Part shown: one piece after another, positions 1-64,000 of the stretch | How the letters are laid out: each line of letters starts with the position of its first letter | How positions within the stretch are numbered: position 1 is the stretch's first letter | Origin: Ascidiella aspersa | Lineage: Eukaryota | Assembly: GCA_963924565.1 (NCBI GenBank) | Contig: OZ004607.1 | Coordinates: 27,032,001 to 27,096,000, forward strand | DNA length: 64,000 nt | Direction: 5' to 3' | Position numbers and translations under genes: made by a program | The notes under the pieces: model-generated | Databases searched by the model: none | What the model was told of the DNA's origin: nothing | What the model saw: only the letters and a program-made list of their open reading frames with translations

Positions 1-21
1 AAATTGAAGTAAAAATTTTGA

Positions 22-69
22 GCCTCGATGGCGCAGTAGGCAGCGCGTGAGTCTCATAATCTCAAGGTC
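22..69 (+). pseudogene. Truncated elongator tRNA-Met(CAT) copy (5' two-thirds only)
   Basis: GCCTCGATGGCGCAGTAGGCAGCGCGTGAGTCTCATAATCTCAAGGTC matches the metazoan elongator tRNA-Met 5' strand, D arm and anticodon arm (CAT at 55-57). T arm and 3' acceptor strand are replaced by T-rich sequence. Confidence 0.8.
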
Positions 70-206
70 TTTTGTTGTTTTTTTGGCAACAAGTATTTAT
101 TTTTTATAAAAATTCACAAATTGAAGTAATGTAAGCTTCTTGCTATTTAAAGTAGCATGAATATTTTTTTTAAATCATATGCAATTTGAAATTGACAAAT
201 TGAAGT

Positions 207-279
207 ACTTCGATGGCACAGTAGGCAGCGCGTGTTTCTCACAATCTTAAGGTCGTGGGTTCGATTCTCACTTGGGGCA
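207..279 (+). pseudogene. Full-length but degenerate tRNA-Met-derived pseudogene (anticodon mutated to CAC)
   Basis: 73-nt tRNA-Met-like sequence with A box and GTTCGATTC B box. Anticodon stem TGTTT/TCTTA is poorly paired; mismatches in the acceptor and D stems. Confidence 0.75.
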
Positions 280-650
280 ATTGGTTTACCAGCAACATAT
301 ATATATATTTTTTCGTAAAAGCCTGTGCAATTTGAATTTGACAAATTGAAGGAATTATTGTAAGCCTTGATGGCACAGTAGCCAGCACATAAGTATCGAT
401 TTGTTTTATAGAACTCTATGCAGTTTGTAATTGGAAGCCACAATTGCGCAGTGGGCAACGCGCGAGTCATGGCATTTGACTTTTATTCCAGGGTTAAATT
501 TCTGATATGTACTTTAATAAATCCGCGATTGAGCAGTAGGAAGCACGTGATTTTCTACGTCTCTTTTTTGTGTGTATCATATTAGTGGATTATTTCAAGA
601 CAATGTTGAATACCGTAGCAAGTATATTTCGTAACTAGCAGTATTCTAAC

Positions 651-3600
651 CTGTCCGATCGTACCCAAGTCGTTGCTTGAGCCTTTCTATGGCGACCGAG
701 TGGTTCGAAGAGTGCTCCAATACGAATGAGATGTCCGCCCGGTATTTGTCGAACACTTGTTCAGCTCTTTTCACAAATGATTCGTGTATCTTTACGTACA
801 TAACTTGGTTTAAACCATTGCTATTTTGTATTCAATGCTAATTTTTCACAGCACCAAACTGATATTTCGGGCCAATCGAGCTCGATGCAAAAGGTTTAAA
901 TATATGATGATACTTTTTAATATTTTGCATAGATGTAATAAGCTGATATATGACCCAACTTTGTCGGCTTAAATTGAAGTGTTGTGGTTGGTACTCAATT
1001 ATTGCCGTTGCATTCTTGTTACATTTATAATAATATTTATTGGATCTATGGGAATTTAAATAAAACACAGACAGTTTAGGTTGTCGTCTCATGTGATAAA
1101 GTAATAAATTAAGCAAGTGAGTTGTATGATTAGTATTGCAATCATTTTTCAAATAGAAGCATTCTATTGTGATATATTTAGGTAAAAATATTTCATTAGC
1201 GAAAATACTTGTGAAATAAATTAATGACCCCAACCCTGATGTGCCGTAGCTTAAAATAATTGTACTGTATATAAAAACTACTAAAATACCTGAACATTTT
1301 GTCGCATTTGGTTGACGTCATCACTTATAGTTAGGAAGTTTTGACGTGCTTGTAACGTCGTTGTGCTCTACCGCAAAACAAATAAAAATCATGATGCTGT
1401 GGTCGACGAACGACTATTCAATTTTGTTTTGCTTGCTTTTTACTTTACTATACCGAAACCAATGAGAACTAAAAGCTACGATTAAGGAAGGCAAAGGTTA
1501 CCTAAAAAATTACAAGTATGACTGTCGATATTATGCAACTTACCTGTGCGGACAACGCTTCTCGGACATCCGTCAGGCCATCCTCTGCATTATTAACCCG
1601 TTCATTGAGCAGAGTATAGTCACTCTCCAGGTTTCTGATGTTGGCTTGTGTTGTCCGTATATCAGCAAAATGGGCGTCCAAAACACCCTTGTTTTCGGCG
1701 ATAGCATCTGCAAGTTATTGTGTAGCAGAATATCGATGAAAGGACATCGGTATTAGCGTAATAGAGATGGGCATTTTAAGACGTGTATAAGTTCCAGAAT
1801 GCATTTTAAAAACTAAAAAGAAAAATGTAATTAAAAAGCCTTTTACCAAATTTAACGACTTTAATGATGTTTTGTTAAATTAAAAAAAAAAATCAAACAT
1901 TTTTAAAGAAAATTAAAATTCGGTATAGTTGGCGAATAATTTTAATTCTATAAATTCAGCCATATTATTGGCAAAATACAGCACCAATAAATAAATACTG
2001 TACGGTGGCACAACTGGTCTAAGTATAGGTTTAACGGCAAGATAAATGGAGGGTATGGTTAACGGGATGTATTCCAAAGCAGATACGGTATACGCATCCA
2101 CGAATAAGTTCCGTAAAAAAGTTTAACCAATAGCTAACGAAACAAAAACGAACCTGTGGTCGACTTGTACTTAAAGTTCAGTTCTGCAAGTCCCTGATCG
2201 TTCTCCCGCTTGTTCTCTCCCACCCGACCGTCCAGTTCCGTCAGCGTCTCCCGGAGCCTGTGCACTAAGCCCTCCTGTTCCCCGTCTGTACGCGCGCGCA
2301 GCGTCGTCTCATGAAGCAGCGAACGATTCAACGAGTCCAGGCGCTCCTCGTGGCGTGACGTCATCGGTTGAAGGTCGTCCACGCGACCTTGAAGGCGCGT
2401 CAGACGGTTGTCCAGGTCGCCGCCGCGCAGGGACTCGACTAGCACCTGCTGGGCCACGTCAGACTGGAAGCCGTCCAGTCGCTGTGTAATGTCATTGAGC
2501 GTCTTGTCACCATTGTGCTGCCGCTGGTTTAAGAAGCGATCGCGGTCACGCAGCTCTGTGAGGTTGCCCCTGTAAAACGCGACGGAAAGTGGGGATCTGG
2601 ATCACAAAATTTCCAGGTTTTTCGAAGAGAAAAGATTTTAAATTTGAAGCTGTTCAAATCTTTGAAGCCTATTTACACGAAAATACTAATTAAGTGGGCG
2701 AGTTCTGTATGATCCAATAACTCCAAATGTGTCTTTGTCTTTGAAAATATATGACAATATACGATTTTGGTTTTTGAGCAACAAATTTGTGCTAATCTGA
2801 GTAATTAACAACACGCATTTTTTGTATATTTGGAACATTTATGCACTGAACGAAACAATTATTTCATTTTCAAGTAGCCTAACTACAAAAATTCAAATGT
2901 CACATATATGAACCAGGGGCTACAGCTTCCTCAGCCCCCGCCTTAATCCACCATGCTTTCATATTGTAGCATACAGTAATTGCGACTGCAAAACTTCTGT
3001 TTAGGCAAAGCAAAAGGGGAATGATCGCTTTACAGATACTGAACATTTTAACAATATACTGCCGGAAACGCATAATTAATCAAATCTATTAATTTCTCAG
3101 CTCGAAAATACCATTAGCTCCTAAGATCTCAGCACTTTTTGACCATAGAAGACATACCTCTGATCTGACTGACTGTATATGGGCTGACCTAGTGCAAGTG
3201 CTTATAATATTCAGATACTAGATTATGTGTTACCAAACAATGTGTCAAGATGATGAAACAGTACACATTTACATCACAGAATAGAAAACAATGTAAACAT
3301 TGCTTCTAATGTTGCGAGAGCATAAGAACTCTTACTACTTTATTATCATTATAAGAACTCCTACTACTTTTCTACCTTTATAAATTTTAATGTCTTCAGG
3401 AGCTGCTTGAACTACATCTGCAAAGTTACTAGGGTTATTACATTTAGAGTGAAAATAAAAAGTCTTATTTTATAGCACTTTAGAACAGAAAATTTGACTT
3501 TTTATGACTTTATAACTCCTGAAAGGGAGTCCACACTCCAAAACATCCTAGTTTTTCCCTGAAATTAGTTTCACAACTTTCAGTATCACCAAAAGTTTAT

Positions 3601-6600
3601 ATGGATGAATTTTACTTGCCCTCCAAAATTAGGAGGATTTTTAGGAGTCTTAATTATGCTGAAAAGTCCGAATTAACTTCGATCAACACCATTTTTTGTG
3701 ATTCAATTTACATTAGTTTGGCTGCACACCTGTATCGACAGAGACACTTAAAAATGCTGTACGTTTTAAAGAATTATCAAGTATGGACTCATTACAACTG
3801 GTCATTCACTGCGATAATAATCGTTTGGTGAATATTTTAATATAACTTGTTTTTAATTTTTTTTCCAACAGCCCTTAAATACAAGTTATCTCGAAGCATT
3901 TGTTGCACATTGCCAACAAACAATACTAGGGTTAACAACGCCCATTTAATTCACATATTTGTAAATTTTGCATCACCCCCTCAAAATTGGAAAGAATATT
4001 TTGGTCGACTTAACACATCACCGGACTTACCTGAAGACTCGATCGAGGTTTATTAGTTTTCTCGAAATGTCGTGAACTCTGTCGTCGGTTCGATCAATCT
4101 TCTGCTTGGTACTGTTGAGCTGAGCTCTGAACAGATCGAAAAACTAACACATTGCGAAAAAAACATGAACGATCATAGCCTTATAAATTACGCGAAACGA
4201 ATAAACAACTTATTACGAATAACAACCTAATAATGTTAAAAAAAAAATAATTTTGACTAAAAACCTAACCAAAATACTAAAAATTATATATATATGTATA
4301 TATATTTATTATATTATCTAGCCATAAGATTTATTAGGTCAGTATATTTAATCAATGCAAACCCCGTTCTTGTTATCGAACTATACATTTCAAACAAGTT
4401 TACGCTGTTTCAATACTTTTTTTTCATAAATTTGATAAACTTTTTTTAATTTATTTAACATATCTTACACGACAGAGATTGTAGACCTAAGAAGATAAAA
4501 GTGACTTTCCTTAACAGTGGTTTTCAACGTGTGGGTTGCGAGCAAATTGCACTATGTTTATCAACAGATTCGATAAAGACGCTTTTCTGACCTGTATTGC
4601 AAAAAAACTATTAACTGCTGTGACAAGAACTAGTTATTGCATCACAATAACGATTATTATGGGCACAGACAATCTTGTCGCCATGATGCAATACCATCCA
4701 TCACAATTATGCTGCCTTGTGCATGAATTTAATAGATGAGTATTTTTTCAACAGAGTGATATCACATTATTTTTTTTCTGCTATTACACATACACAAATG
4801 TATTACATATGCCTGAATCATTTTTGGAAAGGGCGTTAGTTACATTGGGTTGTTAAAATGGGTCGCGGTATGAAAAAGGTGGTAAACCACTGCTTTAAAA
4901 TATACCTCCTATCCACCATTATCACACTAAAATTTACCAAGACGTTTTCATTACAAACATCCAAAAAATTCGGGCCGACAACAATTAAACGCAACTAACA
5001 GTAAACGAATCTAACAGTCGTACCTCAAATCGTCGTGGTAAGATTCCAGCCTCGCGTGGCTGGCATCTACGGATGAGATATCGCGTCGGAGTTCGGTCGC
5101 CCGGCTTTCAATGCTGGCCACCGTCTCGTGGAAGCTGCTTATTCCCTGCGAGTTGCGGAAGACCAAGTTGCGCATTCCCTTCAGCGCCTCGATCTTATTG
5201 TCGAGCGCCGGCAGCGCAGCAGCCACCTCGTGGAAAGACTGGATCTGCGAAAGAACCGACTATAGTTACAAATACTGGCCTGATAAACTTTTGATTCCAA
5301 CTTTGCATTTACGATGTTGTTTGTTTTGTTTTTTTCAAATTTTTGTCATTAGTAATTAAAAAACTATGAAAAAAATCTGAGCGAATCACGTTATCATGAT
5401 AAGACAACACCCCGCCCCTTCCGCAACGATCAACCCCTCACAAAATAACGAAATGGACTTCACATTCACTTGTACCCACAGAAACATATTTTTTTTACAT
5501 TAGAGACGTACAATCATAAACTTGCTCGCCCATTGTTTAAAGTTTCTTCTCTCCAATATTGTGTTATGCTTACGCGTTTTCTTTGTTGCCACCCCGAATA
5601 AACTCCCGACCTGGAGCATACATGAGGTGTCCCCTCACAAGTTGACTCGTAATTCCTATATCTTCCTCAAATATTAGCGCGAACTATCAGTGTTGTAATG
5701 ACTTAAGTCAATGACTTGACTTGAGTGCACTTTAGTCACTGTTTTTAAATGACTTGACTTGACTTAAGTCTTTTGGGCAAAATGACTTGAATTAACGTAA
5801 GTATTTTTGGCAAATGACTTCCAGGGTTAAAATAAAAGCAATCATTTATAAAATTTCGTTATTTATCCCAATCTTTGAACATAAAAGAATTTGCTCGTAA
5901 TATGTTGCTTTTATGTTTTTTTTACTTGAGTTGCTCATAATAATCGGAGGCGTTTGCCGGTTTTCATAATTTCAAGTTTAAGAGCTGGACTTGAAGTTGA
6001 CTTGCTCTAACTATGACTTGACTGGGACTTGACTTGGGCAAACGATGACTTGGACTTGGACTTGACTTGTTATTTATTCAAAAAGACTTGACTTGGACTT
6101 AAGTTATTTTACAAATGACTTGACTGGGACTTAAGTCATTTCCAAATTACTTGTTTACAACACTGCGAATTACCACCAAACGCAACGCATTTGTGGTTAC
6201 CACGGTTTAGGCCAGGGGTCGGCAACCTTTTTCTAGTCGCGGGCCAAAACAAAATTTAAAAAGGTCTCTGCGGGCCGCACAAAATGATAACCAAGAATTG
6301 TGGTATTTAAATGTTAGAACAACTGTGAATCAGGCAGGCCTCGGATATTTTTTTGCACTTAAAAACGTGTTTAATTACATTTACAGAGGCATTAAAGTGT
6401 TAACGCATTTTAAGTTAATCTAGTTCAGTGTTTGTTAACTGTTTGAAGTCAAGGCGCATTTGGCGAGCGAAGCGAGCGCGATTTTGTTTGGCATACCGGT
6501 TTTTAAGTTTTTATTACATAGCCGAAAAAAGAAAAATGCTAAAAAATTGATAGCCAATATTTTTTATTACTTTTTCCTATTTTTGGCTACGCACTTGGCA

Positions 6601-9600
6601 GCCTTCCACGGCGCAACGGTAAAGAATCGCTGATCTAGTTGAAAAGGCAGCATCAAACGTAAACAAACCGGGCGTATAATAAATATTCGCGCGTAGCGCA
6701 ATTATGTAGTTAAAATAGCCAAAAAGTATGTGAAATTGACTTGTGTCTAATTTGTCAAAGAGGCGGCGGGCCGGATGAATTACATCGGCGGGCCGGATCC
6801 GGCCCGTGGGCCGTAGGTTGCCGACCCCTGGTTTAGGCGGTAATTTTTAAACCTGCGTTTCTAGAAGCCGAACTGCAGTGGGTAGGACCAGCAAACCGTC
6901 AGGAAGACCTGATGGCAATGGGTAGTTGGGTTGCGAGTTGTTCGGCTCCGCTTTTGTCGTTTGGATGTTGTCTACCCTCTTTGAGATGTTCGAGATTCGA
7001 CGCACTAAGTCGGCAATAGTCACAAAGTCCATTTCTCCGTCCAACAGAGTCTGAAGGGAAAGGAGGAATTAGGCTCATGGTAAAAACGCCAAGCTTAAAT
7101 GTATTTCTTACGAGGTTTTTTTCGGCTTCGATAACAGGCAGCATGTCGCTAAATGAGGTCACGTCTGATGCAACCTCTTGCATTGCGTGATGCAAGGAAT
7201 GGAGTTCGGCCGAGATTGTTTGGTTCAACTGATTAACGTCAGAATGGCGTGCGCAGTGTCGCTTCAGGACTGCCAAAAAATATTTAAAATATCCGCTGCT
7301 GATAACAGTAGTGTCACGTGTACTTAATATCAGATTTCTAACAAACATATAGGACGAAACATATAGTGTTATTGCAGTAATATTTCATATAGTAGCGCAG
7401 CGATTTAAAAAGTTTCACTTGACGTATCTATTAATTTATTTAGACAATAGCAAATGTTTAAAAGATTTTAACAGATTTATAGGTATGACCAGCGAGATTC
7501 AACTTACAAGTGAAAATGCGGAATCGCTTTCTGTGATTGGTGATCAGACGTCGATTTTCCATAACGGTTAAACGAAGTCGCTTTAAACCATTCACCAAAA
7601 CCTTTGAAGAGGGCGTCGTGTTAGGCACGGCGACACGTAACAACGCAAACGCATTTGTCATGTTGCGCCTCCATGCGGCTAAAGAAGCCGTGACGTCATC
7701 AAGGTCATGGCGTAGGTCGTAGTGTGACTGCGATACTGTAAGAGTTGAGCTCTCCTGCGATTCGATCGAGTTTTTCATGAGCGCCATCTCTTTCCTGATG
7801 CTTTTAATGTTGTTCGTGTTAAGTAACGTCGTGTTAATCATGCCATTAGGCGGAAATGCCGAACTATCCTTCATGTCAGATCTAGCGGCAACCCCGGCCA
7901 GGGCCTCGGCCAGGCCGTCGAATTCAGAACGAGTAACATAGTTCGTGCTATCGAGCTGTTGATTGTCAGAAGATAAAGGTCGAGTTTGCGGCTGCATTTT
8001 GTGAGAATTCGAAAGCTCGCGTTCCATTCCAACCAGGGTTCTATTTAAGCTCTGCAGCGACATCTCGTGCTTGTACACCTCGTTGTTCAGATCGGCGAGA
8101 ATCGTATCGCCCATGTTTATAGCCTGATAAACAAAAACATCTTTAAAGGCTTTTGGCTTGAAGGAACAGCGCAAGAAAAAAATAAGGATTCGTTTAGCTG
8201 CAACAGAAATTGTTGGTCCAAAACTTAGTAAAAAGATGACCCTAAAAAATACAATTTTTGCTAAAAAGATAGAAATAAAAGAATATATTAGGAAACCTAA
8301 GAATATGTTATGATATAATTGCAAAGTGTATCAAGGACTGTTACAAGTTGATAAACTGTAGAAACTTACCTCAAAAATGCTTGGGATTGTAATCTCGTGC
8401 TCAGCTACAGTGAAGCTCATTTGCGATAGCGAAACCGTCGCATTTTCCAAAAGAATTCGAATTTCTTCTAAATCGCTACTCTTCGTTTGCTCGATTTGTT
8501 CTCTTGCCCTTAACCTGAACGACGTAAATACGTTTTGGGGATAGGCATACAAACCACACATTTTCTCTCTCTCTCTATATATATATATTATATGTAGTTG
8601 AGCAGGTACCAATTAAAAATCATCTCGCCTATCACGTTTAAAACAAAATCTACATTTAAAAAATTGCTTTCCAATACCCAGTAGATATTCACCTTCTGTC
8701 ATAATCTCCGAGCTGTTGAAAGCCTTCCGCCAGCATGGAAGACTGAACTGTAATACTGGAATTGAGTGTTTCCAAGTCCTCCATTAGCCTTAGAATTCTT
8801 TGATCATCTTTTGAATTTGTAGATGCTGATGTGCTTATGGAGCTTCGTGCCAGAAACGGTGACTCTGCGATACTACTAGAATCGGAACTTCGAACGCCAC
8901 TTTGTTTGATTTCCGCGGCAATTTCGTCTAGCCTTTGACCGTAGTTGTACATCGTGAACTGAAAAATGCGAAAGTCCTCTTCCATGCTGGAAATTTTTAT
9001 CTCGAGATTGGTAGTAAGATATTCCTCCAACTGAAGAATTCGATTATCCATCTCTATGTTACTCGGAAGATACGGATCTTGGAAAGGAACGCTATTATAA
9101 TGCTTGGTTTGATTGGTTTCCGACTGAGAATTGCCGGAGTTAGAAGCAGTGCCCTGTTGTTGTTGAAAGATCCTGGTGGAGAGATCCGTCAGAATTTGGT
9201 AGTGTCTTGTCACAGTCTTGTTTAAGTATGCTAAGTTGCCCTGCAGAACCTAGAATCATAAATCAAGTGTTTTTGTAAGGTATATTTTATTTAGGGTCAA
9301 AACGCAAAAAATCCGTTATTGTTAGATTTTCGACGTTATATAATACATCCTAAACGGACACATCCTTTACACGCCGTATTCAGCGTGGGAGCCTGTACTT
9401 GATCGATACTAATAGTTTACTATACAGTATCCTAAACAGTTAATTTTAAAAAAAAACTATTTTTTGAACGTGTGCGGTATTAATATTCGTATTAAATAAT
9501 TATTTTATTAGGATAAATGACTTGGTGATACATTCAATCTGCCGTTACCTCCGGACTGGTAACTGCATGGTTTGCTCACGCGTTCGACTTGGGTGTTAAT

Positions 9601-12600
9601 TCAAGCAAAATAACACTTTCCAACCAGACTTATTTTGTTAAACTATATACAGTAACATATTAAGCTAAAACCTACATCAACATTTTGACTTTTGGCGAAG
9701 GTATTGAACTTTGAAACAGCGTCTACAAGTTCTCCTTGTTGAGTTCCTATGTCTTTCTTCAATCCCGACATCAGCACACCAAATCGATCAGTTGCTATAC
9801 GCTGGTTTTCTGTATCGAATTGACGTCATTCAAATATTAAACTATCACAAACTTCGTAACTTTGAATTGGAATGAAGTGGCTGTTTAAAATGCTGGCCAA
9901 AAAGCCCTTCAATACGAAGTTAAAAACTTTTTTATCACTGATAAGTATTAATAATGGTAGGACGAATATTGGAGTTTGTGTTTCAAGGTTTAAAGTTTAA
10001 GCCAAATAAACAAAATTGTATTACAATTGTAGCACCAAATATAAATATTTGTATTTGACAGAAGCACGCCAATATAACTGTTTTGACATTTAGGGGTTCA
10101 TACCGTTTGTGTGCTGCAAGGCTTCTTGTAGATTGATTACCGCGGCTGTTATCTGCGAAATCATCTCCTGAGATCCTTGATCAGTGTCTCGTGCGCTGAA
10201 TGATGCTGCTCCAAGGTTGGGGCGACTCTGTTCCTTCTCCAAATTCTGCAACCAAAGAACTCCAAGAAAATGAACGCAAAGCATAACGTTGGTAAGCGGA
10301 AAATACTGCATGCCCAGAAAAGGCTAGCGAATTCGTCTGGAAAATACTACGTTTCAGGTGACATTGTTAAAAGATACGTAACTGACGGTTTCGCACAAAT
10401 TTTCGCAGTGACCTATCATCAAGGTCAACTCACATTAAAAACACGCTTTAATCCATATATTATAAAACTATTCATTTTAACACGATTTTAAGTTTGCTCA
10501 AGCAAACATTATTTTCAAAAAGTTTTTTTAAATCGGCCTGTTACAATTTACAAAAAATCGCCTCATATTTAATATGACCCAAGACAGTGGATATCGACAG
10601 AACATGTTTTCCAAAGTAGACAAGTTATTTAGCCAAGCATATCTGGTCGTACTTGTATTGCCGATGTGTGGTTGTGTTGAACGGTCTCGATGATACGAAT
10701 CGACTCACTAATTTCGTCAACAGCCATCTGCAAGTCGTCCATAGGGGTTCCCCCGTAAGCGACACTCGCAAAGGAGGAATCAACGTTGTCTGAAGCAAAC
10801 ATTTTTTTTAAGTTTGCTGGATAGGCATTTGATAACAATAAAGAGGCTACATTGACTAATACGATTCATCGTTTTCATTAATATGTTGAATCTTAATGAT
10901 AAATAATAATTAACTTTTTCCAAATATATTTGAAAGAATATGTTGAATAATAAGCATCATCTTTATAAGATGCGAATTAAATTTAAAAAAAAAATGAAGC
11001 TTCAACTTTTGCCATGTCTATGGCTATAACCTAAGTTGTCGACTTGATTTTGAACGTTTGCAATGTTTTGGTTGATCTCCGTTAAGGTTATTGAAAAGAT
11101 GGAGCTTTCCTCTGTAAAATTAAAAAAATGTATTGAAAAAACAAATAAATGTAAGATTTACAAAACAACAAACTGACACATTGACACATCACTATACATT
11201 GTGTATAACCAATAAAGGGATGCTTGTATGTTATTAAAGAGATAAACATGAAAATAGGCGACCTAGTTTAACTTTTTAACCTGTCATGCGACTTAATACT
11301 TTGACTTGAACGCTTTTAAACGCACAATAAATGACTACATAAAAGGTTTTTATTTGATCACAATTCAACTGCTCTTAAACATTTTCAGAAGTCACACCTA
11401 CTAAATTATACCGCTTCTATTGGAACGTTACGTACAAATGTCTGGTTGTGTTATATAATACCTATAAATTGTTTCCTAAAAATAAATTTCAATGGGTAAT
11501 ATAATTCATTTTGACAACGGTACTTACGCTGTAAGGTCTCTGTTTTTTTGCTAATCATGTTCAGGTTGTTCGCGAAAGATTGGAAGTAGGAATCGTAACC
11601 ACCAACTACAGCGACTGTGTCGTTCATACGCAAGTTGACATGTTCAATTGCTTCGGTCAACTTCCGAAACTCAGTGGAGTCTGTTTAGCAAATTTACAGT
11701 TATTTTATGTTTGCATTGTTTAGCATCTTAAGTTGGGCTACAGATGAAAAACTTAAAAGTTTCAGTTTACTGGTTATTTAATAGCAAACCACATATTTAA
11801 TGTGGCAATGCTCTCACAACCAGCAGCAATTGAGGTTCACAGCGATGTTAACTTAAGCAAATTATCGCACAAGCAATTCTATAATATGTATACCACATAA
11901 ATTATAAGATAGCATCAGTTTTCGGATGAACTAAGAGTTTGGATGTATGCGCAATCAACTCACTGACAACATCCTGTTGATGATGACTTATTCGCGAAGA
12001 GGACGGATCTTGTAGAGCGGTGACGGATTCCAAAATGCTCTGGATCGACTCATCTTGCTGCCGCTGGGATTCTGTAAAAAGTTGGATTAGTATCATCCAC
12101 AATAAAAACGTGTCTTATTTTGGACCCAATGAAAGTGCTTAGGGAAGTATTTCTGTCATAAATACACCTTGCCTTTGTAACACGGTTAAGAGAATCAACA
12201 TTCAATGCTCATTTCAAAGTTTAGGTTCAGTAACATGAAAAGGGGAAAAAACGGTAAGCAAAACAATGATTGAGCCGATGTAGGTTATAACTCATATTAA
12301 ACAGAGTACCCGTTATCTTTGCTAAATGTTCGCACCAATTATTGGGTTATTAACATTTATATTCTATTGGTCCAAAGCTCCTTCAGGTTATAGAGTGAGG
12401 ATTCCGTTTAAAGAATTTTATCTCATCGGTAAATCGAGTAAGAAGGAGTCTTGCATCCGTCAACGCAACGCAAATAATTAATCTTATTAGGAAGTTCCTC
12501 TCCAAATAAAAACTATACGTTTAAAAACCCGAGTGAAACATAAGATCAGACTTTTGTCGAATGAATATATATATATTTAGCCCATAAGCGCGTCAGCAGA

Positions 12601-15600
12601 GCAGTGATCGAAAAGCAGAAACCTGCTGCCAATGGTGTTGGATTCCTTAATGATATTTCATTTTTAAATGATCACTTAAGAAGAATCAATAATGCTTAGG
12701 GGGAACGCAATTTACCTATTTAAAGTTTTAAATATGTATATATTGTATTAGGCAATAAAAAACCCACTATCACTATAAATCAATTGTATTTAGTTCCATT
12801 ATTTTATATAATTATTTAATTTTTAATTTTTTTAGTTCGATATTTTTTATTTTGAATTGTAAACGTATGCGAAGTACGTTTGTCGTTTAGGCACTATGTT
12901 AACAAACAGTGTGCGAACTTACGCATGGCAAAATCCGAGCGTCCATATCGGATAGCGTCGCGAGAGTCTGCGTTTTATCAAAGTAGCCTTATCGCCAGCA
13001 AAAAGGTCCGCTAGATTTTTAGTCAGCTGTTACCTCAATTATGGGAATATTTCGCTGTTTGCTTGGCTGTTTACTTTACGATAACGGCATGGCGGCCGAA
13101 ACGAGGCGCAAAGTTTATAATTGTTGGACAAAACACTTCCATAGACAAATATTAAACGGTTTCCTCGTGCGTCTGTGCCTCGATCAAAAGTTTATAGCAG
13201 GATGGTGTGTTTAAGAGTCCAGTTAAACGCAATAATTTTAACGGGTTCTCCGGTATTCCCCTAAAACCTTTTAGGGGCAGCAAAAATTGCCCTACGTAGC
13301 CTAATGGTTTGGAAAGCGGGCGCCCGTCCTTCATAAGCAACGCCTACTGACCGTAGATACGTTGGATTCGCAGGTTTAGTATAATAAATAGTAGAGTATG
13401 AAAAAAGGTTGAGCGTCCAGCCCGCCCAAAAGTAACCACGAAATATACCCTCCAGTCGGTCGAGACGCTTCTGCATGTGCGCATTGCTGTTCTTGAGGTA
13501 TTCCATTTCGGTTCCGATTCCCTTCACCTTCTCCTCGTTGCCGGACACCCGCCGATCATAGCTGTTTAGATCCTGTCGGATCGCTGTTGAGCAGGGTTGC
13601 CAGTTAAGAGTTTTTAAAGCCAAATTTGAAAATTTAGATTTTTTTAAACCCCTTTGGATTTTATTTTAAAAAAAATCCATATGAAATTTGGCTTTTTAGG
13701 CTTTTTTTAGTTCTATTTAAAAATTTCAGTCTTATGTTAAAAAGAGTTCGTATGTTAAAAAGAGATAACACAAAAAGAGAAAACTTGCCAAAAAATTCAC
13801 AAAAAGGGAAAAATTGCCAATTTACAAAAAAAGAAACAAATTAAAAAAATTGCCACAAAAAGAGAAATTCATTGTACCAGCATGACCAATTATTGCATTA
13901 TTTTGTTTATTTTTATGAAAAACATAGGCTTGTTAGAGTTTGTAGTAGATTTGGCTTTTTTTCGAGATACGACCATCTGGCAACCCTGCTGTTGAGAGAG
14001 AGAACGAAAAGTCAGCGCCGCGCTTTCTATGGTCCTGGACTTTTGACTTCCGCCTTGCGCAGTGGGTAACCCACTAACCACGCTAATAGGCCGCACCGAG
14101 CGTGCCACCCAATGCGTTGCTGGTGCTATTTCAATGAAGGGAAACGCGGCGTCCTGTCGTTTACGCGGGTTGCTGAACTGCACTTTCGAAACCGGATGCG
14201 ATAGTAGTTCAGGTGAACTACTTGTAGTTCAGGTGAACTACTTGGAGAAACTAGACCCTGTTCACACGGTCCAACTGCCAGTAAGCCACAGTTAACAAAA
14301 TTAAAAAGGCATGTATGATTGCTGTTGTTGTTTACAAAAAATAAAATCTAGATGTTTTTAAATGTAAACAGTTTTTTAATTTAACGGCGTAAAGAGTTTC
14401 GACAGTAATGAAATGGGCAATTACTTTCTCTTTCACCCTTAAGAAGGCGGCTTGGGTAGATTTTCGAAACGTTTGATTAGAAAACGAATCACCAGATGAG
14501 CTATTTTTATCAATATAATGCCTTGCAACTGTTTTACACATTTCACTTTTTCGGTTATCCATGCTGCGTATAACTCACGTTAAGGTAAGGCCGACCCTTA
14601 CCTCCCAATCTCATCGACAGAGTCTGGGTCATCGTCACACGCAGGTTATTCCCCTCGGCCGAAATCTGGCCGCCCATCCGACGCATCTCGTTCTCGAGGT
14701 CGTTCATCCTCCGCGCCAGGGCGCCCTGGCTGAAGAAGCCGGGGTTTATATACGGGTAGCGAGCCTGCGGTTGGCCCTGTTGGCGCTGGGACTGGGTCTG
14801 CTGCTGCTGGACCGGCCTCTGAGCACTCTGCTGGCCCGAATGGTGCTGGCTTGTCGAGTGTTGCTTCGGTGGGGCCACTCGCGGCGGCACGACCCGGCGG
14901 TTGCTCTGAAAGCAGCGTTTTGAAAGTTGTGTTCACATATAACAAACCTACAAACCATAGACTGTACCGGTATGCAAACCTTGCCACAAAAACACACTGA
15001 CACAAAAACGAGTAGTTCTCGGTTCGGCAGTTTTTCTGAAAGCAGCACAATCTTTGAAAGATCGTTGTTAAAAGTAGGTGCGTTAAGCACACATTAAAGC
15101 AGGGGTGGGCAACCTACCGACCCATAACCCGTGTACAAGCACCAACGCAACAAAAACGTGCAGTTTTAGCCGGAAATTAGAACTCTCAGATAAAACTGGA
15201 AAAAAAAACAATCTACACTGTTTTTTGTTTTGTTTTGTTCCGAAGTGTTTTAAACTTATAGATATTGACCTTATTGTAAAAATGGTTTTTTTATTGTTTA
15301 AAATAGACACACATGAAATCCTTCAGCAAAAAAATGTAAAATGGTCTATAGCCGAAGTGTGGTAAATTTTAATTTTTTTGCATCACTATAATAGCACCAC
15401 TATAATAAAGAATGTGACCCAACTTGTTAGCAGAGAATAATATTCTTTTTTACAAGAACTTTATACAGGTAACGGCCAAAACGCCACAAGCTACCGACGC
15501 TTCTAACCAATGGCACCGATAAATACCAAGTTATAGCCTTTCGACTGTTTTAGCGTAGTTTGGAGCGAAATACTGGCGACTAGCGATACGCGGTTGTATT

Positions 15601-17254
15601 TTCAACTATATTCTATCCACCAGCCAGAGGAAACTTCAGACATACTACAGTGGCGCCCAAAAGTCGCAAAGTTTTCCATAAAAATTATTGACCATATGTG
15701 GTCAACTGTTGGGCATTTTGTCGGGCAATAAAATGCCCATATATTTGCAAGAGAAATGCGCAACGCGCTTATTATCAAAAGGAGTGAAAATATTGGGTAG
15801 TATGTTGGCTAAGAGGTTGGCCTACATCAGTCCGAATAAACTAATATTTGGTTGTACTTGCGAAAGCAAATATTAAAAAATACTCCTATTTTGCGTAGAT
15901 AACAAAAAAAGAGCTCTACAACTTTGTGTTGACGCAGAGGTGAACTTATGTTAAATCATAAAGGCGATTTTTACTCTCCGCCTCGCTACTATTTACTCCA
16001 TTAAATACAGTTTGCAAAATAAAAAACGGTTCCACTGAAGAGACGAAAAACTCGCATTGGGATTAAACTGTATGTCAACACCTGGTCCACTATAAAAGCC
16101 AACAGCCACCGGGCTCCTGACAGCAAACACAGGGCGTGGCCGCAACAGAAGTCAGCAAATAAGCATCGGGGGTCAGGCAAATATGACCTGGTCTATTACT
16201 TGTTTGACAGACCTAGTAACATGGTACGTTTCGAGCAACAAGGCAATGCTTCAAGTGAACTTTTGTCCCTGTAAACAAACTGCAATGTTTGGAGTCGTTG
16301 AACTTGTTACCTTTACCCCAGTTCAGTCCATTATTTCAGTGGCAGACAATAAATAATTGTAAAAGACAAAAACCAAACCTCAAACACCATCAAAATTACT
16401 AAGCTTATACGTTAACAGCATAGGGCGGTTTGGTTGTAGGCACGATGTAATGTTAACAGCAGCAAGTGCCTACATAGACGTGAAGACAATCAAACTAATT
16501 GTAAAACTTTACCTATCTCCTAATTGGCTATACATAACGGAAAACGTTTGTTATGTAATAGAATCTACAAGTACCTTAAAAAAAAATAATTTTTGAATAA
16601 ATATTGTATTATTCTGCTTAAAAGCTTCATGTTTTTACATACATTTCAAGATATATCCGGTGTTTAAACAGCAACTCACAAGTGACAAATGACACAACAA
16701 AACCTACCACAGAAGAAGGTGATTAAGGTCAAATAAGCTTTATAAAATTCAAGATAAAGGAAGACCAATAACATAAACTACTGGGGCAAAACATTTATGA
16801 ATAATTTTAATTCAACATTCATAAATAATGTTACGTCTTGGGTCCACAAAGAGTAAACCAATCGTTTTGTAAACCCTAATTATTAAAACAAATAAAAACG
16901 AATTTGTAATATGTTAACTTTTTGTTTAATACTACCACATGCTTTTTATTTTGAGTATTCTTGTTTATTTACCGGTACATGTTTACATGATTTTATGGAA
17001 ACTCTGGTAAATAAATAAAGACATTTTTGTTTAATTAGTAACAAAATAAAATAGTAGCTCCGAGTTGAATTCGCAGTGTGAACTTTGAACATCCTTTATT
17101 TATTATTTTGCGCTTAAATTGCATGTGAGTTTTTGCGCAAAAGTGAATCACATTTACTTACCAAATTAAGCCCCGGCGTTCGTTGCGAAAGTACTTGGCC
17201 GAATTCCAAAAGACTCACGGCAACCAATATCGTTAATTGAATCCGCTTAGCCAT
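651..17254 (-). CDS. Large secreted coiled-coil glycoprotein (EMILIN/multimerin- or scavenger-receptor-like architecture; family unresolved), 3' incomplete
   Basis: Phase-consistent GT-AG exons: 17254-17162 (MAKRIQLTILVAVSLLEFGQVLS signal peptide), 14905-14602, 13583-13449, 12071-11964, 11680-11528, 11111-11031, 10789-10653, 10245-10104, 9809-9676, 9240-8693, 8514-8370, 8123-7508, 7269-7112, 7050-6853, 5244-5024, 4126-4031, 2569-2154, 1707-1544, 789-651. About 1329 aa, heptad-like L/E/Q/R-rich, ~18 NxS/T sequons. Last exon ends in phase 1 with no stop codon. Confidence 0.85.
4515..4892. mobile_element. hAT-type MITE (degenerate)
   Basis: Termini CAGTGGTTTTCAAC ... GGTAAACCACTG; no clean TSD. 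Confidence 0.6.
5688..6165. mobile_element. hAT-type MITE with internal GACTT repeats
   Basis: TIR CAGTGTTGTAA ... TTACAACACTG; many subterminal GACTT(G) repeats; imperfect 8-bp TSD CGAACTAT/CGAATTAC. Confidence 0.75.
6213..6830. mobile_element. hAT (Charlie-like) MITE
   Basis: Perfect TIR CAGGGGTCGGCAACC/GGTTGCCGACCCCTG; perfect 8-bp TSD GTTTAGGC (6205-6212, 6831-6838). Confidence 0.92.
13592..13988. mobile_element. hAT-type MITE inserted at a splice acceptor
   Basis: TIR CAGGGTTGCCAG/CTGGCAACCCTG; perfect TSD CTGTTGAG (13584-13591, 13989-13996). Confidence 0.92.
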
Positions 17255-17733
17255 GATTACAGAATTTGAATTCCAGCTGTTTTCTTAGCTTTTTACTATA
17301 CGCGGCAAAACGAGAAATCGTCTACCATTTGTGTGCTGCTGGAAAAAAATACGTCTTTATCAACAGAAAAATGGCAAGTTATTTTATGGCATTTATAGCC
17401 TCGCTCGATGGAAAATATGAAAATATTGTGCCCACGAAATATATTTTGGGAAGCATGAATTTAGTAAAATGCGTACAAGTTATCAAATTACCTTTGTGTC
17501 AATTGTATGCTTATTATAATTTTGTTGTAAACTTTAGGTGTACTTCGTTTCACTAAATGTCTACTTGGCTTTTGACTAAAATAATATTTCAGTACTGGTT
17601 GAGTGGTCTGCTACAAAGCCATAAATATTACTCTTCGTAGCGCTTGTAAGTATTTTTATATAAATTTAGAAAATAACCGTAGCAAAATCAATCCGAAAAT
17701 TGAAAATGCGAGGTATAGGCCTATGCCCTAGGC

Positions 17734-18030
17734 CAGTGGTTCTCAACAGTTTATGGCTTGCGGCACCCCTCAGAAATAATAAATAGATTGCGGCACCCTG
17801 CGAGATTTTTCCGTGGGTAAATCACCAGAATGTCACAAAAATCGGAACTGGAACAACACACATCAACTCTACACGTAGGAAGTTACAAATGGATTTATTC
17901 CAAATTACACAAAAAGTTGTAAAAGTTGAGCAAAAATCAGATTCCTAAAGATTCTCAAATATCTCTCGGCACCCTTTGGCATTAGAAATGGCACCCCATG
18001 GTGCCGCGGCACCCCGGTTGAGAACCACTG
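17734..18030. mobile_element. hAT (Charlie-like) MITE
   Basis: TIR CAGTGGTTCTCAAC/GTTGAGAACCACTG; perfect TSD CCCTAGGC. Confidence 0.92.
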
Positions 18031-20287
18031 CCCTAGGCCTACAATAGTTTTCCTGTTTAAGCAACCGAAAAGCTTTGTCAAAATAACCCTATACTACGGC
18101 ATTTGTAATTTTTGTGTTCGGTCGACCAAACTAGACAACCAAGTTCACGTAACACTGCTTTTATTTCTTAAAACGATGTATTTTGGCAATATATATAATA
18201 ACGAGCGCCACTTTTTAGGCTAAAATACCAGGAACGTTAACTTTTAAAGCACAATATAAGTTCTATAGTACAGAAGCAGTGAAACACTGAAATTCACCTT
18301 GGTAATCTATTTTCTGCAGGAGCTCTATGCTAAACAAGCGAAAGCTATGGCCGGTAAAATATTTAACAACCAAAACTAAATGTTTTTCCAGTTCTTTTTA
18401 CAGAGGCGAGCCTTTGGCTATGTTGACCAGCTAAAATCTTACTTAAAAGCTAATTGAGACCAAACGAAATAAAGCACACGCGCTGAAGCTGCTTTGTCAA
18501 TTGAAAGACGCACGTCGCACACGGCACACGTCGCCTGGCCTTTCTTTCCGCCTCTAAGCTGTTGACGCTGCCCAAGACTTTTCGAACCGGTTAGCAAGCG
18601 CTCACTTGTTTCCCAACCTTTCTGTGGTATACTCGGGCCAGAGAAAACATGCTAAACCGTAGGCTAGTCTCGTTTAGTTAGTATTATTAAGATTAGTTCT
18701 AGTCAAGATTTTTTTCAAAAATGAACACAATTTCGGAAGCAAGCAATACGAAGACATGGTCCATACTAATTAATTTTTAATTTTTTTGAGGCTCCGGATA
18801 ATTTCTGCTTCGTTCATTCCAAGCTTAAAATAAATTGAATGAAGAGATAAGGGTCGCTAAAGCTTTGCTGTTAAACTTACGCTTAGTACTTGTCTAGCTG
18901 TGAAAAAAGGTTGACAGACAAGAAATGTTAATCGATTCGTTGCACAAGTAAGATCTCGAATCAAAATTAATCTGTGCCAATAACTTTACCAACAAAAAGT
19001 CGATTTCAAAATATATAGAAATAAAAAGTAAAACGTTTGACTATATTGTGGAGATTTACAAGCAGATCCAACTTGATTACGATAAAACAACTAAACGACT
19101 TACATTTCATTCTCCCTAATTATTTTTATCGGCTTATTGCGATAATTAACTGCAGCCAAAGCAAGTTAAACCGTTTAAATTTTCTGTTGCCAGTCCTTCT
19201 AAAGTCAATTTATTTTTCAAAATGTGATTCGGTGTTTTAATTTGTTAAGTATGTAATTTGATTAAGGCGTTTCCAATGATGGTTAATTTATTTTTTCAAA
19301 TTTGGTTTAGTTTCGGATTTAATTTGGAGCAATTTGAAAGCTCCAATCTATTTCGGGTTCGATAAAAGTTGTTTTTAAAACCAGTTTAATATGTTTCGTA
19401 ATAGGACTACCCGATGGTTCCATCATATGATCTATTACTGTTAGCGTGTGTAGTCAGTGTCACTGAAATGCTTTTAATAAAATAAAAATTTCCTTGAATA
19501 AAAGAATCTGCCTGAATCCGAATTATAAAAATATACGAGTCTGATCGCACATCGATTAATAAGTTTAAAGTAGAAAACTTAAAAATTGAAAATTAGTTTG
19601 TTTGGAAGGTTAACGATAGGCCTCCATATATTTTACTCATAAACAGTAACAGAATCTAAAACACAACAAAATATCAAGCAAGAAGCACGCTGATAGAAAA
19701 AATACTATAGGTTAATTTTAATGTTACGCCTTTGTGTAAATAATACTAATACGCTTAAAAAAATTTTTTATAGGAAACTTTATTGCATTGTTAAGTTTTT
19801 CTGTCGGTCAGATGTTTTCTTACATGTTGGTCGCGAACCAGTGCTGGATCTCCTGACAATTCTTCTGGGTCGCCTGTTAAATTTCCAGAGCGATTAAACT
19901 AAAATAGAAAAAGGATCATAACAAATTGGAAAAATATGTACATAAAATACTAAAGACTACTATTAACGCTTGTTCTACCTCGCAATAATATCTCGTATAG
20001 TTTCTATATGTTAAACAAAAAAAAAACGATTTGACCATCGTAAACGTCTGTTTCTTGAATCCTGGAACATAGGCCATAAACCAGCGGCCGGACACCACGA
20101 ATATAAAAAAACGTTATTTTACATTTTATTTTCAGCTCCATACAAATAGGTGTTAAAAGAAACAACTGAGTAGTGCCAGTGCGTCGTCTCTCCTATAGAT
20201 TTTTGTTTTGAACGTTGGTTTTAGCGCATTGTAATCTCCGTTTTGGGTCGATTTATTTTGCGTATTATTGGGCGTGGTGTTTTTATA

Positions 20288-20328
20288 TTATCTGATGAAG
20301 GCATCCTGGATGGGTAAACGTCGGATAA
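20288..20328 (+). ncRNA. Degenerate minimal hammerhead ribozyme relic
   Basis: TTAT-CTGATGA-AG-GCATCCTGGATG-GGTAAA-CGTC-GGATAA: CUGAUGA core, CATC/GATG stem II, ACGT palindrome, then C and a GGATAA stem-I arm. GAAA is mutated to TAAA. Confidence 0.4.
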
Positions 20329-21019
20329 AACAAATACCGAAAGAACTTGTTTTCAGTATAAAAACCTGATACATTAAATACTTTTCGAGCGCGTGGAGAT
20401 TGAAGAACGATTTCGTTTGCAGGACTACCTAACAGAAACTCCGAAAGGCGTTTTTTCGCGGTCTTTTAACAAAATAAAGGAGTTGTGTGTGGTGGTGGTG
20501 GTTCTTAAGTTTGCTTTTTTTCACGTTTTAACGTACCTTTGTAGCGTTACGTTATGATTAGGGCGATTATTTTTTGACCTAAAAAATAGGAAATTTTGAC
20601 CTGAAAATAATTTATTTTGACAAAATTTTGACCTGTTAGAAATACATTGATTTAAATAACCTATAGGCGTCGTTAATCACGCGTTTTTTATACCGTAGAT
20701 TGCTCTAATAAAGATATAATACGGTGGTTAAAATGGCTTTGAACACCCGATTCGATTTGTTTTTAACGCTTGTAGCGCTCGTATTAGGATAATTTGGGGC
20801 TTTGAAGCGTCTGTGTTAGAACATGTGTTAAAAATTGGAATCGGGTGCTTTGAACATATATCAAAACAATTTTTTTTTTCACTTGGAACTTCAAAATGCG
20901 ATTATTAGTATTATTAATAAGTGTAATATGTACTACTTATGAAGGTTAAAAATATTATACATTATTCATTTGCCCCTTTAAGTATTTGGGTCACGCGTCT
21001 TAATCTAATGCGAAATCAA

Positions 21020-21715
21020 AATCGAGCGCAAAACGCCGTTTTTCGTCTTTTGTTTGGTCGACCGTAAACGATGGAAGTTTTTCTCTTTCGTTATTTGTTT
21101 AGCTTAACTGATTAGCAAGTGTGTATTCGACAATTGACAACGCTAAGTCAAACCTTCTTTATTTTTTTCTCGCTAAAAAACGTCGAGTTATATAGACACA
21201 ACTTATTTCCCCTCAACCGCAGCTAATTGTAATTTAGCTGACTTAGCACACAGCACGGCGCAGATGTTGCGCTAATCGTGGCATAATAACACGCGGAAAA
21301 AACGATCTTCGTTTAGTATTGCAGGTGGTAAAAGACGTGCTTGTAATTTAGCACTTGTTCCGTTCATGGACCTTGAAAACTGCGCTACTGATAGTCGAAT
21401 TATGTGTGATTCTACCACAATTAGTCACACATATTTCACGGTCTTCTTTTTTTTTTTCGCCCCAAGTTAACGATTGCACACTGATTTCGCAGCTGGCGCC
21501 TGATAGGATTGTCGACGACGCACGCGGTCGCTTTTGCAGGACGTATTTGGCTGTTTCTAATTATTTTTTTCACACGTCTTGCAATCACCATTCTATGACG
21601 TCATACTGTCACTGTTTTATGACGTCATCATTCATTAACGTCAGACGAACAATAGAGGAATTCCCTAAGTTAAAAATTCAGGATCCCCCTTTTTAATTTT
21701 CTGGTTACGCTCCTG
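21020..21715. repeat. Dispersed repeat, copy A (PIF/Harbinger-like terminus)
   Basis: Reverse-complement homologous to 35062-35495 (e.g. TTTGGTCGACCGTAAACG, GAATTCCCTAAGTT). Confidence 0.7.
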
Positions 21716-22037
21716 ATTGCCCCCCCTGGAAAATTTTCTGCGGGCGCCCCTGGTATACGGCATAGTTGTGTGACCGCCCACGTTGTTGCGTCGTAGATTA
21801 ATTTCGTTGCGATAAACTGAGGTATGATTATTGTTTAAAAATTCTAGTGCTGACTGCTGAATGCTGATAGAATTTATCTTTAGCTTCTAATACTTGCGTT
21901 TTGCAAGTAGTTGTGTACTATGATGGGTGGTTAGCACTTTTAATGCATTTTGCAATTGTTTTTGTTTTACTCAAAAATTGTACAGTTGTCGTTAGGCGGC
22001 ATCTAGGTGGTAGTACGAATAAAATGTCGGCAGCTTG

Positions 22038-24245
22038 CAATGGGATGGTTTCCACCACTAGGGGTCGCGCGGACCGACTCAGATGAAGTCGCATTTTTTT
22101 ACAATGGCGATAGGTCTGAGACTGGCACTATTTGGTCGATAATTCAGTTATTAGGGCCGTTTGCGACATTTTGACCGGTTTAACTGGTAAGTTTATCCCT
22201 GTAGTCACTATCAGACCATTTTTTTTCAATTTTTATCGCAAAGAAGTATGTGAACATTGCTTTTTCCAGTCATCAAACTATCCTGGCAATAAATTGTTGT
22301 AATTTACGCCTTTCCCACTCCCCGAATCAAAGACTGAATTGTTATTTAAGTTAGTTTACGATTTTAGCTTGTTATCACACTCAGAAAATCTTTCACGAGA
22401 AATTTGTTTGGCAAGGTGGCTGTGGTATGTTTTGGGGTAAGCTTCTAGTTATTGGTCCAGAAAGTGCATTAAACTAGCATGCATTTACCAAGTGAAAGGG
22501 TTTACCATAATGAAGTTAGATATATTGGTCAATTTTTACTAATAATGTTGTTTATAATTTTCTGAAGTTAGTGAGAATTTTGTGTAAACTTCTAGAAAAT
22601 ACTTGTTTGGTAATATTAAACCTGCTATGCATTCTCTTCCTGGGTTAACAATTTATGGAACTAAAGAAACTGGTACTGGAATACAATTTAAGCAGATGCT
22701 GCTTTCCAAGTGATCTAACAGGTAAAAGTTTTTTTTCTACCTCTAGTTCTCCCTGATTATATTAGTTTGTTATATGCAGTTTTTTTAAGTTATGGGATTC
22801 TTTAACGGTGTTTGATTTAGTTGAAATAAATAATAATCTATAATTCAAAAAATACACTTGTTTAGTTGCTATACTGTTTTATTTGTAGCAAATAATCATT
22901 ATCTTATAAAAATTATTTATACCGTTTTTATAGGTTTGGAATCAAAACAGACAAATCTGGAAATATAATTTCTACAAGGGAAGATTCAAACAAGCCTGCA
23001 TTAAAAAACTCTTTTAATCATGTTCTTGATGTCATATACTACAGTTCACACCTAACAAAAAGTCAACAGTTTTGCTTGTTTTATTAAACTTCATAATATG
23101 CATTTATTTTTTGTATGATACTAAGTGAAACAAAATTATACAGTTGTTTTAAACGCTGCGAATTAAATTGATGCTTTACAAACCTGAAGTACACAAAAAA
23201 CCACAAGTAAAAAACATTCTACTAAATTTCATATTAAAATCAGTACAATATTATTCTAGTGATTTGACTACTATTTGAAGAATGATAAGATTCATTGTAG
23301 TTGTGACTTGTTTGTAACATTGGAAACTGACAAACTTCTTTCATTGTCCTGGCGTTGTTCGACAAATATACGGTTTCTTTGTCAAGATGTAAGATTTCAG
23401 TTCTGTAGCTAAAATATTCTTCGGAATTCAGCAAGTGCCTGATTTTTCAGCCAAATGCACAAGCTTGCTTGATAGTGTCTGGCCTAGGGCTCTAGGCTAT
23501 ATTTATTCAATTTTGGTAAAACCACACGAGGTCACTTGTAAGAAAGGTTATAATAAGATAACATTTACAAAATTACACCCATTTCAAAACAGTACAAATA
23601 GTTAGTTGTTTTAAAAGGATGTGGATCACTCGAATATTTTCCTAAGATGTGAGGTATCTTGTACGAAAAGGTGTTAAATTAATGTTGAGTAAAAAAGAAA
23701 TATCTGGTGAAAAATTTAAGTTAATTCACAAGCAATACAATATCCTTTAGAATACTATACAGAAGATATATTTTCGAATTAAAAATGACTGTTAAAAAGT
23801 GTGAATGAACTTGCAAAATGCAAAGGTTAAAAAACAGCAGTACCACAAAAAACTACAATATTCCCTCATAAAAATGCTTATTTCAGCTTTGTTCGCAACT
23901 AGCTGGCCTTAAATATTCTAATTACATTTTATTTATAATTTAAAGTTGACGCAAATGCTTCCTGGTTTTAACCGAAACCCTATTTTAAGTACAAAATTAA
24001 AGTTGTAACAGTACATGTTTAACAACTTCTCGCTACCAGCATTTGACGAAATTGCGAATAAAAACTGATTATAGGTATTAATTAAAGTTAACTTTAAACG
24101 AATAATTAGCTTCATAATAGATTCTACAAAAACAAAGCGCGAAAACACGTAATTGAAAACCACGGATTACCATTGTAAAAGATAGGCGCTCGCAACTGTT
24201 CATCTGACTCACGCAACGCCTCTAGTGGTGGAAACCATCCCATTG
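22038..24245. mobile_element. 2.2-kb non-autonomous TIR element, superfamily unassigned
   Basis: Perfect 24-bp inverted repeat CAATGGGATGGTTTCCACCACTAG (22038-22061) / CTAGTGGTGGAAACCATCCCATTG (24222-24245), with weaker inner similarity (TCAGATGAA). No long ORF and no clear TSD. Confidence 0.7.
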
Positions 24246-24759
24246 AATTATTGAAATCCTTATTAGCGATTTGTTGTATTTGTCTGCCACTCAGTGTCGC
24301 CATATTTGTTATTATGACGCCATAAGCTACATTATTCTAGTGATTTGGCTACCTGACTTTTAAGATATTGGAAAAGGATTATAAATAGTTTGGAAAAGAA
24401 TAACCGGTTAAATAAAACAATACCGGTTATTTAAAATTTGGGGTTTGGTTCAACTTCATAGTTTATGTAATTATAGAAAATATAGTGTGTACTGTATGGG
24501 TTCCAGCCCACTTGAATCTCTTTAGTTTAAGGTTGCCGCCAAATTGGTGTTAGGTAATAGGTTTTGTGGATGGAACACGAACTGTCGTTATTCGACATTA
24601 ATCAATCACAACAGCAATAGGGTTATCTCCTTTGTGTTTAAACTGTTATATTATACAAAATATTGATGTTTACATGTTTTATCCCAGTTATGTTTAGACA
24701 CTTACATAAAGTGAATGTTTGAAGCAAAGTTGAGCTGTTACATTAAAAAAAAAAACGGC

Positions 24760-27700
24760 ATGAATTCACAATACCTATTTAGCCAGAAGCTCTTTCCTGA
24801 CACTCAACAGTTAGCTGCGGAACTCGGCCCAACTCCTCCAAAGTTGTTTTCTCAGAACACACAGCAAAAATATGGAACATTTACTTCTCGAGGTACTATA
24901 AGCTATGATTGTCATCAGATAACACTGGTCAACACAAAATTTCCGGTTTTGACTTTGAAAACTGATTTAGAGTAACTTGTGGGCTCTGATTTCAAATCTG
25001 TAATTAGTTTTTTGTCTAACACGTAAGGATTTTAAGATAAGTCGCATCCTCTAAAACAAAAATTTAACTTTTTGGTCCAAAAATGTAAACACATTCTAGA
25101 TCCTACTAGACAGTTACCTATAGTTGATGGCATATCTGTACGTTGACGAGCAAATAGGTCTATTCATAAATATAATTTATGTATGTAAGTTAACATTTCA
25201 CTCAAATAAAATACGGAAACGTTCAATGACGAACAAATTTTCTTTTCAATGATTCTCTGTTGTAGGATGCTTTTTAAATAACTCTTTTTAAACTCCAGCA
25301 ATAGTCTGCAATCATGTGACATTTTTATCGCGCTTGGTAGCGCTCTTCAATTTTTTTAATGTTTGGTGAAAACGTTCCTCCTGCTCCTTACCGACGCTGC
25401 CAAAGTTTTGGGGAAATAAAGTAACCGATAGCTTTAAAGCTGGAGAAAATATTGCAACAGATCTTTGTAATTGTCAGTTTTCTAGTTTTCAAAAAATCTG
25501 TGTATAACTTCAATAAAAGCTTTCAAAGCTTTAGCTTCCTTTGAAGACATGTGACAATAAATTTAAGTCTTTTGGTAATTGTAGAATTTAACGTCCATTG
25601 AATATTCCAGCATTTAGTTTTTTTAACCAAGAAAACTTTAAGCTGATACATTTGCGGCATTCTCCATGAAAGTTGATAGCTTTAACATATTACTTAATGA
25701 GCCCAAGTTTGATATGCGAAGGCGGAAGAATGATCTTTTCTGCTGTCATCAGTAGTTCATGGCTGATATCAGGTTAAACTATCTTTTTCAAGAGGAACAC
25801 ACATTTTAAGTCCAATGTTTCTGTTTGGATCCTAATAGCAAAAGAAAATCCCAAGACCAAAAAAGCAGGAGTACTTCATCTATCCATGTCAACACAGATT
25901 TGCCAACCATATTGCTCATAGTTTAATTTGTTTAAAGCAAGCTTGATTTTATTTTAGAGTAACTGAGAGTGCAATAGGAATGGAGCACAATTGGTTGTGA
26001 AGTAAGACACACTTAAAACTGGGTTGTGAGCGGTCTCTAAAAGCCTCCATTCCTCAGAATTGTATCATGGCAATATAACGAAACAACTTATGAAAAATAA
26101 TTAAAAAAGCATTTATTCTTTCTTCCTGTAAAATGTTACGCTGGTAGGCCTATCTGGATACAAAAGACGTTTTTCTAGCAATCTTTAAGGCAACTATTCT
26201 GCAGACTGTTCAGAGAAATCCAGATCTTTCACCAGTTCATTTAACTCCAGCTGATTAAACAACAGGGGTCCAAATTAATCAACAGGGGTCCAAATTAAGT
26301 CTACACTTGGTGTTCGTCTTGTGATAAATTTGATAAGGTCATTGTTTCTTTCATCAATTTGTGGAAGATGAATAAAAACAGGAAATGGAACTTGGTCACT
26401 ATGAGCAATAGGTCGCAAAGTATCATGGGTATTTTAAATGGGAGATGCGTCCTCTTATCCCTTCAATCAAGAAACCGTGTGACCTGATGCCATTAAAACG
26501 CTAACTCATTTGAAATTTATGGTAGGAGTGCTCTTATCTGGCTAAATTTTGTCGTATTTATTTTCCAAAACGAAAATGACAAGCATTTAGAGAGCTTTAA
26601 CACTTACGCAAACCTTTTAAGTAGTCAAACCATAATGTTGGATTGTAAAATTAAAAGTGTTCATTACTAAAAAATCTGACGTGATAGAGCAAATCTGACT
26701 TGATATTGGGATTCACCGACCAAAATTAGTCAGAATCAGTTGACAAAATCAAAACCGGACTAAAAAACATTTTTATTGTAGACCAGTGTAATTGGTAATA
26801 ATAATATATTTAAATTTAATGGCTGACAGAAACTACAGTACAGTCCATCAGAAATCTTAAAATATTTACACAACTTATTTTTGCTACATTTAATATTAAC
26901 TTTTCTTTTACAGAGGCTCTTAAGCCTATTCTCAACAAATCACCAAATTTGCCCAGGTAAATCATTATATATCTATATAATTATTTTGGTGGATAGTAGT
27001 CAGACAGGCAGTGAGTTAAACTGTTTGTTTTTCAGTTAAAACGGCTCAATTTTAAGTTTAACCTTTTATGTTAAAACAGTTTGTATGCCTTATATATATT
27101 TTTTATAACTGTACATCTGTAATGATGTAACTGCTAAAGGCTATTTGCATTTTAGAAAACCGGCAATATTTGTTGCACCACTATCTAGGACTCAAAACGA
27201 AAAACAGTTCAAATCGACATTTGATGGAAGAAATGAAAATTGTATTCCATCATCACCAATCTTACATCAAGCCAAAAAAGCCAGATTCAATGCCCCAACA
27301 AGACCTTCACAGCCTCAAGCACATCATTTTAGAAATACAAAAATTAGGAATGATAAAAGTTTTACTACTCAAGATATTAACGTTGATGATCTTCTTAGAG
27401 TTTCAGAGTTTGCGAAGATGTCCAATCACACAACTAAAAAACCAGCTCCATTTTCCTCACAATTACCATACCAAAATATATCTCCAGTCAACCTGAATAT
27501 CCTGCCTGAAATTAGTGAAGTTGAAATGATTCCTGAGACCCAAGAAGAACCACAATTTCAGTTTGAGGATGAACAAGTTAATGGTCAAAAAGATGGGTTT
27601 GCTTTTGCCCCATCATTGAAGACTCCTTCTCGATTAAACTTGCCGGCGCACCAAACACCTGGAGGCACCCTACATCATGGAATTCAACTCAGATCGGTTG

Positions 27701-30700
27701 ATGAAATCCGTATCCTTTTAACAATGCAACACTTCATATATAACTTGTGTTGTGCCCAATAGAAGCTTAATATTTTAAAGTGTAGGTACTTCTTAAAAGT
27801 TAGATATTATGGAGATTTATACTTAAAATTCTCCTACATTTAATTCAACTAGATAAAGTCAAATGTCAATAAAAGCGTGTACATTTTATCTTTTGAAAGC
27901 AGAAAATTACCTGACATTTTGCAAGACTACCTTTGTTGAAAACTTTATAACTATTTTGAATATGTTTAGAGAGGACTGTGTAATTAAATAAATGCACATA
28001 ACACAAATGGAAAGTACAGATGAAAAATTAGTTATTTATTTTTAACTATTGTTGCAATAGCATCAAAATTTCAACCAATATTCGAAGGAATTCCATATTT
28101 CAATGTTGTTCAGTCCAAGGTTAGTACTATCGATATACAATTATACATACCATAAGAGTGTTGTTGCTGTATGTGACAAACTTTACATTTTATTTTACGT
28201 TTTTAACCATTTGCTGAATAAAGGTAATACGACATATAAGTATTCCACAAATCATGCCACACATGGTCTGAGTTAAAGGTAACCTTGCAATAAGCGAAAA
28301 TACATAACAATAAATAGAGAGCAAAAATTGGAAAGAAAGAACACTTCAGTCTTACCTTATTTGAAATTCCTAGGTTTTTGATGATGCCATGTACACTGAC
28401 AATCATCTTGTTGTGTGTGCCCCCACTGGATCTGGCAAAACTCTTATCTTTGAGCTTGCCATTGTGCGACTTCTGGTTAAAAATGACGAACTTGCTGGAG
28501 AAAAGGCAAGAGGAAAAAAGCCCAAAATCGTTTACAGTAAAGCAATGACATTTGAGATTTTTTCATACTTTTTAAATGTTCTGATCCACATTTTCTCCCA
28601 CTTTAGTGGCACCAATCAAGGCACTTTGCTCAGAAAGACATGAAGATTGGACAAGAAAATTTGCTTGTCTTGATCTGGAATGCCAAGAACTGACTGGCGA
28701 TACTGACATTGATGATTTCTGGCAACTTCAGAAAGCAGATATAATTCTGACTACACCAGTATTCTAAATATGTTCCTTTTTTAATAGCTAGTGTCTAGTG
28801 GTAAAAAAAAATTGAAAACAAATTTAATATATGGTAGTGAGTAACAGCTCGCTCCGCGTCCAAAATCAAATTAGATTGAATTTTATTTAGGAAAAGTGGG
28901 ACAGCATGACACGGAGATGGAGAGACAACGCATCACTTGTAAGACAGGTTAATCTATTCCTGATTGATGAAGTTCATCTGTTGAATGATGAGATAAGGGG
29001 TGCTACAATGGAGGTAACACATTTTATTGTTCTTTTTTTCTAATCTTTTAATAATTAACCAACTATTTAGTCATTATGTAGCAAATGTTTTGTAATATTC
29101 TATCATGTTTTGTGCTAAATACCAGCATGAAAAAAAATTGCAGAACAGTTTGTGGGGAATCCGAAACCGCACCAGACTTTTGTTTTTTAAACTATTACAC
29201 TACCGGTATAACTAAGATGGGAAAAAAGTTTTCAACTAATTTAAAAAAGTTTTAATGCAACTGCATATATGTATTTAAAGCTAAAACCATGTTTTTAGTA
29301 TACCATCATTTTTCTGGAAACCTAACCTCATATAGACTATTGCAATGTGGTTATTAACATTGACCTTTTTTTTATAAATTGCAGGCAGTGGTCAGCAGAA
29401 TGAAAACAATTCAAGGGTCGATACAAAATCATTTTAATCTTCGGTTTGTGGCTGTTTCTGCTACTATTCCTAACACAGATGACATCGCTGAGTGGCTGGG
29501 ATCTTCTGACAACCCTGCCACTACATTTGAGTATGAATGTTCAACATTTGAGTATAAATATACACTTTGAGGGCGTCTTATTAAAAATAACTTTTGTAAA
29601 TTATATATTTGTAGGTTTCTAATCAGTCACATTTCATGTTTAAGTATTACAAGAAGGTTTAGTATCACATCATTTAGAAAAACTCATTTCAAATAGTTAT
29701 TATTTTTTGTTGACCGTTTAATCCAATTGAACTAAACAACAAGGGTAGAAGTTAAAAAGGTGATATTTTAAAGACCACATTTTGTTTAATTGCAGCATGG
29801 ATGAGAGTTATCGACCTGTGACTTTAAGAAAAGTTGTTCTGGGCTATCCATGGTCTTCCAATGGGTCAATATTTAAGTTTGACATAAACCTCAATTACAA
29901 GCTCGTAAATGTAATCCACACTTACTCCGATGATAAACCTACTTTAGTGGTAAGTATGAGTAAAGAAAACATATAATTAATCCCAGGTCTGCAGTTAGAT
30001 AGGCCAGTCAACGATTTTCTGTAGAAAAAAAAGAGTGATGTAAATTACCTCAATTGCCTGAAGTAGAAAAAAAATAAGAAAATCCATATTTTTAGATAAA
30101 TTGTTAAGCTGGCTTGTTAAAAAGTCAGAATATAAATTGAGTTTTTTTGTCGTAGCCATTAGATTTTCTAAGTTGTGAGTCGCAGTTCAATATACTGGTT
30201 GCCAATTCCAGCCTTTATCGGTAATTTTGGATAATTTTGCTTGTATGTTTAATGTTGTAACTCAGTAAAATTTACCAAAAATTGCTCTTTCTCATTATAC
30301 AGCAACAATCACTTATTGGTAATTAGCTGAGCTTTTGTTTGCTTTAGTTTTGTTCGACGAGAAAGGGTGTGGAACAAGCTGCATCTACTGTCATCAAAGA
30401 TGCCACTTTCGTCGCTGACGCATCGCACAAGCAAATTCTCACCAGGGCCGCCAATTCAGTTCGCAACCACCGGTGCGTTTCTTTAATAGTGACGATGTGA
30501 AATTTTGACCATCTAAATATTTTCTAGGCCTAGCTATGTCGCCGTTCTATCAGTTTTATTGGTAAACTTTGGGTTTAATATGACAATAAAACAAGTACCC
30601 CGGTTCATATTTTTTGCAGCTCTTTTTTTAAAGTGTGTAAAAGTTAATACTGTTTAAAATCACGTTTAGGTGAAATGATATAATTAGGTTTAACAAAGCT

Positions 30701-33700
30701 TAACCATAACAAAGTGTAACCAAGTCAGTAAAAAGGTAAGATGGGGTTAAAATTGTTTAATCAGTGCCTATCTGTTACTTTAATTTTTGGATAATTTAAG
30801 ATTTACAGACTTGAATAAAATTTTCTAAAAAAGAACGAGCAAACAGCTTTGTTTGCTTTTCACAAGTTAAACTTCGATAAGGCAAGTTCAGTTAATATAG
30901 GATTTATATTACTCAATTTTACGGCCATAATGGTTTAATTGTCCCAGGTTGCGTGAACTACTGTTGGGAGGTGTTGGATATCACCACGCCGGATTGGACG
31001 CACACGATCGCCACCTCGTGGAGGAGCTTTTCACCAAGGGTGACTTGCTTGTACTATGTAAGTCGTTACATTGTTCTGTGCACTGTATGTGCTGTCTGGT
31101 AGATGTAAATGGTTTATTAAAAAGAAAACGTTTAAAATAACATTGCTTGGTGGTCGAGTCATTTAATTTTTTTAAATTTAACAATAATTGGGTCTTTATA
31201 CAAAATACTGAACCGTTGATAATTGAATTAAACGTTTTGTTGAGTTGATATAGTTTTATATATCGGTTTACGAAATTAACATTTTCTTTGTATTTTAAGT
31301 TATTTATAAATCAACCTTTTGTTGTTTTACTAAGTTGACAAGTAGTAGGTACTTACGATTTCTGTCTCCCAGATCCCAGTAATATTAACTCAGCAACTAA
31401 AGCAACCAAACACAATTTTAAGCAAACCGTTAACTGTATTGTGTCACTCAAACACACTTTGAGTGACACACATCGCAGGTTTGCCAGCAAGCATTTAACC
31501 CAGTGGTTCTCAACCAGGGTGCCGCGGCCCTCTAGGATGCCGTTTTTAACGCTCGAGGGTGCCGAGAGATATTTCAAATTCTTTAGGATTCCAATTTTTT
31601 TGCTCTATTGTAAAAAAAAATTTGTGTACGATAAAAGTGCCAAAAATGAAAAAGGTTTTTCAAACTTGTTACACAGTTAAAGTGCTGTTTCAATTTTGTT
31701 ATTGTAACGTTTCATTTAACCACTCATCAAAAATAAGAGAAAGGGTGCCGCAACTATTTATAATTTCGGTAGGGTGCCGCGAGCCAAAAAAGGTGCGAAA
31801 ACACTGATTTAACCAAACGCGTTTTGCTTTCGGCAGTCAGCACCAGCACACTTGCCATGGGTGTGAACCTGCCCGCCCACCTGGTGATCATAAAGTCGAC
31901 TTGCCACTACGTGCGCGGCATGTTCCAGGAATACTCGCAAACTGAGATCTTGCAGATGACCGGAAGGGCCGGCAGACCCCAGGTACGTGACAGGACTTCC
32001 GCCAAAATAGAGCTTGAATTTTGCTTGATAACGTTGTCAATTGCGACATCTTCGAGTCGTCCTTTTTTGTTTCTTGAGCATTTGTTGTATTAAGGCAGCA
32101 TTGTTTTAAAAAGCTTTTTCTGGCGCTAAATCATTGGCGTTTTAAATGTTTTTGTTAAATCGCCCAATGATACAAAACCGGCTAATCTTATATCATACCG
32201 ATTCATGAAGGCCCAACAGTGTAAATGCGATTATGTAGCTGATAAACAGAATGTGTTTCAGGACTCGATTAGTTTTAATAAATTAGGTTTTATTGTTGCT
32301 TAAAGTCGAATATTGAATTTGTACCAGGTAAAATAGGGGCATGCGTAGAACCCCATCTTATAATATCGTAATTTTGTTCCAAGAATGTCACTTACTATTA
32401 AACTTTTCGCAGTTCGACACTTCGGCAACTGCCGTGATTATGACCCAGGAAAAATCGCGTGACCTGTATCGCAACATACTGGACGGAGCCCAGAACATCG
32501 AGAGCTCACTACACAAGTAATTTTCCACTTTTTTAGTCGAGCGCCTTCTCCCTGTCTTTGGCATAAGTAGTTCGGCGAAAGGGGGGCAAAACGTCGCTCC
32601 ATGAACAAAATTATAATACTGCTTAACGCCTTCCATGTTGTCCATATAAAAGTTATCAATAATCGGCTGTTAGTGATAATATTTGGGCACATTGATAAAT
32701 TATTTGTTTGTATTAGTTTTGTATTAGTAGTGTTTATTATTGTATATTTTGATTTTTAAATTATACTGGTTTCGAAATTCGATGTTGTCCTTCACTATTT
32801 CAAGAAGCAAAAGAAGTCCGCCAGGAAAAAAGAGAAACACTGGTCTATATAGTTGTTCACATAGGCGCCTAACTTTCAAAGTTTCTGGGCATTTTTTTCA
32901 AGCCTGTGCAAAAATGATTGGTATTCACATTATAATGTGACTAGCTCTTAGATAACAGATTTTGCGCTCTTGCACATTATGACTGAGATAAACCAATTAG
33001 CTTAGTACAACTTTCTTATAGCGGCTTTAGGCTAAAAACGTTTCCATTAAAATGGGCAAAACTTAACATTAAATCGAAAAAAATCGCATTTACGTTTAAT
33101 TAATTTTCGCACACTAACTGCGTGATTAACTTGGTCAAATTCCCAAGCGTTTTGACGCCTTGTCAGAAATCCAGGGCATCTAAAAACGCTCTGCAAACCC
33201 ACGTTTGGCGTTTATTGAACCTTTAGAAGTTTCCACTTAAGGTATACGGAAACAAGTTATTTTGTTCAACTTTAAAATTGAAAAAATGCAACATCTGACT
33301 CAGGTTTTTTTTTTTTAAAATACAATGATACTCTTCAGAACATTTTTGAATTTACGCAAAAAATATTGTCTTTCAGACACCTTATAGAACATCTAAACGC
33401 TGAAATCGTCCTCACGACGATCGGTGACGTAACCGTTGCGCTTGAGTGGATCAGGTCAACATTCCTTTACATAAGGATCCTGAAGAATCCGACTCACTAC
33501 GGCAAGTTTACGTTAACTAAAATAACTTAATTTCACCAATGTTGTGAAAATGTTTTTGGTTTCGCGTCTGTATTGTTTTGCAATTCATCGTTTATATAAA
33601 TAATGTTAGATTAGTTTTGTTAACCAGGCTGTGAGCAAATTTTTCGGGTAAAACCAAATCACCTGATTACGAAGAACTTGTTGAGTGATTGTTTTGCGCA

Positions 33701-36700
33701 TCTTAAAAACTGGGTTGTAAGGGGAATGAAGAAGTGCACTTTTTGCACAGTCATTTGGTTAACACCCCAGAATATTTAAAAACTACAAGTGAAGAGCAGG
33801 GTATACGTTTCTATCAAGATGTGAAAACTATGGTAAAAGTATACCAATGTAGGACAAATGGGTTGGTTGCCGGCTACAGTTTGTCTTTTAAGTTTATATA
33901 TAAGATTACAGAGTAGGAAGACAATTAATACAACACAATAGGAGTTAGATTTGGCAGATAAAGCCACCTCTTGATAGAAATAGAGTAGTGTTCACTGCAC
34001 CAAAGTCAGTGAAACGTCAATGTGATTTTTTTTAATAATTAAAATTCCAGTATTGCTATCAAGATGCACATGTACTGTTATTAATTTGTATTGCTTTGTA
34101 TACATAGTAATATTTAGATAATTATATATTTGTGAATGTAAATCATGCTTATTGCTACTTATTTGTTTTTACCGTCAGATATGTAATTGCGTTTTGTAAA
34201 AACAGTCAAGTGATAGACAAAATTGAGGTCACTTTTAAAATCAGGAGCCCATAATTAACCAGAAACACATTTTATTTTGTATTCAGCAAATAGAATGCAG
34301 ACTTGTGTAATAATTAATTAAATATTCAGGGTCACTCGTGTTTAAGTTTTTTGTAAGAAATACACTGACATGTTAGGGTTCTTACCACCGCTTTAGCCCT
34401 TTTTCCTCTTTTAGAAGGTGTAAAAAACGAAATGCTTTTTTGTGTTGTTGTGTTGTTTCCGGTGTCTACCTTTCTCTGATTCAATTGCCATTTTATTAGG
34501 CAGCAGGAATTTCCGATGGCGATACTACATCATTATTTTATTCCAAAATTATTATTTTGAGCAAAAAAGACAGCCGGCCGATCTAATATCAAAACACGGT
34601 ATTTCTATGGTCAATATGCAAAGGTATTGTTAACCAGGCTTTTAAGCGATAATTTGGTATTTTTCTGAATACCCTTCAGATATGATACCGGATTAGCACA
34701 GCAGCCATGGAAATCTTTGTGAGTAGGACGTGGAATATTTTTTGTACAGGTTATCCGGATGACGTCACGCGTGACGAAGTCGACCGCCGTCTGCGCGAAC
34801 TCTGCATGCGCAACCTCGACTCGCTGACGTCACTCAACCTGGTCGCCCTTGACGACGACCTTCGTTTGACCCCGTGCGAACCTGGCCGCTTGATGGCGCG
34901 ATACTGCGTCAGTTTTGAGACGATGAAGAGATTTTCGGCGCTGAGTGGAACTGAAACACTTGAAGAGATGGTTTGGAAATATTAGATTGCGTTAAAAAAT
35001 AAACTTCAGTTTTTGCAGAGTCTTTGAATACTCCCAAGGTAAAAGCATTTTAGGTTGTGGCCAGGGGCGTAGCAAAAAAATCAAAAAAGGGGGTCCCGAA
35101 TTTTCAACTTAGGGAATTCTCCTGTTTTTCGTCTGGCGTTGAGGGTGAATGACGGCATCAAATACTAATTGTAATGACTTCATAAAAAATAATCAGGCAC
35201 AGCCAATTAACGTCCAGCAAAAGCGAACCTTAAAGACGCAAAACAAACACATGCGTTGAAACTGCTAGTGTGCAATTGTTAACTTCAGGCAAAAAGCAAA
35301 TTACTTTTGCCTAACTCGACGTTTTTAGTGAGAAAAAGGGAAGAAGGCTTGACTTGCGTTGTCATTTGTCAAATATACCTTTGCTAATCAGCCAACCTGA
35401 ACGAATACCAAAACGCGAAAGAGAAAAAACATCCTGCGTTTACGGTCGACCAAACAAGGGACAAAAAACGACATTTTGCGTTTGCTTTTGTTTTCCGAAC
35501 CAGTTTTCTTTATTTGTGCAGTAAAATAATGTGTTTTACACACGTTAATAGACTAAAGTCCCGTCGGGGGAGTCTGTTCACCACAAAACGTCCGAGTATA
35601 TGCCAATTTACAGTGACACAACCTGTAGTATTATGTGTTATGCTGCTTTTGGTTAACGGCGACAAGTTTGCATAATGTGTTCGGCAAAAAATATTTCTTG
35701 TGTTTCTTTGTTTTTAAACCGCACGAGGAACGTTTACAGAAAGCATTAATGCTGCATAATAGTAAAACAACAAATTAAAAAAAAACCGTTAAGGAAGTTT
35801 GGATACCAACCTGGAAAACTAACCGTTTTTGTGGCGCCTCGCATTAGGATATGCCAAATAAACTTTTGTCCTAAACTGCTTAAATTTCATACTAACATTT
35901 CCAGATTAACTACTTAGTAACTCTGTATAAAACTGCATTTCTTATAATTGTTGTTTCCTTAGACTTAGTTGTCTAGGTAGAGAATCGTGTCTTCAAAGTT
36001 CTGGTTACGTATGCGCTAAAGGATTTTTGTACGTTTACCGGCCAGCAAGTAGCAATAGGTGAAGAATCGCTGCGTCTAGCTTAGCTGATCAGTTCACACT
36101 TAACAACTTTTTTTTTTCTTTGGATTTACCAGGATGTTTTACAAAGGCACCGCTGTCTTGTTGTTGCTATGCGGGGATTGCTGCGCAGTGCTGCAGCAAA
36201 AAATATAGCCAGTAACTTTAGGGCGCTGTGTTTATTTTTATTTTTTGATGTATGATAATTCCTGCCTGGCTACCGCTGTGACATTCAGACATCATTGACT
36301 TCGGCCTATTTAATTTGGCTGGTGCATTGAATTAATTTCTTCACCCGACACACTTCTTGACATTTTGCAGAGTTGAACCGCCCGGATTAAAGAAAACTTT
36401 AAATCTAACCCAAACCGTTTTGAATATCGTAATTTTTGAGCGTAGCCGTATACGTAACGGGTTGGTTACAGGTGAAGTATCATTTTATCGAAACAACATT
36501 AAAGACACGAAACTTTATGGTTATACATCATTTTTAAAGGTAAGAATTATTACTTGCGTGATATGCAAGTGATACAAACCCTAAAACGTTAACACATTAC
36601 GAATTTACGAGTATCCTGAAATTCCTTCTATATGTGCAGTAAAACTCTCGGGTCAATTTAGGCCTGTTATTAATAACCTGGAAGTTATATCAACATTTTG

Positions 36701-39700
36701 TGAGTTTACGCTTTGACTTGAAAAATTGACTGATCTAGTTTGTCATTCAGTTGATTTTTCACCAAAAAATATATCCTTGAAAATATCATTGCCTTGAATA
36801 TGTTTTAGATCACCTTGCTTGCGGAAAGCAACGAGTTTCAGGAGGTGACGTTACGCATGAATGAGCGTTCTGTGCTAAACAAGCTCAACATGGACAAGAA
36901 CAGAGTTACAATCAGGTGCACAACAGAATTTATTGACCAGTGTGCCCTTCGTGATTGGCGTTCATTTTAATCGCGCTTATTTATTTTTCCCGCTTGTGTA
37001 TTTTATTAATTGTTTTTGAGGATTACATCTAAATAACAATAACCAAACCATGATTTTATTTCTCCAATTTACCGTAAAACTGTGATGATTGTATTATAAA
37101 TACCTTATTTAATTTGGTTGTTTAAATAGAACAGTGTTGGGTAAATTTATCTAATGAGCAAAATGTTACTAATCGCAATACAAGTATGTCAAAAATTACT
37201 ATTTAAAAAAAAACGTATTTTGAAGCAGCTCGCCAAATTTGCCCACCTCTATAATGGCATAATAATGGGATAAAATTTGTCCCTACAAGCTTTGTATTTA
37301 CCACTTGCAATATTGAATAAAACTGAACGCTTGAATGTGATGTTATAGGATTTAACATTGGTATGACATTATCCCTGTCGTTTTTACAGATATCCGATGC
37401 AGGGTAAGATCAAGACAACCACGATGAAAGTCTCGTGTCTTATGCAGGCCACTTTCGGATGCCTTAGCATCCAGGAATTCGCCCTACAGCAAGACGTCAC
37501 AAAAATATTTCGGTAAGACCTCGAACCAGGTAGTACGTTCAAAATTATCTACTAACCACCAAAATAGGGTTTTAAAATGCGTTAAATATATTTCCTGAAC
37601 GTTAAATATATTTCCTGAAGGCTTAACATATATGCCAGTGTTTGTATACCCTTTGGTCTTTCATGGAATTGTGTCGTACCCCCTGTCTATAATGGACGAC
37701 GGAAGTAAATAAAATGTTAATGGTAGGAATTAAACTCAGTGTATTTATAAATTACGTGTTGAATGCATGCAATAAAAACAGTCTTGTAAGTTCAACGATC
37801 AGTCAATTTACTAATGGCTTTTTGTAAATTACGCATTCTTTACAAATACGCCTGAATAGCGCATAATTTCACACTGCATATCGTACCCCCTGCTTCGTAC
37901 CACCAAGGGTACACGTATATGGTGTGTAGTAGAAAGTCGAGTCTTACAGGGTCGTAATTATAACAAGTGCATGTCTCGCAGAAATTTTTTAGAAGCAATT
38001 TTCCTCTTTTTTTGACCACCATCAAATTCCTTTCTTGATGTCAAGTTACCCTGAAAGTCGTTTCACGAAAACCAGTGCTAAAAATATATATATTTATTAA
38101 AAACGTGTCTGTGTGCAGAAACGCAATCCGTATATCTCGATGCCTAGTGGAACTCTTGCTGCTCAAGAACAACTACATATCGCTGTACAACGGCACTCTG
38201 CTGAGCAAGTGCGTGAAGGCAAGACTGTGGGAGAACTCCAGGTGAAATGCCTTTGCTTGTTCTTGCAGCATCAGTATGTAAATTGGTGAAAAAACTTGCG
38301 CGACTGTTTTTGTTTCTGCTTTTGAATTTAGGAAATTTTCACATATGTAATTTGGAAGCTTTTTATCGATCAAACAACGCAGTATAAAACTTTACATTTA
38401 CTATTTTTCCTTTATAGTAATATACAGTGATGAAACATAAAGTTGCTGTCCTAATTTAGCCAAGTCGGGCTGTAGATTATAAGGGTAGGCAAAATCTTCA
38501 TTTAAAAGATGTCAGTTCCAGCAGACCAGTCAATAATATCGAATAATAGTATTATTTTATCTACATTGATTGCATAGTGCAGTGGTTAAAACTTTTTTAG
38601 TGCTTCCGGCACATTAAAAAATTTAAAAGCAAATGCGCGCCACACTTTCTATAAATAATAAACAATTTTATAACCTGATAATCGCCCATACTATATGGCA
38701 GGGGTGGCCAACCAATCAGATACCAAGAGCCGCATTTGTTACTTGGTTAACCGTTAAGAGCCACACCTTACACAAATGGAACGAAATGAATGGGCGTATC
38801 ACTCCACTTCATACGCACTTCACAAAACGATCGCGCGAAGCGCGAAAAAGGTGCCTTTATTTCGTTAAATCGACAAAATTTTAATCTAAAAGGAGAAAAA
38901 AATACACATTTCTCGAAATAATGTCGTATATTAATATTATTTGGTCATATTTTTGTGTTTATCTTGTTTCAAAAGTGTTACTAAAAACATATTGGCCTGA
39001 GGCAAACAGTCTGAGTCGAAACCTACAATAATCGATAACTTCACCAAAGGAAATCAACATGAACATAAGAGTCGCATATAACTGGGTGAAGAGCCGCATG
39101 CGGCTCGCGAGCCGCGTGTTGGCCACCCCGGCTATATGGCATCACACTGGTAAATGTCTCATTAGTTGTATTTCTAATAGATAGTGTGCACACAAATCTT
39201 GTGTTTTTACAATAAACAGGTTGTTTTTTTTTCAAATTAACAACAACGTTCCGCGCCATGCTTGGAAATCTTTTGAGGTTAATTGTTGGGCCACGACACA
39301 CAGTTTGAGAACCATATCAAAGTGTCTTAAACAACCTTACCAAGTTGGGTCCTTTTTGGCATGGGGTTAAAAAAACTTTAAATTGGAATTTGCACACGAT
39401 GTAAATAGCTTGTAGGAACTAAATTTATCTCTTCTGTCTGTCCTATCTACCTAAGACTCTTAAGTAGTATACGAAACATACCGATATAGGCAACAACGCC
39501 TAGCCCGATTTTAGCGCAAGCGCAATTCGGTTGTTTTCGCGCAGGTACGTCACAAAGCAGCTAGCCAGCATCGGCCCGGCCCTGTCCTCTTCGCTGGCCA
39601 ACGCCGGCCTCAGCTCGTTTGACCGCCTTGAGGCCACCGACCCCCGCGAAATCGAACTTGTGGTCAACCGGCACCCGCCTTTCGGCAATCAAGTCAAAGA

Positions 39701-42700
39701 GGCGATTCGGCGACTGCCCAAGTACACGGTCAACGTCGAGCAGGTACAGACTCTGAGCTTTTGTGTTGGGATTAGCTTACACTTGAAGGCATGGTCTCGT
39801 CCTGTTTTGTGTAGGTTTTGATTTTTCAATCGTCTAGGTTGGCTTTGCTAGTTTGTGCACGTGTCAGTTTTGTATCGACTTATAGGCTGTCGTTTTTTTC
39901 TGCCAAATCAACCTACTTCGTATTCGGCCGCGTCGTTTCATTTCGCCGAATTAATTTTATCTATACACGGTTTTTGTGAAATTGTGCTCTAAGAGAATTT
40001 TACTAACAGTGTGAGATGGGGGCCTTCTGTATTTTAAAAGGCCTTATATGTTTGATAAACAAAGCTAATTAATAAACGTATATATTTCTCCGGAAATTCT
40101 TATTTTAATGTATTGCCATTACGTGGTATGAGCACAATAAAAGTATATTAAATGAATAATTTACCTAAAACGTTTAATTACTGAACGGCAATAAAAAACG
40201 TTTAATTACTGAACGGCAATAAAAACAATACAGCTTTTAACTAGCTCCTGAAATATAGTTACGTAATTAAACTAACATTGACGATAATTACTAAATTTAC
40301 ATATAACATTGATAAATGTCATAGAACTTAGTCTTTTTACCGAAATGTCTTATTATGCTGCTGCAATATTGTACAACAAAACATGGACTCAACGAAATTG
40401 ATAAAGGTGATAGCTGATAAGTTACTATACTTTCTATAAACGTGTTCGTAACTTCAAAAGGCGGGTTAATTGACTATAGAAGCTATAAAAAATTACTGTA
40501 TGAAGAGTCAAGTGAAGTTGCATTTTCACTGCAAAAACAATAGAAGCAGACAACAACTGCTTTTTTGACATTCACGTTCTTTGTGTGAGTGACTGATATA
40601 CTACAGCTGTGAGGACTGAAGATATATCAACCTTCAAATTGCTAAAGCTTAAAACCTCCTGATGTAACCGCGCAGAACTTTTACACAATATTAACGTACT
40701 GTAACAAAATATTACAACAAATGTAAGCATAATATAGTGACTTAGGCCATAGATTGCAAAATGCTAACATTATTTACTCGATTGGTACAAATACGGCTGG
40801 ATTACAGAAGGATTGAGAACCGCGCAGGCACGTTTTACGAAGTAACATTTTCAGAGGCATTGTTAAAATCAATGACTCATAGCGATTGCTCATATGAACA
40901 ATATTAGCAAATTAGCTAACATAAACATCGAGATACATTAATAACATATGTGAAAAGAAAACATTTTGAATTTTAGTATTATTCCACGGCTAAGTTACTT
41001 AACTAACCTTAACGTAATCAGCGGCGATCAACACAAACGATAAGCGACATCACTAATACACAATGTAGATGATCTACGTTTTGTAAAGTGTATTGGAAAG
41101 TCCTATCTTGCGGTACTTTTCTAGCAAACACATACGCCGAGAGACAGTAAATAGTTGACACACGTATAAGAAGGTTACATTATAATACTTGATTATTCAA
41201 CGTTTTGTGCTACAGAGTTATGTGTTATAACTGCTAATTTTAAAGAAAAACGGTACAGTTTGAAATATACTTATTACTTATGGCACATTTAACAGTAGAA
41301 AAGTACACACCAGTTATTTTAAACAGTTGTATTTTGCCTTCACCATTACGCTTATTTTAGTTAAAAAGCTATGATTCCGTCTAGCCCAGTGGTTCTCAAA
41401 GTTTTTTATATTCCTCCCTTACAAATTCAAACGCTTGTCAATTCCTCCCCAGAAAAAAACATCAAGTATTCTACCTTTTATTATGTATTACTTCGATGTA
41501 CCCTGCTGACAGGAAATCAAACCTACAGGGAAAAGTCGACAAAACTAAATATATAATATATATGTAAAACTGCAATAGACACATCTGCGCCAAAAGCCAA
41601 GACTTGTTACAAAATTTGGATACGCTAATCGTTTCAAAGTTGAGTTTGTTTGAACGTATGACATAGGCATGAATTTTATACTTAATGCCTGCATCGGTGT
41701 ATATTTCTTAAATGGTTGTAACTATGAAGAAACATACAATACCAATCATTACAAAAAAGCTTTACACTGCGTATATTAAAACCGATTTTTTTTTCGACTT
41801 TAGTGTTTAATTGTTTCTAAATATTTTGTCTTTTGAAAGTGATGGGTGATTTGCCGTAGATATTTAGCGGAGAGACAGAGTCAGTTAAAGTCCACCTTAA
41901 TGGCAAAACACAGTAATGCGATTTTTTGGCTTCAGAATAGCCAGAAAGCCGTCAACTAGTTTAAGACTGCGCGTTGCCAGCGCTTGCAAAGACCGCCTTT
42001 CTTTGTTCTTTGATAAAGTTGGTCGCGTTTTCTTCAAGCTCACTTCACGACCTTTTGAAATAGATGAAATAAACTATTCGATGCTTTCAAAAGTGGATAT
42101 GAAATCTTCAGTGGAAAACACACGGCTCGCTGACCTGCTAAGACCCGTGCATGGAGGTTAAGCAGATAAGTCAGTTGTGCGCGACCAACATACCGAACTG
42201 GTTGCCTCAAAATGGATGGTAAATCCGTATGACATTCTGTTTTAGTAATCAAACCCTATACATTTTCTGTGTGAGCTCGACTACTTGCACTCTAGCGGTA
42301 AACTGTATTGCTTTGTAAACTGTTGCTCTAAGGTGCCCGAAATATGTGTCGCAAACTCGGAAACACCATTTATACAAAACTTGTTTCAACCGAAATTGGA
42401 TATTCGCATACGTGTCTTAAAACTAAAATGGCGCCGCGAAGACATAAAAGTTGAAAAACGCTGCTTTAATTAAAAGTTTTGTACGGTCTACCAATCAGTT
42501 AGCCGTTTTATACCACTATAGAAGTGTTTTGATTTAAAAAATTCTATAAACAGAGTACATTATACGATAAATCATTCGCGTGTCCGGTCGTTCTGCCGTA
42601 TTTGCTTGCATTGGAAAATCTCAATTGCAAAGTCAAACGGGTAGGAAAAAGTCTGTTGCAGTTTGTCTTTTTACACATAAAACAGCCCGAACATATATTT

Positions 42701-45700
42701 AGTTTCTAGCCCGTAGAACGACCAGAAAGCCGCCAACTAGTTTCAGGCTGCCGGTCACCAGCACTTGCAAATGCCGGCCGCTTTTGTTTGCCCTTTGTTG
42801 ATTATCGTCTCCCGAGATCTTTCCCATCAAGCTCCGATCACGACCTTTCGAAATGGATGCAATGAATTCTTCGATGCTTTCATGGGTGAATATGGAATCT
42901 TCAGGCATGTGCTGCGGTTCTGCATACGGAAAAAGTTACTAATTTGCGCGATTTATGTAGTACCTTTCAAAATTTTCAGCTGGAAGCTGGTCGATCCGAC
43001 TAGCTAATAAGGCGTGTAATTTACGTGTTGTTGTTCGGGTAATACCTTTAGGCCGATTTCGTCCCCAAAAAGAAGTAATACAATTATGTTTATTTTAATC
43101 TGTGTGTAATTTATTGCAGAATACACCTTCTATATTCTAACGTAGTCAAATCAAAGAAGCAGTATTACAAATTCGCTATTCGTTGGAGTTTTACATTTGT
43201 AGATAACCCTGCGTTTCTAAATAACAATACACAATATCACTTACAAAACAGTATTTTTCGTATATGGCCGTATTTGTCAAGCAAGGGGCGGCACCCAAGC
43301 AAGGCTCACAGTCGAACGAAACACAATTAAACAGTTCGATGCCATCAATGATATCTTAGACCAGTGGTTCTCAACCTTTTATGCTTCGTGGCCCCCTTTG
43401 AAAGGCTCTCAACCCTCGTGGCTCCCCTGCTTATAAAAATACCAAGCATTGTGTTTAAAGTCTCTTCACTTGTTTTACTTCTTTACGTTAACCACCAATA
43501 CAGCCATTAATCAACGATAAATGCACTTACTTTCTAAAAATTTAACAAAGAAGTCATTTTATTTCAAACTATAACTTAGTTAGTCATTACAAATTTTGTT
43601 CTTCGACGCCACCAAGGTATTTTATATATTCGGCTCTGTTTTGTACTGAGCCATGTCACTACACTCGTCGAGATGATTACTCGATTTTCGTTTTATTAAT
43701 GCGCGTTACTATTAGCCTACTTGACAAATAAGCTGCATAAACCGATGAATGTTGGCCTAAAAATGACCTTTTGAATAACCCGGTAGCGTATTTTATGCGT
43801 TTTACGGTGAAATGTTTCCTTTGCAACTGAACGCCCTTAAAGGAAATTGCGAACCGTTGCACCTGGCAATACACACTGGTTACTAACAGCATTTGCGGAC
43901 ACTTAATGATTGGGCGAAGGGTATCGGCAAGTAATAATTGGCCGCTCGAAAAAAACGCTGACGCCGCACGATAGATGACTATCTACAAAGCAGCACAGTA
44001 ATTGTTTTGCCACAGCGACAGGTCCCTAACCAAACTTGCCACTCGCGAACGACCAATTAGGCCTAACTTTCTGCGATAAAACGAATAAAAAGAATTCAAT
44101 ATTCTACTTTAAACATCCCTACTAACTAGTCAAAGTAGGTGTCAGAAAAATGTGTTACAAAGCGTTACAAGAAAGGTTTTCATAATAAAAACACAAAATT
44201 AAATTAACTGGTAAATTTTGAAAATAGTGACACTTTGGTTTTCGCAATATTTAGCTGGAGAGTTATGCCGGTGGCCCCCCAATGACCGGTCCGTGGCCCC
44301 CCAGGGGGCCGAGGGCCATGGTTGAGAAACCCTGTCTTAGATGTCACCATTCTTATCGCCTTTTACTTGCGCTTGTGCTTTTACGTGCATTTTAATTGTT
44401 TTCATTTACACTTTGACCTGATGAAGCACGGTTGTGCGAAAGCTTGTCGAGAATCCAATACAATTTGTCCTTATACAGTGCCACCTGATTCCTCTAAAAT
44501 AGTATTTGTGTGATTTTTTTTTGTGTGTTTTACTTTTAACACCAACCTGACATTTCCTGCAATTCCACCCAGGCATCTTTGTTCCTTATTAGTCGATCTT
44601 GTTCGTCTCGTGTAGCTTGCTTGCCGTCATCGAAAATAACGTTCGAGACGAAGGCGGCGCGTGAAAAGTTGCAGCTTTGCAGCAGAGCCAGGTGATTGAA
44701 GGCGTTCCTATCCAACGTGATGTTAAAGACCAGAACTCGCTCGCAGACTTTCCCGACGCGCGCTTCTTCCCGCTTTGCTTCCTGCATGAACCAAGTCTTG
44801 GCGCACGTCATGCTACGCATCGTGTGCGCGCCGTCCAAATAGAAACTCGTCGAGTCGAACTTGATAACCTGTGATCTGCCGTTTAACTCGCAGTTCTCGA
44901 GCGCATTTTTGTGCTTTTCGCCGATGTGATCCAGTCCTAAGTGGGCGCCCACACCAAGATGCGTGCGCAGCCATTGGTTCGCCAAGTGAACGGCGAGGGA
45001 CGTGTTAAGCTCTTGGTGTTTGCCCGCAAGCGAAAGTCTAACCTTTCCTGTCTGATTGTCGCAATTCGCAAGTTTGGGAACCACCGAGAGCGGCACGTTT
45101 TTCTCCAAAGCGACATCGTTGAGAATCTTCACGGCGTCGATCGGTTGCCTGACAGTGAACGCGGGCGAGCCAGGCTTGAAAATTCCCGCTTTGTGCCACG
45201 CGATGGACTCGGTGCTGTTGCCCAACAGCTTTATGTGGTCAACTCCGATGGAAGAAACCCCACACACAGTCGGCCTAGGAACTACGTTTGTGATGTCATA
45301 AGCACCGCCTATTGACACCTCCAGTATAGCTGCATCCACGCTTTCGTGCTTGAAGACGTAGAACGACATGGCGGTGATAAAGTAATAAAAATCTGGAAGC
45401 GGAACTGTTCGCTGGCTTGCGGTCGCCTTCAATCGTTCGTCGACCTTCCAAAAGTAATCGGTGAAAAGTTGTCTCGAAATCGGTTTTCCGTCGATTCTGA
45501 TCCTTTCTCTCACTTCAACCAAATGCGGAGAGGATAGAAATCCGGTTTTCACTCCGTGACGCTGCAATATGCCTTCAACGAAAGCGCAAGTCGAACCCTT
45601 GCCCTTAGTGCCTGTGACATGAACCGCGTTCATCTTGTTGAGGTCGTTCTCGTCCACGTCAAGTCCGCGAAGAAATCCCTGCATGGTTTCTTTGGCGTGA

Positions 45701-48700
45701 ATCCCATAAGGGGCACCGCCAAACATGTCTAAGCCCATATATTTATACAGGGCGTTTACTGCTCTGTGGTAGCTTATGTCGTTTCTCAACTGGTGAAGGC
45801 ATCTTGTTAACCAAAGATTTTTCCTGGCGCCGAGCAAAGTAACGTTCATTCTAATCATCTTTTTTCGCCGTCGGTTTAAAAACTTGCCCGCACTTTAAAT
45901 ATTCCACAATGTTGCGGTCTGCTGCTTGTACATTTGACTTGCTATTGTTCTGAATTATGAGCTAAATATAAGGCGGTTGTTAGTTAAGTCGAAAAACACT
46001 TAAAACAATTATTTCTATAATTAATTAAAGCGACAACCTGTCAACATAATTATCTGCAATCGTGTTGACACAACCAACTGTCGTTTTCTTTTTAAGCAGT
46101 AAGTTATGCGTTAACAGCCAAGCGTATTCTGGGGGTCAACGAAAACTCGGTCGTTCGGTCTCGGTTAGGTTAAAGACAATCAAGCGTAACCAACAGAAAG
46201 GTCGAAACTACCTTGTCCACAGCAGTCCTCCTCTACCTATCTATGCCATAAACTGGCACATTTTGGGGGCGAATTCAAAACCAATTGTTGCACCGCTTTC
46301 TGTTGTATCATGTTCGTTGAGACAATTTGTGCGAAAATGTACACACTGCAAACACCTATTCGCTAACCGTTACAAATACTAACCCTCGTAAACGAAGGGA
46401 CGTGCTTAGTTCGTCCTATAGCACGTTTTACAATTATCACACGCAGTTTACGATAACGCGTCTCTAAAACACTTTACTAAGCTTTAATCACCAGTTGTAG
46501 ATATCACATATCTTGAAGTAACCATATGATATTGTGCACTTATGCAATAAGTCACAAATTTAACGAAATAAACGAAGCACAATTTTATGGACCACTTTTT
46601 CCATCTACCGCACCGGTGGTCAAACCGCGGCTCTTCAACCAGTTTTATGCGGCTCTTACGTTCATTTCGTATAAATTTTTGGGGGATGTTCGATGTCTAT
46701 TATCGTGTGCCCAATTTTTGCCTTTTTTCGCCGAATTCTACTTATTATCTGCAAAAATTTTCGCGCCTTGCACAAAGCGTTTACCTTTCCACTATGCCTC
46801 AGTCTGAGAAATCTTGTTAGAATGGTACTTCGCTAACACCTTAAGGGGTGATGGTTTTTGTTGTCCTACCTTTTGAAAGTTTTCATGCTTGATATCCGTT
46901 GCAAAGTTGCACACACTGTTTTGGGGCTTTTATATCACGCCTAACAAACAAAATTATAGGATCTACCTCTGCTCAGATTCCACTTTCTTTTGTCAACAGA
47001 TTTCGGAAGCGTTAACAATGTGATGGCTATTATTTGAGCAGTCCTGTAGTCTGAATATAAATTTGCTTAAATGTAACTTATACGGAATATTGAGTTGATA
47101 AAATAATAATATTATTAATTTGAATAAGTCACTTCCTTCGAATGAATCATTCGAGTATATGAGAAAAAAACAGAATGTACATAATTTATGTAAATGAGAA
47201 ATTAATCATGATGTACAAAGAAAAGATGTACATAATTTGTGTAAATGAGAAAGAGACAGGATCTACAAAGAAAAGATGTACATCATTTGTGTAAATGAGA
47301 AAGAGACAGGATCTACAAAGAAAATATGTACATCATTTGTGTAAATGAGAAAGAAACAGGATGTACATAATTTGTAAAAATGAGAACAAACAGGATGCAC
47401 ATAATTTCCAATGTGTAAGGGGTGTTGCTCTTCGCAGTAATGCAAGTAACAAATGTGGCTATTGGTCTCTGACTGGTTGGCCACTTCTGCTACTGTGGAA
47501 TAACTTTGAAAATGTTATTAAACGATGGGATTTGACTGAATGTATGAAGTAAAAATCAAACGTAAAACCCGTCCAAGAGTATAACCCGCGCCAATAAACG
47601 TTTACCGTAGTCGCCATTTCGGTGAAGTTATTTTAACTTAAGCTATTAGCATGTTTTTTTTGTGTTTTTTTTAACTTGCAGACCAAGAAATACGGCGGTG
47701 AAGTATGTGACATCACAATCCAAATTGTGCTCAACAATGCCGACGACCTATCGTCACTTCAAACTGCTGGAAAAAAGCACGCCTGTTTACTGCTGATTGG
47801 TGCGTGATGTGTAAATCTAATAAATACAAACCCGTTTTTTGTAACCAAGATAGTCGAAAACCCGACGTTGTCGCATCTTATTAGAAATACTGCCTGCTGG
47901 CCCGAATATAATTTTTCTTTGCGAGCTTTCCTTATAAAATGAGATAACTATATTTTTTAAGACATGTATCGTATGGTCGTAATCATAGATTTCTGTGCAT
48001 AGTACGAAACATACATGAAAATGATGTACAGTTGTACACGTTTAGTAAAGAAAGCTAGAACTCATTATGTTTTTATGGCGTTTGTTTTATATATGTATAA
48101 TCAGAGTATTTTGTGCAAAGTTATAAATGGGTATGTAATAGATATACATATGTATTGGGCAATTAAGCTAAAACATATTGTTGTAGCGGAAACACTAACT
48201 GCTTCGCTGACATGATACCCATTTTTGCAGGCGACACAGACAATCACGTCATCATAAAGCAGCGCATATTCGACAGCACTCTGACGTCATCAAGCGATCA
48301 TGCGTGGCAGCGGTCGGTCACGGTTCGGCGAGCGGCAAGAGGAGACGAACTCAGTGTGAAGCTTATAAGCATGGACTGGGGTGAGTTTTCCATAAAAAGA
48401 AAATCGCGCGATGTTTTAATAGGATATTTTATTGAGTTTTGGTGGTGGTACGAATAATATGTTTTACTTACTTTTTGAATTTAATGTAGCTTGGTAGGTT
48501 CTAACTTGTTTTAATGATATAGTATTATGTATAGTGAAAGTGAGTAAAACACATCATTTGAATACAATTCAATTAGACCAGTGGTTTTTAACCTTTTTTC
48601 AGTCGCGACCCCCTTTGTAATACAATGGCAAATGTTGCAAAAATATAGATTAGCGCAAAAAAGTTCGAGTCCCGCTGTTGCTAGGCTGTTATCTTCATCA

Positions 48701-51700
48701 AACATGGATAAAAAATAGTTCGAAAGGAGGATAACTTTTATCGTTTATCTATAAGTTAGCCAAAGTGAAATTAAATGGGACCGTTATACGTGATATGAAA
48801 ACATGCAATGGCACTCAAAAAAGTTTTGTGTTAAAAAAGTTAGCAATAGTATTAAACGAAAAATTGGCGCGAAGCGCGAAATGTTTTTGCTGTTTCAATG
48901 TTGCAGTTGGCAAAAAAACAGAGTTTGTACAGCTGTAGGAGTGTAGGAGTGGTGCCCAACCCAAAGAAAACCAATAAATACTGAGAAAAAACTAAATAAT
49001 GAAGTAGAGCTCGCGCCCCCCTAAGAATTGCTTGGCGCCCCCGGTTAAGAACCGCTGAATTAGACACTAAAATCCATTCCTTATTTTTTATGTTTAAGTT
49101 TTGTCGTTTTTTTTACGAAGCAAGTATTGCTGGTGGCGCTTTAAAAATTTACACGTTTGCTGGCCCAAAAGTCATTTCGATAAGTACAAAGCTTTTAAGG
49201 CGAATGTATGAGGCAAATTTCCTAAATGATAGTTTTATTATATTATACATATACAACCTTTTTTAATGTACCCTCAGTTGGAATTGACATCGAGAGTACC
49301 TACACCCCCTACTACCCTGGTCCTCGCCGAATGAGCGCAACCACACAGGGAATTAGAACCGACACCAACAAACGACTGGAGTCGAAGCAGTCCGACGGGA
49401 AAAGGCAAGTATTTATAAGAGATTAATTTGTTTGGCTGTTTGCACAGGCACTTCACTCTGTTTAAATCTCCTATACAATTGATGTTGCGTTTGTATTGAG
49501 CTTATGAACTAGATACGGCACACAACACTTAATGACACCTGAGGCCTGTGGTTCTCAAACTTGTCAGCTTGCGTCGAACTTAGAATATATTTGGCGGCAC
49601 CTCAAAAGAATTCTAACGTGAGGATTAAATTTACTACACGGTAAAGCAATAGGCAAATCATAATTGTCGATTATTTAATGGAGAGTATGCGTTCAAGTCT
49701 TACATGCTTAACTGCATGTTTATTTTTAATATGAATAGAACTTCTCTTGCATACAGTTCGAGAAACATTTTTTAACTATACGTAAACATACCTGATTAAA
49801 CGACATTATTGTTCGAGTGGGTTTTTCCTTCGTTTAGTCACAAAACACGAACAACGTGCAGATTATGATATAGGATTTTTGTTTGGGAGGGAAATTAAGA
49901 TTTTTTTAGAGATGACGTAACAAAATTGTCGCGAACCGTTACGTCAAAACGTGTCATCACAAAGTTACAAAATAATTTAAAACACCATACAGTTTTTATT
50001 AAATTAAAATTATAAGTTGTAGAGGGGTTACTCTAAATATTTAATATATCTTACAAAGGTGTTTTTATCAAAATGGGCGAAGACATAATAGAAGCAAAAC
50101 ATTTTTAGTTTACGTATTCAAAATATGTAAAAATACGGTTTGGAGTGAACATGACCACGTGGAAAAATATCATTTATTTTTTGTTAAGTTGGATATAGTA
50201 CATCAAGTGGTGTGTTTTATTATTCGTCCTCCGATTTTCATTTGTGAATTAGTAAAGCAAATAACGGCATATTTTAAATTCCAGGAGGCCATGTCGACAC
50301 ACTTGTCACAATAAACGTCTCTGCGCCCATGACTGCTGCAAGATTGGCATCGAAACGGGTAAGATATAGTCTCACGACATCTATATTTTGAAACTTGTAT
50401 TTTCTCTTATTACTCTTTTTGTAGGCCCGACACCGACCACCAGGCAAGAGACTTCTGAACTACCGAAGGCAAGTAATATTAGTTGCAAAAATATAACTTT
50501 ACACACCTTCTGTTTATGAATCGATGTTACCAATTATGTTCACCGTAGTTTAATTTAGGCAGTTTTTAGATATTTTCGGTAACGGAAACGTAACGTTTTA
50601 ATAGATTGTAGATAATGTTAAATATTATACAGAATATGCCTTTTGTTTTTATTATGCCTGGATATTGTGTAAAAGCACTCCTAGCACGGCAAAATCTACG
50701 TTTTCCAGTCTCTTCGAATTACCCATTTATTAGCAAATATACGAAAGACCGCTGTGTTAATGTTCCAAGTTTGGTAGGCTGGACAAATATACATTGATTT
50801 ACCACATGTAACGAACAAAAATTTCCCTATTCGTATATCTCGCAATTTTGTATCAAACTTTCGAACGTTTTAATCCGTCCCCACCAGCAAACATCCAGCA
50901 TCGATTACATGCAAAAGTACCGATATAATCCACACGAAAAGTACGGCAAGACAACGAGCCAGCATTTCAACCAGGTGGTCCCTTCAACTCCCAACGCACC
51001 GCCAAGGTAAGACCTCAGTAGGTATGTCCGATAATATCGGATCAGGGCCGAAACCTAGTGGTAGTATAGGTACTTGTCCGATAACGGGATGGTATTGATC
51101 CCCGAGATCAACCTAATATGATAAATTTAGCCATACTTTGCTATCAAACGCAGCACTTTAACCTTGAAAGGTAAATTTAACCATAAATAGGAAACTAAAT
51201 TTTTTACGCTAAAGCAATTTTTTTATATCCTAGAAGAAATGCCTTTTGAACGTTTTAATTCCATTTATTTTTATTTTTTTAAGCATAGTAATGACATAAT
51301 TTAGTATTGGTATCGGGATACTTTTTGCCTAAACACCGCTTATCGGTATCGGAATAAAATGTCCAGTATCGGACATCTCTAAACCTGAGCAGTTATTTTC
51401 TTCCCGTGCTATGTGTCTAGATTTGTTTTGCCTTAATTTTAAGGGGCGCTTTTAGATGATTTTAGTTGAGAAACAATTACAAAACATTTAACTTATTGGT
51501 TTTGCGAATAAACCTTCGTTGCAGTGACTTGGTAAAGTATACTCGAAGACGATTAGTTGTATGCCAAACCTAAAATTCCTTTCGAGGATTACGTGTATTG
51601 CCGATGCATTACCAATTCCTTTTTAAAATGTAAAATATCATCATATACGTTTGTCGGTCGAGATCGTTGCCATCGACCCAAAAAATGTAATACCAACAAA

Positions 51701-54700
51701 AAACAGTTAAAAATCTCCTAATGCTGAAAGAACCAATGCGCGAAATCTATTTTCCTGTTTATTCGTCGCTTTAAGCTTCACGCTGAAACATGCCATGCAG
51801 ACTAACTCCGCCTTTATCTTTATTTCAAGATCGCCAGGATGGGAACATTTGCACTCATTCGCCGAACAAATGCAGACGGCGGCGGAGTGCGACCTTGACG
51901 AGAAAAAGGAAACCGGAGAACCGCTTGGTACGAGCGAGTTTGCAAGAGAGCAGGGATATTACCAGGTGGGATACGATTTTAAAGCTGACCGCTTTAATCA
52001 GAACACCAGTAAATCACGCCTTCTATATTTTCAATTTTAAATGTAAATAATAAGCAAGGGACCTTCGCTTTGCTTGTTTTTCACCTTTTTTATTCTTACT
52101 TTGACCTGATAAAGCTCGGTTGTGCGAAAGCTCGTCAATTCCATACAATTTGTCGACAGTGCCACTTATTTTCTATTTTTGAATAAGACAATACGGCTAT
52201 CAACCAAGATTAATTAAACTAGCATCGTAATAGCTAATGTTTTACACAAGAAATTAAAATTTTAAGCTTTTGCTAGTCCTCTTTGTTTCAACTTTTCACT
52301 GTTGTAAATCCAAGCAATAAAACACAAATCATTTATTCCAATAAAAACACTAACTCAGCAGTCGTCCAGACCCTTGGCCCTAAAATAGTTCGCCTTTTTT
52401 CTCAGGACCAAATTAACTTGAGATCCAGGATAACTCGTGCGGATGAGGATGACTTCGCGGCCGAGAGTGGTAAAACACTAGTGAAGAAAAATACGAAAGA
52501 CGAGAGGTTGTGGACAATTAAAGGCGATTCGCAGGGTGTGCTAACTGTTGCATTTTTCAGAAATACTCTGCCGTTACTTAATCGTGAAACCGTAATCTAA
52601 AGGTTTTTTTTCAAAATGAACTTTAATTCATAAATAGATTAAACGATACACCGAAAGCAATTGCAGACTTACCGAATCTGTTGATCTATGATGCAAGCAG
52701 GGAAGGCTAGAAAAACTACTCGTTCCTTTTTGAGCCTGTATAGCTCAGTTGGTAGAGCGACGGTCCCAGCTTGACCGGAGGTCGTAAGTTCAAACCTCAA
52801 TGCAGGCTAGTTGTTTTTCTTGCCTGCCCTGCTTGCATCATAGATCAACAGATTCAGTGTGTCTGCGATGGCTTTCGGTGTACTAATTATACGTAAGCCG
52901 TAATCGTTGGTCAAAAAGCAGCTTCAAGGCTAGATCTCAGTTGTTAACACACTGTGTGTGCAACTGTGCAGTGTGCATGTTTCATAAATAGATTAAACAA
53001 TGTTATTTTCTTACGCATTTTCTGATCGAAGATGATGAAGACGGTGACCTACAGCTGGCCAGCTTGCAGCCCCGCGCTTACAAGCACGGACTCGCCAATG
53101 GATCGTCGGTATCGCAGAAACTCGCTTGCAAGGCAAGGTTTAAGGTCGGACAGATTTTATCTTTCTATGTAAAAACGAAATTATCAACTTTGATTGCAGT
53201 CATATAATTGTCGTCTTGTAATTTACCAATTATTTCACCACAACTTTTGTCCCCCAACCTAAATCTCCTTATGGTTAAGTGAAAAACGGACTACCTAAAA
53301 ATTGCAACCAAAAGCGCTGCCTATATTAATAATCATTTGTATTCTCTTTCAATTAAAGATTTAATATAAATTGCGTATTCGAGCTATTTCTAACTATGCA
53401 ACTTAACGATGGCCCTGATTCGTTTTGCAACAATGTAACTCGTACTTTTCAAATGATCATTTACTTTGTAAAACGCGTATTTATTTATGTTTTGTAAATT
53501 TAGACCAATGGCGGCTCAACGCCAAGTCGTATGGGCAAGGTGTTTGCGTGGAAGTCATCAAATTGTGAGCGACCCGCGTCCAACGCTACAAGCTTCACCT
53601 TCGATCAGCCGCCACTAAATGACCCTCACAGATCTAGACCACCAAAGAACAATTGCGAACCTGTAGAAAAATCTTACGGCCAAGTCGACAGGAGATACGC
53701 CCAAGGCATCCAGCGATCGCAAGGCGAAGGCGTGTTTTCAGCCCGTAAAACCGAATCTCGTAGTCAGTGTGGAGCGAAAGATGCAAGCTATAATCGAGGG
53801 TCGAATTTAGCCTCTTCAGCCATTCGCGAATTTTCCTCCGAAGTTACGGGTTCAGTAGTACGCAAAATGACTAGCACAGGACAGGGTATTAGCTCAAGCA
53901 AACCTGTGGCCGTTGAAAACAGGCAAAGTGTATTGTGCTCGAACGACGAAGGTGATTCGGTTGGCGAGGGATTGCAAAGCAGACGAGGTTTGTTTGCCAT
54001 CCAAAGGCATACAGGTGCAGTCGCAGAGCAGAGGCATCAGCTATCGCGACGGTTAGGTTCTCAGGTCAGCTCTATTTCCAACACTTCATCGTTTGGTCAG
54101 GCTCTGTCGTGTAATGCGAGTGCGCGCGGCGTAAGCTTCGCTAAGCAGCAGCAACAACAAACAGACACATACGGGCAGGTTTATCAAGCAAACGCTCCAC
54201 CTAGGAGCCAGTCAGTTGTGGCAGGAAGCATTTGCAACAGCTCATTTGGAGAAAACCCAGCGAAAAACTCACCTGGATTGGTATTCAGCGACCGCAGGAG
54301 TTCTACGAAAGCGAAGTCCCCCTGGTTTAAAACTGCAAGGAACAACTCTTGGGTTTCAACGCCGGCTTCTACAGAAGTTTCAGACAGATTGCCAGCCCAG
54401 GGCCTTTCGATGCTTGATCATTTGTGGGACAAGAGTAACACGTCTGCTTTTGAGGATGGAGACGGAAAGTTGTCGCCTTTTGATGGTAATAGCAGCTGAT
54501 ATATCTTCTTAAGTGAGTTGTTTAAGTTTTTTATTTGGAAAACTCCGTGACGACATTTCACTAACATTATTGCGTTAGATAAGCGTTTTACTTAGAACCA
54601 CGAAACAAACAGTCTTAAGTGATTTGTATAATACCAAATTTAAGTACCAATATACTGTTTCTACCAAATAAAAAAACCTGCTGCATTGAGACATTAATGA

Positions 54701-56091
54701 AACCTCTAAGAACTTGCCTTCACGCAATTTTTCTTTAAATTACACTTATTTACGGTCAATAGGTCCAAATAACGGTCGAGAGCAATTGGAAAATTCAGAC
54801 TTCCAGCCCGACATTAGTGAAGCGTCACTCGACACGTCGGATGAGCGCAACGTATCGATACGCTGCGACTTTGCCCTTTACGACGAAGAGTCGGATGATG
54901 ACGCTTTACTAATGGAGGCTTGCAGAACCGCAGAGAACAAGTCACACGAAGGGACGGTGCAGGTTATATGCGGGGGCTTCCTCTTTTTTATGTTATTTCC
55001 TGGTTTCCCTTTTTCTTTCAACGCATAGGTGTCGAACGGCATTCCTGGGTTGTAGTACTGTAAAAGTGTTTTTCAAGCTTGGACAAAAGCTAATGCGAGG
55101 TTTTTATTGGACGCAAAGCATTGCTGCTTTGTCTATTAAATGTTAAAATATATATCATTTTTAGCCAGAGAAAGGGTAACATATTTAAAAAAGTTAAAAA
55201 AAAACACCTTGAAATAGGGTATTGGGTAATGGCGGGTAAATGTTTTCCTGACAAATTTGTTAAAGGTAAAATATCGCAATATTAAAATGCCAAATGTATT
55301 GCAGGAGTTTTTATCATTAAAAGTTTTTGTAGATTTGACAGATGTAGTTTAGTTATTGATGTATTGTAGAAAAGCAAAACAAAAAAAGGTTAGCGTAATT
55401 AATTCTTTGTGCGATCAAAATTTGAAATCCGCGCTTGAAGGCAGATCACTGTATTGCGTTACTGCTTTTAATTTAGTACAAGTTATACACATGTATTCTA
55501 AAACAGCCTATAATTATCGTTAAGAGGTCATAATGGTTTATTTGTAATGCTTTGAACAAGGTAATGGAAATGTCGGAGGAACTTGATGCGATGCCCAGTC
55601 TTCCAACAGTCAGCGATTCTTGTGTTCACGTCATGAATCGGGAGAATGTGAAAGTAGATCCGCTAGCTGGAGCTCTCACCAAGGTTCCTGGCGGATTCCA
55701 CAAGTAGGCCTTGCAAGACTTCTACGTTTTCTAACTTTGCTTTGCATATGTTTATTACATATATTTGTCACTTAAAATTCCCCTTTACTTATTACAAAAT
55801 TGTTAAACTTCATTATATATATTCCCCTCTTTTAAAGACAAGACCAAGTTGTTTTGTTTTTCTTAGTTCTACTTAGACCCCTGTTTTTGAGATTTTCCAT
55901 AGAATTTAACTGAAATAAGTTATTATTTTATAACAGCCGTCAGCTTATAGTATTTATAATCCAGTTTTGTATTCTGTAGGTATCCCGAGTTTCCTCTCAA
56001 ACCGACGTCAACTGACAAGAACGCGAAACAGGTCAAAGAAATGGCGGAAGCAAAGCGTATGTTCGACGCTCTGTTCGATAATTTGTTTTAA
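24760..56091 (+). CDS. HFM1: Meiotic DExH-box DNA helicase HFM1/MER3 (Ski2-like helicase, Sec63 domain, C-terminal Zn finger)
   Basis: 32 phase-consistent exons: 24760-24892, 26914-26956, 27156-27709, 28061-28119, 28374-28536 (APTGSGKT), 28607-28758, 28891-29013 (LIDEVH), 29385-29530 (VSAT), 29796-29949, 30348-30472 (FCSTRK), 30948-31057 (YHHAGL), 31837-31982 ([21 protein letters not shown]), 32413-32516, 33377-33501, 34750-34970, 36809-36915, 37390-37512, 38119-38241, 39545-39743, 47682-47799, 48231-48380, 49278-49404, 50285-50358 ([19 protein letters not shown]), 50425-50468, 50888-51006, 51830-51965, 52406-52535, 53032-53144, 53504-54485, 54763-54962, 55561-55703, 55980-56091 (ends FDALFDNLF*). 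The first two and last few exons are less certain. Confidence 0.93.
24923..26788 (-). mobile_element. Decayed Chapaev3-like (CMC) DNA transposon in HFM1 intron 1
   Basis: Termini CACTGGTC...GACCAGTG with long imperfect subterminal inverted repeats and a 3-bp TSD TAA. Minus-strand broken transposase motifs, e.g. [35 protein letters not shown]. Confidence 0.75.
27710..28060 (+). other. U12-type (minor spliceosome) GT-AG intron in HFM1
   Basis: 5' splice site GTATCCTTTT; TTTTTAAC branch-like motif ~14 nt before the AG; splicing joins ...DEI|PSKFQPIF in frame. Confidence 0.8.
31501..31806. mobile_element. hAT (Charlie-like) MITE
   Basis: CAGTGGTTCTCAACC ... GGTGCGAAAACACTG; perfect TSD ATTTAACC; ends 30 nt upstream of an HFM1 acceptor. 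Confidence 0.88.
35062..35495. repeat. Dispersed repeat, copy B (inverted relative to 21020-21715)
   Basis: Starts CAGGGGCGTAGC; shares TTAGGGAATT and TACGGTCGACCAAAC segments with copy A. Confidence 0.7.
38699..39131. mobile_element. hAT MITE nested within an older MITE (~38580-39316)
   Basis: CAGGGGTGGCCAAC ... GTTGGCCACCCCGG; TSD CTATATGG (38691-38698, 39132-39139). Outer CAGTGGTT...GAGAACCA remnants. Confidence 0.85.
41897..42134 (-). pseudogene. Decayed duplicate of the FPGS terminal exon
   Basis: Translates as ...[22 protein letters not shown]...[20 protein letters not shown], aligning with [23 protein letters not shown]...[20 protein letters not shown]. In-frame TAG and a disrupted TGS motif. 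Confidence 0.8.
42699..45858 (-). CDS. FPGS: Folylpolyglutamate synthase-like, two exons (45858-44547, 42919-42699), ~510 aa, nested antisense in HFM1 intron 19
   Basis: Motifs [59 protein letters not shown]-terminal [12 protein letters not shown] is in exon 2, joined in phase 1 (G|GTTGGT ... TGCAG|AA). Arg/Leu-rich, acid-free N-terminus resembles a mitochondrial presequence. Confidence 0.9.
43362..44334. mobile_element. hAT (Charlie-like) non-autonomous element in the FPGS intron
   Basis: CAGTGGTTCTCAACC ... GGTTGAGAAACCCTG; TSD TCTTAGAC/TCTTAGAT. Confidence 0.88.
44413..44450 (+). ncRNA. Minimal type I hammerhead ribozyme motif (Penelope/retrozyme-like), copy 1
   Basis: TTGAC-CTGATGA-A-GCAC(GGTT)GTGC-GAA-AGCT-T-GTCGA: intact CUGAUGA and GAAA cores, 4-bp stem II, palindromic AGCT in place of stem III, stem I TTGAC/GTCGA. 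Confidence 0.7.
47177..47408. repeat. 50-bp minisatellite
   Basis: Unit GTAAATGAGAAAGAGACAGGATCTACAAAGAAAAGATGTACATCATTTGT at 47241 and 47291, plus degenerate flanking copies. Confidence 0.85.
48579..49057. mobile_element. hAT (Charlie-like) MITE
   Basis: CAGTGGTTTTTAACC ... GGTTAAGAACCGCTG; perfect TSD AATTAGAC. Confidence 0.9.
51019..51381. mobile_element. hAT (Ac-like TAG-ended) MITE
   Basis: TAGGTATGTCCGATA ... TATCGGACATCTCTA; internal TATCGG repeats; imperfect TSD GACCTCAG/AACCTGAG. Confidence 0.75.
52101..52138 (+). ncRNA. Minimal hammerhead ribozyme motif, copy 2 (core-mutated)
   Basis: TTGAC-CTGATAA-A-GCTC(GGTT)GTGC-GAA-AGCT-C-GTCAA. Same family as 44413-44450, with shared downstream ATACAATTTGTC..ACAGTGCCAC. 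G8A core change. Confidence 0.6.
52645..52980 (+). mobile_element. tRNA-derived SINE-like element with the tRNA head enclosed in a 74-bp inverted repeat
   Basis: 18-bp TSD TTCATAAATAGATTAAAC (52627-52644, 52981-52998). Inverted arms at 52647-52720 and 52809-52882; tRNA-like core at 52734-52808; TGTGCA-like 3' tail. Confidence 0.8.
52734..52808 (+). ncRNA. tRNA-like Pol III cassette (not a canonical tRNA)
   Basis: Acceptor GCCTGTA/TGCAGGC; D arm GCTC-AGTTGGTA-GAGC (A box); CGGTC-CCAGCTT-GACCG arm; AGTTCAAACC B box. Non-canonical anticodon loop and an imperfect T stem. Confidence 0.7.
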
Positions 56092-57236
56092 AACAGTTGA
56101 CTGCTTTGTGTAGAAATGATTAATTATCGGCAAACCGGGCGCATGTACAGAGATTCTGAAGTTTATTGTTTTTTCTTGTTTTCCACATGTTGCAAAAAGT
56201 TTTCTTAATTAAATGCAACTTTTGTTTCGGTGTTGTTTTCTGTATTCTGTTCTGTGGTAAAAAATCTGTTGCTCTTTTGCAGAGTTTAGCAAACGACAAC
56301 GTTGCCAACAAATTGTTTTATAAACTTACTTATGTGGCACAATGTGAATTTTTTTTTTTCTGTTTGTTTTTTATCGTTTCGTTTTTTGTTAATGAAATTG
56401 TTGTTTTAGGTTTCAATGAAATATTTTTCGTATAAATACAAAGTGTTGTATAAATACAAAGAAGTTGTAGAATGTTACCATATTGCTGTTTTAGAAAGCC
56501 TGCAAATTATTATTTCTTTAATACACGTATATACAGTATCGTTAAGACAGACGACAAGAAGTCTAACGTAGTTGTGGGAATTTCAATTTGAAGCTCTCGC
56601 AAAGAGGGCTTGCTAGAAAAACAATTTTTTTTTTTTTTTTGACTCCAGAAGTGCTTTATAATAGAATACACATTACACATTGTGTAGATGTATGTGTAAT
56701 TGTGTATACAGTTTAAGATCTTGTAAACAACGTTTAGGTTTAGGTGTTTACGGCCTGGGGATGCGTTTTACTTGGTTTTCCATGCGTTTTGAAAACATCT
56801 AAATAAATTTATATATTATATATTTCACACCAGATATTTATCAACTTGTCAAATATATTAGCACTGGATTTTTTAAAATTTTTGTGTTCTATATCTTCTC
56901 ATTTTCTCCACTGTATGCTCCTGGAGATTTCTGCAAGGAATGAATCAACTTTTGCCACCGATTGCTTTATTGACGTGTCATTGGATAAATTCAATCTCAT
57001 TTCATCTCAATAGTACCAAATGCTTTGAATATACCAATACTAACACAAGGCACCATTGGAGTGTGCGAGACTGTCGACTGCAAGGCATTCGCGAAACGTT
57101 CGTGATCGCAATTTTAATCGCAAAAAGAGGGATGCGAGAAAAGCTAAAAGGATAGAAATGGGCGGCAATTTGCAAATGCTAATAAGGGATGGGTGCAAAA
57201 CTGTACACAACGATTCGGAAAAGCTGGCGGCGGGTT

Positions 57237-60200
57237 TCACTTGAAGGAGGCCGCTACATTTCCGACGCCTCCGTGTCCGACGATCTTCACTTTGCCGGTG
57301 CCGGCTCGCTTCGACTTGGTGAACTTGCCCATGTACTCGTTCACGCGCTGACGAAGCTGGTTAATCTGCGGCCGACAAATGTAAATGTAAGCTTTTAAGC
57401 GCACTTATGCAAAACTTCAGTAGAATTACTATGTAACGATTTAAAAAGTAAGTAAACCAGGCTAGATTCTATTGTTGCTTGTTTGTTCAAGAGCTGCGGA
57501 GTCGGTTGAAAATAACCCTAGTCCGACTCCAGCTAAGAAAATAAACCCGATTCCGACTCCGCCCTGGTTTGTTGTTGTATTTTGTAAATGTGTAGCTGCT
57601 TAGCAAATTTAAATTTTTGTATAGTGTGCCGTACAATAGGGTGAAAGACTTACGTCATATTTTTGCCGGTTGATTCTCTGCTCGAAGTCATACTTCTCAT
57701 CCTCGAGGACGTACAGCCAGTCCCAAAGCTCAGTCGCCTTCTCGCGAAGCCTTTGAAACAAGCAAAGTTTAGTTGTGCTAAAATTGTGTTTGGACTTCCA
57801 TAGAATTTTCCATCCATGTAATAATTATGCTTACTTGTCAATTCCGAGATGGTCAATGTTGAGGGGCTTACGGCGATCGGCCAAGATCTTGCGCTTCTTT
57901 TCGCGGTCGGTCTGGCGCTTATTCGGCTTGTTCTTCTCGGCCTAATGTAGACAATAACAGAAACAATGTAACTTGTCCTGGTTGCCAACTAAACAGCTTG
58001 TTCCCAAACGTCACACGAATAGTAACTTACACGTGCGAGGTATCCTCCGTAGTGAAGCGACATGTTGGCGATCGCAGCCTTCTTTCTTGCTTCCTCATCC
58101 AAGCGCTTCACTTCTTCCTCCTCTTCTTTCCTCTTGCGCTCTTCCTGAAATTCATAAAAGAACAATTTTGACCAACACGAGCAGACCTTTGTCGTTAAGC
58201 TTAATTTTTATGTACATTTAGAACTACAAAGTGTTTTTCAAATGGACTGCAAGCAATGTTAACTTTTAAATTTTACTAAACTAAACCAGCAAAGCCAACT
58301 AAAAACATATTTTGTAATTTTTAAACAACAACTTAAATGTTATGCGGGTGGGCTTGCTCGATTTTAAAAGTTAGATAAATAGGCTTTAAAGTTGACCAAC
58401 CAAAACCGACAGCTATTGTCAAATCTCACATTCATGTTCATTATATAGGTCATCATAATTTTAGTTATTTCAAAATATTATTAGACTTTTAACAGCCGAA
58501 TTATATAAAATTCAAATTCAAAGTCCAACTCAAAGTTGTGCTCACCCTCTCCTGGGCCATTCTCTGCTTTTCGCGTTCCTGACGCTCGCGGGCCTGCTCG
58601 GACCTCTCGGCCTTGCGCTTGTCGATGCGGATCTTGAGCGCGGCCAGTTCCTCCTCGTCCTTCTTGCGCTGCTCGAAGTGCGCGTTGATAAGTCCCTGCA
58701 GCTCGCTGAGGTCCTTCTCCATACGCTTGCGGTGGATGTCCTCCAGGTCGATCAGCTCGCCATCGGGGATCTTTGGCGGCGTGATACGCGGCACCGAAAG
58801 TCTTCAAAAGGAAAGATTTTTTATTATGGTTGTAGGCCTACTGGAGGAGCTGCTTTGCTACACATCCTTTACGCCAGAGGTTCTTAAACGGGGTCCATGA
58901 ACCCCTTGGGGGTATTTGAACTAGTTTTAGGGGGTCTACATGGCCTAATTGAAATGTTAGTGTATAGGTAAAAAGTAGCCTAATCAACTTTTTAAAGAAA
59001 AGGCTTTAATCGAAAATAAAACTTTTTTGCACTGAATGTTTTTAGACTCTTTTGACCGACAACAGCAGACTTATGAAGTTTATTTGTATTGTGACGTAAA
59101 TTTATGACGCCATCTCTTAAAATTTCTTGCCTACACTGTTCCATGCGAAGCAAAAATTTTTTCAAGGGGCCCGCCGTAAAAAATGTTTAAGAATCCCTGC
59201 TTTACGCGAAATAAATGTGATTGAAAACGTTATATACGTGGAACTTTTGTACCAACTAGGATTTCAGGCTGTGCACTTTAGTGAAACGTGATCGTTTTTC
59301 AGCAGCAACCTTTGCGATACAAAAACAACAAATAATAATTTTGCACTTACTTGGGTGCTTGTGGTGTTTCCGGCTTGAGCTGCACGATAAATAAGACAAT
59401 AAGAGCGTATAAAAATAAGCAAAGTGGCTTAATAAACGCCTATGATGTCTCAATAATTAGAAGAGGCGAATGTTTTAACTTGACCCAATTTTCTACTTCC
59501 TCTTCCCCCTTTTATCCCTTAAGATACTTGGTTAAAATGGTGTAGTGTGTTCTACAGTCCCGATAAAAGGGGTATTCGCTTAACCCTTGCGGCCCCATGA
59601 CGCGTTTGATCGCAAGCTGAGATTATACTACCTCCTCTTGTTGGGTTTCCGGTTCGGGTTCATGCTCGGGTTCCGGTGTTTCTTCCACCTCTTCTTCTTC
59701 TTCAACTTCTTCGACCTCTTCCTGGGTTTGTTCGATCTCCTCCTGACGTCATCAATTCAGCGGCGGACGATGACGCATTAGCGGGTGACGAAACAAAGGT
59801 GAAGAAAGCGTGTGGTTAGCCAGCAGTTACATGCGTGCTTGGTCAATAAACTATAACGTATTTACAGTGAAGCAGAAAGCATGCACGAATGATGACCTTG
59901 CACATAATAGTTCAACAAATATGCGCTATGTTATATCAGACACTACAGCTTTTGTGGAAAATCTAAAAATATTCCTATTGCTGTGGTTTACTAGTTTAGA
60001 CTATGTACAATTTTTAATATTTGTTTTTGCCTAATGTTTGATTTTATAAATTGAACGCAGTCTGCAAAAAATATTTACTTGTATCTTATCTGATGTTGCA
60101 ATAAAGGTTTTCATATTACAGAAAAACAACATGACTACCTTTTTATTTACTCTCTCTATATGTATATACTATTTTCTAGCGCCATATTTAAACTGAATCT

Positions 60201-61352
60201 TGGCAAAAGCTACTGAAGAAATAGTCTACTTCTAATTCTGATAATTTATAATTCTAGACAAACAATGTCCAATTAGGTCATTCATTTTTAAATCGGACTA
60301 CATATTGGAGTAATGTGAAATCATTTTCGCCATTGATTTACCAATAAATGAGCAGCGCCATATTCTCCAGATTGACCTATTTAGTTCTGCATTCTTTTTA
60401 CTTGCCTTTAAAAGTCATCCTCTACACTTGACATTGACTCAATCGTAATACTGTCATAACTTATAGTATAGGAAATTTTCCTGGTTTAAACATGATAAAG
60501 ATGTTCGTAAATCGCCTGACTAACGCACTTGGAACGATTCGCGTTTAACTTCCCCCGTTTCCTCCTCCTCCTCTGACACTTCCTCCTCGCTTTCCTCTTC
60601 TTCGCTAGTTTCCTCCTATTACCCCGCAACCCCGAGTCCAGTCATGCGCAAACGTGCGTGGTTTGAAATTAATTCATTGTGACGTATAAGTTATATGCAA
60701 AGTGAGGTGGGTCGTACGTGAAGGAAAGAAAGATGAAGATAACGTTAGATGGGTTACTTTATGTAGGCTTAAATTTAATTCAACGACGTTACGTAAATGC
60801 ATGTTAAATGGAGATGTAGGCGGGTTAAAATGACGGCCGCGTTTTAACCCAGGAATCCCTTGAGCATTCCTACGAATGTACATCCCACATGACCAGTTTA
60901 GAAAATAACTGACATTTTCCCATGTGTATGTCCAAAGTGATCTGGTCTTATCATATTAGATAGACTAATGGCGTATTGAGTATAGGTGCCGAAAACAAAA
61001 TCGGTCTTGACTCCAATTTGTTTCCCATATACAGTAGATTGTTTATCAGTCACTTTAAATCAAAAAGATTTAAGCGACAAATGATTTGGTTTTGTTTACC
61101 TGTTCTTCAGTGTGTTCTTTATTTTGAACCTTAACCGTTTTACAAATCGTTAAAGCCTGGGTACATTTCGTAGTGGTCTATACGACTATGGATTATACTC
61201 TTTTACCAAATTAAAAACTAAAAGAAAACATATTTAATTCTTATATTAAAACTATTATGCTGCTTAATTGTTTTAAGCTTTGGGTATACATGTTATTAGC
61301 ATAGTACGTAGTAGGCATTTACCTCGCTTGAGTAATCTTCTGAGTCCGACAT
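57237..61352 (-). CDS. TNNT: Troponin T, ~319 aa
   Basis: Exons 61352-61323 ([10 protein letters not shown]), 60615-60529, 59742-59632, 59379-59351, 58801-58546 ([45 protein letters not shown]), 58144-58031, 57941-57835 ([23 protein letters not shown]), 57750-57654 ([11 protein letters not shown]), 57365-57237. All phase-consistent. Confidence 0.95.
57489..57566. mobile_element. Tiny hAT-type MITE remnant in a troponin T intron
   Basis: AAGAGCTGCGGAGTCGG ... CCGACTCCGCCCTG; near-TSD GTTTGTTC/GTTTGTTG. Confidence 0.6.
58875..59199. mobile_element. hAT (Charlie-like) MITE
   Basis: CAGAGGTTCTTAAAC ... GTTTAAGAATCCCTG; perfect TSD CTTTACGC. Confidence 0.88.
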
Positions 61353-61529
61353 GTTTGCAGTAGTCCAACGAGGCGTCAAATATACAGTAAATACAAAAGT
61401 ATTATATGATCCCTGGTAAAGTTATAAAGTAAGTAATAACTCGTTTGTGTGTTCTATAAGATGATTTGACGCAAGTTTAAAGTCAACAGTTTCCGTGCAA
61501 CAATCAATGCATTGTTTTTGCCCTGAACT

Positions 61530-61710
61530 AAACTGAACGTCACCGTCTCAGTACAACCAGTAACTTATTGCGCAACTGATATATAAAGTTAGCGACGGCG
61601 CGTCGCAGCGCCATTCGCACTCGACTTTATCGACAGGCGGCGTCTGTAATTTCTCAATGCTTGCGTGACATCACAGCTCGACAGCTGTTCGGGGCAGCAG
61701 TGGTTCGAAG
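61530..61710 (-). promoter_or_regulatory. Putative troponin T proximal promoter / muscle cis-module
   Basis: TATATA-like box on the minus strand at ~61579-61586; E-box CAGCTG at 61682-61687; TGACATCA CRE-like site nearby; acceptor TTACCAG at 61413 upstream of the ATG exon. Confidence 0.4.
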
Positions 61711-64000
61711 TGAGCCTTGCTAACTTGGGTTCTCTAACCCTGAAAAAGGCCCGGTATATGGTAATTCAGGATGATCTAGCCAAAACCTTGTACCTGTTTT
61801 CACGCAAAACATACCGTACGTCTCTAACATTTTTAAGGAGAAAAGCGTGAGCTAGGCACTTTGACACGGACGTTTTATACAAATAGGGTTAAATTTGCAG
61901 TTGCTTGATTAGATCCTTGCAGTTTAACATTTAACTCACACTTAACAACCATTTTAAGTCACAAATACCAAAACAATTGTGAAGATAGAATCTTGTTCAT
62001 CGATAGTTTTAATTAATGGCACCGGTTTCGCGTTTACCAAACATACTCCTCGACTGTTTTCTGTCGAAATAACCTCCTCGAAGCAATAACGCTACATGGA
62101 ACACTAACAGCCAATTTAAACTTGATGTTGAATAAAGTACAAGATGTTACTGTTCTAAGTGAGGACTCAAAACGAAATCATACTTGCTTAGGCGTTTCTC
62201 GTGGTTAATAAACCCCCAAGGGTCCAATCTTCTTTCCCTTTTTTCTCATTTCTGTCGTCACGTTTTGACGGATGACGTGATTCGGCGATAATGACATTAG
62301 CACCATTGAAACTTTACTTTACAAATCAAATGGAAAAATAGAGCTCACAGTTAGACATCGCTGTGCTCAACATGTTTTCGAGTATGAGAAGTTTAACCTG
62401 GACAAGCGTTGAGAATTTTACAACATATAAACATTGACTAATAAACCTAAACATTAATATTTTTCTATGGGATACAGATGTTTTCAAAAAAAAAAATATA
62501 TATACACGTTTTATTTACCTCTATTTGACTCAAGGATTTTGCAAGTCCGGCTTTGATAACATTATTATTTGTTTATTAAACAGATTAATCCACGAATACG
62601 AAGAAATAATTCTGTAGACCTTTCCTATCATAAAAGAGTATAACAAAAGTAGAATGATATCCAAATGTTGCAACACATTATCACATAGTCACATACCAAA
62701 TAAAATTACTCAATATCTTAGTTAGTTGCCAACATGTGGTGATAACAGACTGTAAATTAGGTTAATACTGTATGCTGGTATAAATAACGAATAGCTATAC
62801 AATAAATAAAAGTTGATATGTTTCGAAAAGAAAATACTAAATATTGGAATCGTGAAAACGTGGAAAGACAGGGTTCCAAATGAATGGGCTGTAAAGAGTC
62901 CGATAGGCGCAATCCAAAAATAACCACCTTCGGGTTGCTTCGGTGGGAGATCAGACGCTGATTGGTCGCTAATATCTGCGAGTGACGTAGCGCAAGTGTG
63001 TCATGCGAACAGTTGTCGGCACTCGTCACCCCGACAAGCGTCTACGTCGCTGCCTGTCGAGCCAGATGCGTTAATGCGCCGCATGCCTGCATGTCTGCAT
63101 GTATGGCAAAACGGCATCTGTCACACAGCAGCATCTTAGTTGGTAAGATTCGGAGTTGCTGTGAACATGTAAAGCGCTAAATCTTGAATAGCTAAAGGAT
63201 TTTGTAGCAAATTTGGAATAATTTTTTTTAACCCATATGTAGTTTGAAAACATAAGAATAAAATCCCTCTTTTGAGCTTTCAAATCTCCATTGAGTTTGT
63301 CACTGCGACGTCACACTATTTAATAAACCACCGTTATTTAGTGGGATTCGCATGTTAAATAAATTAACATTTTAAACAGCAGTTGTGGACTCTATAGTGA
63401 TTAAACGTAAATTTTTTTAAACTTTTTTAGATATTCGTTGGCAAAGCACTTCCCTATATAATGTTTAAACTATCGCGCAACAGCAATTAAGTCTGCATAA
63501 ATAGGGTTTCGAAATCTGCAAAATGACGTGACAAACGCATACATTTATGTTGGGTTGTGGGATAGTCTTTCCCTATTAAAATGTTTCAGGTTTGAATTAA
63601 GGTAAGGTAAGGTGGTGTTTAGTTCAGTTTATAAAGCTTTCATTGTGCAATAAATAAGTAAAAAGTGACTAGGCCTACGATGGTACTATTCCACAATGCT
63701 CGGTATTTAATAAACCCGAGATGTACGTTATTCAAAACGCATTACCTTTTGTTTAAATATACTCCATGATTGATTGATATGATAAAAAAATCACAATTAA
63801 TTTCAAGCTTTAGTGAGGTTAAAAACAACTATGCTGTGGCCATATGAGTTACATATAGCACGTTCACAGCAACCAAAAATGCACATTTTTATTGCAAAAT
63901 TCAACTCCTATAGTAGCCTATACTTACAATATTTGGACAAATGGGCTAAAATATTGTGTTAATTTTGGTGTTCAAGCATGCTCATTGCTCAACCTAAAGT

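What the first reader, a model, noticed from the sequence alone, without database searches (positions are those of the whole stretch)
44360..44497. Small repeat family carrying a minimal hammerhead ribozyme, sense within the HFM1 pre-mRNA
Seen: TTGAC CTGATGA A GCAC-GGTT-GTGC GAA AGCT T GTCGA at 44413-44450, and a second family member at 52101-52138 with homologous flanks. Established: minimal type I hammerheads with a palindromic tetramer replacing stem III are typical of Penelope-like elements and retrozymes and can cleave as dimers. Inference: a non-autonomous ribozyme-bearing retroelement family. Both copies are on the HFM1 sense strand (introns 19 and 26), so one nascent transcript carries two AGCT palindromes that could in principle pair. 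Predicted cleavage is after 44445.
Basis: partly seen in the sequence, partly recalled or inferred. Interest (0 to 1): 0.8.

Follow-up and report, generated by a model that had tools for sequence, protein, structure and literature searches.

The report
Penelope retrotransposon remnant with minimal hammerhead
The motif is a real minimal hammerhead ribozyme sequence, but it is the ordinary 3' end of a broken Penelope-like retrotransposon copy lying in an intron, a kind of element already described in the literature.

Summary
Window 44413-44450 holds a complete minimal type I hammerhead: CUGAUGA, one extra A, a 4-bp stem II, GAA, an AGCU palindrome, U17, and a 5-6 bp stem I. A strict descriptor finds it once in the window and never in 300 shuffles.

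It is not a small stand-alone repeat family. It is the 3' tail (pseudo-LTR) of a Penelope-like element (PLE). In longer copies the same tail follows an ORF with RVT_1 and GIY-YIG domains. There are about 2000 first-look candidates in the genome. The 40 that were scored are 96-100% identical, variously 5'-truncated, and often in outward-facing inverted pairs with an optional 36-nt tail extension.

The window copy (43245-43358 plus 44340-44496) is truncated, internally deleted and split by a 978-bp MITE. Other PLE families in this genome carry the same ribozyme architecture with different, compensating helices, which is strong covariation.

Copy B (52101-52138) has G8 changed to A and a stem II mismatch, so it is probably dead. 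One RNA run gave no read-end pile-up at 44445/44446.

All this matches Cervera and de la Pena 2014. First readers of this scan noted the same element type elsewhere in this genome. It is a new member of a known kind, of low interest.

The parts
44413..44450 (+). Minimal type I hammerhead motif. Stem I 5' strand 44413-44417 (a sixth pair is possible at 44412/44451). C3-A9 CUGAUGA 44418-44424. Extra A 44425. Stem II 44426-44429 / 44434-44437 with loop GGUU. G12-A14 44438-44440. AGCU palindrome 44441-44444. U17 44445, with the predicted scissile bond at 44445/44446. Stem I 3' strand 44446-44450.
   Evidence: The monomer minimum-free-energy fold forms stems I and II.
44340..44496 (+). 3' tail (pseudo-LTR part) of a Penelope-like element, family A. 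It ends at ...CCACCTGATTCCTCTA, without the optional 36-nt extension.
   Evidence: 96-97% identity to other genomic copies..
43280..43358 (+). Left part of the same PLE remnant. It holds the last ~24 codons of the RT/GIY-YIG ORF (...[21 protein letters not shown]) and then joins directly to ATATCTTA of the tail. About 140 nt of the family's 3' UTR are missing.
   Evidence: matches L029:1289-1350 at 92%. ORF translation. Junction read.
43245..43279 (-). Inverted copy of the 30-40-nt PLE 'tail' extension (reverse complement of ...GGACAAATACGGCCATATAC...). It marks the 5' boundary of the insertion.
   Evidence: matches L005 and L017 extension sequences. The feature is described in PMC8557442.
43359..44336 (.). 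Unrelated MITE-like insertion that splits the PLE remnant. Terminal inverted repeats GACCAGTGGTTCTCAACC / GGTTGAGAAACCCTGTC. TTA is duplicated at 43356-43358 and 44337-44339.
   Evidence: Depth spikes and loose ends at 43357/43362.
52082..52170 (+). Second, older 5'-truncated tail fragment of a related PLE subfamily. The hammerhead-like motif at 52101-52138 has G8->A (52111) and a U-U mismatch in stem II. C17 is at 52133.
   Evidence: 17.2 bits, E 0.09.

Best explanation
Window 44340-44496 is the 3' terminal region (pseudo-LTR part) of a 5'-truncated, internally deleted copy of a Penelope-like retrotransposon (PLE). A MITE has split this copy. It lies in the sense orientation in a transcribed, probably intronic, stretch downstream of the mapped + strand exons of a Sec63-type helicase gene.

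Like canonical EN+ PLEs, this family carries in its tail a minimal type I hammerhead ribozyme with no helix III of its own. A palindrome (AGCU) can form helix III only by pairing with a second copy. The active form is therefore a double hammerhead in which the core of one copy cuts the strand of the other.

Shown here: the motif, its family, its place downstream of an RT + GIY-YIG ORF, and its covariation across PLE families.

Inferred: in source elements the ribozyme probably helps process multimeric or read-through element transcripts, possibly with help from the element's protein. The copy in this intron is most likely an inert passenger. As a monomer it should not cleave. Its only nearby sense partner is catalytically damaged. 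RNA reads give no sign of cleavage.
For: Motif: complete and non-random.

Family size: about 1970 first-look candidates for the 161-nt query. The 40 scored copies are 96-100% identical.

Link to the coding element: in L032 the same tail follows, in sense, an ORF with Pfam RVT_1 (9e-9) and GIY-YIG (2e-7). That ORF also shows a C-x4-C-x2-C linker and YIDD.

Copy anatomy: variable 5' truncation, outward-facing inverted arms (220 nt at 100% identity in L014), and an optional 36-nt extension at one end.

Other PLE families: 16 of 20 3' regions of PLE families with ~30% amino-acid identity carry the same architecture with different helices. Stem I is TTGAC/GTCGA, ACAAA/TTTGT, AGATATA/TATATCT or AGGAA/TTCCT. 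Stem II is GCAC/GTGC or GCC/GGC. The palindrome is AGCT, ATGCAT or ATATAT. An extra nucleotide after A9 is always present. The descriptor gives 17 hits in 55 kb and none in reversed or shuffled sequence.

Genome scan: all 150 candidates scored with the covariance model reached E<=1.2e-6. By my reading of the hit list there are more than 20 outward-facing inverted pairs and no direct pairs closer than 1 kb.

Conservation: within diverged family A copies the core and stem-loop II are the best conserved columns, 0.90-0.92 against 0.71-0.87 upstream.

Literature: minimal hammerheads in PLE pLTRs have the extra nucleotide between 9 and 10.1, G10.1-C11.1, palindromic 15.x-16.x, opposite-strand pairs 100-700 bp apart, and low activity only as dimers (PMC4209133). 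PLE anatomy with inverted 5'-truncated copies and a 30-40-bp tail is described in PMC8557442.
Against: No Rfam hammerhead model matches.

The monomer fold is not unusually stable (z -0.78).

Nearest-neighbour energies favour two monomers (2 x -10.8 kcal/mol) or a stem-II-swapped dimer (-28.2) over the double hammerhead (-17.9).

RNA run X5 shows no place where molecules begin or end at 44445/44446 and no circular joints.

No intact full-length family A element was found. The N-terminal RT part has only one near-identical hit, which is frameshifted and truncated. The source of the very young copies is therefore not identified.

Cleavage itself was not tested.
Confidence: 0.87

Rival explanations
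1. It is a distinct non-autonomous, ribozyme-bearing retroelement family (retrozyme or SINE-like) that only shares its 3' end with PLEs and is mobilised in trans.
For: There are very many short copies. No intact family A master copy is in the assembly. 4 of 30 sampled copies start within about 6 nt of the same point, at the start of the 157-nt unit. Many DNA contigs diverge just before 44410. A 2026 preprint argues that animal retrozymes derive from PLE pLTRs (10.64898/2026.07.22.740005).
Against: Longer copies run without a break into GIY-YIG and RT coding sequence. Inner junctions differ between copies, so they arose as independent truncations and not as an amplified unit. No head-to-tail arrays were seen: hits are single, in inverted pairs, or about 3 kb apart. 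The window copy's apparent 5' end is created by a MITE insertion, and its ORF remnant lies on the other side.
Confidence: 0.08
2. The intronic hammerhead is functional for the host. Sense copies in the nascent helicase transcript, or PLE RNAs acting in trans, form double hammerheads and cut the pre-mRNA, which would modulate expression.
For: The core at 44418-44440 is intact. A second sense copy with compatible stem I strands and the same AGCU palindrome lies 7.7 kb downstream. The region is transcribed, apparently in the + sense. Family RNAs are present in both directions.
Against: Copy B carries G8->A and a stem II mismatch, so site 44445 has no competent partner core in cis. There is no read-end pile-up at the site. 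Published minimal hammerheads cleave poorly even as designed dimers (PMC4209133). The PAc hammerhead showed no RNA-seq ends at its site (PMC11167929). The insertion is a decayed remnant split by a MITE, and nothing indicates host-level conservation.
Confidence: 0.03
3. The motif resembles a hammerhead core only by chance.
For: No Rfam hit. Weak thermodynamic z-score.
Against: The descriptor gives no hits in 300 shuffles of the window and none in shuffled PLE loci. The motif sits at a fixed position downstream of PLE ORFs in several families, with compensatory helices.
Confidence: 0.005

Closest known systems
Minimal hammerhead ribozymes (min-HHRs) of metazoan Penelope-like elements (Cervera and de la Pena 2014, PMC4209133)
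   Same: Type I topology. CUGANGA and GAA cores. A bulged nucleotide between A9 and 10.1. A G10.1-C11.1 pair. No helix III of its own, with a palindrome at 15.x-16.x instead. Located in the pLTR. Very many solitary copies from truncated elements. Pairs on opposite strands a few hundred bp apart. High helix variability between families within one genome.
   Different: Nothing categorical. This family uses a 4-nt AGCU palindrome with U17, while the other families in the same genome use 6-nt AU-rich palindromes with A17. Activity was not measured here.
Canonical EN+ Penelope-like elements with a CX2-5CxxC linker (Neptune/Nematis type; PMC8557442)
   Same: RT followed by a C-terminal GIY-YIG domain. 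A C-x4-C-x2-C linker and a CCHH pattern in the endonuclease. Heavy 5' truncation. An inverted 5'-truncated copy at the 5' end. A 30-40-bp tail extension at only one end. The hammerhead near the 3' end.
   Different: Clade placement was not tested by phylogeny. No intact full-length copy was recovered in this assembly.
Non-LTR retrozymes of animals (tandem hammerhead repeats that give small circular RNAs)
   Same: The same kind of type I hammerhead with a weak or palindromic helix III. They probably derive from PLE pLTRs (10.64898/2026.07.22.740005).
   Different: No head-to-tail arrays were seen here and no circular-junction reads. The copies continue into PLE coding sequence.
Rfam hammerhead families
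   Same: The same catalytic core consensus.
   Different: No match even at E<=10, because the motif has no helix III hairpin.

Membership tests
PLE minimal hammerhead (min-HHR) | Conserved core C3-A9 (CUGANGA), G12-A14 (GAA), and H17 that is not G | tested here: met
   CUGAUGA at 44418-44424, GAA at 44438-44440, U17 at 44445.
PLE minimal hammerhead (min-HHR) | One nucleotide between A9 and 10.1, and a G10.1-C11.1 pair | tested here: met
   Extra A at 44425. G44426 pairs with C44437. The extra A or U is present in every descriptor-positive PLE hammerhead of this genome that was examined. The feature is named in PMC4209133.
PLE minimal hammerhead (min-HHR) | No stable helix III, with a palindrome at 15.x-16.x that permits a dimer | tested here: met
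   AGCU at 44441-44444. Other families have ATGCAT, ATATAT or ATAT.
PLE minimal hammerhead (min-HHR) | Helices I and II are kept by compensatory changes between families | tested here: met
   Each of the five stem I positions shows two or more Watson-Crick pair types across families A-F. Stem II is GCAC/GTGC, GCC/GGC or GCT/AGC. This was compared by hand and script. A joint covariance-model alignment of all families could not be obtained.
PLE minimal hammerhead (min-HHR) | Located in the pLTR / 3' region of an element that encodes RT and GIY-YIG, in sense | tested here: met
   In L032 an ORF with RVT_1 and GIY-YIG is followed by a ~260-nt tail that holds the motif.
PLE minimal hammerhead (min-HHR) | Self-cleavage after H17 (as a dimer or with protein help) | tested here: inconclusive
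   RNA run X5 shows no read-end pile-up at 44445/44446. Standard cDNA reads from a multicopy family are a weak test.
Penelope-like element (EN+) | A single ORF with RT followed by a C-terminal GIY-YIG endonuclease | tested here: met
   Pfam RVT_1 at 35.7 bits (cut-off 29.6) and GIY-YIG at 31.6 bits (cut-off 22.6) in L032:1501-2859(-).
Penelope-like element (EN+) | Insertion anatomy: 5' truncation, inverted or tandem pLTRs, and a 30-40-bp tail at one end | tested here: met
   and for outward-facing pairs. The definition is taken from PMC8557442.
Penelope-like element (EN+) | RT groups with PLE/TERT-type RTs in a phylogeny | not tested
   No tree was built. The only supporting observations are the domain order and the CX4CX2C linker seen.
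Rfam hammerhead families | Score at or above the family's gathering threshold | tested here: not met
   No hammerhead hit at gathering threshold on the whole window, nor at E<=10 on 44000-45000.
Animal non-LTR retrozyme | Head-to-tail tandem repeats of ~150-400 nt, each with a hammerhead, that yield circular RNAs | tested here: not met
   No same-strand hits closer than ~3 kb among the 150 best covariance-model hits. The 30 sampled loci show single copies or inverted pairs. RNA run X5 shows no go-back joints.

The most novel reading that the evidence does not exclude
Sense PLE hammerheads scattered in introns act together. The intact core at 44418-44440 pairs, through AGCU and swapped stem I strands, with the damaged copy 7.7 kb downstream or with abundant PLE RNAs in trans, and cuts the nascent helicase pre-mRNA (predicted after 52133, not after 44445). 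PLE load would then be a modulator of a meiotic gene.
Probability: 0.02. Interest if true: 0.6.

Novelty: new member of a known kind. Interest (0 to 1): 0.15.

Why it matters
It matters little beyond annotation. The result shows that this genome holds several Penelope-like families, each with its own minimal hammerhead. One of them is very young (copies 96-100% identical). The hit in the helicase intron is a decayed passenger copy.

It may be useful as a clean natural covariation set for the PLE minimal hammerhead: several helix I, helix II and palindrome solutions within one genome. It also shows that Rfam models miss this class. The open question of what PLE hammerheads are for is not advanced by this locus.

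Tried and rejected
1. Rfam scans at gathering threshold and at E<=10 gave no hammerhead hit.

2. I first read 43150-43480 as the inverted arm of a 1.2-kb TIR element. I rejected this. The inverted similarity comes mostly from the ends of a MITE inserted at a TTA, together with the short inverted PLE tail extension.

3. Covariance model R1 included family A in a register shifted by 2 nt in the 3' strand of stem I. It is good for detection only.

4. Model R2, built without family A, did not find family A even with filters off. No joint structural alignment or the count of structure pairs was therefore made. Covariation was tabulated by script instead.

5. RNA reads gave no begin or end pile-up and no RNA joints at the ribozyme. 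This does not support cleavage in vivo, but it is not decisive.

6. Cofold does not favour the double hammerhead.

7. The search for a full-length family A element found only one truncated, frameshifted copy.

9. The HFM1 name and the intron numbers could not be verified. The exons match DEAD, Helicase_C, SNRNP200_wHTH and Sec63, and their closest solved relatives are ASCC3, SLH1 and Brr2.

Full report
OBSERVATION. The sequence is exactly as reported. Window 44413-44450 reads TTGAC CTGATGA A GCAC GGTT GTGC GAA AGCT T GTCGA. In hammerhead numbering:
- C3-A9 is 44418-44424.
- An extra A sits at 44425.
- Stem II is G10.1-C11.1 plus three more pairs, closed by a GGUU loop.
- G12-A14 is 44438-44440.
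- The palindrome AGCU occupies the helix III positions.
- U17 is 44445.
- The following GUCGA(G) pairs with (U)UUGAC just upstream of the core. This gives 5-6 pairs, two of them G.U.

The pattern CTGATGA-N8-30-GAAAGCT occurs once in the window and in none of 100 shuffles. A full structural descriptor gives one hit in the window and none in 300 shuffles. The monomer minimum-free-energy fold forms stems I and II as expected, but it is not unusually stable (z -0.78). Rfam finds no hammerhead at the gathering threshold, nor at E<=10.

The second copy at 52101-52138 is real and has homologous flanks. It carries CTGATAA (G8 to A at 52111) and a U-U mismatch in stem II.

WHAT THE REPEAT IS. A 161-nt query around the motif has about 1970 first-look candidates in the 308-Mb genome. 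The 40 that were scored are 96-100% identical. Many lie in pairs, minus strand then plus strand, 0.2-1.4 kb apart.

In locus L014 the two arms are 220 nt long and 100% identical, and the hammerheads read outward. Between the arms lies the 3' end of an ORF.

In the longest copy found (L032), a 453-aa ORF has Pfam RVT_1 (E 9e-9) and GIY-YIG (E 2e-7), both above their curated cut-offs. It also shows a YIDD motif and a C-x4-C-x2-C linker before the endonuclease. The ORF is followed in sense by a ~260-nt tail that contains the hammerhead and ends at ...CCACCTGATTTCTCTA.

Copies differ in where they are 5'-truncated and in their inner junctions. Some carry an extra 36 nt at one end only.

This is the published anatomy of endonuclease-containing Penelope-like elements: heavy 5' truncation, an adjacent inverted 5'-truncated copy, a 30-40-bp 'tail' at one end, and a hammerhead in the pseudo-LTR (PMC8557442, PMC4209133). 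The repeat is therefore the 3' end of an RT/GIY-YIG element, not a separate small family.

No intact full-length copy was found. The N-terminal RT segment of L032 has only one near-identical hit among all 78 candidates, which is L032 itself. L032 is frameshifted and truncated, with an inverted tail at its 5' end.

THE WINDOW COPY.
- 43245-43279 is the inverted 36-nt tail extension.
- 43280-43350 encodes the last residues of the ORF ([21 protein letters not shown]; 92% identity to L029:1289-1350).
- The sequence then jumps to ATATCTTA of the tail, so about 140 nt of the family's 3' UTR are missing.
- A 978-bp MITE-like element (43359-44336) sits at a duplicated TTA. Its ends are GACCAGTGGTTCTCAACC / GGTTGAGAAACCCTGTC.
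- 44340-44496 is the rest of the tail, with the hammerhead.

The apparent 5' end of the '157-bp repeat' in the window is therefore made by the MITE. Copy B (52082-52170) is a short fragment of an older subfamily.

IS THE HAMMERHEAD REAL? Within family A the copies are too alike to show covariation. Among about 21 diverged copies, the core and stem-loop II are the best conserved columns of the tail: majority fraction 0.90-0.92, against 0.71-0.87 upstream. A second conserved block lies near the 3' end.

The strong evidence comes from other PLE families of the same genome, which share about 30% amino-acid identity in the ORF. A motif of the same architecture but with different helices was found in 16 of 20 of their 3' regions:
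- ACAAA | CUGAUGA U GCC..GGC GAA AUGCAU A | UUUGU
- AGAUAUA | CUGACGA U GCC..GGC GAA AUAUAU A | UAUAUCU
- AGGAA | CUGACGA U GCC..GGC GAA AUAUAU A | UUCCU
- further variants, including a 2-nt shorter palindrome that keeps stem I in register.

The descriptor gives 17 hits in 55 kb of these loci and none in reversed or shuffled sequence.

The extra nucleotide after A9, the G10.1-C11.1 pair and the palindrome are the features that Cervera and de la Pena list as arguments against chance (PMC4209133).

A covariance model built from these motifs found many further copies in the genome. All 150 candidates that were scored reached E<=1.2e-6. By my reading of the hit list, more than 20 form outward-facing inverted pairs, and no same-strand pair is closer than about 3 kb. 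This argues against retrozyme-type tandem arrays.

A joint structural alignment of all families could not be produced by the covariance models. The covariation statement therefore rests on the script tables.

HOW IT WORKS.

Shown: the motif cannot form helix III alone.

Established knowledge (Forster et al. 1988, as cited in PMC4209133): two copies can form a double hammerhead through the palindrome.

Inference from strand continuity: in a type I motif without loop 3, the GAA-AGCU strand of copy 1 pairs with the AGCU-H17 strand of copy 2. Stem I is then also swapped, and each core cuts the other copy.

If the copies at 44.4 kb and 52.1 kb paired in one nascent transcript, the site at 44445 would be served by copy B's core. 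That core has G8A and a broken stem II. G8 changes abolish activity in a PLE hammerhead (PMC11167929). Only the site after 52133 could be cut, by the intact core of the first copy.

Nearest-neighbour energies give -17.9 kcal/mol for the A:A double hammerhead. Two monomers give 2 x -10.8, and a stem-II-swapped dimer gives -28.2. This is in line with the low in vitro activity reported for such motifs.

The role of the ribozyme in the PLE life cycle remains unsettled in the literature. Processing of tandem transcripts has been proposed. It is not needed for insertion in vitro, and cleavage is helped by the element's protein (PMC8557442, PMC11167929).

RNA EVIDENCE. One RNA run of the same species label (X5, raw reads, about 6% read) was laid on 41800-47700.
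- Unique flanks have low, even depth, almost only with the first mate on the minus strand. For the usual stranded libraries this means + strand RNA. That fits intronic reads of the + strand helicase gene. The library type is not on record, so this is an inference.
- The tail bin 44361-44557 has depth 52 and 32 in the two directions, which reflects the multicopy family.
- No place where molecules begin or end was called, and no RNA joints were seen. There is thus no sign of cleavage or circles.
- Loose ends at 44410 and 44448 occur in DNA contigs as well, so they reflect related copies, not RNA processing.

HOST CONTEXT. + strand ORFs between 28.4 and 34.9 kb match DEAD, Helicase_C, SNRNP200_wHTH and Sec63. 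A further + strand ORF at 39.5-39.8 kb looks like helicase sequence by eye but matched no Pfam family. The closest solved relatives are ASCC3, SLH1 and Brr2. This is compatible with HFM1, but neither the name nor the intron numbers were verified. An intronless FPGS-like ORF lies antisense at 44539-45894.

COMPARISON AND NOVELTY. Every feature tested matches the minimal hammerheads of metazoan Penelope-like elements. Two first-reader notes of this scan describe the same element type on other pieces of this genome (s1-790953, s1-791286).

The finding is a new member of a known kind. The only unconventional reading left is host pre-mRNA cleavage by scattered intronic copies. Nothing found here supports it.

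Noticed in passing
window 43359-44336 (similar ends at 41382-41405 and 48573-48617): A MITE-like element of ~978 bp with ends GACCAGTGGTTCTCAACC / GGTTGAGAAACCCTGTC. TTA is duplicated on both sides. DNA contigs show very high summed depth over it.
   Followed up: partly
window 44539-45894 (-): An intronless 452-aa ORF with a Mur_ligase_M match (FPGS-like), antisense to the helicase gene and directly downstream of the PLE tail. RNA run X5 shows no reads of the direction expected for its own transcript, if the library is of the usual stranded kind.
   Followed up: partly
window 52734-52808 (+): A tRNA match (Rfam RF00005, 39.1 bits) about 600 nt downstream of the second hammerhead copy.
   Followed up: no
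window ~57600-58900 (-): Open frames that look by eye like troponin T (for example ...[28 protein letters not shown]...). A second gene on the minus strand therefore probably starts beyond the helicase gene. No domain search was run on them.
   Followed up: no
window 52106-52112; L057; L059; L032:3238-3378: The core change G8 to A (CTGATAA) recurs in several diverged copies and in the inverted arm of the longest copy. Either a subfamily spread with a dead core or the change arose more than once.
   Followed up: partly
L064:1216-1259(-), L069:1591-1634, L070:1579-1622, L074:1568-1614: Another PLE family carries a hammerhead-like motif with GUAA in place of GAAA, an 8-nt palindrome ACUAUAGU and a perfect 7-bp stem I (AGCAGAA/UUCUGCU). 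It may be a core variant or a decayed lineage.
   Followed up: no
L014:695-914 and 1439-1658: 220-nt inverted arms at 100% identity flank a GIY-YIG fragment. A transcript through them would form a long perfect hairpin.
   Followed up: no
window 44426-44437: Stem-loop II (GCACGGUUGUGC) is self-complementary if G.U pairs are allowed. Cofold therefore predicts a stem-II-swapped dimer that competes with the double hammerhead.
   Followed up: partly

Follow-up and report, generated by a model that had tools for sequence, protein, structure and literature searches.

A tRNA-bearing tandem repeat with two preferred insertion ends is probably a non-autonomous derivative of Penelope-like elements in an ascidian genome

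Results

A tRNA-like hairpin inserted in a helicase gene

The window analysed here is a 64,000-nucleotide stretch of the Ascidiella aspersa genome, and the insertion under study lies in it between the open frames 52277-52600 and 52992-53207. Exons upstream on the plus strand match DEAD, Helicase_C and Sec63 domains and Ski2-like helicases, which is compatible with the host gene being HFM1/Mer3, as we take it to be. The neighbouring exons are read on one strand in one RNA run, consistent with a plus-strand gene; since no spliced read spans the insertion among the joints listed, we infer, rather than observe, its position within an intron. An uninterrupted frame of 452 aa on the minus strand (44536-45894), which matches Mur_ligase_M and presumably resembles folylpolyglutamate synthase, is located antisense between helicase exons, while minus-strand exons at 57044-59750, which we take from their translation to encode troponin T, converge on the helicase gene. 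A decayed 3' fragment of a Penelope-like element (PLE) of the YLRY type, with a hammerhead remnant and a short tail, occupies 52070-52215 and shows high read depth at 52062-52138; a related piece is found at about 44399-44484.

Two 74-nt inverted arms (52647-52720 and 52809-52882), complementary at 66 of 74 positions with a perfect core of 29 bp, enclose 88 nt in which ARAGORN identifies a tRNA-like cloverleaf (52733/4-52808/9) and Rfam a tRNA match of 39.1 bits (E 2.5e-6). The hairpin folds with -163.6 kcal/mol (z -13.0), a value reached by none of 100 shuffles, and is bounded by the 18-nt direct repeat TTCATAAATAGATTAAAC at 52627-52644 and 52981-52998. The arms and their core, the tRNA-like loop and the 18-bp repeat had all been described in a first-pass annotation of this DNA and were confirmed. 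The same annotation took the whole repeat as an 18-bp target-site duplication (TSD); the repeat stands, but its length as a TSD is 13-18 bp, because the family's own end sequence coincides with the first 5 nt of the 3' copy, and 13 bp is the mode in the family. In the coordinates of the repeat unit described below, the window copy is unit 176-249 in inverted orientation, joined via a 3-nt microhomology to unit 85 to about 341. Its features are as follows.

52627-52644, unstranded: 5' copy of the TSD (13-18 bp), a direct repeat
52647-52720, minus strand: inverted piece, unit 176-249, with its outer end at site B, a putative internal start of reverse transcription (RT)
52718-52720, unstranded: 3-nt microhomology at the head-to-head junction of unit 85 and unit 176, which recurs independently in copy L002
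52718-52733, plus strand: leader remnant, unit 85-100; here 5' truncation of the main piece has removed the rest of the 100-nt leader
52734-52808, plus strand: tRNA-like cassette, unit 101-175, with its stems paired
52741-52752, plus strand: A box of the cassette
52787-52796, plus strand: B box of the cassette
52809-52882, plus strand: body, unit 176-249, which pairs with the inverted arm and stops at site B
52814-52818, plus strand: T5 run directly behind the cassette, a likely Pol III terminator
52883-52985, plus strand: PLE-type tail, unit ~250-341, running from B to its end at site A
52981-52998, unstranded: 3' copy of the TSD, of which the first 5 nt also match the unit end

The short T-rich spacer noted earlier in front of the cloverleaf exists as sequence but is not a separate element, as it corresponds to the last 16 nt of the leader, which is 100 nt long in full units; its T-run derives partly from two changes in the window copy. 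Similarly, the TGTGCA-like repeats are present, but they represent local variation of the family's ACACATATGTGTG hairpin and not a family-wide simple-repeat tail. DNA reads with loose ends before 52718 continue as leader. At a site DNA depth of 1.5-3x, the empty-site joint is absent among the 15 listed of 225 joints, and contigs of run X1 carry both junctions.

A family of 345-bp tandem units

A search of the animal's own genome (309 Mb) gave 3,461 candidates, 40 of which were scored at first look. Most of the top-scoring matches have no upstream arm and run on into a leader of about 100 nt, and many of them stand in head-to-tail arrays with a 345-bp period. An exact 16-mer and an exact 18-mer of the family occur 299 and 394 times in the genome, and DNA reads that cover the body at 10,733x and the flanks at 4.8x give about 2,200 copies at 88% identity or more, a rough estimate because flank depth is low. 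The window feature is a single 5'-truncated and 5'-inverted copy of a non-coding unit of about 345 bp, of which the genome holds about 2,000-2,200 copies. The coordinates of this unit were taken from one real monomer (L026:1417-1761) and comprise the leader (1-100), the tRNA-like cassette (101-175), the body (176-250) and the tail (251-345). A sister subfamily with a 348-bp period, at a median of 98.8% to a real unit, is younger than the main family; one of its 14-mers occurs 368 times in the genome. A head-to-tail array of 12 sister units with this period (G000:C1:37349880-37353721) is a candidate source locus.

Units within an array share rare variants about 7-fold above unrelated copies (0.61 vs 0.087 per 100 nt), and only 25% of variants are common to the units of one array. 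A monomeric circle as template was considered on these grounds and set aside, as variant sharing fails to separate a circle from a multimer or from later duplication. The fold of the monomer has a z of -3.5. Across the unit border, the tail and the leader of the next unit form a long stem headed by site A (z -4.6 and -5.1); this stem is conserved, yet its covariation term is 0.05, and duplexes with swapped tail and leader (-25.8 and -28.9) are about as stable as the native ones (-27.6 and -28.5).

A short direct repeat (GTTGTTT..TC) flanks the cassette at unit 72-84 and 176-187 of the L026 monomer and may have been left behind when the cassette itself was inserted. At about unit 71, several copies (L099, L185) begin or change template.

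The cassette, ribozyme searches and transcription

The A and B boxes and the stems of the cassette are intact and its anticodon loop is non-canonical, reading CCGGCTT in 33 of 44 full units; a run of five or more T follows the cassette in 35 of the 44. In the window and six tandem loci Rfam placed only tRNA above threshold and no ribozyme, although the same models also miss the minimal hammerhead of PLEs. A hammerhead motif scan of both strands in both subfamilies found no complete core: the main unit is without CUGANGA, and the sister leader has a lone CUGAUGA with no GAAA on that strand, which may be a hammerhead relic. Where the PLEs of this genome have their hammerhead core starting 94-101 nt before B, the cassette has its 3' end 76 nt before B.

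RNA reads of the family in one standard paired library are few per copy and strand-balanced (126/135 and 119/139), which suggests passive co-transcription; this single run is uninformative on small or circular RNA, and at the hairpin itself reads from other copies swamp the locus. By analogy with the Sm-alpha repeats of Schistosoma, the most likely function of the cassette would be that of an internal Pol III-type promoter acting on the units downstream, a role made less likely by the T5 run behind it, which argues against Pol III read-through. Processing of the cassette by RNase P/Z is a bolder guess, and one that the distribution of ends given below does not support unless the product were circularised.

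Classed inverted insertions nearly always combine one A end with one B end

Ends were mapped at 190 loci, namely the 30 best matches, one further locus, and the rest in genome order from two exact patterns that flank unit position 250 and may favour inverted insertions. Removal of 38 duplicates left 152 insertions, among which a few allelic or segmental pairs are still counted twice. Head-to-head inversion was found in 64 of these (~42%), while by BLAST the other 88 are without an inverted piece. Arm length varies from about 17 to over 800 nt. The 5' inverted arm is thus frequent among genomic copies but is not a fixed part of them, and the novel fold-back SINE architecture that had been suggested does not hold for the family. 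A very short inverted arm was detected in 8 of the 88 'direct' insertions, compared with 3 of 601 control windows.

The outer ends are largely confined to two places. With windows drawn after viewing the first sample, 181 of 216 outer ends fall at site B (243-262, median 251) or site A (335-345), about 94 nt apart and together 9% of the unit. Both ends could be classed in 45 of the 64 inverted insertions, and 42 of these pair one A with one B, against two A+A and one B+B (p 4e-10 against 0.5). The remaining 19 have an end outside the windows, and in 10 inverted insertions the arm ends away from B; the window copy is among the 19 only because its decayed tail stops the BLAST alignment at 330. 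Because the windows had been drawn on the first sample, the sister subfamily was examined, where 30 loci gave 26 insertions. Thirteen of its 15 inverted insertions are A+B, none A+A or B+B and two unclassed, and all 11 direct insertions end at A or B. Over both subfamilies, 55 of 58 classed inverted insertions pair an A end with a B end. Exact repeats of 9-18 bp stand at both ends of 36 of the 64 inverted and 20 of the 88 direct insertions, and TSDs of 10-14 bp in 19 of the 26 sister insertions. The view that the window hairpin arose during reverse transcription, within a single insertion bounded by its TSD, survives, whereas its description as a one-off event does not, as inversion in this family is habitual and follows a two-site rule.

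Had the arm-tRNA-arm structure itself been the propagated master of a fold-back SINE subfamily, its junction should be a common inheritance. L002 does have the identical junction; yet of six genome-wide matches to the junction pattern only two are in family copies, namely these two (an exact pattern misses decayed copies), and they are 90.6% alike, about the family median, differ in their TSDs and outer ends, and are not nearest relatives. We regard such a master as highly improbable.

Inner ends are spread over the whole unit

In contrast to the outer ends, the 216 inner (5') ends are flat around the unit (uniformity chi-square p 0.91), with no peak at the tRNA head or the unit border. A flat distribution points to a template without a fixed 5' end, such as a multimer or a circle, unlike that of an ordinary SINE. 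Two candidates for a fixed end were rejected: the cassette as 5' end of the template, by processing or Pol III start, given that 5' ends are not enriched at ~101 or ~176, and an RNA 5' end at unit 1, which was mostly an alignment-edge effect and retained 4 of 216 ends after circular extension. In the sister subfamily 2 of 41 inner ends lie at ~101 and 7 of 41 within 5 nt of B (p 3e-4, in a window chosen after looking), as if cDNA were stalling at a second priming complex.

These data also bear on whether the unit could be an ordinary tRNA-SINE driven by a LINE, with inversions from L1-type twin priming and tandems from later duplication. Twin priming is known for L1, and intact A/B boxes with a cloverleaf, variable TSDs and 5' truncation would all be expected of such an element. 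Its tRNA, however, is internal, the inner ends are flat, no poly(A) or microsatellite end occurs in the end contexts, inversion affects about 42% of the sample and takes place at a fixed second site, and the tail, as compared with PLE ends, is PLE-like rather than LINE-like. A LINE-driven origin is consequently very unlikely.

A closer competitor keeps the PLE machinery and derives the inverted piece from self-priming (snap-back) of the cDNA or from an antisense template, with the endonuclease resolving the product at fixed sites. The window arm lies wholly within its main piece, and the 3-nt microhomology flanks the cloverleaf, which would bring the ends close together, so that snap-back is possible for the window copy alone, as had been suggested for it; the recurrence of its junction in L002 fits as well. 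Arms are also nearer to their own main piece (median 0.947) than to other copies (0.896), which a common age or template would equally give. Self-priming has been proposed for PLEs (PMC3846280), as has endonuclease-mediated resolution of tails (PMC8557442). In 18 of 45 A/B insertions, on the other hand, neither piece is contained in the other; as each then has private sequence, one piece cannot be a snap-back copy of the other. Either piece may be the longer, inner ends of the sister subfamily accumulate at B, and in vitro work on another PLE has shown two sites of RT start (PMC11167929). Taken together, these observations make self-priming an unlikely source of the inverted pieces in general, and we favour two priming events.

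Penelope-like elements of the same genome

The genome yields 133 GIY-YIG matches and contains autonomous PLEs with an RT domain, a C-terminal GIY-YIG domain, a CxxCxxC linker and CCHH. The linker is as in Neptune/Nematis, a likeness of motif and not of tree position, and the closest proteins are from the ascidian Phallusia. These PLEs contain minimal hammerhead cores. For six families of the FKRF type, the distance from the core start to the shorter end is 94-101 nt, and tails are 78-100 nt long. In 7 of 10 examined PLE inverted-repeat pairs, a TSD of 12-15 bp is accompanied by a tail on one side; six FKRF-type loci have tails of 70-100 nt, and a YLRY-type locus has one of 25 nt. Minimal hammerheads occur in at least eight PLE families among loci L211-L290, and in one type the core reads GUAA instead of GAAA. 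An inverted A+B sister insertion directly adjoins the end of a YLRY-type PLE copy (L196/L222). A UvrC-like, bacterial-type GIY-YIG frame on the small contig C11 (L192) and a further strong match on C35 (L191) suggest bacterial contigs in the assembly.

A comparison of the tail with Penelope ends, proposed in the first-pass annotation, gave a partial answer. The unit's tail aligns in register with that of one PLE family, F1, both starting at B (score 58, z 5.3, p 0.0003), and the best 80-nt window of the 3.3-kb F1 locus is at 2310, where the true B is 2311; the alignment reaches z 4.1 for the window copy and z 3.3 for the sister. Other parts of the unit and its reverse strand remain at z 0.9 or below against PLE tails, and the body (z -0.3) and leader (z 2.0) give no such match to the F1 3' region and F1, respectively. 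The match was first spotted by eye, is the best of seven tails (next z 2.9), and is short and diverged; a profile search over 455 kb brought it no further than E 0.35-0.58. In 100 PLE loci (615 kb) there was no near-identical autonomous partner, a pattern search combining hammerhead and tail motif had 0 matches, and the F1 equivalent of the tail-leader stem folds no better than shuffles (z 0.07). Given a short best-of-seven match and no closer partner, F1 is to be seen as a relative of the donor and not as a proven mobiliser.

Discussion

The family to which the window hairpin belongs is probably a non-autonomous derivative of PLEs, inserted by an RT/GIY-YIG protein that primes twice, at two fixed sites of the RNA. 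The structural hallmarks of PLEs that were looked for, partial tandems, an inverted 5' copy and a one-sided tail, are all present; the sequence link of the unit to a PLE is suggestive only. The unit is not a strict retrozyme, since it has no hammerhead, and it is not a canonical SINE, since its cassette is internal and it has no simple 3' end.

We propose the following mechanism of how such insertions might arise. The template would be a multi-unit (read-through) or circular RNA, as the pieces cross unit borders freely. The PLE protein would nick both target strands about 13 bp apart, and one nick would prime reverse transcription at A and the other at B. The two cDNAs would stop at variable points, some of the A-primed ones at B, and be joined head to head with the help of microhomology. 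For the window copy, the cDNA begun at A would have reached unit 85 and the one begun at B unit 176, which would leave 176-249 present twice, in opposite orientation, around the tRNA. The resulting hairpin is most likely a neutral by-product in the host intron.

A more speculative extension joins three ideas in what may be called a 'Penelope SINE': the cloverleaf would have replaced the hammerhead, host tRNA enzymes would circularise the RNA, and the combination of A and B would reflect an asymmetric dimer. RNase P/Z and tRNA ligase would then cut and circularise the unit RNA, and an asymmetric PLE dimer would prime the two target nicks at different RNA sites. As a joint proposal this is doubtful, and we offer it tentatively.

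How PLEs produce tandem and inverted insertions with one-sided tails is called an open question in the PLE papers cited here. The A/B rule can be counted here because the family is short, young and numerous, and its inverted insertions are likely a compact natural record of PLE integration. An RNA of about 350 nt with two predicted start sites would suit the existing in vitro assay. The family suggests that a SINE-like element may partner with a PLE instead of a LINE, and may do so without a ribozyme. For annotation, ARAGORN calls some 2,000 cassettes tRNA-Ala, so that tRNA numbers would come out too high, and many of the insertions leave a long hairpin in an intron.

Comparison with known systems

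The unit displays individual features of several known groups of elements. TRNA-derived SINEs, to which Cics-1 of Ciona belongs, likewise have A and B boxes, high copy numbers and TSDs; the unit, however, has its cassette away from the 5' end and lacks a 3' end of simple repeats, no LINE-type tail was seen in it, and its 3' ends fall at two fixed positions.

Animal non-LTR retrozymes are, like the unit (345/348 nt), highly self-paired non-coding tandems of 170-400 nt; they co-occur with PLEs, are related to pLTRs and have been proposed to be non-autonomous PLE derivatives (PMC7229834, bioRxiv 10.64898/2026.07.22.740005). Each retrozyme unit carries a type I hammerhead in these descriptions, whereas the unit here has none and a tRNA cassette instead. 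Abundant circular RNA is a further mark of retrozymes, while our unit is known from the genome and a standard RNA library. The words 'tRNA' and 'tail' do not occur in the main text of the retrozyme preprint (bioRxiv 10.64898/2026.07.22.740005).

The Sm-alpha and Sj-alpha elements of Schistosoma are also tandem repeats with an internal Pol III-type promoter (putative in our unit), and an upstream unit is thought to transcribe the next (PMC6765202). They differ in having an active hammerhead, where the unit has none and a full cloverleaf followed by T5, and the consulted part of their account names neither a PLE partner nor a two-site rule for ends (PMC6765202).

The MRC1-type elements of Chlamys are non-autonomous and arranged head to tail, but belong to a green-algal clade with an N-terminal endonuclease (EN), and no tRNA cassette is mentioned in the available description (PMC8557442). 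Non-autonomous PLE derivatives (MRC1, animal retrozymes) and tandem Pol III-type repeats of schistosomes are thus already known from these sources. A PLE derivative that has no ribozyme, bears a tRNA cassette and follows a one-A-one-B rule was not found in the mostly open-access literature with which the family was compared, a comparison that lies outside Repbase and Dfam.

The unit also resembles the EN+ PLEs themselves (Penelope/Poseidon, Neptune, Nematis), which have been described as forming partial tandems, with an inverted copy on the 5' side and a tail that is often confined to one end (PMC8557442, PMC3846280), and which share with the unit these traits as well as variable TSDs and two starts. 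For one such protein, in vitro work shows two RT start sites, with the tail as the sequence from one to the other; the protein, a predicted dimer, cuts and extends both strands (PMC11167929). The unit departs from these elements in having no ORF, no hammerhead and a tRNA cassette; its tail of 94 nt exceeds the 30-40 nt given in published descriptions of PLEs, but fits the 70-100 nt tails of the PLEs with which it shares the genome.
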